NCBI GenBank assembly: GCA_032250995.1 | Contig: JAVVFF010000001.1 | Span: 1 to 54,732 of the forward strand | Source: Methylophaga sp. | GTDB lineage: Bacteria; Pseudomonadota; Gammaproteobacteria; Nitrosococcales; Methylophagaceae | Length of the DNA: 54,732 bases | Direction of reading: 5' to 3' | Shown here: one piece after another, positions 1 through 54,732 of the stretch | How the letters are laid out: every line of letters starts with the position of its first letter | How positions within the stretch are numbered: position 1 is the stretch's first letter | Translations under genes and position numbers: made by a program | Notes under the pieces: model-generated | Database searches by the model: none | What the model was told of the DNA's origin: nothing | Seen by the model: the letters and a program-made list of their open reading frames with translations, nothing else

Positions 1-352
1 TGATCTTGGAACAGGCATTTAGTTCATTTTTCTTAAACGAGATTCAGGTTAAGTACTTATAGTCTTTAAACAAAAATCATTAGCTCCCTACTCTTAAGTT
101 CATAAATATCTATAATATTTTCAATCATAGTCGCTTCCTCTATTAAGATATGTGATTCAGCGATTATCCAACTTAGCCAGGGCTACACAAGCAAGATTTC
201 ACAAAAACTGCTAAATTACGTTCATCGACGCTCTCTATATTGAGCGAGTGATTTATAATTAGCCATAGAAAGTATGACTGGTTTGATCGTCATAATGAAT
301 TTCTGTCTATTAGTGGGGAAATCATATGTTTCGACTCGGGTGTAAAGCTTCG

Positions 353-380
353 ATATAGCACCAATCTGATGTTGCTATAT
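353..380 (-). terminator. Hairpin immediately after the stop of the TupA-like gene (possible terminator, weak U-tract)
   Basis: ATATAGCA (353-360) and TGCTATAT (373-380) are inverted repeats directly 3' of the stop at 381; no strong poly-U follows. Confidence 0.35.
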
Positions 381-1220
381 TTAGTTATGCCTTGCGGCTG
401 GCCACCAGAGCGACGCATCAGAACCAGGCATCCGATATTGCATGATTTTCGCTTGGATATCTGGATGTAATAAATAGGTCTCTAATGCTTCAGCGCCTTT
501 TTCGTTAACCTTAATAGTTTCGGTGGGCAGCACTCGACTGATGGCCATTATCCGCTGCAACAACGGATCAGCCGCCAGCAAAATTTGCATATCAGACTGA
601 TGTTTCTGCTGAAATTTCAGAAACGGTACCGCTCCCCAAATGACATAGGCGCCCTGCTTTTCAGCCGCTTTAATGGCCCGGCCTTTACTCACGCCTGAAT
701 CCTGATACCAGTCTGGTTCAGCAGCATGGCCCATCATCGTCAGAACGGTTGCCGTGAGTTCACTGATCCCTTCGTTATTATTGGCAATCAAAGTGTGACC
801 AGATTGTTCAATTGCTGCAAAGGCCGCTAATAATGAATGCGCCTCGGAAACCTTTGCCGGATCAGCCGCTAGCCCAATCAATACCGCCTGATTGGCGAAT
901 ACCATTTGCGGCCAGCTGCCACGCTTGTCTTGAACAAATTCTGCCATGCCCGACTTACCATAATGGGCGATAACAATATCTGCAGCGCCTTGCCGGGCTT
1001 GTTCAAACACTTGATTGCCACTGTAAATCTCGACATTCAGTCCGGTTTCAGCAGAAAAAGCTGGCAACAAGGCATCTAGCAAACCACTGTCATAGGGCGT
1101 ATTCACCACGGCAAGACGCACGGTATCTTGTTGCGAGGCAACATGCTTGTCAGCGCTACTCGCCAGTAATAATAAGCTGGCCGCCAACAGTCCCAAAATA
1201 CGTCCGGATTTCAAATGCAT
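381..1220 (-). CDS. Periplasmic substrate-binding protein, TupA/PBP-like (oxyanion-binding family), atypical motif
   Basis: Signal peptide; VRLAVVNTPYDSGLLDALLPAF..ETG..V and ARQGAADIVIAH resemble TupA LRLATTTS..DSGLL..LLP.F and G.ADV..VH; N..VLIG...DPA segment present. Confidence 0.75.
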   Translation of the reverse strand: MHLKSGRILGLLAASLLLLASSADKHVASQQDTVRLAVVNTPYDSGLLDALLPAFSAETGLNVEIYSGNQVFEQARQGAADIVIAHYGKSGMAEFVQDKRGSWPQMVFANQAVLIGLAADPAKVSEAHSLLAAFAAIEQSGHTLIANNNEGISELTATVLTMMGHAAEPDWYQDSGVSKGRAIKAAEKQGAYVIWGAVPFLKFQQKHQSDMQILLAADPLLQRIMAISRVLPTETIKVNEKGAEALETYLLHPDIQAKIMQYRMPGSDASLWWPAARHN

Positions 1221-1234
1221 TTTTACAACGATTT

Positions 1235-3304
1235 TCAGTAACGAAGATTGATCCCGGTATACACGAACCTGCCCGGTTGTGGAAAGCCAAAGCTTGTTTC
1301 GTAATCTTCATCAAACAGGTTCTCCGCTCCAGCATAAACATCGGCTTGACCACCAGCAAAGGTATATTTCAAGTGGGTATTGACCAGCTCAAAGCTATCG
1401 AGCTTATCGCGTAGCGCCGGATCAACCCTGCTGAAATGATTTTGCGAACCAATACGCACCACATCCCCGGTTAACTGCCACTGGGATGTGATCTGGTAAA
1501 TTGCCTGCAGACTGGCTTTATGCGTTGGTCTATTTTGCAACCGGTCGGTTAAAACACCAGCAGATCTATCCTTACTGTCTAAAAAGCCTAATCCTGCTCG
1601 CACCGTCAGTTTTTCGCTGAATTTATAGGCACCGTTAATATCAATACCTTTAAACCTCAGTTCATCGCGGTTTTCAAAGGGCCCACCCTGTTCAGCACGT
1701 TCGATAAAATCATCGACATCAGTTTGCCAGACAGCGATATTTAAATCGGCCCGCTGCCATTGATTACGCAAACCCGCCTCATAATGTTTGGCACGTTGAA
1801 AACCCAGCCCAAGATTGCCCGTACCTTGTTCATACAGTTGCCGTATCGTAGGCGCATCCACCTTGCGCGCAACGGTGCCATACATTGTACTAGCCTCATT
1901 TAACGGCTTGCTGAGTGAAAATTGCGCGCTGTGTGCTGTCTCGTCACTGCCACCGGAAATATCCAGTTCATGCCTGCCCACCCCGACCACAGCGGTCAGG
2001 TCATAAGGTAAAGCCTGCGTTAATTCAACAGCATAGGAACGAATGTTCAGATCTTCATCGGTTGCGGTTGTCGATAACGGTGTAGCTGGACATGATTTGT
2101 TATTGTTGTTGTCGCCACCGCCACCGCCACCGCCACCGCCACCGCCACCGCCAGTGATTGTGCATTCCAGACCATTTTCGTCATAGTCTTCATTACGATG
2201 ATCGAGACTAAAAGCAATCTGGCTGCCAGTCGCAGGCAACTGACCTATTAATTGGGCATGCACCCCTTGCGTTTGCGTTTCTTCTTCGCGTAAAAAGGTG
2301 TTATTAGTAGTGAAACTATTGAGGTTTAAATCATCGTATCTGGCGGTACGTTCTTGAAGTTGATTACCAAAAAACCACAGACGGCCGGCCCAGTTATCAG
2401 TAAAGGCATAATCGGCGCCAAGTTGCAGTGAATAACCACGCTGCGATTCAACCCGTTCAAAACGTGCCCGTTGCGCAAATTCATCAACTTCGTTGTCGAG
2501 CGTAATCGGTGGCTTGCCGAACTCGCCCTCAAGATAGCTGGCAAAAAAACCAATGGTCAATTTATCCGTCAGGTCACGATGGTAAGATAGCACCAGGTTC
2601 TCACGACGGTTGTCACTGTTGTTGCGTCCGTTATTGTCCTGAAAGTTGTCGGCGGTGTTTGCCAATGGACTGCTGAAATCATTGGAGACAGAAAAATCAT
2701 CGCGGTCTCTTACGCCATAACCCAAAAAGAAATCCTGATCAGCATCGCCGTAGCCCACCTGACCATTGACCAGCCAGAAATCATCACTGCCACGCTCGAG
2801 CTTTGAAGCCGCTTTGAAGCCATCCTGTACACCACGGGTTTTAATATCAATAACTCCCGCCATGCCTCCATCACCATATAAGACGGATGAACTGCCCACA
2901 TTCAAATCAATACGGCCAATCGCAAAAGCGGGTATCAAACTGGGATCAAACTGACCATCAAAAGTTGAATTGAACGGAATCCCATTGACAAGCAATTTAA
3001 TCTGCCGTGTCCGCAGCCCACGAATATCGATGCGGGGCGTGCCATCACCGCCATACCGCACATTGACACTGGGTGTTAACCGCAAAGCATCTTCCAGACT
3101 TCTGGCACCAAGCAATTCCAATTCCTGTTGATCGATTTGATATTGGGTGCCAGCTTCCGGTTGCGTGTTTACCACCAGATTCCCCAGTTCATAGACCGGT
3201 TCCTCAGTGGTAGCAAATACCGGGGCTGAAAAAGCAGCTGTACACAAAGCAATGGATATATTTTTACCTATATATCGATAGGTAAAAGTTGATGACGTTT
3301 TCAC
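1235..3304 (-). CDS. TonB-dependent outer-membrane receptor
   Basis: Signal peptide, TonB-box-like LVVNT, plug motifs (LEDALRLTPSV, IDIRG, LLVNGIP, GGMAGVIDIKT), C-terminal ENLFDEDY...PGR...GINLRY with terminal aromatic residue; GTG start with AGAGG RBS. Confidence 0.95.
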   Translation of the reverse strand: MKTSSTFTYRYIGKNISIALCTAAFSAPVFATTEEPVYELGNLVVNTQPEAGTQYQIDQQELELLGARSLEDALRLTPSVNVRYGGDGTPRIDIRGLRTRQIKLLVNGIPFNSTFDGQFDPSLIPAFAIGRIDLNVGSSSVLYGDGGMAGVIDIKTRGVQDGFKAASKLERGSDDFWLVNGQVGYGDADQDFFLGYGVRDRDDFSVSNDFSSPLANTADNFQDNNGRNNSDNRRENLVLSYHRDLTDKLTIGFFASYLEGEFGKPPITLDNEVDEFAQRARFERVESQRGYSLQLGADYAFTDNWAGRLWFFGNQLQERTARYDDLNLNSFTTNNTFLREEETQTQGVHAQLIGQLPATGSQIAFSLDHRNEDYDENGLECTITGGGGGGGGGGGGGDNNNNKSCPATPLSTTATDEDLNIRSYAVELTQALPYDLTAVVGVGRHELDISGGSDETAHSAQFSLSKPLNEASTMYGTVARKVDAPTIRQLYEQGTGNLGLGFQRAKHYEAGLRNQWQRADLNIAVWQTDVDDFIERAEQGGPFENRDELRFKGIDINGAYKFSEKLTVRAGLGFLDSKDRSAGVLTDRLQNRPTHKASLQAIYQITSQWQLTGDVVRIGSQNHFSRVDPALRDKLDSFELVNTHLKYTFAGGQADVYAGAENLFDEDYETSFGFPQPGRFVYTGINLRY
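2114..2152 (-). repeat. In-frame hexanucleotide tandem repeat (GGTGGC on - strand, about 6.5 units) encoding Gly13
   Basis: (gccacc)6+gcc on the + strand, inside the TonB receptor gene. Confidence 0.95.
3252..3279. promoter_or_regulatory. ModE-box match inside the 5' coding region of the TonB receptor
   Basis: ATGG-a-TATATT-tttacc-TATATA-t-CGAT versus consensus ATCG-N-TATATA-N6-TATATA-N-CGAT: 2 mismatches. Confidence 0.65.
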
Positions 3305-3319
3305 CTCAGACCTCTTTAG

Positions 3320-3871
3320 TTATTTTCTTTGTTTACGAAGACTGCGCCAGGCCATGAAACCAATCAAGCCACCAACGCTGCCAAATATAAAATGGGTAAT
3401 AAAGGGATATGCAATCCCATGCCGGAAAGAATCAGTTTCGACACCGGCAACCATGATAAGACCAACCTTGAAAGCCGGCTTAACCGTATGCACCAGTCCG
3501 GCGACTAATGGCAACAGCCACAACGTGACGGGCTGTGTCGACAGGCGGCGGTAAATCACATCCAGCACAATACCCTGACTGAGCAAAATCAATGCAGCAG
3601 CTAAGTTATCACGGATAATTAATGCTGCAACCAGCCCGCCGGCACCAGCCAACGTTGCTGTGTAAGCATACGGCGCACTACACCGCACAAAAATCAGGAT
3701 GGCCATCAGCGTCAGACCCTGACGACCGGGCAACTCCAGCCCAAAACGAAAGGTTTCATGCAGCACCATCGCTAATGCACCTGCCAGGAAAATCAGCAGA
3801 TGACGAACACGTGCCGAATGCAGCCGTTCAGAACTGCTTGAGATAGTTTTTTGCAGCAACTTGCCAGACAT
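3320..3871 (-). CDS. Small multi-pass inner-membrane protein, ECF S-component-like
   Basis: About 183 aa with 5-6 hydrophobic segments and a LPGRQG loop after TM1; ATG at 3871 with GAGGAG RBS, overlapping the end of the upstream gene. The family call is inference from size and topology. Confidence 0.6.
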   Translation of the reverse strand: MSGKLLQKTISSSSERLHSARVRHLLIFLAGALAMVLHETFRFGLELPGRQGLTLMAILIFVRCSAPYAYTATLAGAGGLVAALIIRDNLAAALILLSQGIVLDVIYRRLSTQPVTLWLLPLVAGLVHTVKPAFKVGLIMVAGVETDSFRHGIAYPFITHFIFGSVGGLIGFMAWRSLRKQRK

Positions 3872-4568
3872 TGGCTTGCTCCTCAACGGGTTCAACAATC
3901 AGACATGGCTCACCATTGAGCCAAATCGCCCGAGGCCATGCGCCCATCATGATCTTTGCACTTTTATTGCTCAGTACCGCACCCTCTATGCTCTGCACAA
4001 CGGCAATATCCGTGGCATTTTGTAATTCAGACAGTGTCAGGGTTTGCTCAGCATGATCGCGCATCCCGGCCAGCCACAATAAACGACCATCGTTACCGGC
4101 AGCACATAAACAAGCGGCGGCTAAAGCGCCAATAACACCATCTTCAGTGCCCGTTAAACCAAATAAACCCAACTGGGCAACTTCAGCTAAATCTCTTGCT
4201 TGTGTCTGGGTTACAACACGGTGTTTACAAAGCACGCCGAATCTCGCCAGGGCATGACTCAGATTTGTTTCTGGTAATAAACACAGACCGGCATCAGCGC
4301 CTTCAGCGCTATTTTCTAACAGGTAGTTTTTGCAGAGCTGCTCGATGGCTTTCAGTGAAGCTGGTACTTCAACGACTAGACAGGCAGCGCTGTTATGCGA
4401 CGTAAAGGGCACTAAAGGACTCATCAGTAATTGATGTCGGGTAACAAACCGACAACGTCCCAGCGCATTATCATTGATGGCGGCACACAAAGCGCGGGCA
4501 TGAAACCCCGTTCCCCGACTTTCTAAATTGTCGGTGTCATCGATGCCAATAAATAAACAACTTGCCAT
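3828..4568 (-). CDS. Stand-alone TiaS-like catalytic-domain protein (GIDDTD family)
   Basis: FIGIDDTD..ESRGTG, RHQLL..P.VPFTSHNSA, DAGLC and GVIGALAA match the N-terminal catalytic domain of archaeal tRNA(Ile2) agmatidine synthetase TiaS; at about 246 aa it lacks the OB and Zn-ribbon domains. ATG at 4568 preferred over TTG at 4583. Confidence 0.75.
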   Translation of the reverse strand: MASCLFIGIDDTDNLESRGTGFHARALCAAINDNALGRCRFVTRHQLLMSPLVPFTSHNSAACLVVEVPASLKAIEQLCKNYLLENSAEGADAGLCLLPETNLSHALARFGVLCKHRVVTQTQARDLAEVAQLGLFGLTGTEDGVIGALAAACLCAAGNDGRLLWLAGMRDHAEQTLTLSELQNATDIAVVQSIEGAVLSNKSAKIMMGAWPRAIWLNGEPCLIVEPVEEQANVWQVAAKNYLKQF

Positions 4569-4590
4569 ATTGCGGAATGCCAAATGAAAT

Positions 4591-4618
4591 ATCGACGTAT
4601 TCCATCATATATAACGAG
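4591..4618. promoter_or_regulatory. ModE-box match upstream of the TiaS-like gene
   Basis: ATCG-a-CGTATT-ccatca-TATATA-a-CGAG; one half-site reads CGTTATATA on the - strand; about 22 nt upstream of the ATG and directly downstream of the ModE-family gene. Confidence 0.7.
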
Positions 4619-4651
4619 GGCTGTAAACGTTTGGCTGATGCACTAAAAATA

Positions 4652-4999
4652 TCAGGACTTTAATAGTTTGCTGATTGCAGCTAAATCGTCCTCGACCGAT
4701 TTAGTCGCTTTTTGTTCAATTTGCCTGTAAAGGCCAAGCACTGATTGCCCGAAAACTGTCACCTCCGCACCACCACCATGACTGCCACCTTTAACCGTTT
4801 CAACCAACGGTTTGGTAAAGCTGCTGTTCATGGCATTCACCAGATCCCAGGCACGTTTATAAGACATGCCCATTGCCCGACCGGCAGCAGAAATTGAACC
4901 ATGTTGTTGAATCGCTTCCAGCAGGTCCGCTTTACCGGGACCGATGGCAACCACATCATCATTATGAAAACGGATTTTAATACTGACTGCTTTTGACAT
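4652..4999 (-). CDS. modE: ModE-family transcriptional regulator, N-terminal winged-helix domain only
   Basis: IGPGKADLLEAIQQHGSISAAGRAMGMSYKRAWDLVNAMN..F..PLV....GG..GGGA is the ModE wHTH; 115 aa, no TOBE/Mop domains. Confidence 0.9.
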   Translation of the reverse strand: MSKAVSIKIRFHNDDVVAIGPGKADLLEAIQQHGSISAAGRAMGMSYKRAWDLVNAMNSSFTKPLVETVKGGSHGGGAEVTVFGQSVLGLYRQIEQKATKSVEDDLAAISKLLKS

Positions 5000-5038
5000 G
5001 CCCGAAACACTTGAAGATATACAAGCCAAATATCATAC

Positions 5039-5054
5039 ATGCAAAATTTTGCAT
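5039..5054. promoter_or_regulatory. Perfect 16-bp palindrome upstream of modE (possible operator)
   Basis: ATGCAAAATTTTGCAT, about 40 bp upstream of the ATG at 4999. Confidence 0.45.
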
Positions 5055-5344
5055 ATTCATTAAGACTGCATCCACCTTTGAACTTCTATGTCACTTTGGC
5101 TTTACAACATCAGTTATCTGCACAATCCCAGATGCGTAGAATGCGAAACCCTTGACGTACAATTACCCACCCGATAAAGCCCCAGCTGCGATTAATTTGG
5201 TGCTTGAGCAGGCTGAGGCGTTGTCTAATAGCTGTGTGGCGTAAACTGCCGAAAATAGCCCCAAACGCAGTTTAATGCGCTATCATTTGACTGAACATTA
5301 ATCTGCTACAAAACCTGATTGGCGACCCAGCGCAGGCCCATAAA

Positions 5345-5391
5345 AATCAATAACTTACTGGAGAGCATCGAGCATCTCTCGTTCTCCGCCA
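5345..5391 (+). mobile_element. Putative attR: IHF site plus displaced tRNA-Ser 3' fragment
   Basis: AATCAA-taac-TTA (5345-5357) fits the IHF consensus WATCAANNNNTTR; ATCTCTC-GTTCTCC-G-CCA (5374-5391) resembles the T-stem 3' strand, acceptor 3' strand, G discriminator and CCA of tRNA-Ser. Confidence 0.55.
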
Positions 5392-5408
5392 TATAAATCA
5401 ATGTCACC

Positions 5409-8400
5409 TTAAAACTTATTCCGATTGTCTATTAAGAAGTGGACAAAAGCCTCAGGGGCTAAAGGTTTTGCAAAATAGTATCCCTGCAGCCAATCACAGC
5501 CCATATGCGTCAAAGTTGCCCGCTGACTGGCCGTTTCTACCCCTTCTGCAACGATATTGATATCCAGTCGTTTGGCCATTCCCACAATGGCTTCGATAAT
5601 AGCCCTGTCATTGTCATCGGTTTCCAGATCCCGGACAAAAGATTTATCGATTTTCAGATAATCGACTTCCAGTTGTTTTAAATACGCCAGTGAAGAATAG
5701 CCGGTACCAAAATCATCAATCGAAATTTTCACCCCGAAATTGCGCAAGTTACGTAATAAATCACGACTCTCAGCACTGCGTTGTAATAAGACGCCCTCAG
5801 TGATTTCCAGCGTAATCAGGCTGCTGTCCAAATCCAGTTGCTGTAAATGACCGATCCAGTCAAGCCGGCCTTCTTGAGTGCCAAAACCTTGCGCCGATCG
5901 GTTGACCGATACCGCAATATCACCATAACCCTGCTGCTGCCATAGGAGGATTTGCTGACAAACGCCAGCAAACACATGGTCATCAATTCTGGCAATCAGG
6001 CCCATTCTCTCTGCCGCCGGTAAAAATTCGGCCGGCGTAATTAAGCCTCGCTCAGGATGCTGCCAACGTACCAGGGCTTCGGCGCTAATAGCGCCAGTTT
6101 CGGCGTGGATTAACGGTTGATAATAAATACAGATTTGATTTTCGTTTAGAGCCTGTTCCAGCTCATTAATAATAAAAGTCCGCGATTGCCAAGTGGATTC
6201 AAGTTCTGAGGAATACAACATAAAAGCACTGCCACCGGCATCTTTGGCGGCATACATTGCCCGATCAGCGTTTTGCATCAGCAAACCGGCGTTTTCACCA
6301 TCATCCGGATAAAAAGTCAGGCCGATACTGGTGCTGATCCGGATAGTCTGATCTTTGATACACAGTGGCTGTTCGACAATTTCAATCAGTTTTTGGGCAA
6401 TCGTTACCGCATCCTGACGTTGTTCAAGGCCGGTCAGAATAATGGTGAATTCATCGCCGCCCAGCCTAGCCACCGTGTCAACATCACGCAGGCAATCCTG
6501 GATCCGTCCAGCCATATGACGCAGCAATTCATCACCGACATCATGGCCCAGCGTGTCATTGATATCCTTAAATCGATCCAGATCCAAAAACATCAGACAC
6601 AGCTTGCTCTGATCGCGCTGACAATGCCGGATCTCCTGCACCAGCCGGTCATTAAACAATCGGCGGTTAGGCAGGCTGGTCAGCAGATCGTAATTGGCCT
6701 GATGTTCAATAGTTAACTGTGCTTGTTTGCTCTCACTAATATCAGTAAACACCGCAACATAATTACTCAGTTCACCGGCATCATCGCGCACCAACGACAT
6801 TGATAAATACGTGGAAAAAATCTCACCATCTTTACGCCGGCTAAGCATTTCACCCCGCCACAGGCCATTTGAGCTTAGTTCAGCCCAGAGCTTGGCAAAA
6901 AACAGTTCATCATTGAGGCCGCGATCCAATAATTGCGGAAACTGGCCCAGCACCTCACATTGGCTAAAACCGGTGATCTGACTATAAGCAGAGTTTATGG
7001 CAATAACATTTTTCTCGGCATCGGTTATTAAAAACCCCTCACTGGCAGCATTAAAAGCAACATCAGATAATCGCAAGTCAGCTTGCGCCCGTTGCATTTC
7101 GGCAAGCACTTCACGGATCCGCCGTTCCGATTCGACGGCCCGGTCAGTGGCCACTGATAACTGTTCGGTGCGGCGGGTTACTTCACTGGCAATCCGGTGG
7201 GTACGGCCTGTGATACTGAGGATCAACGCGCAAAATAAACTCATCAGTAAAAAGCCACCGATCATGACAAACAAAGTCTGATTACGTTGATTATTTTCCA
7301 GAAATAAACTGGTGGGCGTAAAAATTAGCCGCATTTGCCGCCCCGCAGCCTCAATATCGACCCTATGCCGGAACGGTGGCGTTTCCGTGACCGCCACATC
7401 ATAGTAATAATCACCGCTCAGCAAATCCTGCCATTGAATCTCAAACTCGGTAAATTCCCGTTTACCCAATACATTTTCAACAAAATCTTCGGTGCGAATC
7501 GCCACATTAACCAGACCGGCAACTTCTGCATTGCTCATATCCAGCGTCAGTTGACCAGCTACGTTACGATATACCGGCCGGTATAGCATCAGAATACGTT
7601 TTGAATATGTTTTACGCACCATCATTAATGGTGGCCGCGCATAACTACTGCCACTGGCTAAAGCAGTCTGCACCGCCGCATTAGAAATCACTGATGAGGT
7701 GGGATCAAATCCCTGCGCCCGTTGATTGCCTTCCTCAGGCTCTAAATAGGTAATCGGAAAATATTCGTCGCGATCCTCGGCCGGCAACAATTTATTACCG
7801 GGTTTGATATCGGTAATAGTGAACTGCGGACCGAAATATTGCTGTTGCTCAGCTTCATAAGCGGCACGTTGCTCACGGATTACTTTCGGCAACCATTCAA
7901 TCACCTGAATATTTTCGCTTTTGCCAGTCGCCCATTTAACAAAGACGCGAAATTCTTCACGGCTGACATCATCCGAACTGACAAATAACTGGGCAACACT
8001 GTCCTGCACCAGTTGCTGTGAGGTTAAGGCAATTTGAAATAAAGTACCGGCTTCCTGAGTGCGGATTCGAAAACGATCTTCCAATTGCCGCTGCTCAAAA
8101 CGGGCAACACTTTGACTGACCATAACGACTGCTATAAATACTACGGCGGTCGGCAGGCCCAACATATTGCGTCGGGGCCGCCACAGCGCCTTGGGCTGAC
8201 CAATAAAACTCAGCGTTATCGGCCCGGCAATCAATAAACCCAGCGCATCACCCAACCACCATGAAGCCCATAAGCCAGCAGGTGTCAGGCTGTTTTCAAC
8301 ACCGGCGAATAACAAAAATGGCACACTGATACTGGCGCTTATTAATGTTAGCAATGGCACCAACATCAAAAACTGCAGGATCTGGTTATCGGTTTCTAAT

Positions 8401-8783
8401 TCCAGCGGCGCCTGACAAAAGCGCCTAATCAACACACTGGCAAGCAAAGCCTGAATGCTGCTGGCTGTCGCCACCACCAAAGCGATCTGCAGATCCAGAC
8501 GCTCCAGCCCTGCAGCATCCCAGGCGATCCCGGTATTTAATAACAAGCTACCGAAAAACAACCCTGGTAAAGCCGAGCGCCAACCAAATGTTAATACCAC
8601 CATAATGGCAATACCGGCTGGTAAAAATGCCACTGAGGTATATTGCTCAGCGGCAGTGAAAGCCAGACTCAGTTGACCGCTGACAAAATAAGCAATGGCA
8701 ACCGCCAAATTAATCAGCAGACCACGTTGTCCAACTTTCACATTCAAATACTTCTCTCCCGGTGGTGGGCCCGGCAGCGCCAA
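5409..8783 (-). CDS. Membrane MASE1-CHASE-PAS-GGDEF-EAL c-di-GMP signalling protein
   Basis: N-terminal TMs ending WWLGDALG (MASE1), periplasmic CHASE (YFPITYLEP..GN..A.GFD), PAS, RLGGDEF, EALVRW and IDDFGTGYSSL; start codon uncertain. Confidence 0.92.
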   Translation of the reverse strand: MALPGPPPGEKYLNVKVGQRGLLINLAVAIAYFVSGQLSLAFTAAEQYTSVAFLPAGIAIMVVLTFGWRSALPGLFFGSLLLNTGIAWDAAGLERLDLQIALVVATASSIQALLASVLIRRFCQAPLELETDNQILQFLMLVPLLTLISASISVPFLLFAGVENSLTPAGLWASWWLGDALGLLIAGPITLSFIGQPKALWRPRRNMLGLPTAVVFIAVVMVSQSVARFEQRQLEDRFRIRTQEAGTLFQIALTSQQLVQDSVAQLFVSSDDVSREEFRVFVKWATGKSENIQVIEWLPKVIREQRAAYEAEQQQYFGPQFTITDIKPGNKLLPAEDRDEYFPITYLEPEEGNQRAQGFDPTSSVISNAAVQTALASGSSYARPPLMMVRKTYSKRILMLYRPVYRNVAGQLTLDMSNAEVAGLVNVAIRTEDFVENVLGKREFTEFEIQWQDLLSGDYYYDVAVTETPPFRHRVDIEAAGRQMRLIFTPTSLFLENNQRNQTLFVMIGGFLLMSLFCALILSITGRTHRIASEVTRRTEQLSVATDRAVESERRIREVLAEMQRAQADLRLSDVAFNAASEGFLITDAEKNVIAINSAYSQITGFSQCEVLGQFPQLLDRGLNDELFFAKLWAELSSNGLWRGEMLSRRKDGEIFSTYLSMSLVRDDAGELSNYVAVFTDISESKQAQLTIEHQANYDLLTSLPNRRLFNDRLVQEIRHCQRDQSKLCLMFLDLDRFKDINDTLGHDVGDELLRHMAGRIQDCLRDVDTVARLGGDEFTIILTGLEQRQDAVTIAQKLIEIVEQPLCIKDQTIRISTSIGLTFYPDDGENAGLLMQNADRAMYAAKDAGGSAFMLYSSELESTWQSRTFIINELEQALNENQICIYYQPLIHAETGAISAEALVRWQHPERGLITPAEFLPAAERMGLIARIDDHVFAGVCQQILLWQQQGYGDIAVSVNRSAQGFGTQEGRLDWIGHLQQLDLDSSLITLEITEGVLLQRSAESRDLLRNLRNFGVKISIDDFGTGYSSLAYLKQLEVDYLKIDKSFVRDLETDDNDRAIIEAIVGMAKRLDINIVAEGVETASQRATLTHMGCDWLQGYYFAKPLAPEAFVHFLIDNRNKF

Positions 8784-8912
8784 AGCATGTCATTACCGAC
8801 TGTAATATTTCTACCGATATTAGCATTAGTTAAGTAGCTTTGCGCAGTGTCAAAGACAAATCCATTAATCATGGTAAAACCGGGCAAAAACCCTTAGAAT
8901 AACGGCTTCAAT

Positions 8913-9029
8913 GGTGGCTCGTGCTGGTCTCCTCGCGACGATATGTAGGTTACCCCGTCAGGCCCGGAAGGGAGCAGCGAAGCCTTCGGACTCGGGCGCC
9001 GAGATCAGGCTGGTACGGGTTCACCACCC
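8913..9029 (+). ncRNA. ffs: Signal recognition particle small RNA (4.5S)
   Basis: TCAGGCCCGGAAGGGAGCAGC helix-8 motif; complementary ends GGTGGCTCGTGC and GTACGGGTTCACC; TAGAAT -10 at 8895-8900; canonical position upstream of dnaX. Confidence 0.95.
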
Positions 9030-9063
9030 TCTTCAGACAGCAATGGGTGATCGACAGACTGAT

Positions 9064-10767
9064 ATGAGTTATCTGGTGCTGGCCCGTAAATGGCGACCTA
9101 AATCGTTTTCCGAAGTTATCGGCCAGCAGCATGTGCTGCAAGCGCTGATTAATGGTCTCAATCAGAATCGTCTGCATCATGCTTTTTTGTTTGCTGGCAC
9201 CCGCGGTGTCGGTAAAACCACGCTGGCCCGCATTCTTGCCAAATCCCTGAATTGCGAACAAGGTGTCAGTGCCACACCCTGCGGGCAGTGCAGCAGTTGT
9301 CAGGAAGTAGATGCCGGTCGGTTTGTTGATTTAATTGAAGTTGATGCTGCCTCGCGCACCAAAGTCGATGACACCCGCGAACTGCTCGACAACGTGCAAT
9401 ATGCGCCCAGCCGCGGCCGCTATAAAGTCTATTTGATCGACGAAGTCCATATGCTTTCCACCAGCAGTTTTAATGCGCTGCTAAAAACTCTTGAAGAACC
9501 CCCGCCACACGTCAAATTTCTGTTTGCCACCACCGATCCGCAAAAATTGCCGGTGACTATTTTATCGCGCTGTCTGCAATTTAATTTGCGTAGACTGACG
9601 ATCAAACAAATTACCGATCATCTTGCCGATATTCTCAGCAAAGAAGCTATCGACTTTGAAATTGAAGCATTGCAACAACTCGCCCATGCCGCCGATGGCA
9701 GTATGCGCGACGCACTGAGTTTGCTGGATCAAGCGATTGGTTTTGGTGATGGCCGGGTTGATGCCGTCAGTGTCCATCAAATGCTCGGCAATGTTTCACA
9801 GCATCAATTGCTGGGGATTTTGCAGGCTTTAACGGCCCAAGACGGACAAAATCTATTACACCAAGCTGCTGAATTAGGTGCGCTGGGCCGTGACGTCAAT
9901 GTGGTGCTGGATGCGCTGATGAATGCGTTGCAACGGATCGCTACTTTGCAATTAGTCCCCGATTCAGAAAACCCGGATAGCAGCATGGACATTGCGCTGC
10001 AACCACTGGTCGCAGCATTCTCAGTCGAAACTGTGCAATTGTTATATCAAATAGCGCTACACGGGAAACGGGATATGCCTTATGCCGCGGATCCACAAAG
10101 CGGTTTTGAAATGACGTTGCTGCGTATGCTGCATTTTCAGCCACATGCTCATAACTTTAGTATTCAGGACACACCGCCAAAAAAGTCGCCGGCTGCGCCA
10201 GATGAACTGACGGCCGAGCCGCCCAAATCAGTACTATCGCCGCCTGCGGATAATCCCCCCCAAGCACCTGATGCACAGACAAGCAGTAACCCCAAACAGC
10301 CGCTGAAAAATACAATCGCTGAACCTGAACCCAAATCTATGCCCGTGACTGAATCGGCTGGAGATACGGATTTATCGCTGGGCAACTGGACCCAACTGGT
10401 TGCTAAGTTGAAATTATCCGCTATCACCCGGCAATTGGCAGATCACTGTGCTTTTGTTGAAGCCAGTGACCAACACATTACCTTGTTATTAGCCAAAGAC
10501 CTGGCCCACCTTGCCACCGAAAATGCCAAAGCCAAACTGCAAGTTGCCGTCAGTAAAACCCTTGGTTATGAAGTCAAACTGGTATTTGAAACAACCGACG
10601 ATAAACAAAGTCATTCCGAACCGACTTTGGCCGGTGAACGGGCTCAGCAACAAGCGAATCATCAACAGCAGGCGGAAGCCGCTATTCACAATGATCCGGT
10701 CGTTGAGGTGATCAAAAAAACTTTTAATGCCCGTATAATCGACAGTACCATCAAACCATTGAATTAA
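9064..10767 (+). CDS. dnaX: DNA polymerase III subunit tau/gamma
   Basis: [21 protein letters not shown] Walker A, C4 zinc motif, [10 protein letters not shown]; true start at 9064 (the ORF-track extension runs through ffs). Confidence 0.98.
10166..10216 (+). promoter_or_regulatory. Programmed -1 ribosomal frameshift cassette in dnaX
   Basis: SD-like AGGA at 10166-10169; in-frame A AAA AAG at 10179-10185; hairpin CGGCTG...CGGCCG at 10190-10216; -1 frame stops at TGA 10203-10205. Confidence 0.7.
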
Positions 10768-10780
10768 GAGGACTCAGCCC

Positions 10781-11089
10781 ATGAAAGGCGGACTTGGTAA
10801 CATGATGAAACAGGCCCAGCAAATGCAGGCCAATATGCAAAAAGCACAGGAAGAACTGGCGAATATTGAAGTTACCGGTCAAGCCGGTGCTGGTATGGTT
10901 AAAGTCGTTATGACCGGCAAACACGATGTCAAACGCGTGCAAATCGAAGATAGTCTCTATAAAGACGATAAAGATATGCTCGAAGATCTGATCGCAGCGG
11001 CCATTAATGATGCCGTGCGTCAGGTCGAAACCACCACGCAAGAACGAATGGCCGGTATGTTGCCGCCCGGAATGAAGTTACCTTTTTAA
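10781..11089 (+). CDS. ybaB: YbaB/EbfC nucleoid-associated protein
   Basis: [29 protein letters not shown]; dnaX-ybaB-recR synteny. Confidence 0.97.
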
Positions 11090-11098
11090 AAAACAATT

Positions 11099-11698
11099 AT
11101 GGCGAAACTCGGCCCCAATATTGATCAGCTAATTCAGGCACTTCGTTGTTTGCCCGGCGTTGGCCCTAAATCTGCGCAGCGCATGACCTTTCATTTATTA
11201 GATCGGGACAGAGATGGTGCGGCGCATTTAATGCAGGCTTTACAGGGTGCGCTGCACAATGTCCGGCATTGTCAGCGTTGTCGCATTCTCAGTGAAACCG
11301 AACTGTGCAGCCGTTGCAGTGATACCGGCCGGCGTGATGATCAGTTATGTATCGTCGAAATGCCCAGTGATGTATTGGCGATTGAACAAGCTACCCATTA
11401 TCAGGGCCAATATTTTGTGCTGACCGGCCATTTATCACCGCTGGATGGTATTGGTCCGGAAGCACTGGGTATACCGGATTTAATTGGCTGGATGGATGCC
11501 GGTAATTTGCAGGAATTAATCCTTGCCACCAACCCGACCGTAGAGGGTGAAGCTACGGCTCATTACATCAGCGAACTGGCCCGCGCCCGGCAAATTCATG
11601 TTACTCGATTAGCCCACGGTATCCCGCTCGGTGGTGAATTGGAATATGTTGACAGTGGTACACTATCTCATGCATTTTCGGGTCGGGGATCCATTTGA
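11099..11698 (+). CDS. recR: Recombination mediator RecR
   Basis: [11 protein letters not shown] HhH, C4 zinc finger, [17 protein letters not shown]. Confidence 0.98.
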
Positions 11699-11730
11699 TC
11701 TCAGCGTTAGATTTCAGCTAGGGCAAAATC

Positions 11731-12915
11731 ATGGCCGATTATACTGCTCCATATGATGCGCTTAAAACATTCAATGGCTTGATCCATCGGCAGCCGCTAT
11801 TTATCAACAACCGGCTGGATGTTGACAGCTATCATCTGACTTTCCTTGATAAAAATGGCCAAAAACTCAATGACGATATTGAAGTGCCGGCTTTTTTGGA
11901 GCAACTAACAGCAATTTTACTGGCCATTAACAATAACCAAAAAGCCCTGCTCACTATGCCCGAATCCTGGCGTGCTGCTCTATTTAATATCGATATTGCC
12001 GGTATTGAAGTGACGCTGGATATTTATGGCAATCCGCTGCCAGAATCACGCAACCGGCCGTTTGCCTTTGCCGGTCATGCCAATGGTGTGGATCATGATG
12101 CGCATACCGAGCTGCTGCTGATTGATTTAAATCGTTTTGATCCAGCCAGTCTGACCGAAAATCTGCCCCATTGGCGTCGCAGGCATAATCAATTGTGCGC
12201 GACTAACGTCAATGCCCTGGATCAGTTCAGTTTCTGTAAAAGTTTTGCCGTCGATTTACTACAGGGAAATTTTTACACGTTGCCGGCCACCCATGATAGC
12301 CATAAGATGCCCCCATCAGCACAAACGCTGATGGAATTACTGGTGAAGTTGCAGGATCCGGAAGTGGAAGCCGATGAACTGGCACTCATCATCAACCAGG
12401 ATGTGACCCTTAGTTACAAATTACTGCGGCTGATTAATTCAGCGTTTTTCGGGCTGCCCCGACAAGTCAACAGCAGCCGCGAGGCGGTGGTGATGCTGGG
12501 CCACAATAAAATTAAAACCTGGGCCAGCTTATTGTGTTTATCGGGACTGGATCATAAACCCAATGAATTACGCAACGTTGCCATGATCCGCGCCCGGATG
12601 TGCGAATTATTGGCTAAGTTTTATAAGGGTCATGGCGAAGTATTTTTTGCCGCAGGCTTGTTTTCGACGTTGGATGCGTTGCTGGATAAACCTCTGGTCG
12701 ATCTGCTCGATAATTTGCCGTTGTCTGATGAGCTGCGCGCCGCCTTGCTTGATAAACAAGGTGCTGCGGGTCAAGCCTTGCAGGATGTTCTGCGTTATGA
12801 ACACGGCGATTGGCAGGCTATCGAAAATTCATCATTACCGGTTGAAGTGCTGGTTCGGGCCTATCTTGATGCCATTTACTGGGCCAAAGAACTGAACTTG
12901 CAAATCAACGACTGA
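11731..12915 (+). CDS. Degenerate EAL plus HDOD domain signalling protein
   Basis: N-terminal RQPLF and LLQGNFY EAL remnants; D.TLSYKLLRLINSAFFGL and FFAAGLFSTLDALL HDOD motifs. Confidence 0.85.
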   Translation: MADYTAPYDALKTFNGLIHRQPLFINNRLDVDSYHLTFLDKNGQKLNDDIEVPAFLEQLTAILLAINNNQKALLTMPESWRAALFNIDIAGIEVTLDIYGNPLPESRNRPFAFAGHANGVDHDAHTELLLIDLNRFDPASLTENLPHWRRRHNQLCATNVNALDQFSFCKSFAVDLLQGNFYTLPATHDSHKMPPSAQTLMELLVKLQDPEVEADELALIINQDVTLSYKLLRLINSAFFGLPRQVNSSREAVVMLGHNKIKTWASLLCLSGLDHKPNELRNVAMIRARMCELLAKFYKGHGEVFFAAGLFSTLDALLDKPLVDLLDNLPLSDELRAALLDKQGAAGQALQDVLRYEHGDWQAIENSSLPVEVLVRAYLDAIYWAKELNLQIND

Positions 12916-12916
12916 T

Positions 12917-13636
12917 ATGACTATCAGCTGGCTGGCGCCCACTGCAGAGATTCGCTTTCCGCCGCTGGAACATGCCACCGAGCATGGTTTGTTAGCCGCT
13001 GGCGGTGATTTATCAGTTGCCCGTTTACTGGCGGCTTACCGGCTGGGGATCTTTCCGTGGTTTAACAAACAAGATCCCATTCTATGGTGGAGCCCAAATC
13101 CACGCATGGTATTGGCGCCCAGCCAATTGAAAATCAGTAAAAGTCTCAATAAAACCCTGCGTCGTGGTGATTTTCAGGTGACTTTTGATAGCGCCTTCAA
13201 CGATGTTATGCTGGCTTGTGCTGCCCCACGTGATAAACAAAACGGCAAGCCACACGATACTTGGATCCATGACGATATGATCGCTGCCTATCAGCAATTA
13301 CATCAACAAGGTTATGCGCACAGTATTGAATGCTGGCAACAAGATAAACTGGTGGGCGGTTTATATGGTGTCGCCATCGGTAAAATGTTTTTTGGTGAAT
13401 CGATGTTCAGTTTTGTCAGCAACAGCTCAAAAGTGGCGCTGGTGGCGTTGACACAACAATTGCAACGCTGGCAGTTTCCGCTTATTGATTGCCAGGTACA
13501 TTCTGAACATTTAGCACGGCTCGGCGCAAAAATTTTGCCACGCAATGATTTTATCAGGGTCATGCAACCCTTGTGCGACCGGGAGCATTCACCGGGACGC
13601 TGGCAGCTTGATGCCGATCTGCCCCAGCCTGTATGA
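12917..13636 (+). CDS. aat: Leucyl/phenylalanyl-tRNA--protein transferase
   Basis: GLLAAGGDLS, AY..GIFPW, WWSPNPR, LVGGLYGV, FFGESMFS, IDCQ. Confidence 0.97.
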   Translation: MTISWLAPTAEIRFPPLEHATEHGLLAAGGDLSVARLLAAYRLGIFPWFNKQDPILWWSPNPRMVLAPSQLKISKSLNKTLRRGDFQVTFDSAFNDVMLACAAPRDKQNGKPHDTWIHDDMIAAYQQLHQQGYAHSIECWQQDKLVGGLYGVAIGKMFFGESMFSFVSNSSKVALVALTQQLQRWQFPLIDCQVHSEHLARLGAKILPRNDFIRVMQPLCDREHSPGRWQLDADLPQPV

Positions 13637-14334
13637 GTCTCGATTTTTATCAGGATCGGTTACACCCCTGCTCCTATTTAACGGGACGCCAAGCGCGGAA
13701 TATTTATCCAGATCCGCTGCGTCCGATATCCAATAAGCTGTATAGCCAATTAATCCAGCATGGCTTCCGGCGCAGCGGAGAGCATGTTTACCGGCCATTT
13801 TGCCCGGCCTGTTCGGCTTGTGTGCCGGTACGCATTAAGGTTAACGATTTTCAGCCGAATCGCAATCAGCGACGCTGTCTGCGGCATAATCAGCAGATAA
13901 CCATCAACTTACACGCTGCCGAATTTAATCAACAGCATTACGATTTATATTGCCGCTACCTGCAGAGTCGGCATGCTGGCGGCGGTATGGATAATCCAAC
14001 ACCACACAGTTACCAGCAATTTCTGATCAGCAGCTGGAGCAACACACGGTTTATCGAGTTTTTTGATAAAGATCAGTTGCTGGCGGTTGCTGTGACCGAT
14101 TTTGTCAACGGGGCTGCGTCAGCGTTTTATAGTTTTTTTGAGCCATCACTGGCTGAGCGGAGTCTGGGTACGCTGGCCATACTCAAACAAATTGAACTGG
14201 CCCAACAGCAAGGCTATGAATATCTCTATTTAGGCTACTGGATTGAAGCCAGTCCCAAAATGAATTACAAAACTCGCTTTGCTGCTTTGCAATATTTTGA
14301 TGGTCAATGGCATGATTTTGATAAAAAACTTTGA
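13633..14334 (+). CDS. bpt: Arginyltransferase-family protein (bacterial Asp/Glu leucyltransferase Bpt)
   Basis: HPCSYL, GFRRSG..YRP.C..C.AC, RSLGT, YLYLGYWI..SPKM.YK; overlaps aat. Confidence 0.92.
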   Translation: MSLDFYQDRLHPCSYLTGRQARNIYPDPLRPISNKLYSQLIQHGFRRSGEHVYRPFCPACSACVPVRIKVNDFQPNRNQRRCLRHNQQITINLHAAEFNQQHYDLYCRYLQSRHAGGGMDNPTPHSYQQFLISSWSNTRFIEFFDKDQLLAVAVTDFVNGAASAFYSFFEPSLAERSLGTLAILKQIELAQQQGYEYLYLGYWIEASPKMNYKTRFAALQYFDGQWHDFDKKL

Positions 14335-14393
14335 ATAATCAGTGATTTTACGGCAAAATGGATCTTTTAATTTTGGACCGATTTACGGAATCT

Positions 14394-14612
14394 ATGGCAA
14401 AAGAAGATCATATCGAATTTGAAGGCACTGTTATCGACACTATGCCCAATACCACCTTCCGAGTTGAGTTGGAAAATGGACATGTCGTGACCGCGCATAT
14501 TTCCGGCAAAATGCGTAAAAACTACATCCGTATTTTAACTGGCGATAAAGTCACCGTACAGTTAACACCCTATGATCTGAGCAAAGGTCGTATCGTCTAT
14601 CGCGCCCGCTAG
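14394..14612 (+). CDS. infA: Translation initiation factor IF-1
   Basis: [11 protein letters not shown]...[19 protein letters not shown]...PYDLSKGRI, 72 aa. Confidence 0.99.
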
Positions 14613-15118
14613 AACAAACGGCGCTGCTGCTTTGTCGCAGTAGTTGCGGCTTGCCAAGCCAGCCACAACATCACCAGAAAAGCGATTAAAGTCCAGGCAG
14701 GGATGGTCAAACCCAAAAACTGCCAGGATACTTCCGCACATTCCCCTGAACCGCTGAAAATCATACTGAAAGCATCGCCCAGCGGGAAATTACCGATAAT
14801 AAAATTAAATCCCGGGCCACAGCTGGGGACATCTTTTAGCGGCAGATTTTGCAACCAGATATGTCGCGCCGACACGGCACCACCAGCAATCACCACCAGC
14901 GAAATTAAACTGCTGAATAATATGCTACCCGTACGTTTTGGATTAAGTAAAAATGCCAGCAGAAACAGACCACCGGCCAGCATCACTGCCATTCGTTGTA
15001 AAACACATAGCGGACAGGGCTCCAGCTGCATAACGTATTGCATATATAAAGCGCCGCCAAACAGCGCCAAACTAAACAAAAACCCCAACAAATATAACTT
15101 ATTATGCGTGGACGACAA
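14609..15118 (-). CDS. dsbB: Disulfide bond formation protein DsbB
   Basis: PCPLCVLQR, 4 TMs, second Cys pair (SCGP...GECA), [10 protein letters not shown]. Confidence 0.95.
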
Positions 15119-15189
15119 AACGGTTTCCTCCAGATTTCAGTTTTGTGCTAACTTAACTTAAAACCCGCGTGCTTTAAAGGATTAATGTC

Positions 15190-15705
15190 ATGAACGAACC
15201 AAAATTTGAAGAAAAATTGACTGCTGCTTATGACCGGATGATGACCCGAGTCCATGATTTTCTGGATACTGCCGAGAACAAAGCACTTCCTACATTAAAA
15301 CAACACATTGAACTGGCCAGATTACGGGCTGTAGAACTTCGCGAAGTGACCAGTGAAGAAGCTGACAAAGTCGCCGCTTATGTTGAACGTGATTTACATG
15401 ATGCCGCTGAATATCTGCAACGTAGCGGTAAAGAATTTTCGACCTGGCTGCAATTCGATATACAACAAATTGAAAACCGCATGTTTGAGTTATTTGCCAA
15501 AGTTGCCGATCGCACCCGCTTGGAACTGGATAAATTAGCGGCGCAAGCCCGATCAATCCAACAATATCACACCGGTGAAATTACCGGCATCGGCACGTTA
15601 TACTGCGCAGACTGCAACACCCAGATGCACTTTAAGAAAACTGGCCGCATCCCGCCCTGCCCGAAATGTCATCACACGGTATTTCAGCGCCGGCCCAGCA
15701 ACTAA
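15190..15705 (+). CDS. Zinc-ribbon-containing protein (DUF1451-like)
   Basis: Helical N-terminus; YHTGEITGIGTLYC..C....IPPCPKC C-terminus. Confidence 0.8.
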   Translation: MNEPKFEEKLTAAYDRMMTRVHDFLDTAENKALPTLKQHIELARLRAVELREVTSEEADKVAAYVERDLHDAAEYLQRSGKEFSTWLQFDIQQIENRMFELFAKVADRTRLELDKLAAQARSIQQYHTGEITGIGTLYCADCNTQMHFKKTGRIPPCPKCHHTVFQRRPSN

Positions 15706-16913
15706 TCGGCATCTTCGGGAAACCAGGCAGTATCCTCTAACATCGCCAAAAGTAAATCCACTAACGTCGGTTGTCGCTGAATTTGCTGCCAATCTTTAGC
15801 ATTTAATTGCGGCGCTTCACAAATATTTGCCACCTGCGAAGCAGATTCGGCTGGAAGCTGATAATCCTGGCTACCGACAAATACGCTGACCGAGTTTGTC
15901 GAGCAATACCAGGCAAGCCGCACCATTAAATTACGTTTTAAAATACCACCTTGTGCAAAAAACGCATCTAACGCAGCCATGGTTTCAAGTTCATCTGTAT
16001 CCGGGCTTAACCACGCAGATAAAGCCGGCTTGGTCTCTGTCACTTGCCGGCCTAAAGCTTTGACGATTAAATCCGGATGTTGCTCCAGTGCATCGATTAA
16101 TAACTTTTTAGCACGGCGCAGACTGGCATCATCAATTGCCGCAGGTGTATTGGTCGCCAGTAAATCCGCATCACTATAAAAAACATCGGCGCTGTCTTTT
16201 TCGGCCAGCGCATCGACAAAAGCATCAAGTAATTGCCGCTGGGTCGGTGCCCGAAATCCAATTGAAATTGTCATACAGTCCGACTGGGCAATACCATGAT
16301 GGGCAAATCCCGGTGGCAGATACAGTATATCGCCGGGCTGTAAATCCCAGCTATGTTCAGCGGTAAAATGCTGCAAAATCCGTAGTGGACAACCCGCTAA
16401 CCATTGCGGTTGATGTTCGGGCTGCGCGGCAATCTGCCAACGGCGCACACCCTGTGCTTGCAGCAAAAACACATCGTAATTATCAAGATGCGCGCCAACC
16501 GAGCCGCCCGGTACCGCATAACTAACCATAATATCGTCACGCCGCCAGTCTGGGATAAACTTAAACGGCGTCAACAAAGTCTGTAACGGCGGCCAGTGCG
16601 AATCCATATCCTGCACCAGCAAGGTCCAGTTTTTTTCCGGCAACTGGGCAAATACCGATTCTGCCAATGGCCCTTGTTGTAGCGACCATTTCTGATCGCC
16701 AGTCTGGCAGATCAGCCTTGATTCTATATCTTGCTCACAGGCAAAACCAGCCAGATCTTCAGCAGTTAAATCAATAACAGGAGTCGGAAAAGCATTATGG
16801 ATCAACAGTGGCTGCTTTTGCCAGTATTGGTCCAAAAACTGCTGCTGGCTGAGGCCAGTATTAAAAAATGCCGTCACGCTTTCAATCGACAAGCTCAACG
16901 GTAAACACCACAT
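15702..16913 (-). CDS. roxA: JmjC/cupin ribosomal protein uL16 arginine hydroxylase (RoxA/YcfD)
   Basis: YWQKQPLLI, WRRDDIMVS...GGSVGAH.D.YDVFLLQ, L.PGDILYLPP..AHHG, SIGFRAP; true start possibly GTG at 16877. Confidence 0.9.
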   Translation of the reverse strand: MWCLPLSLSIESVTAFFNTGLSQQQFLDQYWQKQPLLIHNAFPTPVIDLTAEDLAGFACEQDIESRLICQTGDQKWSLQQGPLAESVFAQLPEKNWTLLVQDMDSHWPPLQTLLTPFKFIPDWRRDDIMVSYAVPGGSVGAHLDNYDVFLLQAQGVRRWQIAAQPEHQPQWLAGCPLRILQHFTAEHSWDLQPGDILYLPPGFAHHGIAQSDCMTISIGFRAPTQRQLLDAFVDALAEKDSADVFYSDADLLATNTPAAIDDASLRRAKKLLIDALEQHPDLIVKALGRQVTETKPALSAWLSPDTDELETMAALDAFFAQGGILKRNLMVRLAWYCSTNSVSVFVGSQDYQLPAESASQVANICEAPQLNAKDWQQIQRQPTLVDLLLAMLEDTAWFPEDAD

Positions 16914-17319
16914 TATTCAGGGCAATGATCCGGATCTTGCTGCCCGCAGGGCAATCTGGCCCCTGCACTTTCCAAGTGGAATCATCGAGCCTGATTTTGC
17001 CAATACCATCAACGATCGGCTGACTCAGCGTTAATTCGCGGCCCAGATAACCTTCACCGCGCCGGTTTAATAGTGGCTCATCGGTTTTAATCGGATGTTT
17101 TTGATAATAACGCCGCCAGGCAATAATGCTGACCACCGAAAACAAAGCAAACAGCAGCAATTGCCATTCCCAACCAAGTCCCGGAAAAATCAGCAGCAAT
17201 AAACCGGTCAGTGCCGCGGCAATGGCCAGCCACAAAGCAAAAAAGCTGGGCAACAAAATCTCAACAATGACTAGGGCCACCGCCAAGATCCACCAATGCC
17301 AAAAATCAATTAGCGGCAT
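16882..17319 (-). CDS. NfeD-family membrane protein (YbbJ-like)
   Basis: W.W.ILA..L...E, LNRRG..Y.G, G.I..DDSTW OB fold; downstream of the SPFH gene. Confidence 0.9.
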
Positions 17320-18244
17320 TATCAGGCCCTTTCTTCGCAAACGCCTCTTTGGCAAGTTCGGTAATACCGGCCAATGAGCCAATTACGCTGCTGGCTTCCA
17401 GTGGCATCAAGACCACTTTATGGTTATTGGCAGAGGCCATATCTTTAAGGGCTTCAACGTATTTCTGCGCCACAAAGTAATTAATGGCCTGGATATCACC
17501 CTTGGCTATTGCTTCCGAGACCATCGTGGTGGCACGGGCTTCGGCTTCTGCTAAACGTTCCCGAGCTTCTGCATCGCGAAATGCCGCTTCACGCCGGCCT
17601 TCAGCATCCAACACGACGGCTTGTTTATCACCTTCTGCACGCAGGATCTCAGACTGACGGTGACCTTCAGCCTCAAGAATATTGGCGCGTTTGACCCGCT
17701 CAGCTTTCATTTGCCGGCCCATGGCTTCGATTAAATCCGCAGGTGGCTCAATATCCTTAATTTCAATACGGGTGACTTTAATGCCCCATGGGGTTGTAGC
17801 ATCATCGACTACATTCAACAGCCGGGTATTTATTTCATCACGTTTGGACAGCAATTCATCCAAGTCCATTGAACCCATCACGGTACGAATATTGGTCATG
17901 GTCAGATTGAGAATAGCATTATCAAGGCCGCTCACTTCATAAGCTGCCTTGGCCGCATCAATCACCTGAAAAAACACCACGCCATCAACGCGGATCATGG
18001 CGTTATCTTTGGTAATGATCTCCTGTGAAGGCACATCGAGGACTTGTTCCATCATATTGATTTTGGCACCGATTTTATCAATGACCGGCACAATTAAATT
18101 CAAACCAGGCCGCAGTGTCCGGGTGTACCGGCCAAAGCGTTCCACAGTAAATTCGCGGCCCTGCTGCACCGGCTTAACCCCCATTAAAATGATCACCACC
18201 GACAGTACCGCAATGATAATCACTAAGCTTGCAAACCCACCCAT
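17306..18244 (-). CDS. qmcA: SPFH/band 7 protein (QmcA/YbbK-like)
   Basis: [18 protein letters not shown]...[28 protein letters not shown]. Confidence 0.92.
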
Positions 18245-18372
18245 GACTGCACTCCTTTATTGACATCCTTACTGCTACCGATAATAGCAGTAATGCACTA
18301 AATATCCGATAAAACTTGGACATTTAGCCACCAGCATTAGACAATAAGCTGTAATTAATACAGGGCAAAAAC

Positions 18373-18984
18373 ATGGTAATTTCCAAACGTTTGAGCATAT
18401 TGTTATTTACGGGTTTACTGCTTAGCATGCCAGCACATGCACAACAGTGGTATCAGGTTGAACTGGTCGTATTTGAACAGCTTAATCCGGCTACGGATGA
18501 ACAATGGCCGGTGATGCCACCCATGGATCCCTCTGCTGTCACGCCAAAAACGGCCAATGGCAAAATTCAGCCCGCCAACCGTGAATCTTTGGCTGGCGTT
18601 GCCGAACGGTTGCGTAATTCAGCAAATTACCGCGTGCTCAGTTATCACAGCTGGCAACAAAGTGTGCTTAATAAAAACGCCAGTTTAAAAGTCGCCATTG
18701 AGGGTGAACGGCTGAGTGGCCATATCCGGGTTTATAAATCTTCATACTTACATAGCGAGCTGGATTTGTGGTTACAAGATGGTAGCCAGCGCAGTGTTGG
18801 TGATGACGCCTTTCAGGGGCAACGTTATCCGAATCTTAGAGAGTCCCGGCGGCTGCGCAGCAAGGAACTGCACTATTTTGATCATCCCCGATTTGGCGCG
18901 ATTTTGCAGTTGATCCCGGTCAGCACGCCTGATGCCGCGCTGGCTAGTATTCAAGGCTCGGAAAGTTATTCTCTGTCAGAGTAG
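18373..18984 (+). CDS. CsiV-family peptidoglycan-binding periplasmic protein
   Basis: Signal peptide, WYQVELVVF, E.WP, RRLRSKELHYFDHPRFG. Confidence 0.85.
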   Translation: MVISKRLSILLFTGLLLSMPAHAQQWYQVELVVFEQLNPATDEQWPVMPPMDPSAVTPKTANGKIQPANRESLAGVAERLRNSANYRVLSYHSWQQSVLNKNASLKVAIEGERLSGHIRVYKSSYLHSELDLWLQDGSQRSVGDDAFQGQRYPNLRESRRLRSKELHYFDHPRFGAILQLIPVSTPDAALASIQGSESYSLSE

Positions 18985-19719
18985 GCTTTTTTTGTTCACC
19001 ACTTCACTGACAAGTTTTTTGACATCATCCATTGCCGCCGTCAGCGTTTCTAAGATCTCGTCCATAGCTAAGGGTTTTTCAATTAAACCAGCGGCTTTAT
19101 TAGCGACCACGGCAATACCGGCATACGCGATACCAAGCTCCCGGGCAAGTGCGGCTTCCGGCATCGCCGTCATTCCCACCATATCGGCGTCATCATGAGC
19201 TAAACGGCGAATTTCGGCAGCGGTTTCCAATCTGGGGCCCTGGGTAACTGCATAGCAGCCACCATTAATTAATTTAAGATTAATATTGTTCGCGGCATTA
19301 AGAATTTTCTGACGCAAACCGGCATCATAGGGATAAGTAAAATCAATGTGTTTATCGGCGCTAAAAACGTCACTGAATAAACTGCTTTCACGCCCCCAAG
19401 TATAATCAATAACCTGATCCGGCAATGCCAACACCCCCGGCGTCATTAATCCGCTAATGCCACCCACCGCGGCCACGGCAACAATTTCTTTGACACCTAA
19501 ATGATGTAATGCCCACAGATTAGCGCGATAGTTAATCAAATGTGGCGCAATGGTGTGATGTTCACCATGGCGCGGTAAAAACATAATCGTTTGGCCATTT
19601 AGCTCTCCTCGGACAATCGGCGCTGAGGGTTCGCCAAACGGCGTATCCAGCCGAATTTGTTCGACAATATTTAATCCTGGTAACTGCGTTAAACCGCTAC
19701 CGCCGATAATCCCAATCAT
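18976..19719 (-). CDS. S-methyl-5'-thioinosine/MTA phosphorylase (PNP family)
   Basis: IGIIGGSG, FLPRHG.HHTIAPH.INYRAN, GPRLETAAE, VGMTAMPEA, VVAN.AAG. Confidence 0.92.
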   Translation of the reverse strand: MIGIIGGSGLTQLPGLNIVEQIRLDTPFGEPSAPIVRGELNGQTIMFLPRHGEHHTIAPHLINYRANLWALHHLGVKEIVAVAAVGGISGLMTPGVLALPDQVIDYTWGRESSLFSDVFSADKHIDFTYPYDAGLRQKILNAANNINLKLINGGCYAVTQGPRLETAAEIRRLAHDDADMVGMTAMPEAALARELGIAYAGIAVVANKAAGLIEKPLAMDEILETLTAAMDDVKKLVSEVVNKKSLL

Positions 19720-20261
19720 AAGCTGATCTCCGCCATGGCAAAAATTCCCGGCGCATTACGCCAATAACCCTGTACATCCATACCAAAGCCAAACACATAA
19801 CGATCAGCGACGCTCAGACCAATATATTCCGGGGGCTGACCAGTTTTGCGTGAATGTTTTTTATCGACAAGTGCCAGACAAGCCACTGATACAGCGCCAT
19901 GTTGCTGACAATATTGCCGCAAGGCGATTAAGGTATGGCCTTCATCAAAAATATCTTCAATCAGCAAAACATGCCGACTAGCCATATTGGTTTGCGGTTG
20001 TGCCTGCCAGACCAATTCACCACCGACCGTTTTGTCGCCATATCGGCTCGCATGTATATAATCAATCTGCAGAGCGAAATCAAGCTTCGGCAATAATTGC
20101 CCCATGGTAATCACCGCACCATTCATCACACACAGCAATAGCGGAGCTTTATCGGCATAATCACGATTTAGCTGGCCAGCCAGTTGATCCAGCACTGCAT
20201 CGATTTCAGCGAGCGTAAATAAACACTCGGCATCCCGTGGTATAGCCTCGGTCAGTTGCAT
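19716..20261 (-). CDS. hpt: Hypoxanthine-guanine phosphoribosyltransferase
   Basis: VLLIEDIFDEGHTL PRPP loop, YVFGFGMD..GYWRN; AGAGGA RBS before ATG at 20261. Confidence 0.92.
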   Translation of the reverse strand: MQLTEAIPRDAECLFTLAEIDAVLDQLAGQLNRDYADKAPLLLCVMNGAVITMGQLLPKLDFALQIDYIHASRYGDKTVGGELVWQAQPQTNMASRHVLLIEDIFDEGHTLIALRQYCQQHGAVSVACLALVDKKHSRKTGQPPEYIGLSVADRYVFGFGMDVQGYWRNAPGIFAMAEISL

Positions 20262-20334
20262 GGTTTGTCCTCTTATCTGATCTCGCATTAACTAAGCCTT
20301 ATAATAAACAGCTTTACCGACTTGAGACCAATTG

Positions 20335-21243
20335 ATGCGTCGTTTCTGGCCGCTATTACCGCTGCTTATGATCTGGTTGTTTGCCCTATGGCAAACACCG
20401 ACAGATAAAGATGCGCCCGAATCAGCGGCGGTTGCCAAAAGGATTATCAGTCTGGCCCCCAGTATCACCGAAACTGTATTTGCGGTCGGCGCGGGTGCGC
20501 AGTTAGTGGCGGTAACGGATTTTTGTCAGTACCCCCGTGCTGCGCAGGATTTACCCAGAATTGGCGGTTATTTGGATCCATCTTTAAGTCAAATTGTCAG
20601 CCAACAACCCGATCTAGTGATCATGCTGGACCGCCAGCAAAGTCTGAATAAACAACTGCGCCAACTGGGAATCAACACGCTGCTTATCGATAACGCCCGC
20701 TTAGCTGGCATTATGGATAGTATTTTACGCATTGGTGCAGCCAGCGGCCACCCACAAAAGGCGCAACAGTTACATGATCAATTGCAGCAGCAAATTACCA
20801 CCGTCAAACAACAAATAGCCGATAAACCCCGCAAAAATACCTTATTGGCCATCGCCCATTACACGAATAGCGAACAACTTGATTTAGTCTATATCGCCGG
20901 CCAGCAGGATTTTTATAATGATATCCTGCGCCTTGCAGGCGGCCGAAACGTGTATCAGGATAAACGCCTTAAAGTGCCGGCGGTTTCCATGGAAGGTTTG
21001 CTACGAATGAATCCCGAGGTCATTATTGATATTTTCCCCGATGCCAGCGCGCATAATGCAGACTTACTAAAAGTCCGCCAGCAGTGGCAACAATTAACAC
21101 CCATTACGGCGGTTAAACAACAACAAATTCATTTTATCGAGGCCGGCTATGCCACGGTGCCCGGCCCCAGGATTATTCAATTGCTGATCGATATTGCCCA
21201 GTTGCTGCATCCGGAAATTAAATTGCCTGCTAATGCTTCTTAA
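20335..21243 (+). CDS. BtuF/FecB-type helical-backbone periplasmic binding protein
   Basis: RIISLAPSITE.VFAVG, FCQYP, PDLVI, PGPRI. Confidence 0.88.
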   Translation: MRRFWPLLPLLMIWLFALWQTPTDKDAPESAAVAKRIISLAPSITETVFAVGAGAQLVAVTDFCQYPRAAQDLPRIGGYLDPSLSQIVSQQPDLVIMLDRQQSLNKQLRQLGINTLLIDNARLAGIMDSILRIGAASGHPQKAQQLHDQLQQQITTVKQQIADKPRKNTLLAIAHYTNSEQLDLVYIAGQQDFYNDILRLAGGRNVYQDKRLKVPAVSMEGLLRMNPEVIIDIFPDASAHNADLLKVRQQWQQLTPITAVKQQQIHFIEAGYATVPGPRIIQLLIDIAQLLHPEIKLPANAS

Positions 21244-22009
21244 CATTCAAAAATTGCAGGTAGACATTGATAAACGCCGTTTACTGAGCGATATCAACTT
21301 TTCGGTCGAGGCCGGTGAACATCTTTGTATCACCGGGCCCAATGGTGCCGGCAAAAGTACGCTGCTGCGCACCTTAAATGCCATGATGCCGTTATCGCAA
21401 GGCGAGATTTTTTTGCATCAACAACCACTCAACCGCTATGCAAAAAAACACCTTGCCCGGCAAATAAGTTACGTGCCGCAAAACAGTGGCCGGACGATGC
21501 CTTTTATAGTTGAAGATTTTCTGCGGATGGCCCGCTACCCACATTTGCACTGGTTGGGCAGTTGGCAACAAGCTGATCAAACAGCCATAGAAAACGCGCT
21601 GGCGATCACCGATTGCCAATCCTTCAGACACCGGCAAATGACAACATTAAGTGGCGGCGAATGCCAAAAAGTCATGATTGCCGCTGCATTAGCGCAAGAT
21701 ACGCCAATTATTCTGCTGGATGAGCCCACCAGTTTCTTAGATCCGCATCATCAGGCCGAAGTGCAAAAATTGATTAAAAACCTCAACCGCCAACATAACA
21801 AAACGATTATTGAAGTCACTCACGATATTAACCATGCCGGTCAGCATGCGGATCGGGTAATGGCCTTGAAAGCGGGGCAATTGATTTGGTTGGGCGCCGC
21901 AGAGCAATTTCTCGATAACCAACGCTTGCAAATCCTTTATCAGCAGGCGTTTGTCTTTGTGCAGCATCCACAAACCGGTCGCAATGTGGCCTTAACGGCA
22001 AACCTATAA
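21233..22009 (+). CDS. ABC transporter ATP-binding protein (BtuD/FecE type)
   Basis: GPNGAGKST, LSGGE, ILLDEPT, THD. Confidence 0.93.
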   Translation: MLLNIQKLQVDIDKRRLLSDINFSVEAGEHLCITGPNGAGKSTLLRTLNAMMPLSQGEIFLHQQPLNRYAKKHLARQISYVPQNSGRTMPFIVEDFLRMARYPHLHWLGSWQQADQTAIENALAITDCQSFRHRQMTTLSGGECQKVMIAAALAQDTPIILLDEPTSFLDPHHQAEVQKLIKNLNRQHNKTIIEVTHDINHAGQHADRVMALKAGQLIWLGAAEQFLDNQRLQILYQQAFVFVQHPQTGRNVALTANL

Positions 22010-22989
22010 TGGATAGCCTACAGGCGCATCCAAAACGCACATTAATAGCCTTATTGATTGTGGCTATCGTGGTGCTGACAGTCAGTCCATGGCTGGATTT
22101 ACAAAGCATTAGATCAGCTGACATCCGCCAGCAAATTTTGTGGGATATTCGGCTGCCCAGATTATTATTCGCATTTTTGGCCGGTTGCGGGCTGGCCTTA
22201 TGTGGTTTGGTGTTTCAGGCAATGTTTCATAATCCGCTAGCCACGCCCTTTACACTGGGGGTCGCCAGTGGTGCATCGCTAGGTGCTGCGGTGAGCGTTT
22301 ATCTGGGGCTGAATTTTCTGCTCCTCGGTTTAAGTGCGCAAACGCTGAGTGCCTTTGCTGGCGCCCTGATTTCGATCAGCCTGGTGTATTTCATTAGTCG
22401 GCTGCGCAGTGGCTTTTCTACTGAAACACTGCTGCTTACCGGTGTGGCTATTAGCTTCTTTTTTTCCAGTCTGATTCTGCTGGTGCAGTATCTCAGTGAT
22501 GTCAATGATGCTTTTCAGATCATTCGCTGGCTAATGGGCAGCCTGACCGTGGTGGGTTATGACGATGTTCGCCAGTTAGCCCCATTTGTCATTATTGCAG
22601 CGCTGGTGATTATCGGTTTTAGCCGCGAATTAAACCTGCTGATGGCCGGTGATGATATTGCTGCTAGCCGCGGCGTTAACGTTAATCGGCTGCGTTATTT
22701 GTTGTTTTTAGTGACGTCTTTATGTGTCGGCGCCATTGTTGCTTTATGCGGCCCGATTGGTTTTGTCGGCATGATGGTGCCACATATTTGCCGCTTGTTG
22801 ATTGGCCAGGATCATCAGTGGTTGATCCCGGCCAGCTTATTGTTCGGCGGTAGTTTTTTGATTATTTGTGATACGCTGGCACGCATCATTATCGCCCCGG
22901 CAGAATTACCAGTTGGTGTCATTACCACCCTGCTCGGCGGGCCGTTTTTTCTGTGGTTGCTGATCCGTAATAAGCGCCTGGCGGCTTGA
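22009..22989 (+). CDS. FecCD/BtuC-family ABC permease
   Basis: IRLPR, NPLA.P..LG..SGA, GPIGFVG..VPH, ELPVG. Confidence 0.93.
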   Translation: MDSLQAHPKRTLIALLIVAIVVLTVSPWLDLQSIRSADIRQQILWDIRLPRLLFAFLAGCGLALCGLVFQAMFHNPLATPFTLGVASGASLGAAVSVYLGLNFLLLGLSAQTLSAFAGALISISLVYFISRLRSGFSTETLLLTGVAISFFFSSLILLVQYLSDVNDAFQIIRWLMGSLTVVGYDDVRQLAPFVIIAALVIIGFSRELNLLMAGDDIAASRGVNVNRLRYLLFLVTSLCVGAIVALCGPIGFVGMMVPHICRLLIGQDHQWLIPASLLFGGSFLIICDTLARIIIAPAELPVGVITTLLGGPFFLWLLIRNKRLAA

Positions 22990-23043
22990 CCACGTTAATT
23001 TTAGCGGTGAAGATAAGGCTGTTATAACAACACATCGGAAAGT

Positions 23044-24591
23044 GTGATGCGTAGTTTGTCGTTTTTAGGTTTATGGGCAATTCTACTCTTGGTGCCGCCA
23101 TTACAGGCAGGCGCTAAATTGGGCAGTTTTGGTTTGACCAATGACGTGCGTCTGGCGCTTTATCAAGACCCAACGCAATTACAATGGTTCGATGACCAGC
23201 AACTTAACAAGCGCGGTGAAGTTGCCATCAGCTGGCTGCAAAATGCCGAACAACACGGCCTGAAAAGTCGTGATTACCAGTTGCCGCAACTACTGCAACA
23301 GATTAACAATATCAGTCGGCTGAACGCCCGTGAAACTGACGAATTACTGACTGCAACCTTTCTGCGTTTAACTGAAGAACTGGCTATTGGTCGAATTCGC
23401 CCGGCAGTCGCTGATCCCGACTGGCATATTAGCGGCGATGAATTTGATAGTGTCGCTTTCCTCAATAATTTACTTAGTCAAAATGCTGATTCCAAGTCGT
23501 TAAATAACGCCATGCAAGCTTTGTTGCCACAAACTCCTGACTATGCATTTTTACAACAAACCTTGGCCGGTTATCGGCAAATTGGCAAACAAGGTGGCTG
23601 GCCGGCTATTGGGGATATGCCGTTGCTGAAACCCGGCGAGCAACATGCTGAACTAGTGAATATACGCCAGCGATTGGCGGCTGAATTTACTGATATTGCT
23701 GTGCATTCAAATCCGGTTGATGTTTACGATGAACAGCTTGTTGCAGCGGTTAAACAATTTCAGGAACGGTATAGTTTAAAAGTTGATGGTATTATTGGCA
23801 GCACTACCCGCAAAGTCATGTCAGAGCCGGTCAGTCAGCGCATTTCGCAGCTGCGTACCTCCTTGGAAAGATTACGCTGGTTGCCTGATAATCACGGTGA
23901 TCGTTATTTAATGGTTAATCTGGCTGGTTATCAATTAACCGCCATTGAAGATGAAACGATTACCCTGAATATGCGGGTCATTATTGGCCGTAGCTACCGG
24001 CAAACGCCCAGTTTCAATAGTGTTATGAGTCATATTGTCTTTAATCCTTACTGGACTGTGCCCAATAAGATTGCCCGTTTAGACATTTTACCCAAACAAC
24101 AAGCGGATCCGGATTACCTTGCCAGTCAGCAATTTCAAGTGTTTGAAAAAATTGATGAACAGCGGATTGAGCGGCGGATTGACGACATTAACTGGCAACA
24201 ATTAAGCAGCAGTTATTTCCCGTATATTTTGCGTCAACAACCCGGGCCGCTGAATGCACTGGGCACCATGAAATTTATGTTCCCCAACCCGTGGAGCATT
24301 TATTTACATGACACGCCACAAAAAGACTTGTTTGCCCAAAGTCAGCGTAATTTCAGTTCTGGCTGTATTCGCGTCGAAGATCCACTGGCGCTGGCAGCGT
24401 TTAGTTTGGACCAGCCCGACAGTACGCAGTTGATTGACCGTATCCTAGCCAGCCGGCAAAACACCGGACAGCTACTCAAAACGCCTTTACCCGTTTATGC
24501 AGTCTATCAAACCGCTTGGTCAGAAAATGGCGAGATCCGCTTTGCCGCCGATCATTATGGCCGCGATGCTCGCATGGCTAAACTCTTGTAA
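23044..24591 (+). CDS. ldtD: L,D-transpeptidase YcbB/LdtD
   Basis: Scaffold and PG-binding domain (AVKQFQ..Y.L.VDG.IG), IYLHDTP...SSGCIRV. Confidence 0.92.
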   Translation: MMRSLSFLGLWAILLLVPPLQAGAKLGSFGLTNDVRLALYQDPTQLQWFDDQQLNKRGEVAISWLQNAEQHGLKSRDYQLPQLLQQINNISRLNARETDELLTATFLRLTEELAIGRIRPAVADPDWHISGDEFDSVAFLNNLLSQNADSKSLNNAMQALLPQTPDYAFLQQTLAGYRQIGKQGGWPAIGDMPLLKPGEQHAELVNIRQRLAAEFTDIAVHSNPVDVYDEQLVAAVKQFQERYSLKVDGIIGSTTRKVMSEPVSQRISQLRTSLERLRWLPDNHGDRYLMVNLAGYQLTAIEDETITLNMRVIIGRSYRQTPSFNSVMSHIVFNPYWTVPNKIARLDILPKQQADPDYLASQQFQVFEKIDEQRIERRIDDINWQQLSSSYFPYILRQQPGPLNALGTMKFMFPNPWSIYLHDTPQKDLFAQSQRNFSSGCIRVEDPLALAAFSLDQPDSTQLIDRILASRQNTGQLLKTPLPVYAVYQTAWSENGEIRFAADHYGRDARMAKLL

Positions 24592-24645
24592 TAAAAAGAT
24601 AATCAGCTCTATAATCGCGTGAATTGCTGTCAAGGACACTCTCGT

Positions 24646-25236
24646 ATGTGCGATAAATTCCGTCGTTTCGATCGACCGCAGCTGGCCACTTGCCAGCATC
24701 GCCGCCGTTTACTCAAACTCAGTTTCGGCGCCACGGCAACGATGTTGGTAATGCCGCCGGCCTTTGCTAACCTGGCTAAATTACCTGAACGTAAAATAGC
24801 GCTGTACAACCTGCATACCGGCGAACAGCTAAAAACCACCTACTGGGCGGAAGGTCATTATCAAAACAGCGAGCTGCATGCCATTAGCCATATTATGCGC
24901 GATCACCGTACCAACGAAATGATTGATATGGACAATGATCTGATCGACTTAATGACTATTTTGCACCGGCAAATGCAGGGTAAACAGCCTTACCATATTA
25001 TTTCTGGTTACCGCTCGGCAAAAACCAATGAAATGCTGCGAAAAACTGGCGGGGGCGGCGTTGCCAAAAAAAGTTTTCATACCTTGGGGCAAGCCGTGGA
25101 TGTCCGTTTACCCGGCCGGCAACTGGCTGAATTACATGAAGCTGCCCTAAAACTGCATGCCGGCGGTGTAGGATATTACCCAACCTCTGATTTTGTGCAT
25201 ATCGATACCGGTCCAGTCCGCCAATGGCGCGGTTAA
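24646..25236 (+). CDS. mepK: YcbK/MepK peptidoglycan peptidase (M15), Tat signal
   Basis: RRRLLK twin-arginine signal, LYNLHTGE, ISGYRS..TN, S.H..GQA.D, FVHIDTG. Confidence 0.92.
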   Translation: MCDKFRRFDRPQLATCQHRRRLLKLSFGATATMLVMPPAFANLAKLPERKIALYNLHTGEQLKTTYWAEGHYQNSELHAISHIMRDHRTNEMIDMDNDLIDLMTILHRQMQGKQPYHIISGYRSAKTNEMLRKTGGGGVAKKSFHTLGQAVDVRLPGRQLAELHEAALKLHAGGVGYYPTSDFVHIDTGPVRQWRG

Positions 25237-25646
25237 TCCTTGGCCAATTCTTCAATAAGCTGTAAAGCAATTTCCCGAAACTGCTGCAATTGAACTTTAT
25301 GCTGCGCCTCAAAATCGGCATGCTGCTGTCGCATAATGTCATGTGACTTGATAAGTTTTTCATGAAAACGGCGCTGTTCGTCACTGCCAATATAGCTATC
25401 GCAATCGCTTAAACAGCGGGGATCCAAACCACATTCATAGCGTTTGATTTCCGCATCATGGGTATTGATGCGTGCTACATGCTGGTCCAGTCGCGCAGAA
25501 TATTCCGGCAAAGCATGTTCCAGTTTATAAATCAGCCCGACCAGGCGCTGGTTTTGCTTAGTCCAATGTTCAACTTCTTGTAGCCAATAGGTGTGATCAC
25601 TGCAGCAAGCATGATTTTCCTGCTGCCAGCGTTGTAATTCATTCAT
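25233..25646 (-). CDS. Hypothetical His/Cys-rich helical protein
   Basis: 137 aa from ATG at 25646 with GAGGTG RBS; His residues at heptad spacing; no family recognised. Confidence 0.7.
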   Translation of the reverse strand: MNELQRWQQENHACCSDHTYWLQEVEHWTKQNQRLVGLIYKLEHALPEYSARLDQHVARINTHDAEIKRYECGLDPRCLSDCDSYIGSDEQRRFHEKLIKSHDIMRQQHADFEAQHKVQLQQFREIALQLIEELAKD

Positions 25647-25775
25647 ACTGCACCTCGAATACAAGCAAGTAATCAGCTTATTTAGCTGCTTGTCGAAAAC
25701 GATTGTCAAGTCAGATCCACAGTCACAGTTAATGCCTGTAAAATAAGCGTTTTTCATCACCAGAAATTAACCGGT

Positions 25776-26774
25776 ATGTCTGATATTGTTGTTTGTGCCC
25801 TGTATAAATTTGTCTCTCTGGATGACTATGCGGCGCTGAAAACGCCGTTACTGAATTTGATGCTTGCCGAGAAAATCCGTGGCACGCTGCTGCTTGCTCA
25901 CGAGGGCATCAACGGCACAGTCGCTGGTTCGCGAAGTGCAATTAATAAATTGCTGGCACATCTGCAACAAGATCCCCGACTGGATCCGATTAGTTACAAA
26001 GAATCGTTTACCAATACCCCGCCATTTTTACGCAGCCGCGTCAAACTGAAAAAAGAAATTGTCACTATGGGCGTAGAAGGTATTGATCCGCGCCGCTCAG
26101 CGGGCACTTATGTCAAAGCCAAAGACTGGAACCAACTGATCAGCGATCCGGATGTGTTGCTGATTGATACCCGTAATGATTATGAATATCAGGTCGGTAC
26201 CTTTAAAAATGCCGTCAATCCAAAAACCGAGCGTTTTCGCGAATTCCCGGACTACGTCAAACAACAACTGGATCCGCAAAAACACAGCAAGGTTGCCATG
26301 TTTTGTACCGGCGGTATTCGCTGTGAAAAATCGACCGCTTATCTCAAAGAGCAAGGTTTTGCAGAGGTTTATCATTTAGAAGGCGGCATTCTCAAATACC
26401 TTGAAGACGTGCCGGAAGATGAAACCTTATGGCAGGGTGAATGCTTTGTTTTTGATGAACGGGTCACTGTCAATCATCAGCTAGAAAAAGGTGATTATGA
26501 CCAATGCCACGCCTGCCGGATGCCGATTACCGAAGCCGAAAAACAAAGTGAACAATACCAGCAGGGCATTTGCTGCCCGCATTGTTTTGAGCAAACCACT
26601 GATGCGCAAAAAGCCCGGTTTGCCGAGCGGGAGAAACAAATGCAATTGGCGCGCGACCGAGGTGAAGCTCATATCGGTTTGGAAACCCGCAAAATTGCTG
26701 AACAACATCGTCTCGAAAAACAGCGCCGCCGTGAACAGGATCGACTGACTACCCAGCAAAAGGGTATTAATTAA
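25776..26774 (+). CDS. trhO: tRNA uridine(34) hydroxylase TrhO (YceA/UPF0176 rhodanese-domain protein)
   Basis: [42 protein letters not shown]. Confidence 0.92.
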
Positions 26775-28442
26775 ATGCGTTTTTGGTTTTATCTTTTTGT
26801 TAGCCTGACGCTTTTAACAACAGTAGGTTGTGGCAATAAACCGCAACAAGCTGCCATTGCCAGTGCTCACCCGATGGCGACGCAAGCGGGTTTTGAAATA
26901 TTCAAACAAGGTGGCAATGCCTTTGATGCAGCAGTAGCCGTTAGTGCTGCATTAGCAGTGGTTGAGCCAGCCAGTTCCGGTTTGGGCGGTGGTGGATTCT
27001 GGTTATTGCATGATGCCCAAACCGATCAAAAAGTCATGCTCGACGGCCGTGAAACCGCGCCGCTTAATGCTCATCGCGATATGTATCTGAATGCCGATGG
27101 TGACGTTAACCGTGATTTATCATTAAACGGCCCATTGGCGGCTGGGATTCCCGGTTTACCGGCGGGTCTGGTCACACTAAGTAAACAATTTGGTCAGTTA
27201 CCGTTGGCAGTGACCTTAAAACCAGCGATTACGTTTGCTCGTGATGGTTTCAAAGTAACACCACGTTATCAGCGGATGCTGGAGTTTCGTGGTGATCAAT
27301 TAAATGGCGAAGCCAAATCGGTTTTTATGCCCAATGGTGTTATCCCTGAAACCGGCATTTTGATTTTTCAGCCCGATTTGGCAAACACGCTGGAACGCCT
27401 TGCCGCTCAAGGCCGTAATGATTTTTATCAAGGTGAAACAGCAAAACACATGCTTAACGCCGTACAACATGCAGGTGGTATCTGGCAGGCAGCAGATTTG
27501 GCAAATTATCAGCTAAAACATCGCACGCCGCTGACCGGCGAGTTTGCCGATTATCAAATCACCACTGCCGCCCTGCCCTCCGGCGGCGGCGTGTTGCTGA
27601 TCAATATGCTCAACCAGTTGGCGACATTAAATTACCTGGATGCCGATCCGGCACAGCGCCTGCATTATCTGGCTGAAGTGATGCGCCGCGCTTATCAGGT
27701 ACGCAGTGAGCATTTGGGCGATAACGACTTCGTTGATATTCCCGCGCATTTAACCGACAAAGATTTTGCTGCTGATCTGGCTGCCAGTATTGATGCTAAT
27801 AAAGCCTCGGTCAGTGAAGCCGGTGACGATGTATTTCAGGGTAAAGGTCAAGACACCTCCCATTTTTCGATTATCGATCAGCATGGTAATAAAGTTGCCG
27901 CGACACTGAGTATCAATTATCCGTTTGGCTCGGGTTTTATGGTGCCAGGCACCGGTATTTTGCTCAACGATGAAATGGATGATTTTTCGGCCAAGGCGGG
28001 CACGCCCAATGCCTATGGACTGGTCAGTCAATCAGCTAATAGTATAGAACCGGGCAAACGGCCGTTATCAAGTATGACGCCGACATTTGTCGAAAATGAC
28101 GAAAAGCTGCTGATCCTCGGCACACCCGGTGGCAGTCGTATTATTACTATGGTGTTGCAAGGTATCTTGCATTTTATTAATGGCCAGGATGCGAATGAGA
28201 TTGTCGCTGCGCCGCGTTTACATCATCAATATTTGCCCGATCATATCAGTCTGGAATCAGCCGGTTTTGACGATAAGCTTATCGCGTCGTTGGTAAATCG
28301 TGGTCATCAGATCAATCAGCTGGATCGGCAGTTTGGCAATATGCAGCTGATTATGATGAATAAACAAACCGGCAAACTTCAGGCAGCCAGTGATCCGCGT
28401 GGCGAAGGTGCCGCTGAGGTTCGTGCCGTGAGCGCGGATTAA
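26775..28442 (+). CDS. ggt: Gamma-glutamyltransferase
   Basis: GGNAFDAAVA, SGLGGGGF, DGRETAP, catalytic T in DTSHFS, LNDEMDDF, PLSSM, GTPGG; lipobox-like VGC. Confidence 0.96.
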   Translation: MRFWFYLFVSLTLLTTVGCGNKPQQAAIASAHPMATQAGFEIFKQGGNAFDAAVAVSAALAVVEPASSGLGGGGFWLLHDAQTDQKVMLDGRETAPLNAHRDMYLNADGDVNRDLSLNGPLAAGIPGLPAGLVTLSKQFGQLPLAVTLKPAITFARDGFKVTPRYQRMLEFRGDQLNGEAKSVFMPNGVIPETGILIFQPDLANTLERLAAQGRNDFYQGETAKHMLNAVQHAGGIWQAADLANYQLKHRTPLTGEFADYQITTAALPSGGGVLLINMLNQLATLNYLDADPAQRLHYLAEVMRRAYQVRSEHLGDNDFVDIPAHLTDKDFAADLAASIDANKASVSEAGDDVFQGKGQDTSHFSIIDQHGNKVAATLSINYPFGSGFMVPGTGILLNDEMDDFSAKAGTPNAYGLVSQSANSIEPGKRPLSSMTPTFVENDEKLLILGTPGGSRIITMVLQGILHFINGQDANEIVAAPRLHHQYLPDHISLESAGFDDKLIASLVNRGHQINQLDRQFGNMQLIMMNKQTGKLQAASDPRGEGAAEVRAVSAD

Positions 28443-28903
28443 AGCTTCATATCTACCGGCATTACGCCATTTCGGGATTGCACCAATGCGCTGCCCTCCA
28501 TAATCAGTAAGACCACCAATGCCAGCGATAAGGGCGCCAAGGCGAACCAGCCAATAATAGCCCGCTGAATAAACTGATCACTACCACTGACGGTATTCAT
28601 CGTCAGCAACATACCCATACCGAAGATCAATAACGAAATACAATAGACAATCAGCAGGTAAAGACTTCGTCGCCAGGCTAATTGCCAATGGGCCAAAACC
28701 AATGATGATTTATCTGCCGGTTTTTTAGCTTGAAAACCAATACTGGCAAGGATCACACAGGATGCAAAAAGCGGTATAGTGAAAATTAACCACAGATTTT
28801 TTGTACCAAATAGAATGGCCGGAACAAAAAAATGGAAAATCGCCAGATTAAACAAAAAGCGCTCATGCGGCCGGCTGGCAGCGCGTTGTTGCTCGTTATT
28901 CAT
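28439..28903 (-). CDS. Hypothetical 4-TM membrane protein
   Basis: PHE.F..NL..FH and HW..AWRR motifs; strong GAGGGAGG RBS. Confidence 0.75.
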   Translation of the reverse strand: MNNEQQRAASRPHERFLFNLAIFHFFVPAILFGTKNLWLIFTIPLFASCVILASIGFQAKKPADKSSLVLAHWQLAWRRSLYLLIVYCISLLIFGMGMLLTMNTVSGSDQFIQRAIIGWFALAPLSLALVVLLIMEGSALVQSRNGVMPVDMKL

Positions 28904-28934
28904 GATGTCGCCTCCCTCAGCTTATGATTAAAAC

Positions 28935-29699
28935 ATGTTGCCGTTAATTGATAGCCATTGTCACCTCAACTTTACCGATTTTGACGTCGATCGTGATGCG
29001 ATTATTAACGACTGCCAGGCCTTAGGACTGACCCATATCATCGTTCCAGCAGTGACTTGTAAGCACTGGCCACAGTTAATAAATATCTGCCAGCAATCTC
29101 CCATTCTGCATTATGCGCTGGGTTGTCATCCAATGTTTATGGATCAACACCCTGACGATGCTCTTTTGCAATTAGATTTTGCTATTGAAAAATTTCAGCC
29201 CATCGCAGTGGGTGAAATCGGTCTTGATTTTTTTCTGCCCGGTCAAAATAAAAAAGCCCAGTCAGCCTTATTTGAGGGCCAATTAAAACTGGCTGAAAAG
29301 CACCAGTTAACAGTGATTTTGCATGTTCGTAAAGCCCATGACGAAGTGCTTAAACTGCTGCGACAAATCCCGTTAAAGGGCGGCATCGTTCATGCTTTTA
29401 GCGGCAGCCTGCAGCAAGCCCAACAATACCGGAAATTAGGTTTTTTACTCGGTATTGGCGGCGCCCTGACCTATCCACGGGCACAACGTTTGCAAGGTCT
29501 GTTCAGCGAACTGCCGTTATCACAAATCGTGCTGGAAACCGATGCCCCGGATATGCCATTTTGTGGCCATCAGGGCGAACGTAATTCACCGGAATATATT
29601 CCGCTGGTCGTCGAAAAACTCGCTGAATTACGTGGCGAGACCATGGCCGATATTGCCGCCCAAACCAGCACTAATGTGCGCAGCTTATTCGCGATCTGA
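28935..29699 (+). CDS. TatD-family metal-dependent hydrolase/DNase
   Basis: IDSHCH, GEIGLD, LHVR.AH, HAFSGS, LETDAP. Confidence 0.95.
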   Translation: MLPLIDSHCHLNFTDFDVDRDAIINDCQALGLTHIIVPAVTCKHWPQLINICQQSPILHYALGCHPMFMDQHPDDALLQLDFAIEKFQPIAVGEIGLDFFLPGQNKKAQSALFEGQLKLAEKHQLTVILHVRKAHDEVLKLLRQIPLKGGIVHAFSGSLQQAQQYRKLGFLLGIGGALTYPRAQRLQGLFSELPLSQIVLETDAPDMPFCGHQGERNSPEYIPLVVEKLAELRGETMADIAAQTSTNVRSLFAI

Positions 29700-29867
29700 A
29701 CTAAAAAAATTGCTTTGTAACCCTTTTGACTGCCGCAATAAACCCAGCAATGATAAAGTTAAAGCGGTATTAAGCGCAGGTGTTATTGCCAACTTACTTC
29801 GTAACTCAAAACCATTAATCCCTTAATGAGTCATAGCATCAATACTTTTACGCAATCAGGAATTTTT

Positions 29868-30779
29868 ATGGCGCAGGGCAGCACAGAGCAAATTCTAAAT
29901 CAGGTTAACCAAATCATTCTTGGCAAAAAACGGCCAGTCAAACTGGCATTGAGTTGCTTGCTGGCCCGTGGTCATTTGCTGATTGAAGATCTGCCCGGTG
30001 TGGGTAAAACCACCCTAGCCCACACATTGGCTGCCACACTGGGATTAAGTTTTCAGCGAATACAATTTACCAGTGATATGTTGCCTGCTGATATTTTGGG
30101 CGTTTCGATATATGAACGCGAACAGCAAAAATTCACCTTCCATCGCGGACCGATTTTTACCCAGTTATTACTGGCCGATGAGGTCAACCGCGCCTCACCG
30201 CGTACCCAAAGTGCCTTGCTGGAAGCCATGGAGGAACAACAGGTCACCATTGAGGGCGAAACCTTTGCTTTGCAATCACCGTTTTTTGTGATCGCCACCC
30301 AGAATCCAACCCATCAAATCGGTACCTTTGCCTTGCCGGAGTCCCAGTTAGACCGGTTTTTAATGCGTATCGAAATCGGCTATCCCGACAGCATTGCTGA
30401 ACGGGCGCTATTGATGGGAGAAGATCGCCAGATAATGCTACAAACATTACAGCCGGTGATAACGCCGCAGGACTTGATCGTCCTGCAGCAACAAGTGAAA
30501 AAAGTCACCGTCAGCGATGCCTTAGTTGATTATATTCAGGCGCTGCTCGCCTATACCCGTCAGTCCGGACAGTTTCTAACCGGTATTTCACCGCGTGCCG
30601 GTCTGGGTTTATTACACGCCGCTCAGGCCTGGGCCTTTATCAGTGGCCGTGATTATGTCGAACCGGAAGATGTGCAAGCCGTATTACCGAGTGTCGTTGG
30701 TCATCGTTTACAGGCATTAAATGACACGCTGACGACTGATTGGGCAGCCGATTTATTACAACAGGTCGCTATTCCCTGA
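29868..30779 (+). CDS. MoxR-family AAA+ ATPase
   Basis: HLLIEDLPGVGKT, RIQFTSD.LP.D, LADEVNRA.P.TQSALLEAM, ATQNP, QLDRF. Confidence 0.96.
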   Translation: MAQGSTEQILNQVNQIILGKKRPVKLALSCLLARGHLLIEDLPGVGKTTLAHTLAATLGLSFQRIQFTSDMLPADILGVSIYEREQQKFTFHRGPIFTQLLLADEVNRASPRTQSALLEAMEEQQVTIEGETFALQSPFFVIATQNPTHQIGTFALPESQLDRFLMRIEIGYPDSIAERALLMGEDRQIMLQTLQPVITPQDLIVLQQQVKKVTVSDALVDYIQALLAYTRQSGQFLTGISPRAGLGLLHAAQAWAFISGRDYVEPEDVQAVLPSVVGHRLQALNDTLTTDWAADLLQQVAIP

Positions 30780-30781
30780 CA

Positions 30782-31753
30782 ATGTTGGCAGTACTGCAAA
30801 AACAATGGCATCGGCTAACTGCCACCCGTGGCCGGCGGGTATATATCATGCCCAGCCGCGCCGGTTATGGTTATGCTGCATTGATTTTGCTGATGTTGCT
30901 GGGCGCCATTAATTACAACAATAGTCTCGGCCATTTACTGAGTTTTTTGCTGGCCGGAATCGGCCATGTGGTCATGCATCACAGTTATCGCAATGCCCGT
31001 TATGTTGAATGCCGTCCCGGTCAACCACAGCCAGTTTTTGCCGGGCAGGCACTGAAGCTGCCGATATATCTTGATAACCCCCGCAATCATGCCTTAACGG
31101 CCATCGATATTGCGTATTGTCAGAACGTCACCAAACGTCGCTGGAATCCACTGCAAAATTTTTCGCAATATCAAACGCTGGCCCGTGCCGAGCAAATTCC
31201 GGGGCAACAATCGCTACTGTTACAAATCGCTATCCCGACGGACAAACGTGGCTGGCAGGATCTAGGTCGGTTGCGTCTGTCCAGTGTGTTTCCACTGGGT
31301 TTATTTTTCTGCTGGTCTTTTATCGACAGCAATCGCCGGGCATTGATCTACCCAAAGCCAGAGGGTCAGTTGCCATTGCCCGATACCGGCAGCAGTGGTG
31401 TTAAGCAACAACAATTACAACAAGCGGGCCGTGATGAATTTGCCGGTTTTCAGAAATATCGTGTTGGTGATGCCCGTCATCAAATTGCCTGGAAAGCGCT
31501 GGCCCGTGATGATGTGATGCGCACCAAGCAATTTTCCCAGCCCAAAGGCAGTCAGCTGACTTTGGACTGGCAAGCCGTTGCTGATTTAACGGGTACCGAA
31601 CATAAACTGTCGCAATTATGCCAATGGCTGTTGCAGGCTGATGCTGCCGGGCGCAGTTACAGTCTGAGTTTACCGAATCTGCAGATTGCCAGCGGCCTGG
31701 GTGATGCGCACCGGCAGCAATGTTTAAAAGCATTGGCGTTGTATGACCAATAA
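30782..31753 (+). CDS. DUF58 domain protein
   Basis: N-terminal TMs INYNNSL, FPLGLF, IYP.P, EFAG...Y..GD....I.WKA.A; MoxR operon context. Confidence 0.9.
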   Translation: MLAVLQKQWHRLTATRGRRVYIMPSRAGYGYAALILLMLLGAINYNNSLGHLLSFLLAGIGHVVMHHSYRNARYVECRPGQPQPVFAGQALKLPIYLDNPRNHALTAIDIAYCQNVTKRRWNPLQNFSQYQTLARAEQIPGQQSLLLQIAIPTDKRGWQDLGRLRLSSVFPLGLFFCWSFIDSNRRALIYPKPEGQLPLPDTGSSGVKQQQLQQAGRDEFAGFQKYRVGDARHQIAWKALARDDVMRTKQFSQPKGSQLTLDWQAVADLTGTEHKLSQLCQWLLQADAAGRSYSLSLPNLQIASGLGDAHRQQCLKALALYDQ

Positions 31754-33773
31754 ACCGATACCGCAAAGCGTGATTATCTGGCTGATGGCGGCGCTAAGTA
31801 TCAGCGCCCTGCCCCATTTGATTTATCAGCCGCTGTGGGTCGCTGGCTTATTTGTGCTGATGATGAGCTGGCGAGTTATGCATCACTGGCGGGGTTGGCT
31901 GTTACCGGTACAAAAACGCAGTCTGAAATGGCTGCATAGTCTGGGCGCGGTGCTGACGATTGTCTTACTGTTTGCCAATTACGGCCTGACCATCGGTCGG
32001 GATGCCGGTGTCGCGCTGCTGACCGTGATGCTGGCATTTAAAGTGGTTGAAATTAACAATCACCGTGATTTTTATATGGCCTGTTTTCTGGGCTTTTTTC
32101 TGGTCACCACCAATTTTTTCTATACCCAGAATATGCTGGTCGTCGGCCTGATGATCGGCGTGGTGATTATGCTGACGGCATCGCTGATCCATATCAATAG
32201 CCCGGTGTTAAGTAGTAAAGCCCGGCTGAAACTCGCCGGTGACATGGTGTTACAAGCCTTGCCGGTGATGCTGGTGTTATTTGTGTTATTCCCACGGATC
32301 CCCGGTCCTATCTGGGGATTACCGGCCGATGCCAATGCCGGCAGTGAGCAATTACCCGATGGCATGACCTTGGGGAGTTCATCACGCAGTGCCGGCAGCA
32401 CCGGTATGTCTGACGAACTGCTGATGGGCAGGATCAGCGAGGTTATCCAGTCCGATGCCATTGCATTTCGGGTGGAATTTGCTGATGACCGCTATCCGCC
32501 TAATAACCAACGCTATTGGCGCGGGCCGGTTTTGTGGACAACTGATGGCACCGGTTGGCGACCATTGGATCGCGATATTGTTAATCAATTCAGTCCGGCC
32601 TTATCGGTGACGAGTGAAGCTTATCGGTACACGATGACATTGGAGGCACATAACCGTAATTGGTTATTTGCGCTGGATATGCCAACCGACAAACAATCAG
32701 CAATGTCGACGAATTTTACTGCGGATGGTTTGCTGACCAGTGAACAAAAACTGCGCAGCCGCAGCCAGATTGAACTGACGTCACACACGCAGTACTTATT
32801 TAATGCTGAAAAAGAACCGCTGCTGAAAGCCGCCTTGCAGCTTCCAGCCAATCAGCACCCCCGCACCAAACAACTGGCGCTGGAACTGCGACAAGCCAGT
32901 CAGGATGATGCCGATTATGTGCAGACCGTATTGAACTACTTTAACGAACAACCGTTTTATTACACCTTACGACCAGCGGCGCTCAGCGGTGATACCGTCG
33001 ATCAATTTTTGTTTGAATCCAAAGAGGGCTTTTGTGAACACTATGCGGCAAGTTTTGCAGTATTGATGCGCGCTGCCGGCGTACCGGCTAGGATTGTCAC
33101 CGGTTATCAGGGCGGTGAAATCAACCCGGTTGATGATGTGATGGTCATTCGCCAGCGTGATGCCCACGCCTGGGCCGAAGTCTGGTTGCCTTTTAAAGGT
33201 TGGCAGCGCGTTGATCCCACCGCTGCGGTATCGCCCAATCGGGTCGAAATGGGCATCAATGATTTGTTGCCGGATTCGCGGCGTTCGCCGGCTTTTCTAG
33301 GCGGTAATCTGGGCTTGGAAAATCTCTGGCAAGATGTCAAAAACAATTGGGGCGCACTGAACAATGCCTGGGATATCTGGGTGGTCGGTTATGGGCCGGC
33401 GCTGCAAAAAGCACTACTCAGTATGCTCGGTATGCAACAACCCGACTGGCAGAAAATGGTTTTATGGCTGGCGATTTTGATCAGCCTTATTTTTAGCGTT
33501 ATCGCCCTGTTGATGCTCTGGCAAAAACCGATTGCCGATCCGGTTCAGCGTTATTATCAGCACTTTTGCCACAAACTGGCAAAAAGCGGTGTGCAGCGCG
33601 AGGCGCATGAAGGCGCACAGGATTTTGCTCAGCGCGCTGCGGCCCGATTACCCGAACAGCAAGCGCAGATTGGGAAAATCAGTGCTTTGTACCGGCGGCT
33701 ACGCTACCGGCAGGAAAGCACCTTGCTTGATGAATTTATCAAAGCGGTTAAACAATTTTCAACGCGCCGTTAA
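31743..33773 (+). CDS. tgpA: Transglutaminase-like membrane protein TgpA (DUF3488-TGase-DUF4129)
   Basis: LFVLFPR, YWRG, GFCEHYA (Cys), RIVTGYQGG, AHAWAE (His), DPT (Asp). Confidence 0.92.
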   Translation: MTNKPIPQSVIIWLMAALSISALPHLIYQPLWVAGLFVLMMSWRVMHHWRGWLLPVQKRSLKWLHSLGAVLTIVLLFANYGLTIGRDAGVALLTVMLAFKVVEINNHRDFYMACFLGFFLVTTNFFYTQNMLVVGLMIGVVIMLTASLIHINSPVLSSKARLKLAGDMVLQALPVMLVLFVLFPRIPGPIWGLPADANAGSEQLPDGMTLGSSSRSAGSTGMSDELLMGRISEVIQSDAIAFRVEFADDRYPPNNQRYWRGPVLWTTDGTGWRPLDRDIVNQFSPALSVTSEAYRYTMTLEAHNRNWLFALDMPTDKQSAMSTNFTADGLLTSEQKLRSRSQIELTSHTQYLFNAEKEPLLKAALQLPANQHPRTKQLALELRQASQDDADYVQTVLNYFNEQPFYYTLRPAALSGDTVDQFLFESKEGFCEHYAASFAVLMRAAGVPARIVTGYQGGEINPVDDVMVIRQRDAHAWAEVWLPFKGWQRVDPTAAVSPNRVEMGINDLLPDSRRSPAFLGGNLGLENLWQDVKNNWGALNNAWDIWVVGYGPALQKALLSMLGMQQPDWQKMVLWLAILISLIFSVIALLMLWQKPIADPVQRYYQHFCHKLAKSGVQREAHEGAQDFAQRAAARLPEQQAQIGKISALYRRLRYRQESTLLDEFIKAVKQFSTRR

Positions 33774-33838
33774 CAATGGCTTTTGCAAAGTCTTAAGCCA
33801 ATAGCGGAAAATAGCACCTTATTCAGTTGAGGTTACAA

Positions 33839-34585
33839 ATGGCGCACGCAAATCCCCTGTTTGAACGCACCCATATTTTAATAGGCGATACCGGTATTGA
33901 ACGCCTGCAAAACAGTCATGTGTTTCTGGCCGGGTTGGGCGGCGTTGGCTCCTATACTGCCGAAGCGCTGGCGCGTATGGGCGTTGGTAAATTAACGCTG
34001 GTGGATCATGATGTGGTGTCAGGATCGAATCTTAACCGGCAACTGGTAGCCTTAAAATCGACGGTAGGTGAGCTGAAAGCTGACGTCATGGCAGCGCGGA
34101 TTCGCGATATTCATCCTGACTGCCAGTTGACGCTTATTACCGATTTTTTAACGCCGGACAGCATTCCTCAGATCCTTGATAACGGTTATGACATCATCAT
34201 CGATGCCATTGACAGCATGAGCAGTAAATCAACACTGCTGGAAACTGCCTGGCGCAGGCAATTACCGGTATTTGCCAGCATGGGCGCCGGCGGCAAACTG
34301 GATCCAACACAAGTGCGTACCGGCGATTTAATGGATACTTCAATCTGTAAACTGGCCAAACAATTACGTTCTCAGTTGCGTAAACGTGGCGTGGGCCGTG
34401 GTGTACAGACCGTTTATTCACTGGAACCACCGCTGCCACCATTACCACCAGAGCCGGTCAGTCGTGGCCGCGCCCGGGCGGTGAATGGCACGGTCAGTTA
34501 TATGCCGTCTATTTTTGGCCTGACGCTGGCGGGTCTGGTCATTAACCATATTATCGGTGATGCGCGGCGTGAATCAGCTGATTGA
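33839..34585 (+). CDS. tcdA: tRNA threonylcarbamoyladenosine dehydratase (ThiF family)
   Basis: GLGGVGS..AEALAR.GVG, D.D.V..SNLNRQ, SMGAG.K.DP, GTVSYMP..FG. Confidence 0.9.
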   Translation: MAHANPLFERTHILIGDTGIERLQNSHVFLAGLGGVGSYTAEALARMGVGKLTLVDHDVVSGSNLNRQLVALKSTVGELKADVMAARIRDIHPDCQLTLITDFLTPDSIPQILDNGYDIIIDAIDSMSSKSTLLETAWRRQLPVFASMGAGGKLDPTQVRTGDLMDTSICKLAKQLRSQLRKRGVGRGVQTVYSLEPPLPPLPPEPVSRGRARAVNGTVSYMPSIFGLTLAGLVINHIIGDARRESAD

Positions 34586-35084
34586 AGATCCGACTAATGT
34601 GCTGAATTGCGACTTAGCCATTCGGCCAGCACTGACACAATTACTCAGCCGTTATGGCATTGAAATCGTTGCTGTAGCAGATGATGAAGCTATTCCCGGC
34701 AGTTTTTTTGGCGAACGTGAAGCCGGCCTCAAAGGTAATCAATTACTTATTCGCAGCGATACCCCGGTGCATTCAGCGTTGCATGAAGCAAGTCATTATA
34801 TTTGTATGGATCCATTACGCCGGGCCGCACTGGATACTGATGCCGAGGGTGATTACGACGAAGAAAACGGCGTCTGTTACCTGCAAATTCTGCTCAGTGA
34901 TTATCTGCCCGATGTCGGCCGCAAACGTATGTTCGAAGATATGGATAGCTGGGGGTATAATTTCCGGCTCGGGAATGCAAAGGCCTGGTTTGAACAGGAT
35001 GCCGAAGATGCCCGCGACTGGTTGTTTAAGCATCAACTGATTGACTGCCAGCAACAACCTACTTTTTTGCTTCGCCAGTGTTAA
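34557..35084 (+). CDS. Hypothetical HExxH metalloprotein, EpmC/YfcM-like core motif
   Basis: SALHEASH..C....RR...D resembles EF-P hydroxylase EpmC SALHEISHWC.AG..RR...D; start may be 34557, 34560 or 34569. Confidence 0.6.
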   Translation: MMRGVNQLIEDPTNVLNCDLAIRPALTQLLSRYGIEIVAVADDEAIPGSFFGEREAGLKGNQLLIRSDTPVHSALHEASHYICMDPLRRAALDTDAEGDYDEENGVCYLQILLSDYLPDVGRKRMFEDMDSWGYNFRLGNAKAWFEQDAEDARDWLFKHQLIDCQQQPTFLLRQC

Positions 35085-35121
35085 TTCGTTAATGTGCTGA
35101 TTTATTTATCCGAGGAACATC

Positions 35122-35613
35122 ATGTCCGAACTGCAATCACCGGTCACCGAGTTACTGCAACAAAAACAAATTGCTTATTCCGTGATTGAAATCCCTTTGA
35201 GTGATGATAAAAAACCGATCCGCAATTTAGAGGAATGGCTCAGTAGTCAGGGACGTGATCCGCATTCGGTGGTACGCAGTCTGTTATTTAAAACCGGCTC
35301 GGATAAATTTGTTCTGCTGGCAGTCACCGGCGGTGGGCGCGCTGATTGGGGTGTATTGCGTAAACAGCTGAGTGAAAAAAAACTGCGTATGGCCGAGTTT
35401 GCTGAAGTTTCGGCAGCAACCGGCTATGTGGTTGGCGCGGTGCCGCCGATAGCCTTGCCTGACGCTATCGAAGTGCTAGTGGATCAGAGTATTTCTCACT
35501 ACGATGAAGTGATTATCGGCAGTGGTGTGCTCGGTTATGCCTTAGCATTACGCGCTGCCGACTTACAAAACCTGCTGCAAAACGCACCCATTGGCGAATT
35601 TATTAAAGACTAA
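35122..35613 (+). CDS. YbaK/EbsC-family aminoacyl-tRNA deacylase-like protein
   Basis: VVRSLLFK, LRMA...EV...TGY.VGAVPP, G.G....L.L; GAGGA RBS. Confidence 0.85.
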   Translation: MSELQSPVTELLQQKQIAYSVIEIPLSDDKKPIRNLEEWLSSQGRDPHSVVRSLLFKTGSDKFVLLAVTGGGRADWGVLRKQLSEKKLRMAEFAEVSAATGYVVGAVPPIALPDAIEVLVDQSISHYDEVIIGSGVLGYALALRAADLQNLLQNAPIGEFIKD

Positions 35614-35659
35614 TGCCCATCTGAAGCGGATCAGTCTGCTCTGATAAAGCAATTGCCAT

Positions 35660-37042
35660 TCAGCGAATTTTTCGCACCCGTACATTACGGTTTTTGATTT
35701 TGCCCTGCGCCAGATAATCAAGTGCCTGACCCAAAGCAGATTTGGCAATCGCCACATAACTGGACATATCCATAATACTGATTTTACCAATGCTGCTGCC
35801 GGCCAATCCGGCATCACCGGTTAACGCGCCGAGAATATCGCCGGGGCGCATTTTTTGTCGGCGACCGGCATCTAGCTGAATGGTCGACCACTCTGATTGC
35901 AAACTATAACTGGCATCGCGATCCAATGAGGCCGGCACATCACAACGACAAGGCTGTTTTAAATAACGCTCAATCGCCGCCATGCGCGGCGCATCAGCTT
36001 CGACGGCCAAACTCATGGCAAGACCGGTTGCGCCGGCACGGCCAGTCCGGCCAATACGGTGCACATAAACGTCCGGATCGCGCGGTAATTCGTAGTTAAC
36101 CACCATATCAATAGCTTTAATATCCAGTCCGCGCGCGGCCACATCGGTGGCGACCAGTACCGGACAACTTTGATTATCAAAACAGGCCAGCACTTCATCA
36201 CGGTCGCGCTGTTCCAAATCACCATGAATTGCCTGAGCACTGATTTTTTGACTGTTCAGCCAATCGGCAACTTCATCACATTGTTTTTTGGTATGGCAAA
36301 ACACAATCGCTGTGCGTGGCCGGTAATGCTCAAACAAGCCCCGTAGCGTGTTATTTCGCTCGTGTTTTTTGATTTCATAAAACAGCTGATCGATAACCGC
36401 CGACTGATGCTCACTTTCAACGGTCACGGTCAACGGATCGCCCTGGAATTGACGGCTGATTTTAGCAATGCCTTCCGGATACGTCGCTGAGAACAATAAG
36501 GTCTGACGCTGCTTAGGGGTTTGGCTGAGAATATCCTGCATCACCTCAATAAAGCCCATATCGAGCATACGGTCGGCTTCATCAAGCACCACCGTATTGA
36601 GACCATCGAGTTTCAGCGTGTTTTTCTTCAGATGATCCTGGATCCGTCCCGGCGTGCCGACAATAATATGCGCGCCCTTTTCTAGCGAGCCGATTTGTGG
36701 GCCGATGGCTTTACCTCCACAGAGCAAGACCAGTTTCAGATTGGGAATAAACCGGGCTAATTTACGGATTTCTTTGCCGACCTGATCGGCAAGTTCGCGG
36801 GTAGGACACAACACCAGCGCCTGCACAGCAAACCATTGCGGTTTGATGTTTTGCAACAAACCAATACCAAAAGCGGCGGTTTTGCCACTGCCAGTTTTGG
36901 CGCGGGCAATCACATCTCGGCCTTGCAAAATAGCCGGTAATGACTGTGCCTGAATAGGCGTCATGGTTTGATAACCAAGGCTATCAAGTACTTCGATTTG
37001 GGCGGCCGGTATGGGTAATTTGCTGAATGACTGCTGAGACAT
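35660..37042 (-). CDS. dbpA: ATP-dependent RNA helicase DbpA
   Basis: AKTGSGKT, PTRELA, DEAD, SAT, HRIGRTGR, C-terminal KMRPGDILGAL RNA-binding domain. Confidence 0.96.
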   Translation of the reverse strand: MSQQSFSKLPIPAAQIEVLDSLGYQTMTPIQAQSLPAILQGRDVIARAKTGSGKTAAFGIGLLQNIKPQWFAVQALVLCPTRELADQVGKEIRKLARFIPNLKLVLLCGGKAIGPQIGSLEKGAHIIVGTPGRIQDHLKKNTLKLDGLNTVVLDEADRMLDMGFIEVMQDILSQTPKQRQTLLFSATYPEGIAKISRQFQGDPLTVTVESEHQSAVIDQLFYEIKKHERNNTLRGLFEHYRPRTAIVFCHTKKQCDEVADWLNSQKISAQAIHGDLEQRDRDEVLACFDNQSCPVLVATDVAARGLDIKAIDMVVNYELPRDPDVYVHRIGRTGRAGATGLAMSLAVEADAPRMAAIERYLKQPCRCDVPASLDRDASYSLQSEWSTIQLDAGRRQKMRPGDILGALTGDAGLAGSSIGKISIMDMSSYVAIAKSALGQALDYLAQGKIKNRNVRVRKIR

Positions 37043-37206
37043 AAGGTGCTTTAAATACGGAATTGATCGCGCATGATAACAAAAAGCCATGGGGCCGATG
37101 GACAAATCTTGTCTTTAGAAACAGAAAGTTAAATCAGGTAAAGTTTGAACAGCAGCGCTTTTTTGGGGTCACAATACCACTGCCTGAATCCACAGAGGTC
37201 AAGGCC

Positions 37207-38128
37207 ATGCTATTTATAAAACACTCCGTTGCTATTGCCTTATCCGTAGTCACCAGCTTTTTATTGCTGCTGTCACCATTACCGGTTGTTGCTGATCTGA
37301 GCATGAAACCGCGCACCTGCAGTAATTGCAGTAGTTTTGGCAGCCAATCATCGCTTTATCATCATCGGCCCAGCATCGGCATCAGTGGTCATCAATCTTT
37401 TGGTAACCAACCATTCAAATCTCAGCGGCCAAAGAATTATAATAATTTTAAGCATTCCGGCCATCGTAATGACCATCATGATAAGCCGCATTACCGGGAT
37501 TACCGGCCACGTTTTGATGGCTACCAGCAAGCATTATCGACCGCGTTACCAGCATCACAATGGCATTAGTCTGGGCATTGTGGCGCCAATTATTTATTCA
37601 GGCTTTTATTACAATACGGTATCGCCACAGTCTTATTCACCTGCCCCGGCTACCCAAACTGAACCGGTAACAAGCCGCAATTTTGCCGGGCAAAATATTG
37701 ATGCCTGGTCAGCGTTGGGCAATTATCAAACCGAGTTGGCGCTGGATGGCTTTGCTTATCAAAGCCAGCAAAATCCACAAAGTGCCTTGCCCAAAGTTGG
37801 TTATGCGCTGGCCACAGCGGTTGCCGGTGAATATGACAAAGCTGCCTGGGCAATGGATTTGGCATTAGCTGCTAATGTCACCGATCTGCATTATTTTCAG
37901 GTCGATGCCAATATGCAGTTGATACTTGATGAGATGTTAATGAATTATGCAAACGAGCCCACAATGCGTGCGGCTATTTTATATTTGCAACAAGATTATC
38001 AGCGCGCTGATGACGCTATAAACCAATCGCTAGACCATTGCCATGATTGTCGTAGAAAGTTTGCCAACGCAGACTACGCTAAAAAGCCGACAGGAATTGT
38101 CTATACACTGCCGGCTATACAGCTTTAA
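37207..38128 (+). pseudogene. Frameshifted secreted protein (His/Arg-rich region plus TPR-like helices)
   Basis: Signal peptide from ATG at 37207 (GAGGT RBS); HYRDYRPRF in one frame continues as KHYRPRYQHH..IYSGFYY in the +1 frame near 37520-37530. Confidence 0.65.
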
Positions 38129-40458
38129 TCTGTCTCGTCAAAATCTTCATTTCGTTTTGGATTGGTTTCACTGCACGGGGCTTTTTCTATCGTTTTGTTA
38201 CCATCAACTTTTGCTTTCGGCATATCAAGCACCCTAAGTGGTGCTGCCGGCGCTTTACCCTCTTTGTCTTCACCGAAATACAAGGTCAGATGCGGGAATG
38301 GGATCTCAATACCTGCCGCATCCAGATGCTGTTTCACCAGCCGGTTATAAGCCCGGCCAATGGCCCACTGCGACCCCGGCAGGGTTTTAATACGCACCCG
38401 GATATTGACTGAGCTATCGGCGAGTGCAGTGACACCATGTACTTCCAGTTCATTAATGAGAATTTTGCTGCGGTTATCTTCATCGGCCAGCAATTCATCA
38501 AAGGCCTCACGCAGTTTAACGATAACTTCATCGGTATTCTCACGATAAGCGACGCCATATTCACCCACATGATAAGCAAACTCACGCATAAAGTTAGAAA
38601 CGGTATCCACTGATGAAAATGGAATGATATGAAACGTACCGGACAAATCACGAATGCTCAAAGAGCGAATCGTGAGCTTCTCAGCCGTACCGGTAATATT
38701 ACTGGCAGTCACAATATCACCGACGCTAATGGCATTTTCCATTTGAATAAACACGCCGGTAATAACATCTTGCACCAGTTTCTGAGCACCAAAACCAATC
38801 GCCAAACCGAGCACACCAGCACCGGCCAGCAATGGTCCGATATTGATGCCAATTTCTGACAAGACAATCATCACCGTCATAATAATCAAGGCAATTGCTG
38901 AGGCATTACGAAAAATTGTCAGCAGGGTTTTTTCGCGTGCCGTTGGTGCATCAGTATCGCTTTGTGGATTGAGTCGATGCTCGATCCAACTTGCCACACC
39001 AATCCAAATCAAAATCGCCGCTAACAATATCGCGCCGACAGTCAGCGATGTGGCAATAAAATGAATACCTGCTGATGAGGCCAGCCAGTCTCGCAGATTA
39101 AAGATATGCCAGGCATCCAAGACAATGGCAACTACGCTGATCAAAATCACTATACGCAGCGTTTGGAAAATCTTCGGTACAAATCCATTCAGTCGATACT
39201 CCAGCATTGGGAAGCGACTACGAAGGCTTTCACTCACTTTCAGTGGCCGGTTTAAATACCAGGCCAAAATGCTCATCAATAACATACCGACTGCAATCGC
39301 TATCAAGGTTTGCAGCGTTGCTATCAGCATTAATGGCAAGGCTTGTTTCGGTTCTAACAACAAACTACCAGCCATCACGGCAAAATAAACAATGGCCAGA
39401 ATGTGCCAACTGCGGGCCAGCATACCCAAGCCAACCCGGCTGAGACTAAAGCTAGTATCCAATGCCAGTGTTTGAAGTTGTTCACGCACCTGCATGCGGT
39501 TTTGCAAAATAGTCAGTAACGCATAAACAAAAGCAAATAAGACAATCAACACATTCAGTAACTGCGCGACCGCCGATGAAAATAAATTACTAATGAGTGG
39601 TACCAGCAGCAGTACTCCGTAACCAATAAAATTGGTCAGCCGGTTCAACCAGCTATGCCAATAAATTGCAGTATCGTCGTTCATCGGCAAAGGTCGTAAA
39701 GCAGCATCATTAACCGAAAACACGGTACGCAGCACGACTTTGAAAATCTCAATCATCAAAAAGGCATTGAGATATAAAGACTCAATTAACTGCATTTCGC
39801 CGCCATTGCCAAGGGCAAACAGCGCTACGGCATAACCGGCGACCCAGGCCAGCGCTACCACCAACAAATCCAAAAATACCGACGCTGTTATCGCTAATCC
39901 TCTGCGAATCAGTGGATTGCGGGTATCAGCATCCGCCCAGTTATTGGCCTTGGTAAATAACTTGCGGGCTATGCGCCGGGTCAGCCAAAAAACACCAATC
40001 GTTGCAGCGATAACCACCAATAAATGCAATAGATCCGTCATCAGTTGTGACCAGTCACGCTGACTTTCTGTCGAGCCAACCTTACTGACCGCCTGAAAAC
40101 TATTGCTGATAGTCGACACTAAATCCTGAGCAACTTGCTGGGTGGTATTAGCGATTTGTCGTGCAAAAGACGCACCTTGCTCAGCGGATGCATGAGACGC
40201 AGCATCGCTGCCCTCAGCATCTGTTTTTCCAGACATTGAACGTAGTTCTTCAATCAACTGTTGCCGGGATTCTGGATTTTCCAATACATCAGCGAGTGTT
40301 TCGTATGAGGGTTTAGTTTCAGTGCTATCAGTGGATGTAACGGCAGTTTGGCCTGCTTGCGTCATCGAAACAAAGGCAAATAAGAAAGCAATTAAAACAG
40401 CGAAAAACACCGGCTTTACAGTCCGGTTGAAGGCATCTATGTGCACAAAACTCTCCAT
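38125..40458 (-). CDS. ybiO: MscS-family mechanosensitive channel, YbiO type
   Basis: LADVLENP.SR.QLI..LR N-terminus, many TMs, GPLLAGAGVLGLAIGFGAQ.LV.D, GIEIPFP; start codon uncertain. Confidence 0.92.
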   Translation of the reverse strand: MESFVHIDAFNRTVKPVFFAVLIAFLFAFVSMTQAGQTAVTSTDSTETKPSYETLADVLENPESRQQLIEELRSMSGKTDAEGSDAASHASAEQGASFARQIANTTQQVAQDLVSTISNSFQAVSKVGSTESQRDWSQLMTDLLHLLVVIAATIGVFWLTRRIARKLFTKANNWADADTRNPLIRRGLAITASVFLDLLVVALAWVAGYAVALFALGNGGEMQLIESLYLNAFLMIEIFKVVLRTVFSVNDAALRPLPMNDDTAIYWHSWLNRLTNFIGYGVLLLVPLISNLFSSAVAQLLNVLIVLFAFVYALLTILQNRMQVREQLQTLALDTSFSLSRVGLGMLARSWHILAIVYFAVMAGSLLLEPKQALPLMLIATLQTLIAIAVGMLLMSILAWYLNRPLKVSESLRSRFPMLEYRLNGFVPKIFQTLRIVILISVVAIVLDAWHIFNLRDWLASSAGIHFIATSLTVGAILLAAILIWIGVASWIEHRLNPQSDTDAPTAREKTLLTIFRNASAIALIIMTVMIVLSEIGINIGPLLAGAGVLGLAIGFGAQKLVQDVITGVFIQMENAISVGDIVTASNITGTAEKLTIRSLSIRDLSGTFHIIPFSSVDTVSNFMREFAYHVGEYGVAYRENTDEVIVKLREAFDELLADEDNRSKILINELEVHGVTALADSSVNIRVRIKTLPGSQWAIGRAYNRLVKQHLDAAGIEIPFPHLTLYFGEDKEGKAPAAPLRVLDMPKAKVDGNKTIEKAPCSETNPKRNEDFDETD

Positions 40459-40556
40459 TAGTTTCTGGGTTTGGACTGGGTCGTGCGGAATGATTGTACG
40501 CAATCAGTATACAAATTCAGGCCACAGGCTTCAAATCAGCGGACCTTTTCCGACGG

Positions 40557-41130
40557 CTAGTCTATTGAAAATTCATTGATAACTTCCATTTCACCTTGCT
40601 CGCTAATTCGGATCAGATAACCAGCTCCTGAAGCTGCAAAGCCGCCCAGAAAAGCGGATAAAATTACCTGATGACTGAGATAAATTCTTGCCGCTTGATC
40701 GCGCCCCGTAAACAAATGTTGTTGAAACGTTTTGGTCAATTCTGTTTTGGCATTGGAATCTGCAGATCGGAAAAAAGAATTTATGGCTGGTAGTGGTTAT
40801 GGTTTGCCAAAGTCCAATAATTCAGCAGTTTCAAGACATCGGCACCACTGACTGCTATAAACCGTTGCACTTTTAATACCGGCTGCCTGCAATGTATCAC
40901 CTATTTGCTTTGCCGAGCTTGCTGACGTCCCTGTGGCGATAAATTACGTTGTGTTACACAATCTTCCAGCTGAAAATCAGCCGGATCTCCGCCCCCCCGA
41001 GGCAAGCGCATGTCGGATCAATAAAGCATGGCCGGATGTTGCCAAAACACCAAGTTCAGTTGCCTGAACCGGCAAAGCCAACAAAACCAACGTTAATACT
41101 AAGTAGTGAAATATAAAAACAGACCTTAAA
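40557..41130 (-). pseudogene. Histidine phosphatase family pseudogene
   Basis: Reconstructed: signal peptide, LLIRHALA.GGGDP, DC.TQRNLS..GRQQARQ / IG..L...VYSSQWCRCLETA, in-frame TAA at 40797-40799, then SHQV; 5-bp duplication at 40904-40913; no intact start seen. Confidence 0.85.
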
Positions 41131-41185
41131 TTGCTAAAGCTGACTAAATGACCTCAGAATAACAAGAGTTTGTTTGGGGTAAGAA

Positions 41186-41848
41186 ATGACAGAAAATTTG
41201 TTTTACAAGCGTTTAACGTTGATTTTACAGGGTCTTCTGGTACTGGGCCTGGCTGCCGCTATATGGGAACAGCAATGGCTGAATGTGGTAATTATTACCG
41301 GCATTATCATTATCAGCCTGTATCCGCTGCTACTGGCCCGCCATTTTCAGGTACGCATCCCAGCCGAATTCCAACTGCTAACCATTGGGTTTGTTTTTGC
41401 TGCTGTCTTTCTTGGTGAAGTCCACGGCTATTACACCCGTTTTTGGTGGTGGGATATTGTGCTGCATACCAGCTCTGGGTTTTTGCTCGGCATTATTGGC
41501 TTTTTGCTAGTTTATGTGCTTAACGAGAGTAAGCGGATTGACTTGCATATGCGGCCGGGGTTTGTGGCTTTTTTTGCATTTTTGTTTGCCATTGGCATAG
41601 GCGCTTTGTGGGAAATATTTGAATTCATCATGGACTCGCTGTTTGCCATGACTATGCAAAAACCGATGTTTGGTGACTATTCCGGATTGACCGATACCAT
41701 GTGGGATTTGATTGTTGATGCCGGTGGCGCGTCAATCATTAGTCTACTCGGCTATGGTTATCTGAAAACCACCGACGATAACTCCTTTCTAGAGCATATG
41801 ATCCAACGCTTTATCAGCAGTAATCCACAGTTATTTAAACGTCGTTGA
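41186..41848 (+). CDS. Integral membrane protein (DUF2238/YjdF-like)
   Basis: 6 TMs; WWDIVLH..SG, GALWEIFEF, DTMWDL. Confidence 0.75.
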   Translation: MTENLFYKRLTLILQGLLVLGLAAAIWEQQWLNVVIITGIIIISLYPLLLARHFQVRIPAEFQLLTIGFVFAAVFLGEVHGYYTRFWWWDIVLHTSSGFLLGIIGFLLVYVLNESKRIDLHMRPGFVAFFAFLFAIGIGALWEIFEFIMDSLFAMTMQKPMFGDYSGLTDTMWDLIVDAGGASIISLLGYGYLKTTDDNSFLEHMIQRFISSNPQLFKRR

Positions 41849-41873
41849 TCTTTATTAAGATCCTGGGAAATTC

Positions 41874-43094
41874 ATGGATAACGATACAAAAACCGGCTAT
41901 TGGTTACTGATCCGCCAACATTTTGGATTACTAGCCATCAGCTTTATTGCAATGTTTAGCGGCAATCTTGGCCAGAGTTTTTTTATCGGCTTGTTTCAGC
42001 AAGATATCGCTCAAAGCCTGAATTTATCAGCCGGTGCGTTTGGTAGTGTTTATGCTGCTATTACCATGGTCAGTGGCTTTTTAGTCATGCATTTTGGCGC
42101 CAAACTGGATTGGATCTCGCCGCGCCATTATGCACTTTTGGTATTAACGACCTTATTAATTGGTGTCGCTTTGCTGACTCTGTCGCCCTGGCTGATAACT
42201 GCGATTATCGGACTCGGTTTAGTGCGCCTCTGCGGTCAGGGCTTGATGAACCATTTTGGCAGCACTTTGGCTGGTCGCGAATTCACAATTAATCGTGGCC
42301 GGGCGTTGGGCGTGGTAAGTCTAGGTATGCCAGTTGGCGAAATTTTATTACCGCCGTTATTAGCCGTCCTGATCGGCTGGCTTAGCTGGCAACAGATCTG
42401 GTGGGCTGTCACTTTATTAATTGCGACGATGTGGCTGTTGTTATTTATATTTTCGCCGTGGCCGCCAGCGCCTGAAATTAAGCGTGATGCCCGTGGCAAC
42501 AAAATTCGGGGGCCTAACCCGCTGCGCGAATGGCGTTTCTGGCAGCTCATTCCATTGACCATGGCCTTACCGGTAACCTTGACTGGGATTTTTATTTATC
42601 AGGCACAAATGACCAATGATTTAAATGCCACTACAACGGCTTATGCACTGGGTTTAATGGCAATGGGACTGGCACGTTTCCCGGGCGCTCTAATGGGCGG
42701 ACGCTGGGTTGATGAATGGGGCGTGACACTGCTGGCTCGCTTATATTTATTACCATTTTTTTTAACAATCATTGCAGCGATTATATTCGGCGGTAATGCC
42801 GGCGTTTTGATTTTAATGATTGGCGCCGGCGTTTCACTGGGTATGTCATCACCGGTGGTCGATAGTTTATTGGTGATACTGTGGGGACGCGAACACCTTG
42901 GTCGGGTTCGTAGCGTAAAATCTGCCTTAATGGTATTTTCAACCGGTGTTGCGCCAGCAATTCTGGGCTTTTTGATCGATGATGGCGTCAGTTTTATCGC
43001 GATTCTCATGGGTATGCTGGTGTTTATGTTGCTTGGCTGGTTGCTGGCGCAAGGTCAAATTGCTCTAGCTGCGAAACACAGCGAAATAGCCTGA
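41874..43094 (+). CDS. MFS transporter
   Basis: About 12 TMs; GQSFFIG.F, RLCGQG, RGRAL, G.WVD, WGREHLGRVRS. Confidence 0.9.
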   Translation: MDNDTKTGYWLLIRQHFGLLAISFIAMFSGNLGQSFFIGLFQQDIAQSLNLSAGAFGSVYAAITMVSGFLVMHFGAKLDWISPRHYALLVLTTLLIGVALLTLSPWLITAIIGLGLVRLCGQGLMNHFGSTLAGREFTINRGRALGVVSLGMPVGEILLPPLLAVLIGWLSWQQIWWAVTLLIATMWLLLFIFSPWPPAPEIKRDARGNKIRGPNPLREWRFWQLIPLTMALPVTLTGIFIYQAQMTNDLNATTTAYALGLMAMGLARFPGALMGGRWVDEWGVTLLARLYLLPFFLTIIAAIIFGGNAGVLILMIGAGVSLGMSSPVVDSLLVILWGREHLGRVRSVKSALMVFSTGVAPAILGFLIDDGVSFIAILMGMLVFMLLGWLLAQGQIALAAKHSEIA

Positions 43095-43168
43095 ACTCAA
43101 TTAAAACAACAAATTGTCGTCATCCCGGTTTTTAATTATTGCATCACCTTTATCGAACCGAGGTCACG

Positions 43169-43573
43169 ATGAAACCCAGCCTGCAACCCGGACTTCGTTA
43201 TCGGCACCAATTCACCGTACCGGACTCGAAAACGGTGCCGGCGACTTATCCTGAGGCGGAAGAATTTCTGGTTATGCCGGCCATGTTTGCCATTGTTTTT
43301 TTTGGAGTGGACCTGTATTAAACTGATCAACCCACATTTCAACTGGCCATATGAACAAACTTCGGGCACATATTAATATAAGTCATTAGGCAGTGACGCC
43401 GGTTGGTTTGACAATCACCGCAACGGTTACCTTAATCGAAGTTGATGATCGTCGATTATTATTTGCAGTTGAGGCACATGATGGTTGATTTGATAGCTAA
43501 AGACCAATATCAACGGTTTATCATTGGTCGGCAACGCTTTAATGCTAAAGTCAGCCAAAAAACATCGCAATAA
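43169..43573 (+). pseudogene. Fluoroacetyl-CoA thioesterase (FlK-like hotdog fold) pseudogene
   Basis: MKPSLQPGL...KTVP..YPE..EF..MP..FA / LEWTCIKLINPH.NWP.EQT.GT / HINISH*A.TP.G...V.L.EVD.RRL.F.VEAHDG / VDLI......RF.I...RF: three frameshifts and one internal stop. Confidence 0.85.
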
Positions 43574-43586
43574 TTTGGAGTCAACC

Positions 43587-44225
43587 ATGCCTGTCACACT
43601 CGTTATTGGTGCCAACGGCCAGATCGGCAGATTGTTAGTGCAGTTAATGTCTGAACAACAACTACCCGTCCGGGCAATGGTTCGTAATCCTGAACAAGCT
43701 GATTATTTCCGACAGTTGGGCGCCGAAGTGGTGATTGCTGATTTAGAAAAATCTTTACCAGACGACGCTTTTCAAGATTGTGACCAGATAGTGTTTACCG
43801 CCGGCAGTGGCGGCAAAACCGGTGCTGATAAGACTATTTTGGTGGATTTATGGGGCGCCTGCAAAGCGATAGAAATGGCGATAAAACACCAAGTAAAACA
43901 GTTTGTAATGGTTAGTGCGCAAAATGCCGGTGATCCTGATAATGGCAATCCGGCTATCAAACACTATAACGTTTGCAAACATTTCGCCGATCAATATCTG
44001 TTGGGCAGTGGCCTGCCGTTTACGATTTTGCGGCCGGGCAAACTTATTAATAGTCCAGCGATCGGCAAAATCAGCACACTCAGACCTGATGATAAAGCAC
44101 AACACATTATCAGTCGCGCTGATGTGGCGCACTGCATTATCCATTGCCTGACGCATGACCACAGCAAAAATCGCATCATCGCGTTGTATCAGGGCGACTT
44201 ATTTATCGATAGTGCAATGAGCTGA
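43587..44225 (+). CDS. NAD(P)H-binding atypical SDR oxidoreductase
   Basis: LVIGANGQIG, VFTAGSGG.TG.DKT..VDL.GA, Y...K, ILRPG.L, ISRADVA; GGAG RBS. Confidence 0.9.
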   Translation: MPVTLVIGANGQIGRLLVQLMSEQQLPVRAMVRNPEQADYFRQLGAEVVIADLEKSLPDDAFQDCDQIVFTAGSGGKTGADKTILVDLWGACKAIEMAIKHQVKQFVMVSAQNAGDPDNGNPAIKHYNVCKHFADQYLLGSGLPFTILRPGKLINSPAIGKISTLRPDDKAQHIISRADVAHCIIHCLTHDHSKNRIIALYQGDLFIDSAMS

Positions 44226-44302
44226 TTTATAGTCTCAGACGACTTGGTTTGTTGTAAATTTCAGTATTTGGGGGCGTTTTAATCGCTAATTAAATTGAGG
44301 AA

Positions 44303-44737
44303 TTGCTACGTGATTTCGCAGTAAACTTCAGGCTTATCTATTATCTGACAGCCATTCTGGATGTTGTCATTGTGGTGCCGGGTTTTGGCTACAATATCTG
44401 GCAGCTGCAAATCTCCGAAAACAATGGCAATATCCGCACTGCGGCCTCTGAGCCATTTAAAGCGCTGGCTAAACCCGAACAAATAATTTACGTATGCATT
44501 ATGACCATAACACCGTCGATGGCAGCCAGCGTAAAGACTGTATTCAGGTTGGCTTCATCAACGATTTAAGCATGATTGTCAGTGATGATGTGAATCATGA
44601 CGCGGGTAATTTACTGCAACTTTGGCAGCAAATATGGGTCATCATAGCCACCGATAAACCGGCAACTGATGCCTTGATTACCCAGGTTGGTGGCAACCCG
44701 GGCAGTGATTAAAGACACCTTATTAACATTGGAATAA
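44303..44737 (+). pseudogene. Frameshifted hypothetical membrane-anchored protein
   Basis: TM then GFGYN.W....SE.N.NIRTA..E / HYD......GS.RK..I.VG.INDLS / ATRA.IK..L..LE*: pieces in three frames; family recalled from memory only. Confidence 0.55.
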
Positions 44738-44798
44738 ACGCCCGCTTGGTCAGCAATGTCATACAATGGCTATAACGCGTAAAGTCTCAGGATAATTA

Positions 44799-45140
44799 AT
44801 GCCAACGCTGCCTAACTGCCCAAAATGTGATTCTGAATACAGCTATCAGGATGATAATCTGCTGATTTGCCCAGAATGTACTTATGAGTGGATGATGCTG
44901 GACGACATCACTGAGGATGATGACCAGGATAAAATTTATGACAGCCATGGAAAGTTGCTACAAGATGGCGATACAGTAACGGTGATTAAAGATTTAAAAG
45001 TCAACGGTTCGTCACTGGTCGTCAAAGTCGGTACCAAAGTGAAAAATATTCGCATTGTTGAAGGTGATCACAATATCGATTGTAAAATTGACGGTATCGG
45101 CGCCATGAAGCTTAAATCAGAATTTGTTAAAAAAGCTTGA
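44799..45140 (+). CDS. yjdM: PhnA/YjdM zinc-ribbon protein
   Basis: [51 protein letters not shown]. Confidence 0.95.
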
Positions 45141-45235
45141 CGCTGTTCAGCTTCTGGCAACAGCACAGGCTAAGTCACAAAACCTGTTGTGCTGCTAAGT
45201 TATAATTATCGGACTCTTTCATCTGGAAAATTGCT

Positions 45236-46570
45236 TTGCGCCATCAGCAAACCAAATCCTTTATCGATATTGAATCCGGTTCGCCGGAATCGCGTACCAG
45301 CCGGCGACGTTTGCGTGCCTGTCAGGAATGCGACTGGGTAGTGGTTCTACCAGCGCTGCGCCCCGGTGAAATAGCCACTTGTCCGCGTTGTAATCATACG
45401 CTGGTAAAACGCCATTTTCGGCCGGTACAACGCAGTATGGCATTAGCATTAACAGCCCTGTTGGCATTATTATTGTCGGTCAGTTTTCCGTTTGTCAGCT
45501 ACGCTGCTTTGGGCGTGGACCAACAGATTGAATTGAGTCAGACGGCAACGGAATTGCTTAGTTTTGGCCAACCGCTGGTAGCGATTTTAGTGGCGTTAAC
45601 CATTGTTATTTTGCCAGCCGTTTATCTGCTCAGTGTGGTCTGGTTGCAAACCGGTTTGCTCCGTGCGCAGCCACTGCGTTTCAGCCGGACGATTGCCCGA
45701 TCTTTGAAACATATGCACCCCTGGATGATGGCCGATGTGTTTATCCTCGGCGCATTGGTCAGTTTGTTTAAAATCTCTGGCGGCGCTGATATTACGCTGG
45801 GGATCGGTTTTTGGGCATTTTGCAGTTTTGCGGTGTTGTTGCTGCTAACCATGCGTTCGCTTGATGATGACTGGCTGTGGTTTGCTATTGCCGGTGAACC
45901 ACTGGCGCCGGAGAGCAGTCAGACCGGACAAACCGCCGCTTCACAACATTTAACCAGCTGCAAAACCTGTGGTCTGTTGCAACATTTACCCCAAGCTGGC
46001 AAGGCATACTGTCAGCGTTGTAGTGAGCTTTTACAACGCCGGTTACCGCATAGTGTGCAACGCACTTGGGCGTTATTAGCGGCCGCTTGTGTGTTGTATA
46101 TCCCGGCCAATCTCTATCCGATTATGTACAGCACCCGGCTCGGATATACTCAGCCAAAAACTATTATTGGCGGCATCATAGATATGATCAACGCCGGTTC
46201 CTGGCCGATTGCACTGATTATTTTCGTAGCCAGTATTATGGTACCGGTTGGTAAAATTCTGGCACTGGGCTGGTTATGTCTGCGAGTGGGTAAAAGCATT
46301 GAAATCGGCCATCGCAGCCGGGTGCGTTTATATCGTGTCACTGAATTTATTGGTCGCTGGTCGATGGTTGATGTGTTTGTGGTGGCAATTCTGGTGGCGC
46401 TAATCCGTGCGGGCAGTTTGCTGTCTATCACGCCGGGGCCGGCCGCCCTGGCCTTTGCTGCAGTGGTAATATTGACGATGCTGGCAGCCATCAGTTTTGA
46501 TCCGCGTTTGATTTGGGATAAACCTGCCGAGATTTCACCTTTAGCCACTAAGGATGCCTTGCATGACTGA
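45236..46570 (+). CDS. pqiA: Intermembrane transport protein PqiA
   Basis: Two CxxC...CxxC plus TM repeats, PWMMADVF, LYIPAN, GRWSMVDVFVV, FDPRLIWD. Confidence 0.95.
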   Translation: MRHQQTKSFIDIESGSPESRTSRRRLRACQECDWVVVLPALRPGEIATCPRCNHTLVKRHFRPVQRSMALALTALLALLLSVSFPFVSYAALGVDQQIELSQTATELLSFGQPLVAILVALTIVILPAVYLLSVVWLQTGLLRAQPLRFSRTIARSLKHMHPWMMADVFILGALVSLFKISGGADITLGIGFWAFCSFAVLLLLTMRSLDDDWLWFAIAGEPLAPESSQTGQTAASQHLTSCKTCGLLQHLPQAGKAYCQRCSELLQRRLPHSVQRTWALLAAACVLYIPANLYPIMYSTRLGYTQPKTIIGGIIDMINAGSWPIALIIFVASIMVPVGKILALGWLCLRVGKSIEIGHRSRVRLYRVTEFIGRWSMVDVFVVAILVALIRAGSLLSITPGPAALAFAAVVILTMLAAISFDPRLIWDKPAEISPLATKDALHD

Positions 46571-48239
46571 CACCGGTTCAGCCGATACAACGCAAAATAC
46601 TGATTTGCATCGTGCTTCGGCGGTTAAAGCCTCCCGGCTTTCGCCGATTTGGATCATTCCAGTAGTCGCAGTATTGATTGGTATTTGGCTGATTATTGAT
46701 AACTACCGTCATACCGGACCACTAATCACGCTGACTATGGCTAATGCTGAAGGTATCGAAGCTGGCAAAACCCGCATCAAAACCCGTAATGTCGATATGG
46801 GTCAGGTCGAAGAAGTCAAACTTTCCAAGGATTTAAGTCAGGCACTAATCATGGCGCGAATCAATCATGATGCTGAACAGATTCTGGTTGAAGACACCCG
46901 TTTCTGGGTAGTCAAACCACGTATCAGCCGTGAAGGCATCAGTGGTTTTGGCACTGTGTTATCGGGTGCTTATATTCAACTGCAACCAGGCAAATCCGAG
47001 CAGCCACAGCGCAAATTCGAAGTCATGGATCAACCACCTATGTCGCTGGATGGTGCTGAAGGCATACGGCTGAAATTGATTAGTCAGCTGGGTAATTCAT
47101 TACGCACTGGCGATCCAGTCACTTATCAGGGTTACACTGTGGGCCGCGTTGAAACCGCCGAATTTGATAAAGACACCCGTCAGGTGAATCATCAGCTATT
47201 TATCAAAAGCCCTTATGACGTTTTAATCAGTGCCAATACCCGCTTCTGGTCAGCTAAAGGCATTAATTTAGAACTTAGCTCTGCCGGCATTGAAGTTAAT
47301 ATTGCCTCACTGGAAGCACTGATCAGTGGTGGTGTCACCTTTGGTGAGATGGAAGATTTACCGGCAACTTCTGCCGAGCAAAATCCACAACGGATTTATC
47401 AGTTATTCCCGAATGAAGAAAGCGCCCGCCATGGTATCTACAGCAACTACCTGGAATATGTCTTGCTGGTTGAAGATACGGTACGGGGCCTTTCTGAAGG
47501 CGCACCAGTTGAGTTTCGTGGCATCCGGGTTGGCACAGTGCGTAAAGTGCCATGGCGGTTTACCTCACCGGAGCGTCCGATTCGTCAAAGCTTCGCTATT
47601 CCGGTATTGATCCGTATCGAGCCACAACGTTTGGGAGGACGGGAAAAAATCGATCTAGATGAATGGCAACAAAGGCTCGACAACATGGTTAATAACGGCC
47701 TGCGGGCAACTTTAAAATCAGGGAATCTGCTGACCGGTGCTTTGTTTGTTGATCTCAACTTCCAGCGTGACAATACAGAAGCTTATGTCGCCAAAAGTTT
47801 TGAGGATCGGCCGGTAATTCCGACCACACCATCGGGACTCGCGCAGATTGAGCTGAAAGTCTCCAGCCTGCTCGACAAACTCAATGCCTTACAAATTGAG
47901 CCGCTGTTGCAGGGCATGGATAACAGCTTGCAGCAATCAGAAGCATTGTTGCGTGAAATCCGTGATCTGAGTGGCAGCATCAACCAGTTGGTTAATGATC
48001 CGCAAACCCAGCGCATACCTGACAATATTAATGAAACGTTGGCCGAATTGCGTGAGGTTATCAAAGGCATGTCGCCGAATTCACCAGTGTATCAAGAGCT
48101 GAATCGCAGCTTGCAAAGTCTGGAAAAACTCATGCGCGATCTACAGCCGATTGCCCGAACGCTCAGCGAACACCCCAATGCGCTGATTTTTAATCCGCCA
48201 GCGGTCAACGATCCGGTGCCGCCAGCACCCCAACCTTAA
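46563..48239 (+). CDS. pqiB: MCE-domain intermembrane transport protein PqiB
   Basis: SPIWIIP, AEGIEAGKT, FWVVKPR, three MCE domains, GLRATLKSGNLLTG, helical C-terminus. Confidence 0.95.
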   Translation: MTDTGSADTTQNTDLHRASAVKASRLSPIWIIPVVAVLIGIWLIIDNYRHTGPLITLTMANAEGIEAGKTRIKTRNVDMGQVEEVKLSKDLSQALIMARINHDAEQILVEDTRFWVVKPRISREGISGFGTVLSGAYIQLQPGKSEQPQRKFEVMDQPPMSLDGAEGIRLKLISQLGNSLRTGDPVTYQGYTVGRVETAEFDKDTRQVNHQLFIKSPYDVLISANTRFWSAKGINLELSSAGIEVNIASLEALISGGVTFGEMEDLPATSAEQNPQRIYQLFPNEESARHGIYSNYLEYVLLVEDTVRGLSEGAPVEFRGIRVGTVRKVPWRFTSPERPIRQSFAIPVLIRIEPQRLGGREKIDLDEWQQRLDNMVNNGLRATLKSGNLLTGALFVDLNFQRDNTEAYVAKSFEDRPVIPTTPSGLAQIELKVSSLLDKLNALQIEPLLQGMDNSLQQSEALLREIRDLSGSINQLVNDPQTQRIPDNINETLAELREVIKGMSPNSPVYQELNRSLQSLEKLMRDLQPIARTLSEHPNALIFNPPAVNDPVPPAPQP

Positions 48240-48253
48240 AAGCAGGTGTTTTC

Positions 48254-48826
48254 GTGATTAAGTTTAAACTGAATGTTGCTGTATTTTTTGTGGTGTTGCT
48301 GGCCGCTTGCGCCAAGCAACCGGTTGAAAATCATCGCTACTTTTTGCCGGAAGCAGACTTAATCCAGCATGCTGGCAAACCGGCAACGCGCTTTTTACAA
48401 ATCCGCAATATCCAGCTGGCGGATTTTCTGAACGATGGCGGCTTAGTCCTGCAACTCGACGATATCACCCTGAATCAGGCAAAAAACCATCTCTGGGCCG
48501 ATAATCTGCACCAGCAAATTAACCGGGCTTTACAAGACCGATTAAATCAGCAGCAACAAGTATTTACTGTAGTCGGCCCGCAAACAGATGCTGATTTACA
48601 ATTGTCACTGGTAATCGATGCTTTTCACGGTCGTCATGACGGGCTGGCGTTAACCAGTGGCCAGTGGCAATTACATACTGCTGAAGGCGAACGCGTTCTA
48701 TTACAAAACTTTCATCTGCAAACTGAACTCCGTGAGCCCGGATATCCGGCGCTGGTCCGCGCACTCGGTGTGAATCTTGATGCATTAGCCGCTTCATTGG
48801 CAACAGTGCTAGCTGAACAATCATAA
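48254..48826 (+). CDS. pqiC: PqiC/YmbA lipoprotein
   Basis: Lipobox LAAC, LADFL..GGLV, HLWA..L, F.G..DG, GYPALV.AL; follows pqiAB. Confidence 0.9.
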   Translation: MIKFKLNVAVFFVVLLAACAKQPVENHRYFLPEADLIQHAGKPATRFLQIRNIQLADFLNDGGLVLQLDDITLNQAKNHLWADNLHQQINRALQDRLNQQQQVFTVVGPQTDADLQLSLVIDAFHGRHDGLALTSGQWQLHTAEGERVLLQNFHLQTELREPGYPALVRALGVNLDALAASLATVLAEQS

Positions 48827-48859
48827 AAAAACCCAATGTTGGTTTGACCAACTATTGGG
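48825..48859 (-). terminator. Rho-independent terminator of the doe operon
   Basis: On the - strand, CCCAATAGTTGGT-CAA-ACCAACATTGGG hairpin (one bulge) followed by T7, about 40 nt after the doeC stop. Confidence 0.75.
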
Positions 48860-48899
48860 GCTAATGTCAAAACGGTATTGTTACCGGGCTGGAGGCTTT

Positions 48900-50261
48900 T
48901 TATTTGATCCAAATCTGCTTGGCATTAACAAATTCTTTAATACCCTGCGGGCCCAGTTCACGGCCATAACCGGAACCTTTTACACCACCACTGGGTAGCC
49001 GTGGATCGGTTTTAACAATACCGTTAATTGCCACCTGTCCAGCTTCAATCTGCATGGCCAGCGTCTTCGCCAAATCAGCATTTTCTGTCCATACCCCGGC
49101 ACCGAGGCCATATTCGGTGTCATTGGCCATTTCCAAAGCATGATCTACATCATCAGCCTTAATAATCACCATCACCGGACCAAAGGTCTCCTCACGAAAA
49201 GCACACATGGTCGGCGTCACATCGATTAATAACGTGACCGGATAGAAAAAGCCATCCCCCTCCGGCAAATTGCCACCCAGCAGACATTTGGCGCCGGCAG
49301 CAATGGTATCTTCAACTTGGCGGTGTAAATTCAGTTGTAAATCTTCGCGGGCAATCGGACCGATATCGGTATTGGCTTGCAATGGATCACCGAGCTGTAA
49401 TTTACTGAGTCGCTGTTTGACCAATTCAACAAAGCGATCATGGACATCCGCCTCAACGATTATTCGTTTAGCAGCAATACAAGATTGACCGGCATTAATA
49501 ATCCGCGACAGACAAATAACATCGGCAGCCTGGTGCAGATTGGCATCATTTAGCACCAGCACCGGATCGGAGCCGCCCAGTTCCAAAACACAGGGTTTGA
49601 TTTCGCTGCCAGCAATCGCAGCAACTTTACGACCGGCACCGCCGGAGCCGGTAAATGACACTGCTGCGATACGGGGGTCGCGAATCGCCAACTCTACATC
49701 CGGGGTTTCCAGTGGCAGATTAACCATAATATTGTCCGGTGCACCGGCTTTTAAGAACGCATTGGCAATAGCCTGCGCGGTTCGGGGCACATGCGGATCA
49801 TGTTTCATCACGCAGGTATTGCCCGCCATCAGGGCCGGTGCTAAATAACGAAATGCCAGCCATAACGGTGCATTCCACGGCAAAATACCCAGCAACGTCC
49901 CCAGCGGCTGATAGGTCACATAACTGAGGCTGGCATCCGATGGCAGCGTTTCATCGGCAAGATAGGCCGCAGCATGATCTGCGTAATACTCGGCGCAGTT
50001 CGCGGCCTTTTCGACTTCCGGCACGCCTTCTTTAATCGGTTTGCCCATTTCCAATGCCATTATTTCAGCAATATCATGCTTTTCGGCACGCATTTGTTTG
50101 GCAACGGCTTTCAGTACTTTGGCACGCTCGGCAAAGCTTGTGTCGCGCCACGCGGTAAAGGCAGCAGTGGCTTCGCCAATGCGAGCGTACATTGCATTTT
50201 TATCAAGCGATGGGAAAGGTTCGAGCACTTGCCCGGTAAAAGGGTTGGTTGCAGTTAGCAT
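48900..50261 (-). CDS. doeC: NAD(P)-dependent aldehyde dehydrogenase (SSADH-like; DoeC by context)
   Basis: PWNAP, FTGS, LELGG, GQSC, EETFGP, SGYGRE; ATG at 50261 with GAGGA RBS. Confidence 0.8.
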   Translation of the reverse strand: MLTATNPFTGQVLEPFPSLDKNAMYARIGEATAAFTAWRDTSFAERAKVLKAVAKQMRAEKHDIAEIMALEMGKPIKEGVPEVEKAANCAEYYADHAAAYLADETLPSDASLSYVTYQPLGTLLGILPWNAPLWLAFRYLAPALMAGNTCVMKHDPHVPRTAQAIANAFLKAGAPDNIMVNLPLETPDVELAIRDPRIAAVSFTGSGGAGRKVAAIAGSEIKPCVLELGGSDPVLVLNDANLHQAADVICLSRIINAGQSCIAAKRIIVEADVHDRFVELVKQRLSKLQLGDPLQANTDIGPIAREDLQLNLHRQVEDTIAAGAKCLLGGNLPEGDGFFYPVTLLIDVTPTMCAFREETFGPVMVIIKADDVDHALEMANDTEYGLGAGVWTENADLAKTLAMQIEAGQVAINGIVKTDPRLPSGGVKGSGYGRELGPQGIKEFVNAKQIWIK

Positions 50262-50268
50262 AATGTCC

Positions 50269-51525
50269 TCAGGAAGATTGTTTAGCGGTGGTTTTTTTAT
50301 CGTCTTTGGCGGTCTCGTTTTGCCGCGCACTATCCAGATTCAGCAGTTTCTTACTGTTGCTGGCTGGCTTAACAATAAAATCCCTGTCCATAGTGAAAAA
50401 CGATTCGCAACCATCTTCGGTAATATGAAGGGTGTCAGAAATACCGCAAGTTTTGTCACCATCAACACCCCACATCCACGGAATAATATGGAAGGTCATG
50501 CCCGGTTTCAGTACCGCGGACTCACCTTGTTTGAGGCTGACGATATAGCCCTCATCCCAACTGGGTGGAAAAGCAATACCAATGGAATATCCCGAACGGG
50601 TCACCAGGCGCGCACCAATATCGTTTTTAGTGATGATATTGCGGATCATATTGTCGGCATCCGAGACAGTCATGCCCGGCTGAAAATTGTTATGCACGGC
50701 ATCCAGCGCCATTTTCATAATCTCCTGCGCTTTATACATTGATGAGCTGAGTTTACCGAGCACAATCGTGCGCATCATCGCCGTATGATAACGCCGGTAA
50801 CAACCGCCCACTTCCAGAAAAACATGCTCATCGGGCTGCACGACACGGCCTTCCCAGGTTGCATGACCAATCATGGTCCGTGGGCCGGAAGTGACATATG
50901 GCATTACCGCAGGTGGCTCACCACCGGCTTTGAACATGGCAGAACTAATTGCCGCGCCAATCTCATTTTCAGTGACACCGGCTTCAGTGACGTCAATACC
51001 CGCCTGCATACCCGCCTCAGTAGCTCTCGCGGCATTTTGCATCAGGGCAATCTCCAGCGGTGACTTGCAGACCCGGCCTTCTTCGACAATACCAAAACAA
51101 TCCAGCAATTTACCGTCGGTCAGCGTGGTATGAATGCAATCCTGATGATAAGCTGGGAAGAAATAGCTGTTACGCTCATAACCAATACGTTTTTTATCCA
51201 GACCAAATTCACGCAGCGCATCCACCAGCATCTGAATGGCATCACCGGTATCCGGATACGGCCGGGTGATCTCCACCCAGGTGCGGTGAATCACATTGGA
51301 TTCTTCCAGCTTACGGGTGATCATAAACGGCTCATCTTCAAGCGGTACGACCAGCGCCTGAAAGAAGGAATACCCGGTGGTCTGATAATCGGTCAGATAC
51401 ATGATATTTTCCGGGTCGGAAATCACCACCGCATCCATAAAGCGCTCGGCTATCCGCTCACGCAATTCACTTAATCGTCGTTCATATTCTTCAAACGGGA
51501 AGGTCATATCATCGCGATGTCTCAT
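50269..51525 (-). CDS. doeA: Ectoine hydrolase (M24 peptidase fold)
   Basis: F..EEY..RL, DPEN..YLT.Y, H.TW, E.GGC.RRYH..M.RT, R.GYSIGI.FPP.W.E, L.PGMTFH; the standard M24 metal ligands are replaced as in DoeA/EutD. Confidence 0.88.
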   Translation of the reverse strand: MRHRDDMTFPFEEYERRLSELRERIAERFMDAVVISDPENIMYLTDYQTTGYSFFQALVVPLEDEPFMITRKLEESNVIHRTWVEITRPYPDTGDAIQMLVDALREFGLDKKRIGYERNSYFFPAYHQDCIHTTLTDGKLLDCFGIVEEGRVCKSPLEIALMQNAARATEAGMQAGIDVTEAGVTENEIGAAISSAMFKAGGEPPAVMPYVTSGPRTMIGHATWEGRVVQPDEHVFLEVGGCYRRYHTAMMRTIVLGKLSSSMYKAQEIMKMALDAVHNNFQPGMTVSDADNMIRNIITKNDIGARLVTRSGYSIGIAFPPSWDEGYIVSLKQGESAVLKPGMTFHIIPWMWGVDGDKTCGISDTLHITEDGCESFFTMDRDFIVKPASNSKKLLNLDSARQNETAKDDKKTTAKQSS

Positions 51526-52799
51526 GCTGCCTCCCGCATCATCACATTATCTGTGGCTTTAATCAGAATTTGCAGGCCTTCCTGCAAATCGGCCTCAGGC
51601 GTGGTCAACGGCGGGATCAATTTCACCACCCTACCACCGGTACCACAACTGGCAATTATCAGACCGGATTCAAAACACTGACTGACAATTTCTTTGGCAC
51701 GCTCACCATTACCGACATCAAGGCCCAGGATCATACCTTTACCGGTCAGATTGACCTGAGGATGTCGATCCACCAATGGCTGCAAACTGTCCGCCATCAT
51801 AGCGCCATGAGCTTTAACGGTTTGCATCAGTTCATCATCATCAAAATAAGTCAGCGCCTGATCGCCGGCAATAAACGAGATATTCTGGCCGCGGAAAGTG
51901 CCGGTATGTTCGCCCGGTGACCAATGCTGGTCGTGTTCGGGTTTGACCAGATTCATGGCCATCGGCGTGCCCAGACCACCAATACCTTTGGCAAGACAAA
52001 TAATATCGGGATCCAGATCCAAATCATCAAAACTGAAAAACGATCCGGTACGGCCAACACCCACCTGAATATCATCAACAATCAGCAAGGCATCAACCTC
52101 TTTGGCCAGTGTCGCCAATGCCTGCAGCCAGCCTTTTTCGGCGACTTTAACACCGCCTTCGGCTTGGATGGTTTCCAGTAAAAACGCCGCCGGCGGGACA
52201 ATACCGCTGGAGCTATCAGCATAAATAGCGCGCAGCTGTTCGATGCTTTGCATGCCACAACCGAGCTCACAGCCCGGACAAACCGTTTCGCAACCGAACG
52301 GAAAATGTTTGACATAATTCAAAGGTACGCCAGCAGCATTACGAAAATATTGATTGGCGGTGGCGCTCAGCGCCCCAAGGGTCATGCCATGAAAACCATG
52401 GCTGAAAGCAACAATATCCTGCCGACCGGTCACCCGCCGCGCCAGTTTCATTGCAGCTTCGACGCCATTGGTGCCCGTCGGACCCATAAACTGCATTTTG
52501 TGCGGCATATTGCGCGGTTCTAGAATGGTCTTGGTGAAATGTTCCATATATTGCCGTTTGGCCGTGGTATGCATATCAAGACTATGCGTTACGCCATTGG
52601 CCTGGATATAGGCGATCACCGCATCCGTCATTCGCTGATTGTTATGGCCGAAATTCAGCACACCGGCACCGGCAAAAAAGTCGATATATTCACGACCATT
52701 TTCATCAATCTGCCGGGCATTCAACGCTTTATCAAACACCACCGGATAAACCCGGCAATAAGCCCGAATTGCCGATTCTCGTTGTTCAAAAATACTCAT
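51522..52799 (-). CDS. doeD: Diaminobutyrate aminotransferase (class III PLP, EctB-like; DoeD by context)
   Basis: IFEQRES.IR.YCR..P, IDFFAGAG.LN.GHN, GPTGTN.VEAA, DDIQ.G.GRTG, LAKG, W.PGEH.GTFRG. Confidence 0.85.
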   Translation of the reverse strand: MSIFEQRESAIRAYCRVYPVVFDKALNARQIDENGREYIDFFAGAGVLNFGHNNQRMTDAVIAYIQANGVTHSLDMHTTAKRQYMEHFTKTILEPRNMPHKMQFMGPTGTNGVEAAMKLARRVTGRQDIVAFSHGFHGMTLGALSATANQYFRNAAGVPLNYVKHFPFGCETVCPGCELGCGMQSIEQLRAIYADSSSGIVPPAAFLLETIQAEGGVKVAEKGWLQALATLAKEVDALLIVDDIQVGVGRTGSFFSFDDLDLDPDIICLAKGIGGLGTPMAMNLVKPEHDQHWSPGEHTGTFRGQNISFIAGDQALTYFDDDELMQTVKAHGAMMADSLQPLVDRHPQVNLTGKGMILGLDVGNGERAKEIVSQCFESGLIIASCGTGGRVVKLIPPLTTPEADLQEGLQILIKATDNVMMREAA

Positions 52800-52818
52800 T
52801 TATTTCTCCTCAGGTATT

Positions 52819-54003
52819 TCACGTCTTACCGACGCTGGGCAGTTCCTCCGGAACGGGTGCGCCACAAAGGCGCGAAAACAAAGCAGTGACCAACGGAATG
52901 AGCCGGTCGTTAAAATCATAAAGTGGACTGTGACATGACGCCTGATGCTCTGGACCATCATCACTACCAATCAGCGCAAAAGCACCGGGAATTTCCTGCA
53001 GGTAATAACTAAAGTCTTCGGAGGCCATAATCGGCAAGCGAATATCACTGTGCACCCCATCAAAGCCAAACAAAATCTGCCATTGTTCACGCACCTGCAA
53101 AGCCTGCTGGGCGTGGTTAATAGTGGCTTCATAACGTGGATAAATATTAACCTCGCAATGCACACCGTAACTGGCCGCAGTCTGTTGACTGATTTCAGTG
53201 ATAAGACCGTTAACTATTTCCCGAGTTGCTTTATCAGAAACACGGATACTGCCGCCAATTTTGGCCTGTTGAGGAATCACTGTCGGTGCGCTGGGCGCTT
53301 CAATAGAGGTCACACTCACCACAGCGGCCTGTTGTGGTGGCAAACGCCGGCTGATGATTTGCTGCAAATTCAAGGTAATGGCACTGGCTGCCAATACCGG
53401 ATCCCGGCACAGTTCCGGCTGACTGGCATGGCCGCCAAGGCCGTCAACAATTAATTCAAATGTGCCATTACCACACATCACAATGTCATCAGGGCAAACC
53501 AATTTACCAAACGGGATGGCTGGCCAGTTATGCCAGCCATAGATCGCATCAACTCCTTCCAAAGCGCCATCGGCAATCATTTCCCGGGCGCCATGGCCAC
53601 CTTCTTCTGCCGGCTGGAAAATTAAGGTTACCGGACCAGGTAAAAGCTGTTCGTGCAGTTTCAGCCAACGCGCGGTGGCCATCAGGGTGGCCGTATGTCC
53701 ATCATGACCGCAGGCATGCATGCAGCCTGCATGCAGAGAGGTCCAGTTTTTTTGGGTATTTTCATTGATTGGCAACGCGTCAATATCACCCCGCAGCGCG
53801 ATGTGCGGGCCTTTACCAGTTGGATTCAACCAAGCCAGCGTGCCAGTACCGGCGCAGGCACGCCAGTTAATATTAAGCGTGCTGAGCATATCGCGGATGC
53901 GATCTGCGGTGCGGTATTCCTGCCAGCCCAACTCAGGATGCGCGTGTAAATCACGACGTAACACTTCAGCGTTGGTGATGGTTTCCTGCCAGACATCTGA
54001 CAT
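52819..54003 (-). CDS. doeB: M20D amidohydrolase (N-alpha-acetyl-diaminobutyrate deacetylase DoeB by context)
   Basis: RRDLHAHPEL, LRGDIDAL, MHACGHDGH, FQPAEE, SEDFS, H...YDF; first gene of the doe cluster. Confidence 0.8.
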   Translation of the reverse strand: MSDVWQETITNAEVLRRDLHAHPELGWQEYRTADRIRDMLSTLNINWRACAGTGTLAWLNPTGKGPHIALRGDIDALPINENTQKNWTSLHAGCMHACGHDGHTATLMATARWLKLHEQLLPGPVTLIFQPAEEGGHGAREMIADGALEGVDAIYGWHNWPAIPFGKLVCPDDIVMCGNGTFELIVDGLGGHASQPELCRDPVLAASAITLNLQQIISRRLPPQQAAVVSVTSIEAPSAPTVIPQQAKIGGSIRVSDKATREIVNGLITEISQQTAASYGVHCEVNIYPRYEATINHAQQALQVREQWQILFGFDGVHSDIRLPIMASEDFSYYLQEIPGAFALIGSDDGPEHQASCHSPLYDFNDRLIPLVTALFSRLCGAPVPEELPSVGKT

Positions 54004-54356
54004 GGCCCCTCCCCCTGATAAGGATCGCAAAGCACGATCCAGTAATAACTATGCAACATTACACTGTAAAAAATTTCAACGTATTGCAAGCAAAAAAATC
54101 AGCTTTGCAGTCATGCTGATTTATTGACCCTTAAAATAGCTGGCTTTGCAGACCTTATCTGCGGCATTAAAAGGGGTTTACTAATGAATGCTAATACGGT
54201 GATCGGCGAATGAAATTTTACCGTGACTTGAGGCTTTTTAAGACTTATAAAGTGGCTTACGATTCCGTCAAAATTTGAGCAGCCTCTTGGTAAGCCTTTC
54301 TAAGTAAATAAATTTTCGTTTTTACAAGCCGTTATCAAAACATTGCTAACCCGTTT

Positions 54357-54732
54357 TTACCAATATTTTTCAATACTGATATTGCCCGCTTCACGGCGAC
54401 TGTGCCGGGTCAGACCGCGCGCTAATAACACCTCGGTCGTTTCCTGCACCATCGCCGGATTGCCGCACAACAACACCTGACTGTCTTTATCAATTTCAAT
54501 ACCCAATGCCGGCTCGAGTTGATCGTCTTCAATAAGCTGAGGAATACGACCACTTAGCGCATTTGGCGCAGCTTCGCGACTGACTATCGGCTGATAACGA
54601 AATTGTCCGGCATGTGCTGCCTCAACATCAGCAATGGTATCCTGATAGCTGAGTTCTTCGGCAAACCGCACAGCATGCACCAGACGAACCTGCTTAAATT
54701 GTTGCCAGACTTGAGTTGTTTTAATAATCGAC
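54357..54732 (-). CDS. fpr: Ferredoxin--NADP+ reductase (3' part; 5' end outside window)
   Basis: LVHAVR...ELSY, VSRE, GRIP, LCGNPAMV, EKYW C-terminus; frame open to the window edge. Confidence 0.93.
   Translation of the reverse strand, partial: SIIKTTQVWQQFKQVRLVHAVRFAEELSYQDTIADVEAAHAGQFRYQPIVSREAAPNALSGRIPQLIEDDQLEPALGIEIDKDSQVLLCGNPAMVQETTEVLLARGLTRHSRREAGNISIEKYW

What the first reader, a model, noticed from the sequence alone, without database searches (positions are those of the whole stretch)
381..4999. Candidate undescribed Mo/W-regulated uptake-and-processing system: ModE, TiaS-like enzyme, solitary ECF-S-like protein, TonB receptor, TupA-like SBP
Seen: five co-oriented genes. The last four are tightly packed (44-bp overlap, then 15- and 14-bp gaps), and two ModE-box matches are present. 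Known: ModE controls molybdate/tungstate genes; free MoO4/WO4 normally enter through porins plus ModABC, TupABC or WtpABC; TonB receptors import larger or scarce ligands. Inference: receptor, periplasmic SBP, inner-membrane S-component-like protein and cytoplasmic ATP-dependent enzyme form a complete import route with no ABC ATPase or permease. The cargo is probably an organic Mo/W-related molecule (a metallophore-Mo/W complex, or a pterin/molybdenum-cofactor derivative for salvage) that the TiaS-like enzyme then modifies or opens. I know of no characterised system with this composition.
Basis: partly seen in the sequence, partly recalled or inferred. Interest (0 to 1): 0.88.

Follow-up and report, generated by a model that had tools for sequence, protein, structure and literature searches.

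The report
Tungsten-linked two-membrane import operon
A Methylophaga operon pairs an outer-membrane receptor, a vitamin-transporter-like membrane protein and a kinase-fold enzyme under molybdenum/tungsten-type operator sites, and the same core recurs across phyla in tungsten-enzyme users, so it likely forms an undescribed route for importing tungsten, probably bound to an organic (pterin) carrier.

Summary
The five genes, the 44/15/14-bp junctions and both ModE boxes are present, and the boxes recur at the same two positions in other Methylophaga carriers. The enzyme has the TiaS kinase fold without the tRNA-binding domains. The membrane protein has the ECF S-component fold, and no EcfT was found in the host. 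The enzyme has the S gene nearby in 33 of 52 loci from many phyla; 26 of 52 carry Mo/W marker genes, against 0 of 15 true TiaS loci. In 251 Bacteroidales genomes, 39 of 40 carriers encode tungsten AOR-family enzymes (62 of 211 non-carriers). Corrections: the SBP is optional and has lost TupA's oxyanion residues; ModE is DNA-binding domain only; carriers keep MoaC and ordinary Mod/Tup/Wtp importers, so auxotroph salvage is not supported. Best reading (0.45): import of a tungsten-pterin complex, trapped by phosphorylation, analogous to BtuB-BtuM-BtuR. A W/Mo-acquisition role is about 0.85. The cargo is untested. No description was found in ten literature searches. This scan has noted the same module before on other DNA.

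The parts
4652..4999 (-). ModE-type winged-helix regulator, DNA-binding domain only (115 aa, no Mop/TOBE domains)
   Evidence: TIGR00637 90.5 bits (cut-off 98.5). 62-66% identical to paralogues beside canonical tupA in other Methylophaga; groups with them, not with modABC-linked paralogues (support 90/85, not starred).
4591..4618 (.). ModE box 1, between modE and the TiaS-like gene
   Evidence: 4 mismatches to consensus; same position in 7 of 8 other carriers.
3828..4568 (-). Stand-alone TiaS kinase-domain homologue (DDTD motif) with an ~85-aa C-terminal domain of its own; predicted ATP-dependent kinase
   Evidence: Model pLDDT 93.7. Matches TiaS 3amt Z 20.7, rmsd 2.5, 156 aligned; Foldseek E 1e-9; HH 97.5% to an archaeal TiaS. 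Invariant D10 D11 T12 D13, R44 H45 Q46, T56-S60.
3320..3871 (-). ECF S-component-fold membrane protein (183 aa), solitary in this genome
   Evidence: Model pLDDT 89.7. Top 14 VIA rows are S components; best 5edl Z 14.5, rmsd 3.8, 160 aligned. Homologues hit PF09819. No EcfT found in the host.
3252..3279 (.). ModE box 2, inside the first codons of the receptor gene
   Evidence: 2 mismatches, best in genome; same position in 6 of 8 other carriers.
1235..3304 (-). TonB-dependent outer-membrane receptor of an unnamed subfamily
   Evidence: Plug and barrel Pfam hits; far below every named NCBIfam cut-off; host has TonB.
2113..2154 (-). GCCACC repeat encoding a 14-Gly loop, flanked by two Cys, in the receptor
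   Evidence: A poly-Gly run is present in 8 of 9 aligned receptors, down to 34% identity.
381..1220 (-). Diverged TupA-fold periplasmic binding protein lacking the oxyanion residues; optional part
   Evidence: Best PDB hits are TupA-family proteins, E 1e-20 to 3e-12. NF041772 51 bits vs 263 for the host's canonical TupA. TTTS, R118, T124 and D170 equivalents are replaced.

Best explanation
The operon likely imports tungsten (possibly also molybdenum) across both membranes as an organic complex, most likely a dephosphorylated pyranopterin-metal complex, and the TiaS-fold enzyme would trap it by ATP-dependent phosphorylation. Shown: the gene set, folds, operator boxes, cross-phylum linkage, association with tungsten enzymes, and no EcfT found in the host. 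Inferred: (1) the ModE-HTH protein represses at both boxes when metal suffices; (2) the TonB receptor concentrates a scarce ligand in the periplasm; (3) where present, the remodelled TupA-fold protein buffers it; (4) the S-fold protein carries it across the inner membrane, by ECF ATPases in Anaerolineae, spirochaetes and archaea, or by facilitated toppling in Methylophaga and Bacteroidales; (5) the kinase phosphorylates a hydroxyl on the cargo, pulling transport and feeding W-pterin into cofactor assembly. In this host the client would be the MeFDH1-type tungsten formate dehydrogenase. A role in W/Mo acquisition is about 0.85 likely, an organic cargo about 0.6, and pterin plus trapping as stated 0.45.
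For: Linkage: among 52 loci of the short enzyme, S-like gene in 33, TonB receptor in 25, Mo/W marker in 26; 0 of 15 true TiaS loci for each. Tungsten: in 251 Bacteroidales, 39 of 40 carriers have AOR-family genes vs 62 of 211 non-carriers; among MoaC-positive genomes, 38 of 95 AOR-positive vs 0 of 18 AOR-negative carry it. The host FDH alpha chain scores 1266 bits to W-MeFDH1 (7vw6) vs 595 to 6tg9; 8 of 9 Methylophaga carriers have this orthologue vs 16 of 28 non-carriers. The nearest ModE paralogues precede canonical tupA. Organic cargo: the enzyme accompanies three importer types mostly used for vitamins and chelates (solitary S, full ECF in 10 loci, FecCD-type ABC in 3). All 9 Methylophaga carriers already have modB and tupA, and 4 of 5 Bacteroidales carriers tested have wtpA. 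The SBP has lost the oxyanion residues and has conserved aromatics. Pterin: a membrane-anchored partner in 10 of 52 loci looks like the sulfite-oxidase pterin-binding fold, as in the periplasmic pterin binder PruR; Moco riboswitches precede 2 of 21 loci scanned. Kinase: TiaS fold and DDTD motif. Rare fusions to glycerol-3-phosphate oxidase (3 proteins) and MftF (1) hint at a small-molecule hydroxyl kinase. Trapping precedent: BtuM with BtuR.
Against: Carriers make their own pterin: MoaC in 29 of 30 and 38 of 40, MoeA in 27 of 30. Only 1 of 6 AOR-positive, MoaC-negative genomes carries the enzyme. The enzyme also sits beside pure metal-handling genes (MoSto in 6 loci, MOT1 in 2, Wtp/Tup), and 19 of 52 loci show no S-like gene (several are short contigs). 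A sister ModE in Methylophaga heads an operon joining a TonB receptor with canonical TupA and a ModA-like protein, so receptors can work with plain oxyanion binders. The S protein's conserved loop (PG-H/R/K-H/Q-G) and H160 suit a bare anion equally well. The pterin-fold call rests on Atlas scores of 0.88 (lead level), TM 0.78 between predicted models and one sub-cut-off Pfam hit, and that partner is absent from this locus. Free Moco is oxygen-labile (recalled). One Bacteroidales carrier (G322) has neither AOR nor MoaC and no transporter beside the gene. Genomes are related, so the p-values overstate.
Confidence: 0.45

Rival explanations
1. High-affinity route for bare tungstate or thiotungstate: the receptor concentrates it, the S protein carries it like the metal S components NikM/CbiM, and the ATP enzyme activates it or hands it to MoeA or MoSto.
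For: Strong AOR link. Adjacency to wtpA, tupABC, MOT1, MoSto and moeA-moaA-moaC. Sister operon joins a TonB receptor to canonical TupA. His/Arg/Lys-rich S pocket. Poly-Gly receptor loop could nest an anion (inference). Carriers are prototrophs.
Against: Canonical oxyanion importers are already present. The operon's SBP lost R118 and TTTS. FecCD-type importers and pterin-fold partners are hard to explain.
Confidence: 0.25
2. The cargo is a non-pterin W/Mo metallophore or a pirated chelate, and the enzyme modifies the ligand to release the metal.
For: TonB receptors and FecCD-type importers typically carry chelates (established knowledge). The SBP pocket is remodelled.
Against: No chelator biosynthesis gene recurs among the clustered neighbours. 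Pterin-fold partner and Moco riboswitch.
Confidence: 0.13
3. Sensing rather than uptake: the S-fold protein is a receptor, and the TiaS-like protein kinase supplies the signal that the sensor-less ModE-HTH lacks.
For: The S fold is shared with receptors (PMC11109136). TiaS is a dual protein/RNA kinase. modE-HTH lies next to the enzyme without an S gene in L045 (short contig) and L050.
Against: Sister ModE-HTH proteins and boxes occur in genomes where the enzyme was not found, e.g. G041, G044. The S protein comes with EcfAA'T in other phyla.
Confidence: 0.08
4. The cargo is a known micronutrient unrelated to W/Mo (cobalamin, thiamine precursor, iron chelate).
For: Nearest solved receptor by sequence is BtuB, plug only. 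S homologues hit PF09819, the YkoE family of thiamine-precursor S components (name recalled).
Against: No B12 or TPP riboswitch in window 1-10000 or in 21 loci. ModE boxes and 39-of-40 AOR linkage.
Confidence: 0.05

Closest known systems
BtuB-BtuM-BtuR cobalamin uptake (PMC6072759, passages read)
   Same: TonB receptor, solitary S-component fold with no ECF module, and a linked cytoplasmic ATP enzyme proposed to trap the cargo.
   Different: Different S family; kinase fold instead of adenosyltransferase; ModE boxes or Moco riboswitch instead of B12 control; homologous S proteins also occur with full ECF modules.
TiaS, archaeal tRNA(Ile2) agmatidine synthetase (PDB 3amt, 3amu, 3u02)
   Same: N-terminal kinase fold with GIDDTD and GxIGALAA motifs.
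   Different: 246 vs ~420 aa; the rest of TiaS is missing; family-specific RHQL and TSHNS motifs; host has TilS.
TupABC / WtpABC / ModABC oxyanion importers under ModE
   Same: TupA fold, ModE-type operator, W/Mo context.
   Different: No type I ABC permease or ATPase in the operon; SBP lacks TTTS, R118, T124, D170; the host has separate modABC, tupA and tupB/tupC-like genes.
Group I ECF transporters (YkoEDC, CbrT, CbiMNQO, NikMNQO)
   Same: S fold; dedicated EcfA-A' and EcfT in 10 of 52 loci.
   Different: I recall no W, Mo or pterin-cofactor S component, and none turned up; here it is solitary.
PruR periplasmic pterin-binding protein (PMC13259868 section 7)
   Same: A similar-sized SUOX-like exported protein accompanies the core in Anaerolineae, spirochaete and archaeal loci.
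   Different: That partner is absent from this locus; PruR signals to DcpA and is not a transport part.

Membership tests
TiaS | Kinase (TCKD) fold with DDTD motif | tested here: met
TiaS | Full-length ~420-aa protein with the downstream tRNA/agmatine-binding domains | tested here: not met
   246 aa; 156 residues align to 3amt; NF040849 19.7 bits vs cut-off 600
TiaS | ATP turnover and phosphoryl transfer | not testable with these tools
   Inferred from fold and motif only
ECF S component | ~20-kDa six-helix S fold | tested here: met
   Top 14 VIA rows are S components, best Z 14.5, rmsd 3.8, 160 aligned; Foldseek E only 0.13
ECF S component | Works with EcfA/A'/T | tested here: inconclusive
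   Met for homologues in other phyla; no EcfT found in the host (92% complete) or 10 other carriers
ECF S component | High-affinity ligand binding and transport | not testable with these tools
   Needs biochemistry
TupA | TupA-type binding-protein fold | tested here: met
   Hits 3muq, 3kn3, 5my5, 3lr1
TupA | TTTS motif, R118, T124, D170 | tested here: not met
   VVNT, N, I, G at these places; only the His59 equivalent is kept
TupA | Linked tupBC | tested here: not met
   None in the operon; tupB/C-like genes lie on other contigs
ModE | ModE winged-helix domain and E. coli-type operator | tested here: met
   consensus as given in PMC545781
ModE | C-terminal Mop domains that bind molybdate | tested here: not met
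   115 aa, HTH only; the host's single TOBE hit is in an ABC ATPase
BtuB/BtuM cobalamin system | Receptor + solitary S + trapping enzyme architecture | tested here: met
BtuB/BtuM cobalamin system | BtuB family score and B12 riboswitch | tested here: not met
   TIGR01779 119 bits vs 600; no riboswitch in window 1-10000

The most novel reading that the evidence does not exclude
Bacteria and archaea use their own pyranopterin as a tungsten scavenger. A dephosphorylated dithiolene pterin released from cells captures trace tungsten, returns through a dedicated TonB receptor and S component, and is re-phosphorylated by a stand-alone TiaS-fold kinase straight into tungsten cofactor. This would explain why carriers are pterin prototrophs with tungsten enzymes, why the operon lies in line with moeA-moaA-moaC in some Bacteroidales, and why pterin-fold binders accompany it.
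Probability: 0.13. Interest if true: 0.93.

Novelty: new variant of a known kind. Interest (0 to 1): 0.75.

Why it matters
The Mo/W importers described in the papers read are ABC systems for the bare oxyanion. A TonB/S-component route would give a new answer to how cells obtain tungsten where it is far scarcer than molybdenum (in seawater roughly 50 pM vs 100 nM, recalled). It would also give the first non-tRNA job for the TiaS kinase fold that I could find. The family is large (4611 protein clusters; 40 of 251 Bacteroidales) and present in cultured methylotrophs, so it is testable now. It bears on producing tungsten formate dehydrogenases for CO2 reduction, whose W supply and maturation are active problems (PMC13197769 abstract).

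Tried and rejected
Auxotroph salvage: tested and not supported (MoaC in 29 of 30 and 38 of 40 carriers). Replacement of missing Mod/Tup importers: rejected, all 9 Methylophaga carriers have modB and tupA. tRNA modification: rejected. Sequence search of the PDB with the enzyme found nothing. The Atlas gave no usable hit for its C-terminal domain, and the fold searches barely tested that part, so its fold is open. No enzyme-S fusion among longer homologues (4 hits of 5052 candidates; weak evidence). Complex prediction of enzyme with S protein could not be run because the queue was full, so binding is untested. Expression: no RNA holder listed. The promoter scan found no more sites than shuffles (4 vs 9.2). 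Rfam: only the SRP RNA in window 1-10000; 21 of the 52 loci were scanned for riboswitches and the other 31 were not. Literature: ten searches gave no description of this operon or enzyme family. The library lacks most subscription papers, and no supplements were read; regulon tables in supplements could list these genes.
Full report
Observation. The five minus-strand genes and their junctions are as described. The host is a Methylophaga, judged from the closest homologues. Box 2 (3252-3279, 2 mismatches) is the best ModE-consensus match in the genome. Box 1 (4591-4618, 4 mismatches) is not significant alone, but its position is conserved. Among the 8 other Methylophaga carriers, box 1 is found in 7 and box 2 in 6 at 5 or fewer mismatches. 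Box 2 lies inside the receptor's signal-peptide codons, which would explain the conserved RYIxKNIS stretch (inference). Locus GC (0.484) matches the genome (0.478).

The parts. The 246-aa protein folds like the N-terminal kinase part of TiaS (Z 20.7, rmsd 2.5, 156 aligned; best unrelated row Z 7.3) and keeps the DDTD motif. It lacks the rest of TiaS, and the host has TilS, so it is not a tRNA enzyme. That TiaS has a dual RNA/protein kinase domain comes from a passage in PMC11938285; residue-level roles are recalled, and the primary TiaS papers were not read. The 183-aa membrane protein matches ECF S components in the top 14 rows of a PDB-wide comparison (best Z 14.5). Foldseek E-values were weak (0.13), and helical bundles score middling Z easily. 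Independent support is that homologues sit with EcfA-A' and EcfT genes and hit PF09819. No EcfT was found in the host, 5 other Methylophaga or 5 Bacteroidales carriers. The SBP has the TupA fold. Of the binding elements listed in PMC5517513 (passages) it keeps only the His; TTTS, R118, T124 and D170 are replaced. The ModE is DNA-binding domain only; such proteins are noted, with unknown sensing, in PMC545781 (passages).

Conservation. A genome scan gave 67 loci: 52 with the short enzyme and 15 with true archaeal TiaS. Within 8 kb of the short enzyme there is an S-like gene in 33, a TonB receptor in 25, EcfT in 10, a FecCD permease in 3 and a verified Mo/W marker in 26. The 15 TiaS loci have no S-like gene, receptor or Mo/W marker. 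The profiles and marker queries were partly drawn from these loci, and many contigs are short. Markers include ModE-HTH, MoSto (6 loci), AOR, moaA/moaC/moeA, WtpA, TupAB and MOT1; Moco riboswitches were found in 2 of 21 loci scanned. In Methylophaga 9 of 37 genomes carry the enzyme. The SBP is in the operon in 4, absent from it in 3 (elsewhere in one of these), and not assessable in 2 where the contig ends. G049 keeps modE at a carrier's site without the other genes. The core is therefore enzyme + S (+ receptor in diderms).

Which metal. In 251 Bacteroidales genomes, 40 carry the enzyme; 39 of these have AOR-family genes, against 62 of 211 non-carriers. Among MoaC-positive genomes, 38 of 95 with AOR carry it and 0 of 18 without. 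AOR as a tungsten family is established knowledge. Kin are not independent, so I rely on the counts and not the p-values. Of 30 carriers from many phyla, 23 have AOR. The Methylophaga loci tested there have no AOR, but the host's FDH alpha chain is an orthologue of the tungsten enzyme MeFDH1. It is found in 8 of 9 carriers and 16 of 28 non-carriers, which is a weak trend. The locus ModE is 62-66% identical to paralogues that precede canonical tupA and groups with them.

Which form. Carriers already hold ordinary importers: modB and tupA in 9 of 9 Methylophaga and wtpA in 4 of 5 Bacteroidales tested. This suggests another chemical form or a higher-affinity route. For an organic form: the importer types, the remodelled SBP, a SUOX/PruR-like exported partner in 10 of 52 loci (lead-level scores), and Moco riboswitch control. 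Rare fusions of the same enzyme family to glycerol-3-phosphate oxidase (3 proteins) and to the mycofactocin glycosyltransferase MftF (1) suit a hydroxyl kinase. Against simple salvage: MoaC in 29 of 30 and MoeA in 27 of 30 carriers, and only 1 of 6 candidate auxotrophs carries the enzyme. For bare tungstate: neighbours such as MoSto, MOT1 and wtpA; a His/Arg/Lys-rich S pocket; and a second Methylophaga operon that joins a different TonB receptor to canonical TupA and a ModA-like protein under the same type of box, seen in 5 of 10 stretches fetched.

Mechanism. I commit to import of a W-pterin complex with trapping by phosphorylation (0.45), by analogy with BtuB-BtuM-BtuR, where BtuR is proposed to trap cargo (PMC6072759 passages). 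Rivals: bare tungstate 0.25, another chelate 0.13, sensing 0.08, unrelated cargo 0.05. Anatomy, folds, boxes and linkage are shown. Repression, transport, ATP use and cargo are inferred. Whether enzyme and S protein touch is open; their genes overlap in Methylophaga, Bacteroidota and other lineages.

Novelty. Ten searches found no description in the open library. Seen as passages: PMC5517513, PMC2408646, PMC545781, PMC6072759, PMC11109136, PMC11938285, PMC11672702 (first half held), PMC11484787 and PMC13259868 (plus section 7). Seen as abstract and outline: PMC13197769. No supplements were read. The architecture is a known kind; the families, the metal link and the kinase are undescribed, hence 'new variant of a known kind'. 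This scan has noted the module many times on other genomes and not on this one. Those notes are leads, not support.

Noticed in passing
L126:6917-13666 (also L127, L128, L129, L131): A second Methylophaga operon: (modE-HTH)-canonical tupA-TonB receptor-SBP-di-haem oxidoreductase (PF06537)-ModA-like protein, with ModE boxes, beside moaCDE, porins and an FDH cluster. Its receptor is 39% identical to the one divergent from the TiaS-like gene in L023.
   Followed up: partly
window 2113-2154: 14-Gly loop between two Cys in the receptor; a poly-Gly run persists down to 34% identity homologues. Function unknown.
   Followed up: partly
window 3252-3279: Operator box embedded in the signal-peptide codons of the receptor, apparently constraining the amino-acid sequence.
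   Followed up: partly
P0272-P0274, P0271: The same enzyme family fused to glycerol-3-phosphate oxidase (3 proteins) or to mycofactocin glycosyltransferase MftF (1 protein), suggesting uses outside W/Mo uptake.
   Followed up: partly
L118:7914-8726: In G023 the diverged SBP lies away from the operon, downstream of genes that look like the formyltransferase/hydrolase (fhc) cluster (read from sequence, not scanned).
   Followed up: no
L135:2362-2709: Orphan modE at a carrier's insertion site with the enzyme, S and receptor genes missing, likely a loss event.
   Followed up: partly
L028, L030, L035, L043, L047, L049: Single MoSto-like genes (E 4e-66 to MoSto beta for L028) next to the TiaS-like gene in Dehalococcoidia, Desulfobacterota and Anaerolineae.
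   Followed up: partly
L124:7237-9149, L125:7439-7756: Broken remnants of the enzyme (and receptor in L124) in two genomes of a related family.
   Followed up: no
window 5409-8783 and 8922-9018: MASE1-CHASE-PAS-GGDEF-EAL gene upstream (also flanking the operon in G007 and G023) and the SRP RNA before dnaX; the ORF call 8911-10767 starts too early and overlaps that RNA.
   Followed up: no
window 1140-1220: The SBP N-terminus lacks the lipobox-like Cys seen in three relatives, so it may be soluble here and a lipoprotein there.
   Followed up: no

What the first reader, a model, noticed from the sequence alone, without database searches (positions are those of the whole stretch)
3828..4568. Bacterial stand-alone TiaS catalytic domain with no tRNA-binding domains
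Seen: GIDDTD, a downstream Thr (RGTG), the P..P.T.hN motif and GxIGALAA. Known: archaeal TiaS uses this domain for ATP-dependent phosphorylation of the C2 carbonyl of tRNA(Ile2) C34 before agmatine attack, and needs extra domains to bind tRNA; bacteria use TilS for that codon. Inference: this short version acts on a small molecule, activating an amide, pyrimidine or pterin carbonyl for amination or hydrolysis. That would be a new activity, probably on the imported ligand.
Basis: partly seen in the sequence, partly recalled or inferred. Interest (0 to 1): 0.75.

Follow-up and report, generated by a model that had tools for sequence, protein, structure and literature searches.

The report
TiaS-like kinase in tungsten-scavenging operon
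This gene encodes only the ATP-using core of an archaeal tRNA-modifying enzyme and sits in an operon with vitamin-type import genes that, across bacteria and archaea, goes with tungsten and molybdenum genes, so it likely phosphorylates an imported tungsten/molybdenum cofactor so that the cell can reuse it.

Summary
Observation confirmed. Window 3828-4568 (minus strand) encodes a 246-aa protein whose first ~160 residues have the TiaS kinase fold, with DDTD and the Thr18-equivalent kept. It is neither TiaS nor Mmp11, and the genome has TilS. It heads an operon: ModE-type gene, ModE-like box, this gene, ECF S-component-fold protein, TonB receptor, divergent TupA-like protein. The family is widespread and tied to tungsten/molybdenum. 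It occurs with tungsten-type AOR genes in 39 of 40 Bacteroidales (63 of 211 without it) and 21 of 22 Bacillota (30 of 58). A Moco/tungsten riboswitch heads its operon in 10 of 20 Bacillota loci. A Mo-storage protein is adjacent in 16 of 80 archaeal-type loci. The W/Mo link is strong (~0.9); the substrate is not shown. Best guess (0.4): a kinase that traps or reactivates imported W/Mo-pterin. Main rival (0.25): it acts on polytungstate or other metal-oxo species. This scan noted the same cassette three times on other genomes. My searches found no paper on it. New here: riboswitch, co-occurrence controls, and no enrichment in genomes lacking moaC.

The parts
3828..4568 (-). Stand-alone TiaS/Mmp11-type kinase-fold protein, 246 aa (residues ~1-160 TiaS fold; ~163-246 a family-specific tail of untested fold)
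4593..4616 (-). ModE-box-like imperfect palindrome just upstream of the gene
   Evidence: 15 of 18 matches to a recalled ModE consensus, above all 30 shuffles; same place in the 8 nearest loci L001-L008; position
4652..5029 (-). ModE-type winged-helix protein without molybdate-binding domain (probable start near 4999, ~115 aa)
   Evidence: (TIGR00637 E 6.7e-26, just under cut-off)
3320..3898 (-). ECF S-component-fold membrane protein (probable ATG at 3871; overlaps the 3' end of the kinase gene)
   Evidence: top 15 structural matches all S-component-fold proteins; YkoE 5edl Z 13.3, rmsd 3.6, 163 aligned; PF09819 in 3 of 11 members; directly downstream of the kinase gene in 65 of 81 loci
1235..3304 (-). 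TonB-dependent outer-membrane receptor, 689 aa, with a 13-glycine tract flanked by two cysteines
   Evidence: run of 8 or more Gly in 17 of 43 full-length receptors, with mixed codons
381..1220 (-). Periplasmic binding protein related to TupA but lacking the TTTS and SRGD motifs of true TupA
   Evidence: (NF041772 51 bits vs cut-off 400); a true tupA lies elsewhere in the genome

Best explanation
The protein has the TiaS kinase fold with its acidic DDTD motif and Thr18-equivalent, and is likely a Mg-ATP-dependent kinase that phosphorylates a tungsten/molybdenum-pterin (cofactor or breakdown product) brought in by the neighbouring importer, which would trap it and feed the metal or the whole cofactor back into cofactor assembly. 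Shown: fold, conserved residues, operon, ModE-like box, riboswitch in relatives, co-occurrence with W/Mo genes. Inferred: the operon is switched on when Mo/W or its cofactor is scarce; the TonB receptor, the altered TupA-like protein and the solitary S component carry an organic complex rather than the bare oxyanion, as BtuB plus BtuM do for B12; the enzyme transfers a phosphate from ATP, perhaps through phospho-Thr20, to an oxygen of the ligand held by the family-specific R44-H45-Q46, S57-H58-N59-S60 and D160-G161-R162 residues. The gain is probably the scarce metal, not the pterin, because carriers keep their own pterin synthesis.
For: (1) Three unrelated importer types used for vitamins and metal chelates accompany the gene: S component plus TonB receptor (S in 70 and receptor cluster in 62 of 81 loci); full ECF with CbiQ/EcfT (L011, L032 and archaeal-type loci); FecCD/BtuCDF-type ABC (17 of 20 Bacillota loci). 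(2) Carriers already have oxyanion importers: the own genome has modA and tupA, and the operon's own binding protein has lost the TupA motifs. (3) RF01055 Moco/W riboswitch over gathering score at the head of the operon in 10 of 20 Bacillota loci; 4 of 4 alignments viewed lack stem P3, the type PMC2408646 links to tungsten cofactor (passages). (4) AOR (PF01314) in 39 of 40 Bacteroidales with the gene vs 63 of 211 without; among moaC-positive genomes 38 of 96 with AOR carry it and 0 of 17 without; Bacillota 21 of 22 vs 30 of 58. (5) Surface proteins resembling the sulfite-oxidase (pterin-binding) fold lie beside the gene in 11 loci (PF00174 E 1e-10 for L105); a related Cys-less family, PruR, binds pterins (PMC13259868 section 7). 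(6) D10, D11, T12, D13, T20, R44, H45, N59 are kept in at least 97% of 388 distinct sequences.
Against: No substrate or activity was tested. No sign of rescue of pterin auxotrophs: moaC is in 47 of 50 carriers and 38 of 40 Bacteroidales carriers; only 1 of 6 AOR-positive, moaC-negative genomes has the gene. In many archaeal-type loci it sits between a Mo-storage gene and tupABC, which handle oxyanions. Riboswitch and ModE control fit metal supply as well as cofactor supply. PruR's pocket is said to be probably too small for Moco, and my profile of the surface proteins hit only SorA at E 0.28, not PruR. Three cyanobacterial loci carry it beside modA-type or nifH-type genes, so it is not tungsten-only. 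G288 has a lone copy with neither moaC nor AOR found. Within the own genus the link to tupA is not significant (9 of 27 vs 0 of 10, p 0.08). 27 of 81 loci show no Mo/W gene in the DNA held. Related genomes are not independent, so the p-values overstate.
Confidence: 0.4

Rival explanations
1. The substrate is inorganic. The importers take up polytungstate, polymolybdate or thio-oxyanions, and the enzyme phosphorylates a metal-oxo oxygen to break them down to tungstate or to load or unload the Mo/W storage protein.
For: A MoSto homologue (PDB 2ogx, E 2e-64) lies within 300 nt in 16 of 80 archaeal-type loci, TupA within 3 kb in 18 of 80, and MoSto-like genes are also near it in L028 and L037. MoSto itself uses ATP to build polyoxometalates (PMC6448029 passages). 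The conserved pocket is rich in Arg and His. Poly-Gly tracts in 17 of 43 receptors could cradle a large anion (inference). Carriers keep moaC.
Against: S components are known mostly as carriers of organic vitamins, apart from the Co/Ni types (recalled). The sulfite-oxidase-like surface proteins are unexplained. Mo release from MoSto is ATP-independent. Most carriers examined show no MoSto gene nearby.
Confidence: 0.25
2. The enzyme acts inside the cell in W/Mo cofactor maturation or repair, or as an auto- or protein kinase through Thr20, and shares the operon only because it belongs to the same starvation regulon.
For: Copies occur with no chelate importer (L012, L060, L099, L082; L108 has riboswitch, small Cys protein and mobB). 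A Cys-rich tail is fused in 35 of 120 longer forms and is a separate neighbour or tail in 7 of 20 Bacillota loci. The paralogue Mmp11 is a methanogen marker. TiaS is titled a dual protein and RNA kinase (reference title only).
Against: The gene is directly followed by the S component in 65 of 81 loci and pairs independently with three importer types. It is patchy among W users (38 of 96 AOR- and moaC-positive Bacteroidales), unlike a core maturation step.
Confidence: 0.15
3. One reading: a W/Mo-metallophore complex is imported and the enzyme activates an amide carbonyl with ATP to hydrolyse it and free the metal.
For: TonB receptors and FecBCD-type systems carry metal chelates. TiaS activates a ring carbonyl by phosphorylation (recalled).
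Against: No chelator-biosynthesis family recurs among the neighbour clusters that I annotated. One ligand shared by methanogens, Bacteroidales, Bacillota, cyanobacteria and Proteobacteria is easier to explain by a universal cofactor or an inorganic species.
Confidence: 0.12
4. It modifies tRNA as TiaS does, alone or with a separate tRNA-binding partner.
For: Same catalytic fold and motifs; some databases label members TiaS.
Against: No room for the OB and zinc-ribbon domains; TilS present; patchy (9 of 37 genomes in the genus); context is W/Mo uptake; TiaS is on a very long branch from the family (one TiaS row only).
Confidence: 0.02

Closest known systems
TiaS, archaeal tRNA(Ile2) 2-agmatinylcytidine synthetase (PDB 3amt, 3amu, 3au7, 4rvz, 5xob, 3u02; NF040849; PF22641)
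   Same: N-terminal kinase fold (rmsd about 2 A over ~155 residues), DDTD motif, Thr at the Thr18 position, the Asn of TRGN, GxIGALAA.
   Different: No agmatine-binding, OB or zinc-ribbon domain detected; TRGNG becomes TSHNS, PRL becomes RHQL, the Arg of KGRG is replaced by an acidic residue here; own ~85-residue tail; transporter operon.
Methanogenesis marker protein 11 (TIGR03280), function unknown
   Same: Its C-terminal half is the best HMM match (E 2.4e-11); also a TiaS-type domain without tRNA-binding parts.
   Different: Mmp11 has an extra ~135-aa N-terminal domain that is absent here; score 43 vs cut-off 256. No Mmp11 sequence could be fetched for residue-level comparison.
BtuB plus BtuM, ECF-CbrT and BtuCDF cobalamin uptake with salvage enzymes
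   Same: The same three importer architectures (TonB receptor plus solitary S component; full ECF; FecCD-type ABC) and an attached processing enzyme; BtuM (8ovv) is among the fold matches (Z 8.5).
   Different: Control is by a ModE-like box or Moco/W riboswitch; no cobalamin riboswitch was found in the 31 loci scanned; receptor far below the BtuB cut-off (119 vs 600 bits).
Known Mo/W supply systems: ModABC, TupABC, WtpABC, MolABC, MOT1, MoSto, ModE, Moco/Tuco riboswitch
   Same: Shared regulators and frequent gene neighbours.
   Different: Those importers carry the bare oxyanion and, as far as I recall and in the review passages read, use no TonB receptor, S component or kinase.
PruR (Cys-less sulfite-oxidase-fold pterin-binding protein)
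   Same: Surface proteins next to some family members resemble this fold and lack the Mo-ligating Cys.
   Different: PruR signals to a diguanylate cyclase and binds small pterins; no sequence match to its structures was obtained; not present in this window.

Membership tests
TiaS | Kinase (TCKD) fold | tested here: met
TiaS | DDTD motif and Thr18 | tested here: met
   alignment; conservation in 388 sequences, (roles of the residues recalled)
TiaS | Agmatine-binding ferredoxin-like domain (PF08489) | tested here: inconclusive
   no Pfam match, profile match ends near residue 155, but residues 163-246 were barely tested by the fold search and were not folded alone
TiaS | OB-fold and zinc-ribbon tRNA-binding domains; full length ~420 aa | tested here: not met
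   246 aa; NF040849 19.7 bits vs cut-off 600, covering 3-150 of 422; no PF23783 match
TiaS | Phosphorylates C34 of tRNA(Ile2) and adds agmatine | not testable with these tools
   needs assay; TilS present in the genome
Mmp11 (TIGR03280) | N-terminal ~135-aa domain and score over cut-off | tested here: not met
   match covers only 135-283 of 292, 43.3 vs 255.8 bits
ECF S component (neighbour 3320-3898) | Six-helix S-component fold | tested here: met
   (top 15 matches, Z 13.3 to 7.8; helical-bundle caution applies); Foldseek best E 0.057 to the same protein; PF09819 in 3 of 11 members
ECF S component (neighbour 3320-3898) | Partner EcfT/EcfA module | tested here: inconclusive
   adjacent in L011, L032 and 12 of 80 archaeal-type loci; one EcfT query found nothing in the own genome, which is 92% complete
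TupA (neighbour 381-1220) | TTTS and SRGD tungstate-site motifs (motif roles recalled) | tested here: not met
   51 vs 400 bits
ModE regulon | ModE box upstream and repression by molybdate | tested here: inconclusive
   box-like palindrome conserved in 9 of 9 nearest loci; binding and regulation untested; the adjacent ModE-type protein lacks the molybdate-binding domain

The most novel reading that the evidence does not exclude
A widespread, B12-style salvage route for the tungsten/molybdenum cofactor in bacteria and archaea: dedicated outer-membrane receptor, ECF or BtuCDF-type importer and a TiaS-fold cofactor kinase, letting cells harvest scarce tungsten from other organisms' cofactor. It would give the TiaS fold its first small-molecule reaction and a lead on methanogenesis marker 11.
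Probability: 0.35. Interest if true: 0.85.

Novelty: new variant of a known kind. Interest (0 to 1): 0.7.

Why it matters
The bacterial Mo/W import described in the review passages I read is of bare oxyanions, and how pterins cross bacterial membranes is stated to be unknown (PMC13259868). An importer-plus-kinase cassette under ModE or tungsten-cofactor-riboswitch control would define a second route to these metals, relevant to tungsten formate dehydrogenases and aldehyde oxidoreductases in marine methylotrophs, anaerobes and methanogens. It is directly testable: a small soluble enzyme, a 183-aa S component and defined candidate ligands. Either leading outcome (cofactor salvage or polyoxometalate handling) would be new chemistry for a fold known so far only as a tRNA kinase.

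Tried and rejected
Single-sequence PDB search found no TiaS; only the profile did. Complex prediction of the kinase with the S component plus ATP/Mg: no verdict, score 0.00, not evidence either way. No RNA holder listed for the operon. No relative in viral contigs with the one pattern used. Promoter/terminator scan at chance level. No Mmp11 sequence or methanogen genome could be reached, so the idea that a neighbour is Mmp11's missing N-terminal domain was tested only by HMM and failed. My first reading that the genome lacks modA was a false negative, corrected. The idea that the enzyme replaces MogA is unlikely: a ~175-aa PF00994 protein and MoeA are present. No Moco riboswitch in the window stretch or 10 other loci. 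The B. thetaiotaomicron sub-cut-off ring with TIGR03280 was not traced. The Atlas returned only unnamed or TiaS_TCKD-labelled clusters and did not hold the surface protein. The tail (163-246) was not folded alone. Literature: searches returned no paper describing this family or cassette; subscription journals are mostly not held and no supplements were read, so ModE-regulon tables may list these genes. The original TiaS papers were not available; their mechanism is recalled.

Full report
Observation. The ORF at 3828-4568 (minus strand) encodes 246 aa; 4611 relatives were found among 6077 candidates, the best ones of the same length, and 1224 clusters at 50% identity. A profile of 90 homologues matches the N-terminal ~155 residues of TiaS in the PDB, and the model superposes on TiaS at about 2 A. 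T20 aligns with TiaS Thr18. The match stops near residue 155-162. The best family model is the C-terminal half of Mmp11, then TiaS, both far under cut-off. The genome has TilS. Nearest named relatives are Methylophaga.

Operon. On the same strand: a ModE-type helix-turn-helix gene (4652-5029), an imperfect palindrome like a ModE box (4593-4616), the kinase gene, an overlapping membrane protein with the ECF S-component fold, a TonB receptor and a TupA-related binding protein that lacks TTTS and SRGD. The palindrome was scored against a consensus recalled from memory in 77 upstream regions: 13 beat all 30 shuffles, including the window and all 8 nearest loci at the same place. The genome encodes formate dehydrogenase, MoaA/C/E, MoeA, MobA/B and TupA, ModA and a MogA/MoaB-sized protein, so the operon is an extra to ordinary oxyanion uptake and cofactor synthesis.

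Conservation of context. In the best 80 of 593 species-genome loci plus the window, the S component occurs in 70 of 81 and the receptor cluster in 62 of 81 (crude ORF caller, some opposite-strand calls in GC-rich loci). The S gene directly follows in 65 of 81, and 54 of 81 hold at least one Mo/W gene cluster; of the 27 without, 8 are under 10 kb. Neighbours include fdh operons, moaA/C/E, moeA, mobA/B, fdhD, modA, wtpA, tupA, TOBE and, in cyanobacteria, nifH-type genes. In Bacillota (23 of 301 genomes; 20 regions from 18 genomes fetched) the partner is a FecCD-type ABC system in 17 of 20 and no S component was found. In 80 metagenome loci nearest a Methanocorpusculum-type member (best 80 of 571; archaeal origin not checked locus by locus) a MoSto homologue is within 300 nt in 16, TupA within 3 kb in 18 and an S component in 21; 35 of the 42 loci of 8 kb or more have one of S or a Mo/W gene.

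Controls. MoaC is in 47 of 50 carrier genomes (50 of the 80 given). In an even draw of 251 Bacteroidales, 40 carry the gene, 113 moaC and 102 AOR; 38 and 39 of the 40 carriers have moaC and AOR, against 75 and 63 of 211 non-carriers; none of 17 moaC-positive, AOR-negative genomes has it. In Bacillota AOR is in 21 of 22 carriers (G511, a broken fragment, left out) and 30 of 58 non-carriers taken in handle order out of 278. In the own genus 9 of 37 carry it; all 9 have tupA and none of 10 without tupA does, p 0.08. Kin are not independent and many genomes are incomplete.

Regulation in relatives. RF01055 lies on the operon's strand at its head in 10 of 20 Bacillota regions (L089, L090, L093, L094, L097, L098, L100, L103, L105, L108); in L091, L095 and L104 the head is outside the region, and L099 has one on a neighbouring operon. 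The 4 alignments viewed lack P3, which PMC2408646 (passages) associates with tungsten cofactor users. None was found in 11 other loci, the window stretch included.

Mechanism. Across 388 distinct sequences D10, D11, T12, D13, T20, G21, R44, H45, Q46, T56, S57, H58, N59, D92, G144, G147, D160, G161 and R162 are kept in 92% or more. The acidic motif and Thr suggest that Mg-ATP binding and phosphoryl transfer are retained (TiaS roles recalled; only the titles of the TiaS papers were seen). RHQ, SHNS and DGR are family-specific and suit an anionic acceptor (inference). The importer types are those used for vitamins and chelates, and sulfite-oxidase-like surface proteins without the Mo-ligating Cys occur in 11 loci, with a similar-looking domain fused to true TupA in L011. 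PruR, a Cys-less member of that fold, binds pterins but probably not Moco (PMC13259868 section 7). I therefore favour a W/Mo-pterin kinase (0.4). Against it: no enrichment in moaC-less genomes (1 of 6), the MoSto-kinase-tupABC arrangement, MoSto's own ATP-driven metal-oxo chemistry (PMC6448029 passages), and lone copies such as G288. A metal-oxo substrate (0.25), an intracellular maturation or regulatory role (0.15), a metallophore (0.12) and tRNA (0.02) are the rivals. A role in W/Mo supply as such is about 0.9.

Comparison and novelty. It works like the kinase half of TiaS and like the processing enzyme of a B12-type uptake cassette, but fails membership of TiaS and Mmp11. The family is a compact group far from the single TiaS row in my tree of 33 sequences. 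Searches found no paper on it; some searches served background. Reviews were seen as passages only; no supplements were read. Three earlier notes of this scan describe the same cassette on other genomes; my reading was written before I saw them, and I tested the cassette, fold and W/Mo link myself. Verdict: a real, apparently undescribed W/Mo-linked enzyme and importer family; new variant of a known kind; interest 0.7.

Noticed in passing
window 2111-2165 (minus strand, inside the TonB receptor): 13-glycine tract between two cysteines; runs of 8-23 Gly at a similar place in 17 of 43 full-length receptors, with mixed codons, so probably selected as protein. Bacillota Ig-like surface neighbours often start with GDGxGGG.
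   Followed up: partly
L089:7362-7574, L091:7254-7466, L092:8141-8344, L108:8509-8718: ~70-aa protein with a C..F..D.E...SCYNCRxRRW motif directly beside the kinase gene, and fused to its C-terminus in 35 of 120 longer forms; no Pfam match.
   Followed up: partly
L174:911-1717 and 16 other archaeal-type loci: Clear MoSto homologues (E 2e-64 to the Azotobacter beta subunit), one gene copy seen per locus, in methanogen-type contigs beside tupABC.
   Followed up: partly
L011:8490-9947, L032:3239-4624, L074:294-1673: True TupA with a long C-terminal extension; in L011 it resembles a sulfite-oxidase-like domain (resemblance by eye).
   Followed up: no
L039:6114-8781, L069:126-2711: Cyanobacterial copies lie near a nifH-type gene and an HTH regulator that clusters with ModE-family proteins, with modA-type genes in L069 and L052; reminiscent of alternative-nitrogenase regulators (recalled).
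   Followed up: no
L115-L121 (for example L120:2825-3816): In Methanomicrobia-type loci the gene follows a MotA/ExbB-family and a DUF2149 gene, and in L116 and L118 abuts a formylmethanofuran-dehydrogenase-like operon.
   Followed up: no
L083-L088: Bacteroidales cassettes add a ~305-aa lipoprotein with no family match between S component and receptor, and often a T9SS-sorted protein.
   Followed up: no
L110:733-3254: A 3.8-kb record listed as a Pimelobacter simplex plasmid consists almost only of this gene and two neighbours.
   Followed up: no
window 48903-54030 (minus strand): Ectoine degradation genes (doeB, transaminase, doeA, aldehyde dehydrogenase); ordinary.
   Followed up: no
control genome Bacteroides thetaiotaomicron: Rings below cut-off with TIGR03280 although it has no moaC match; the matching protein was not seen.
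   Followed up: no
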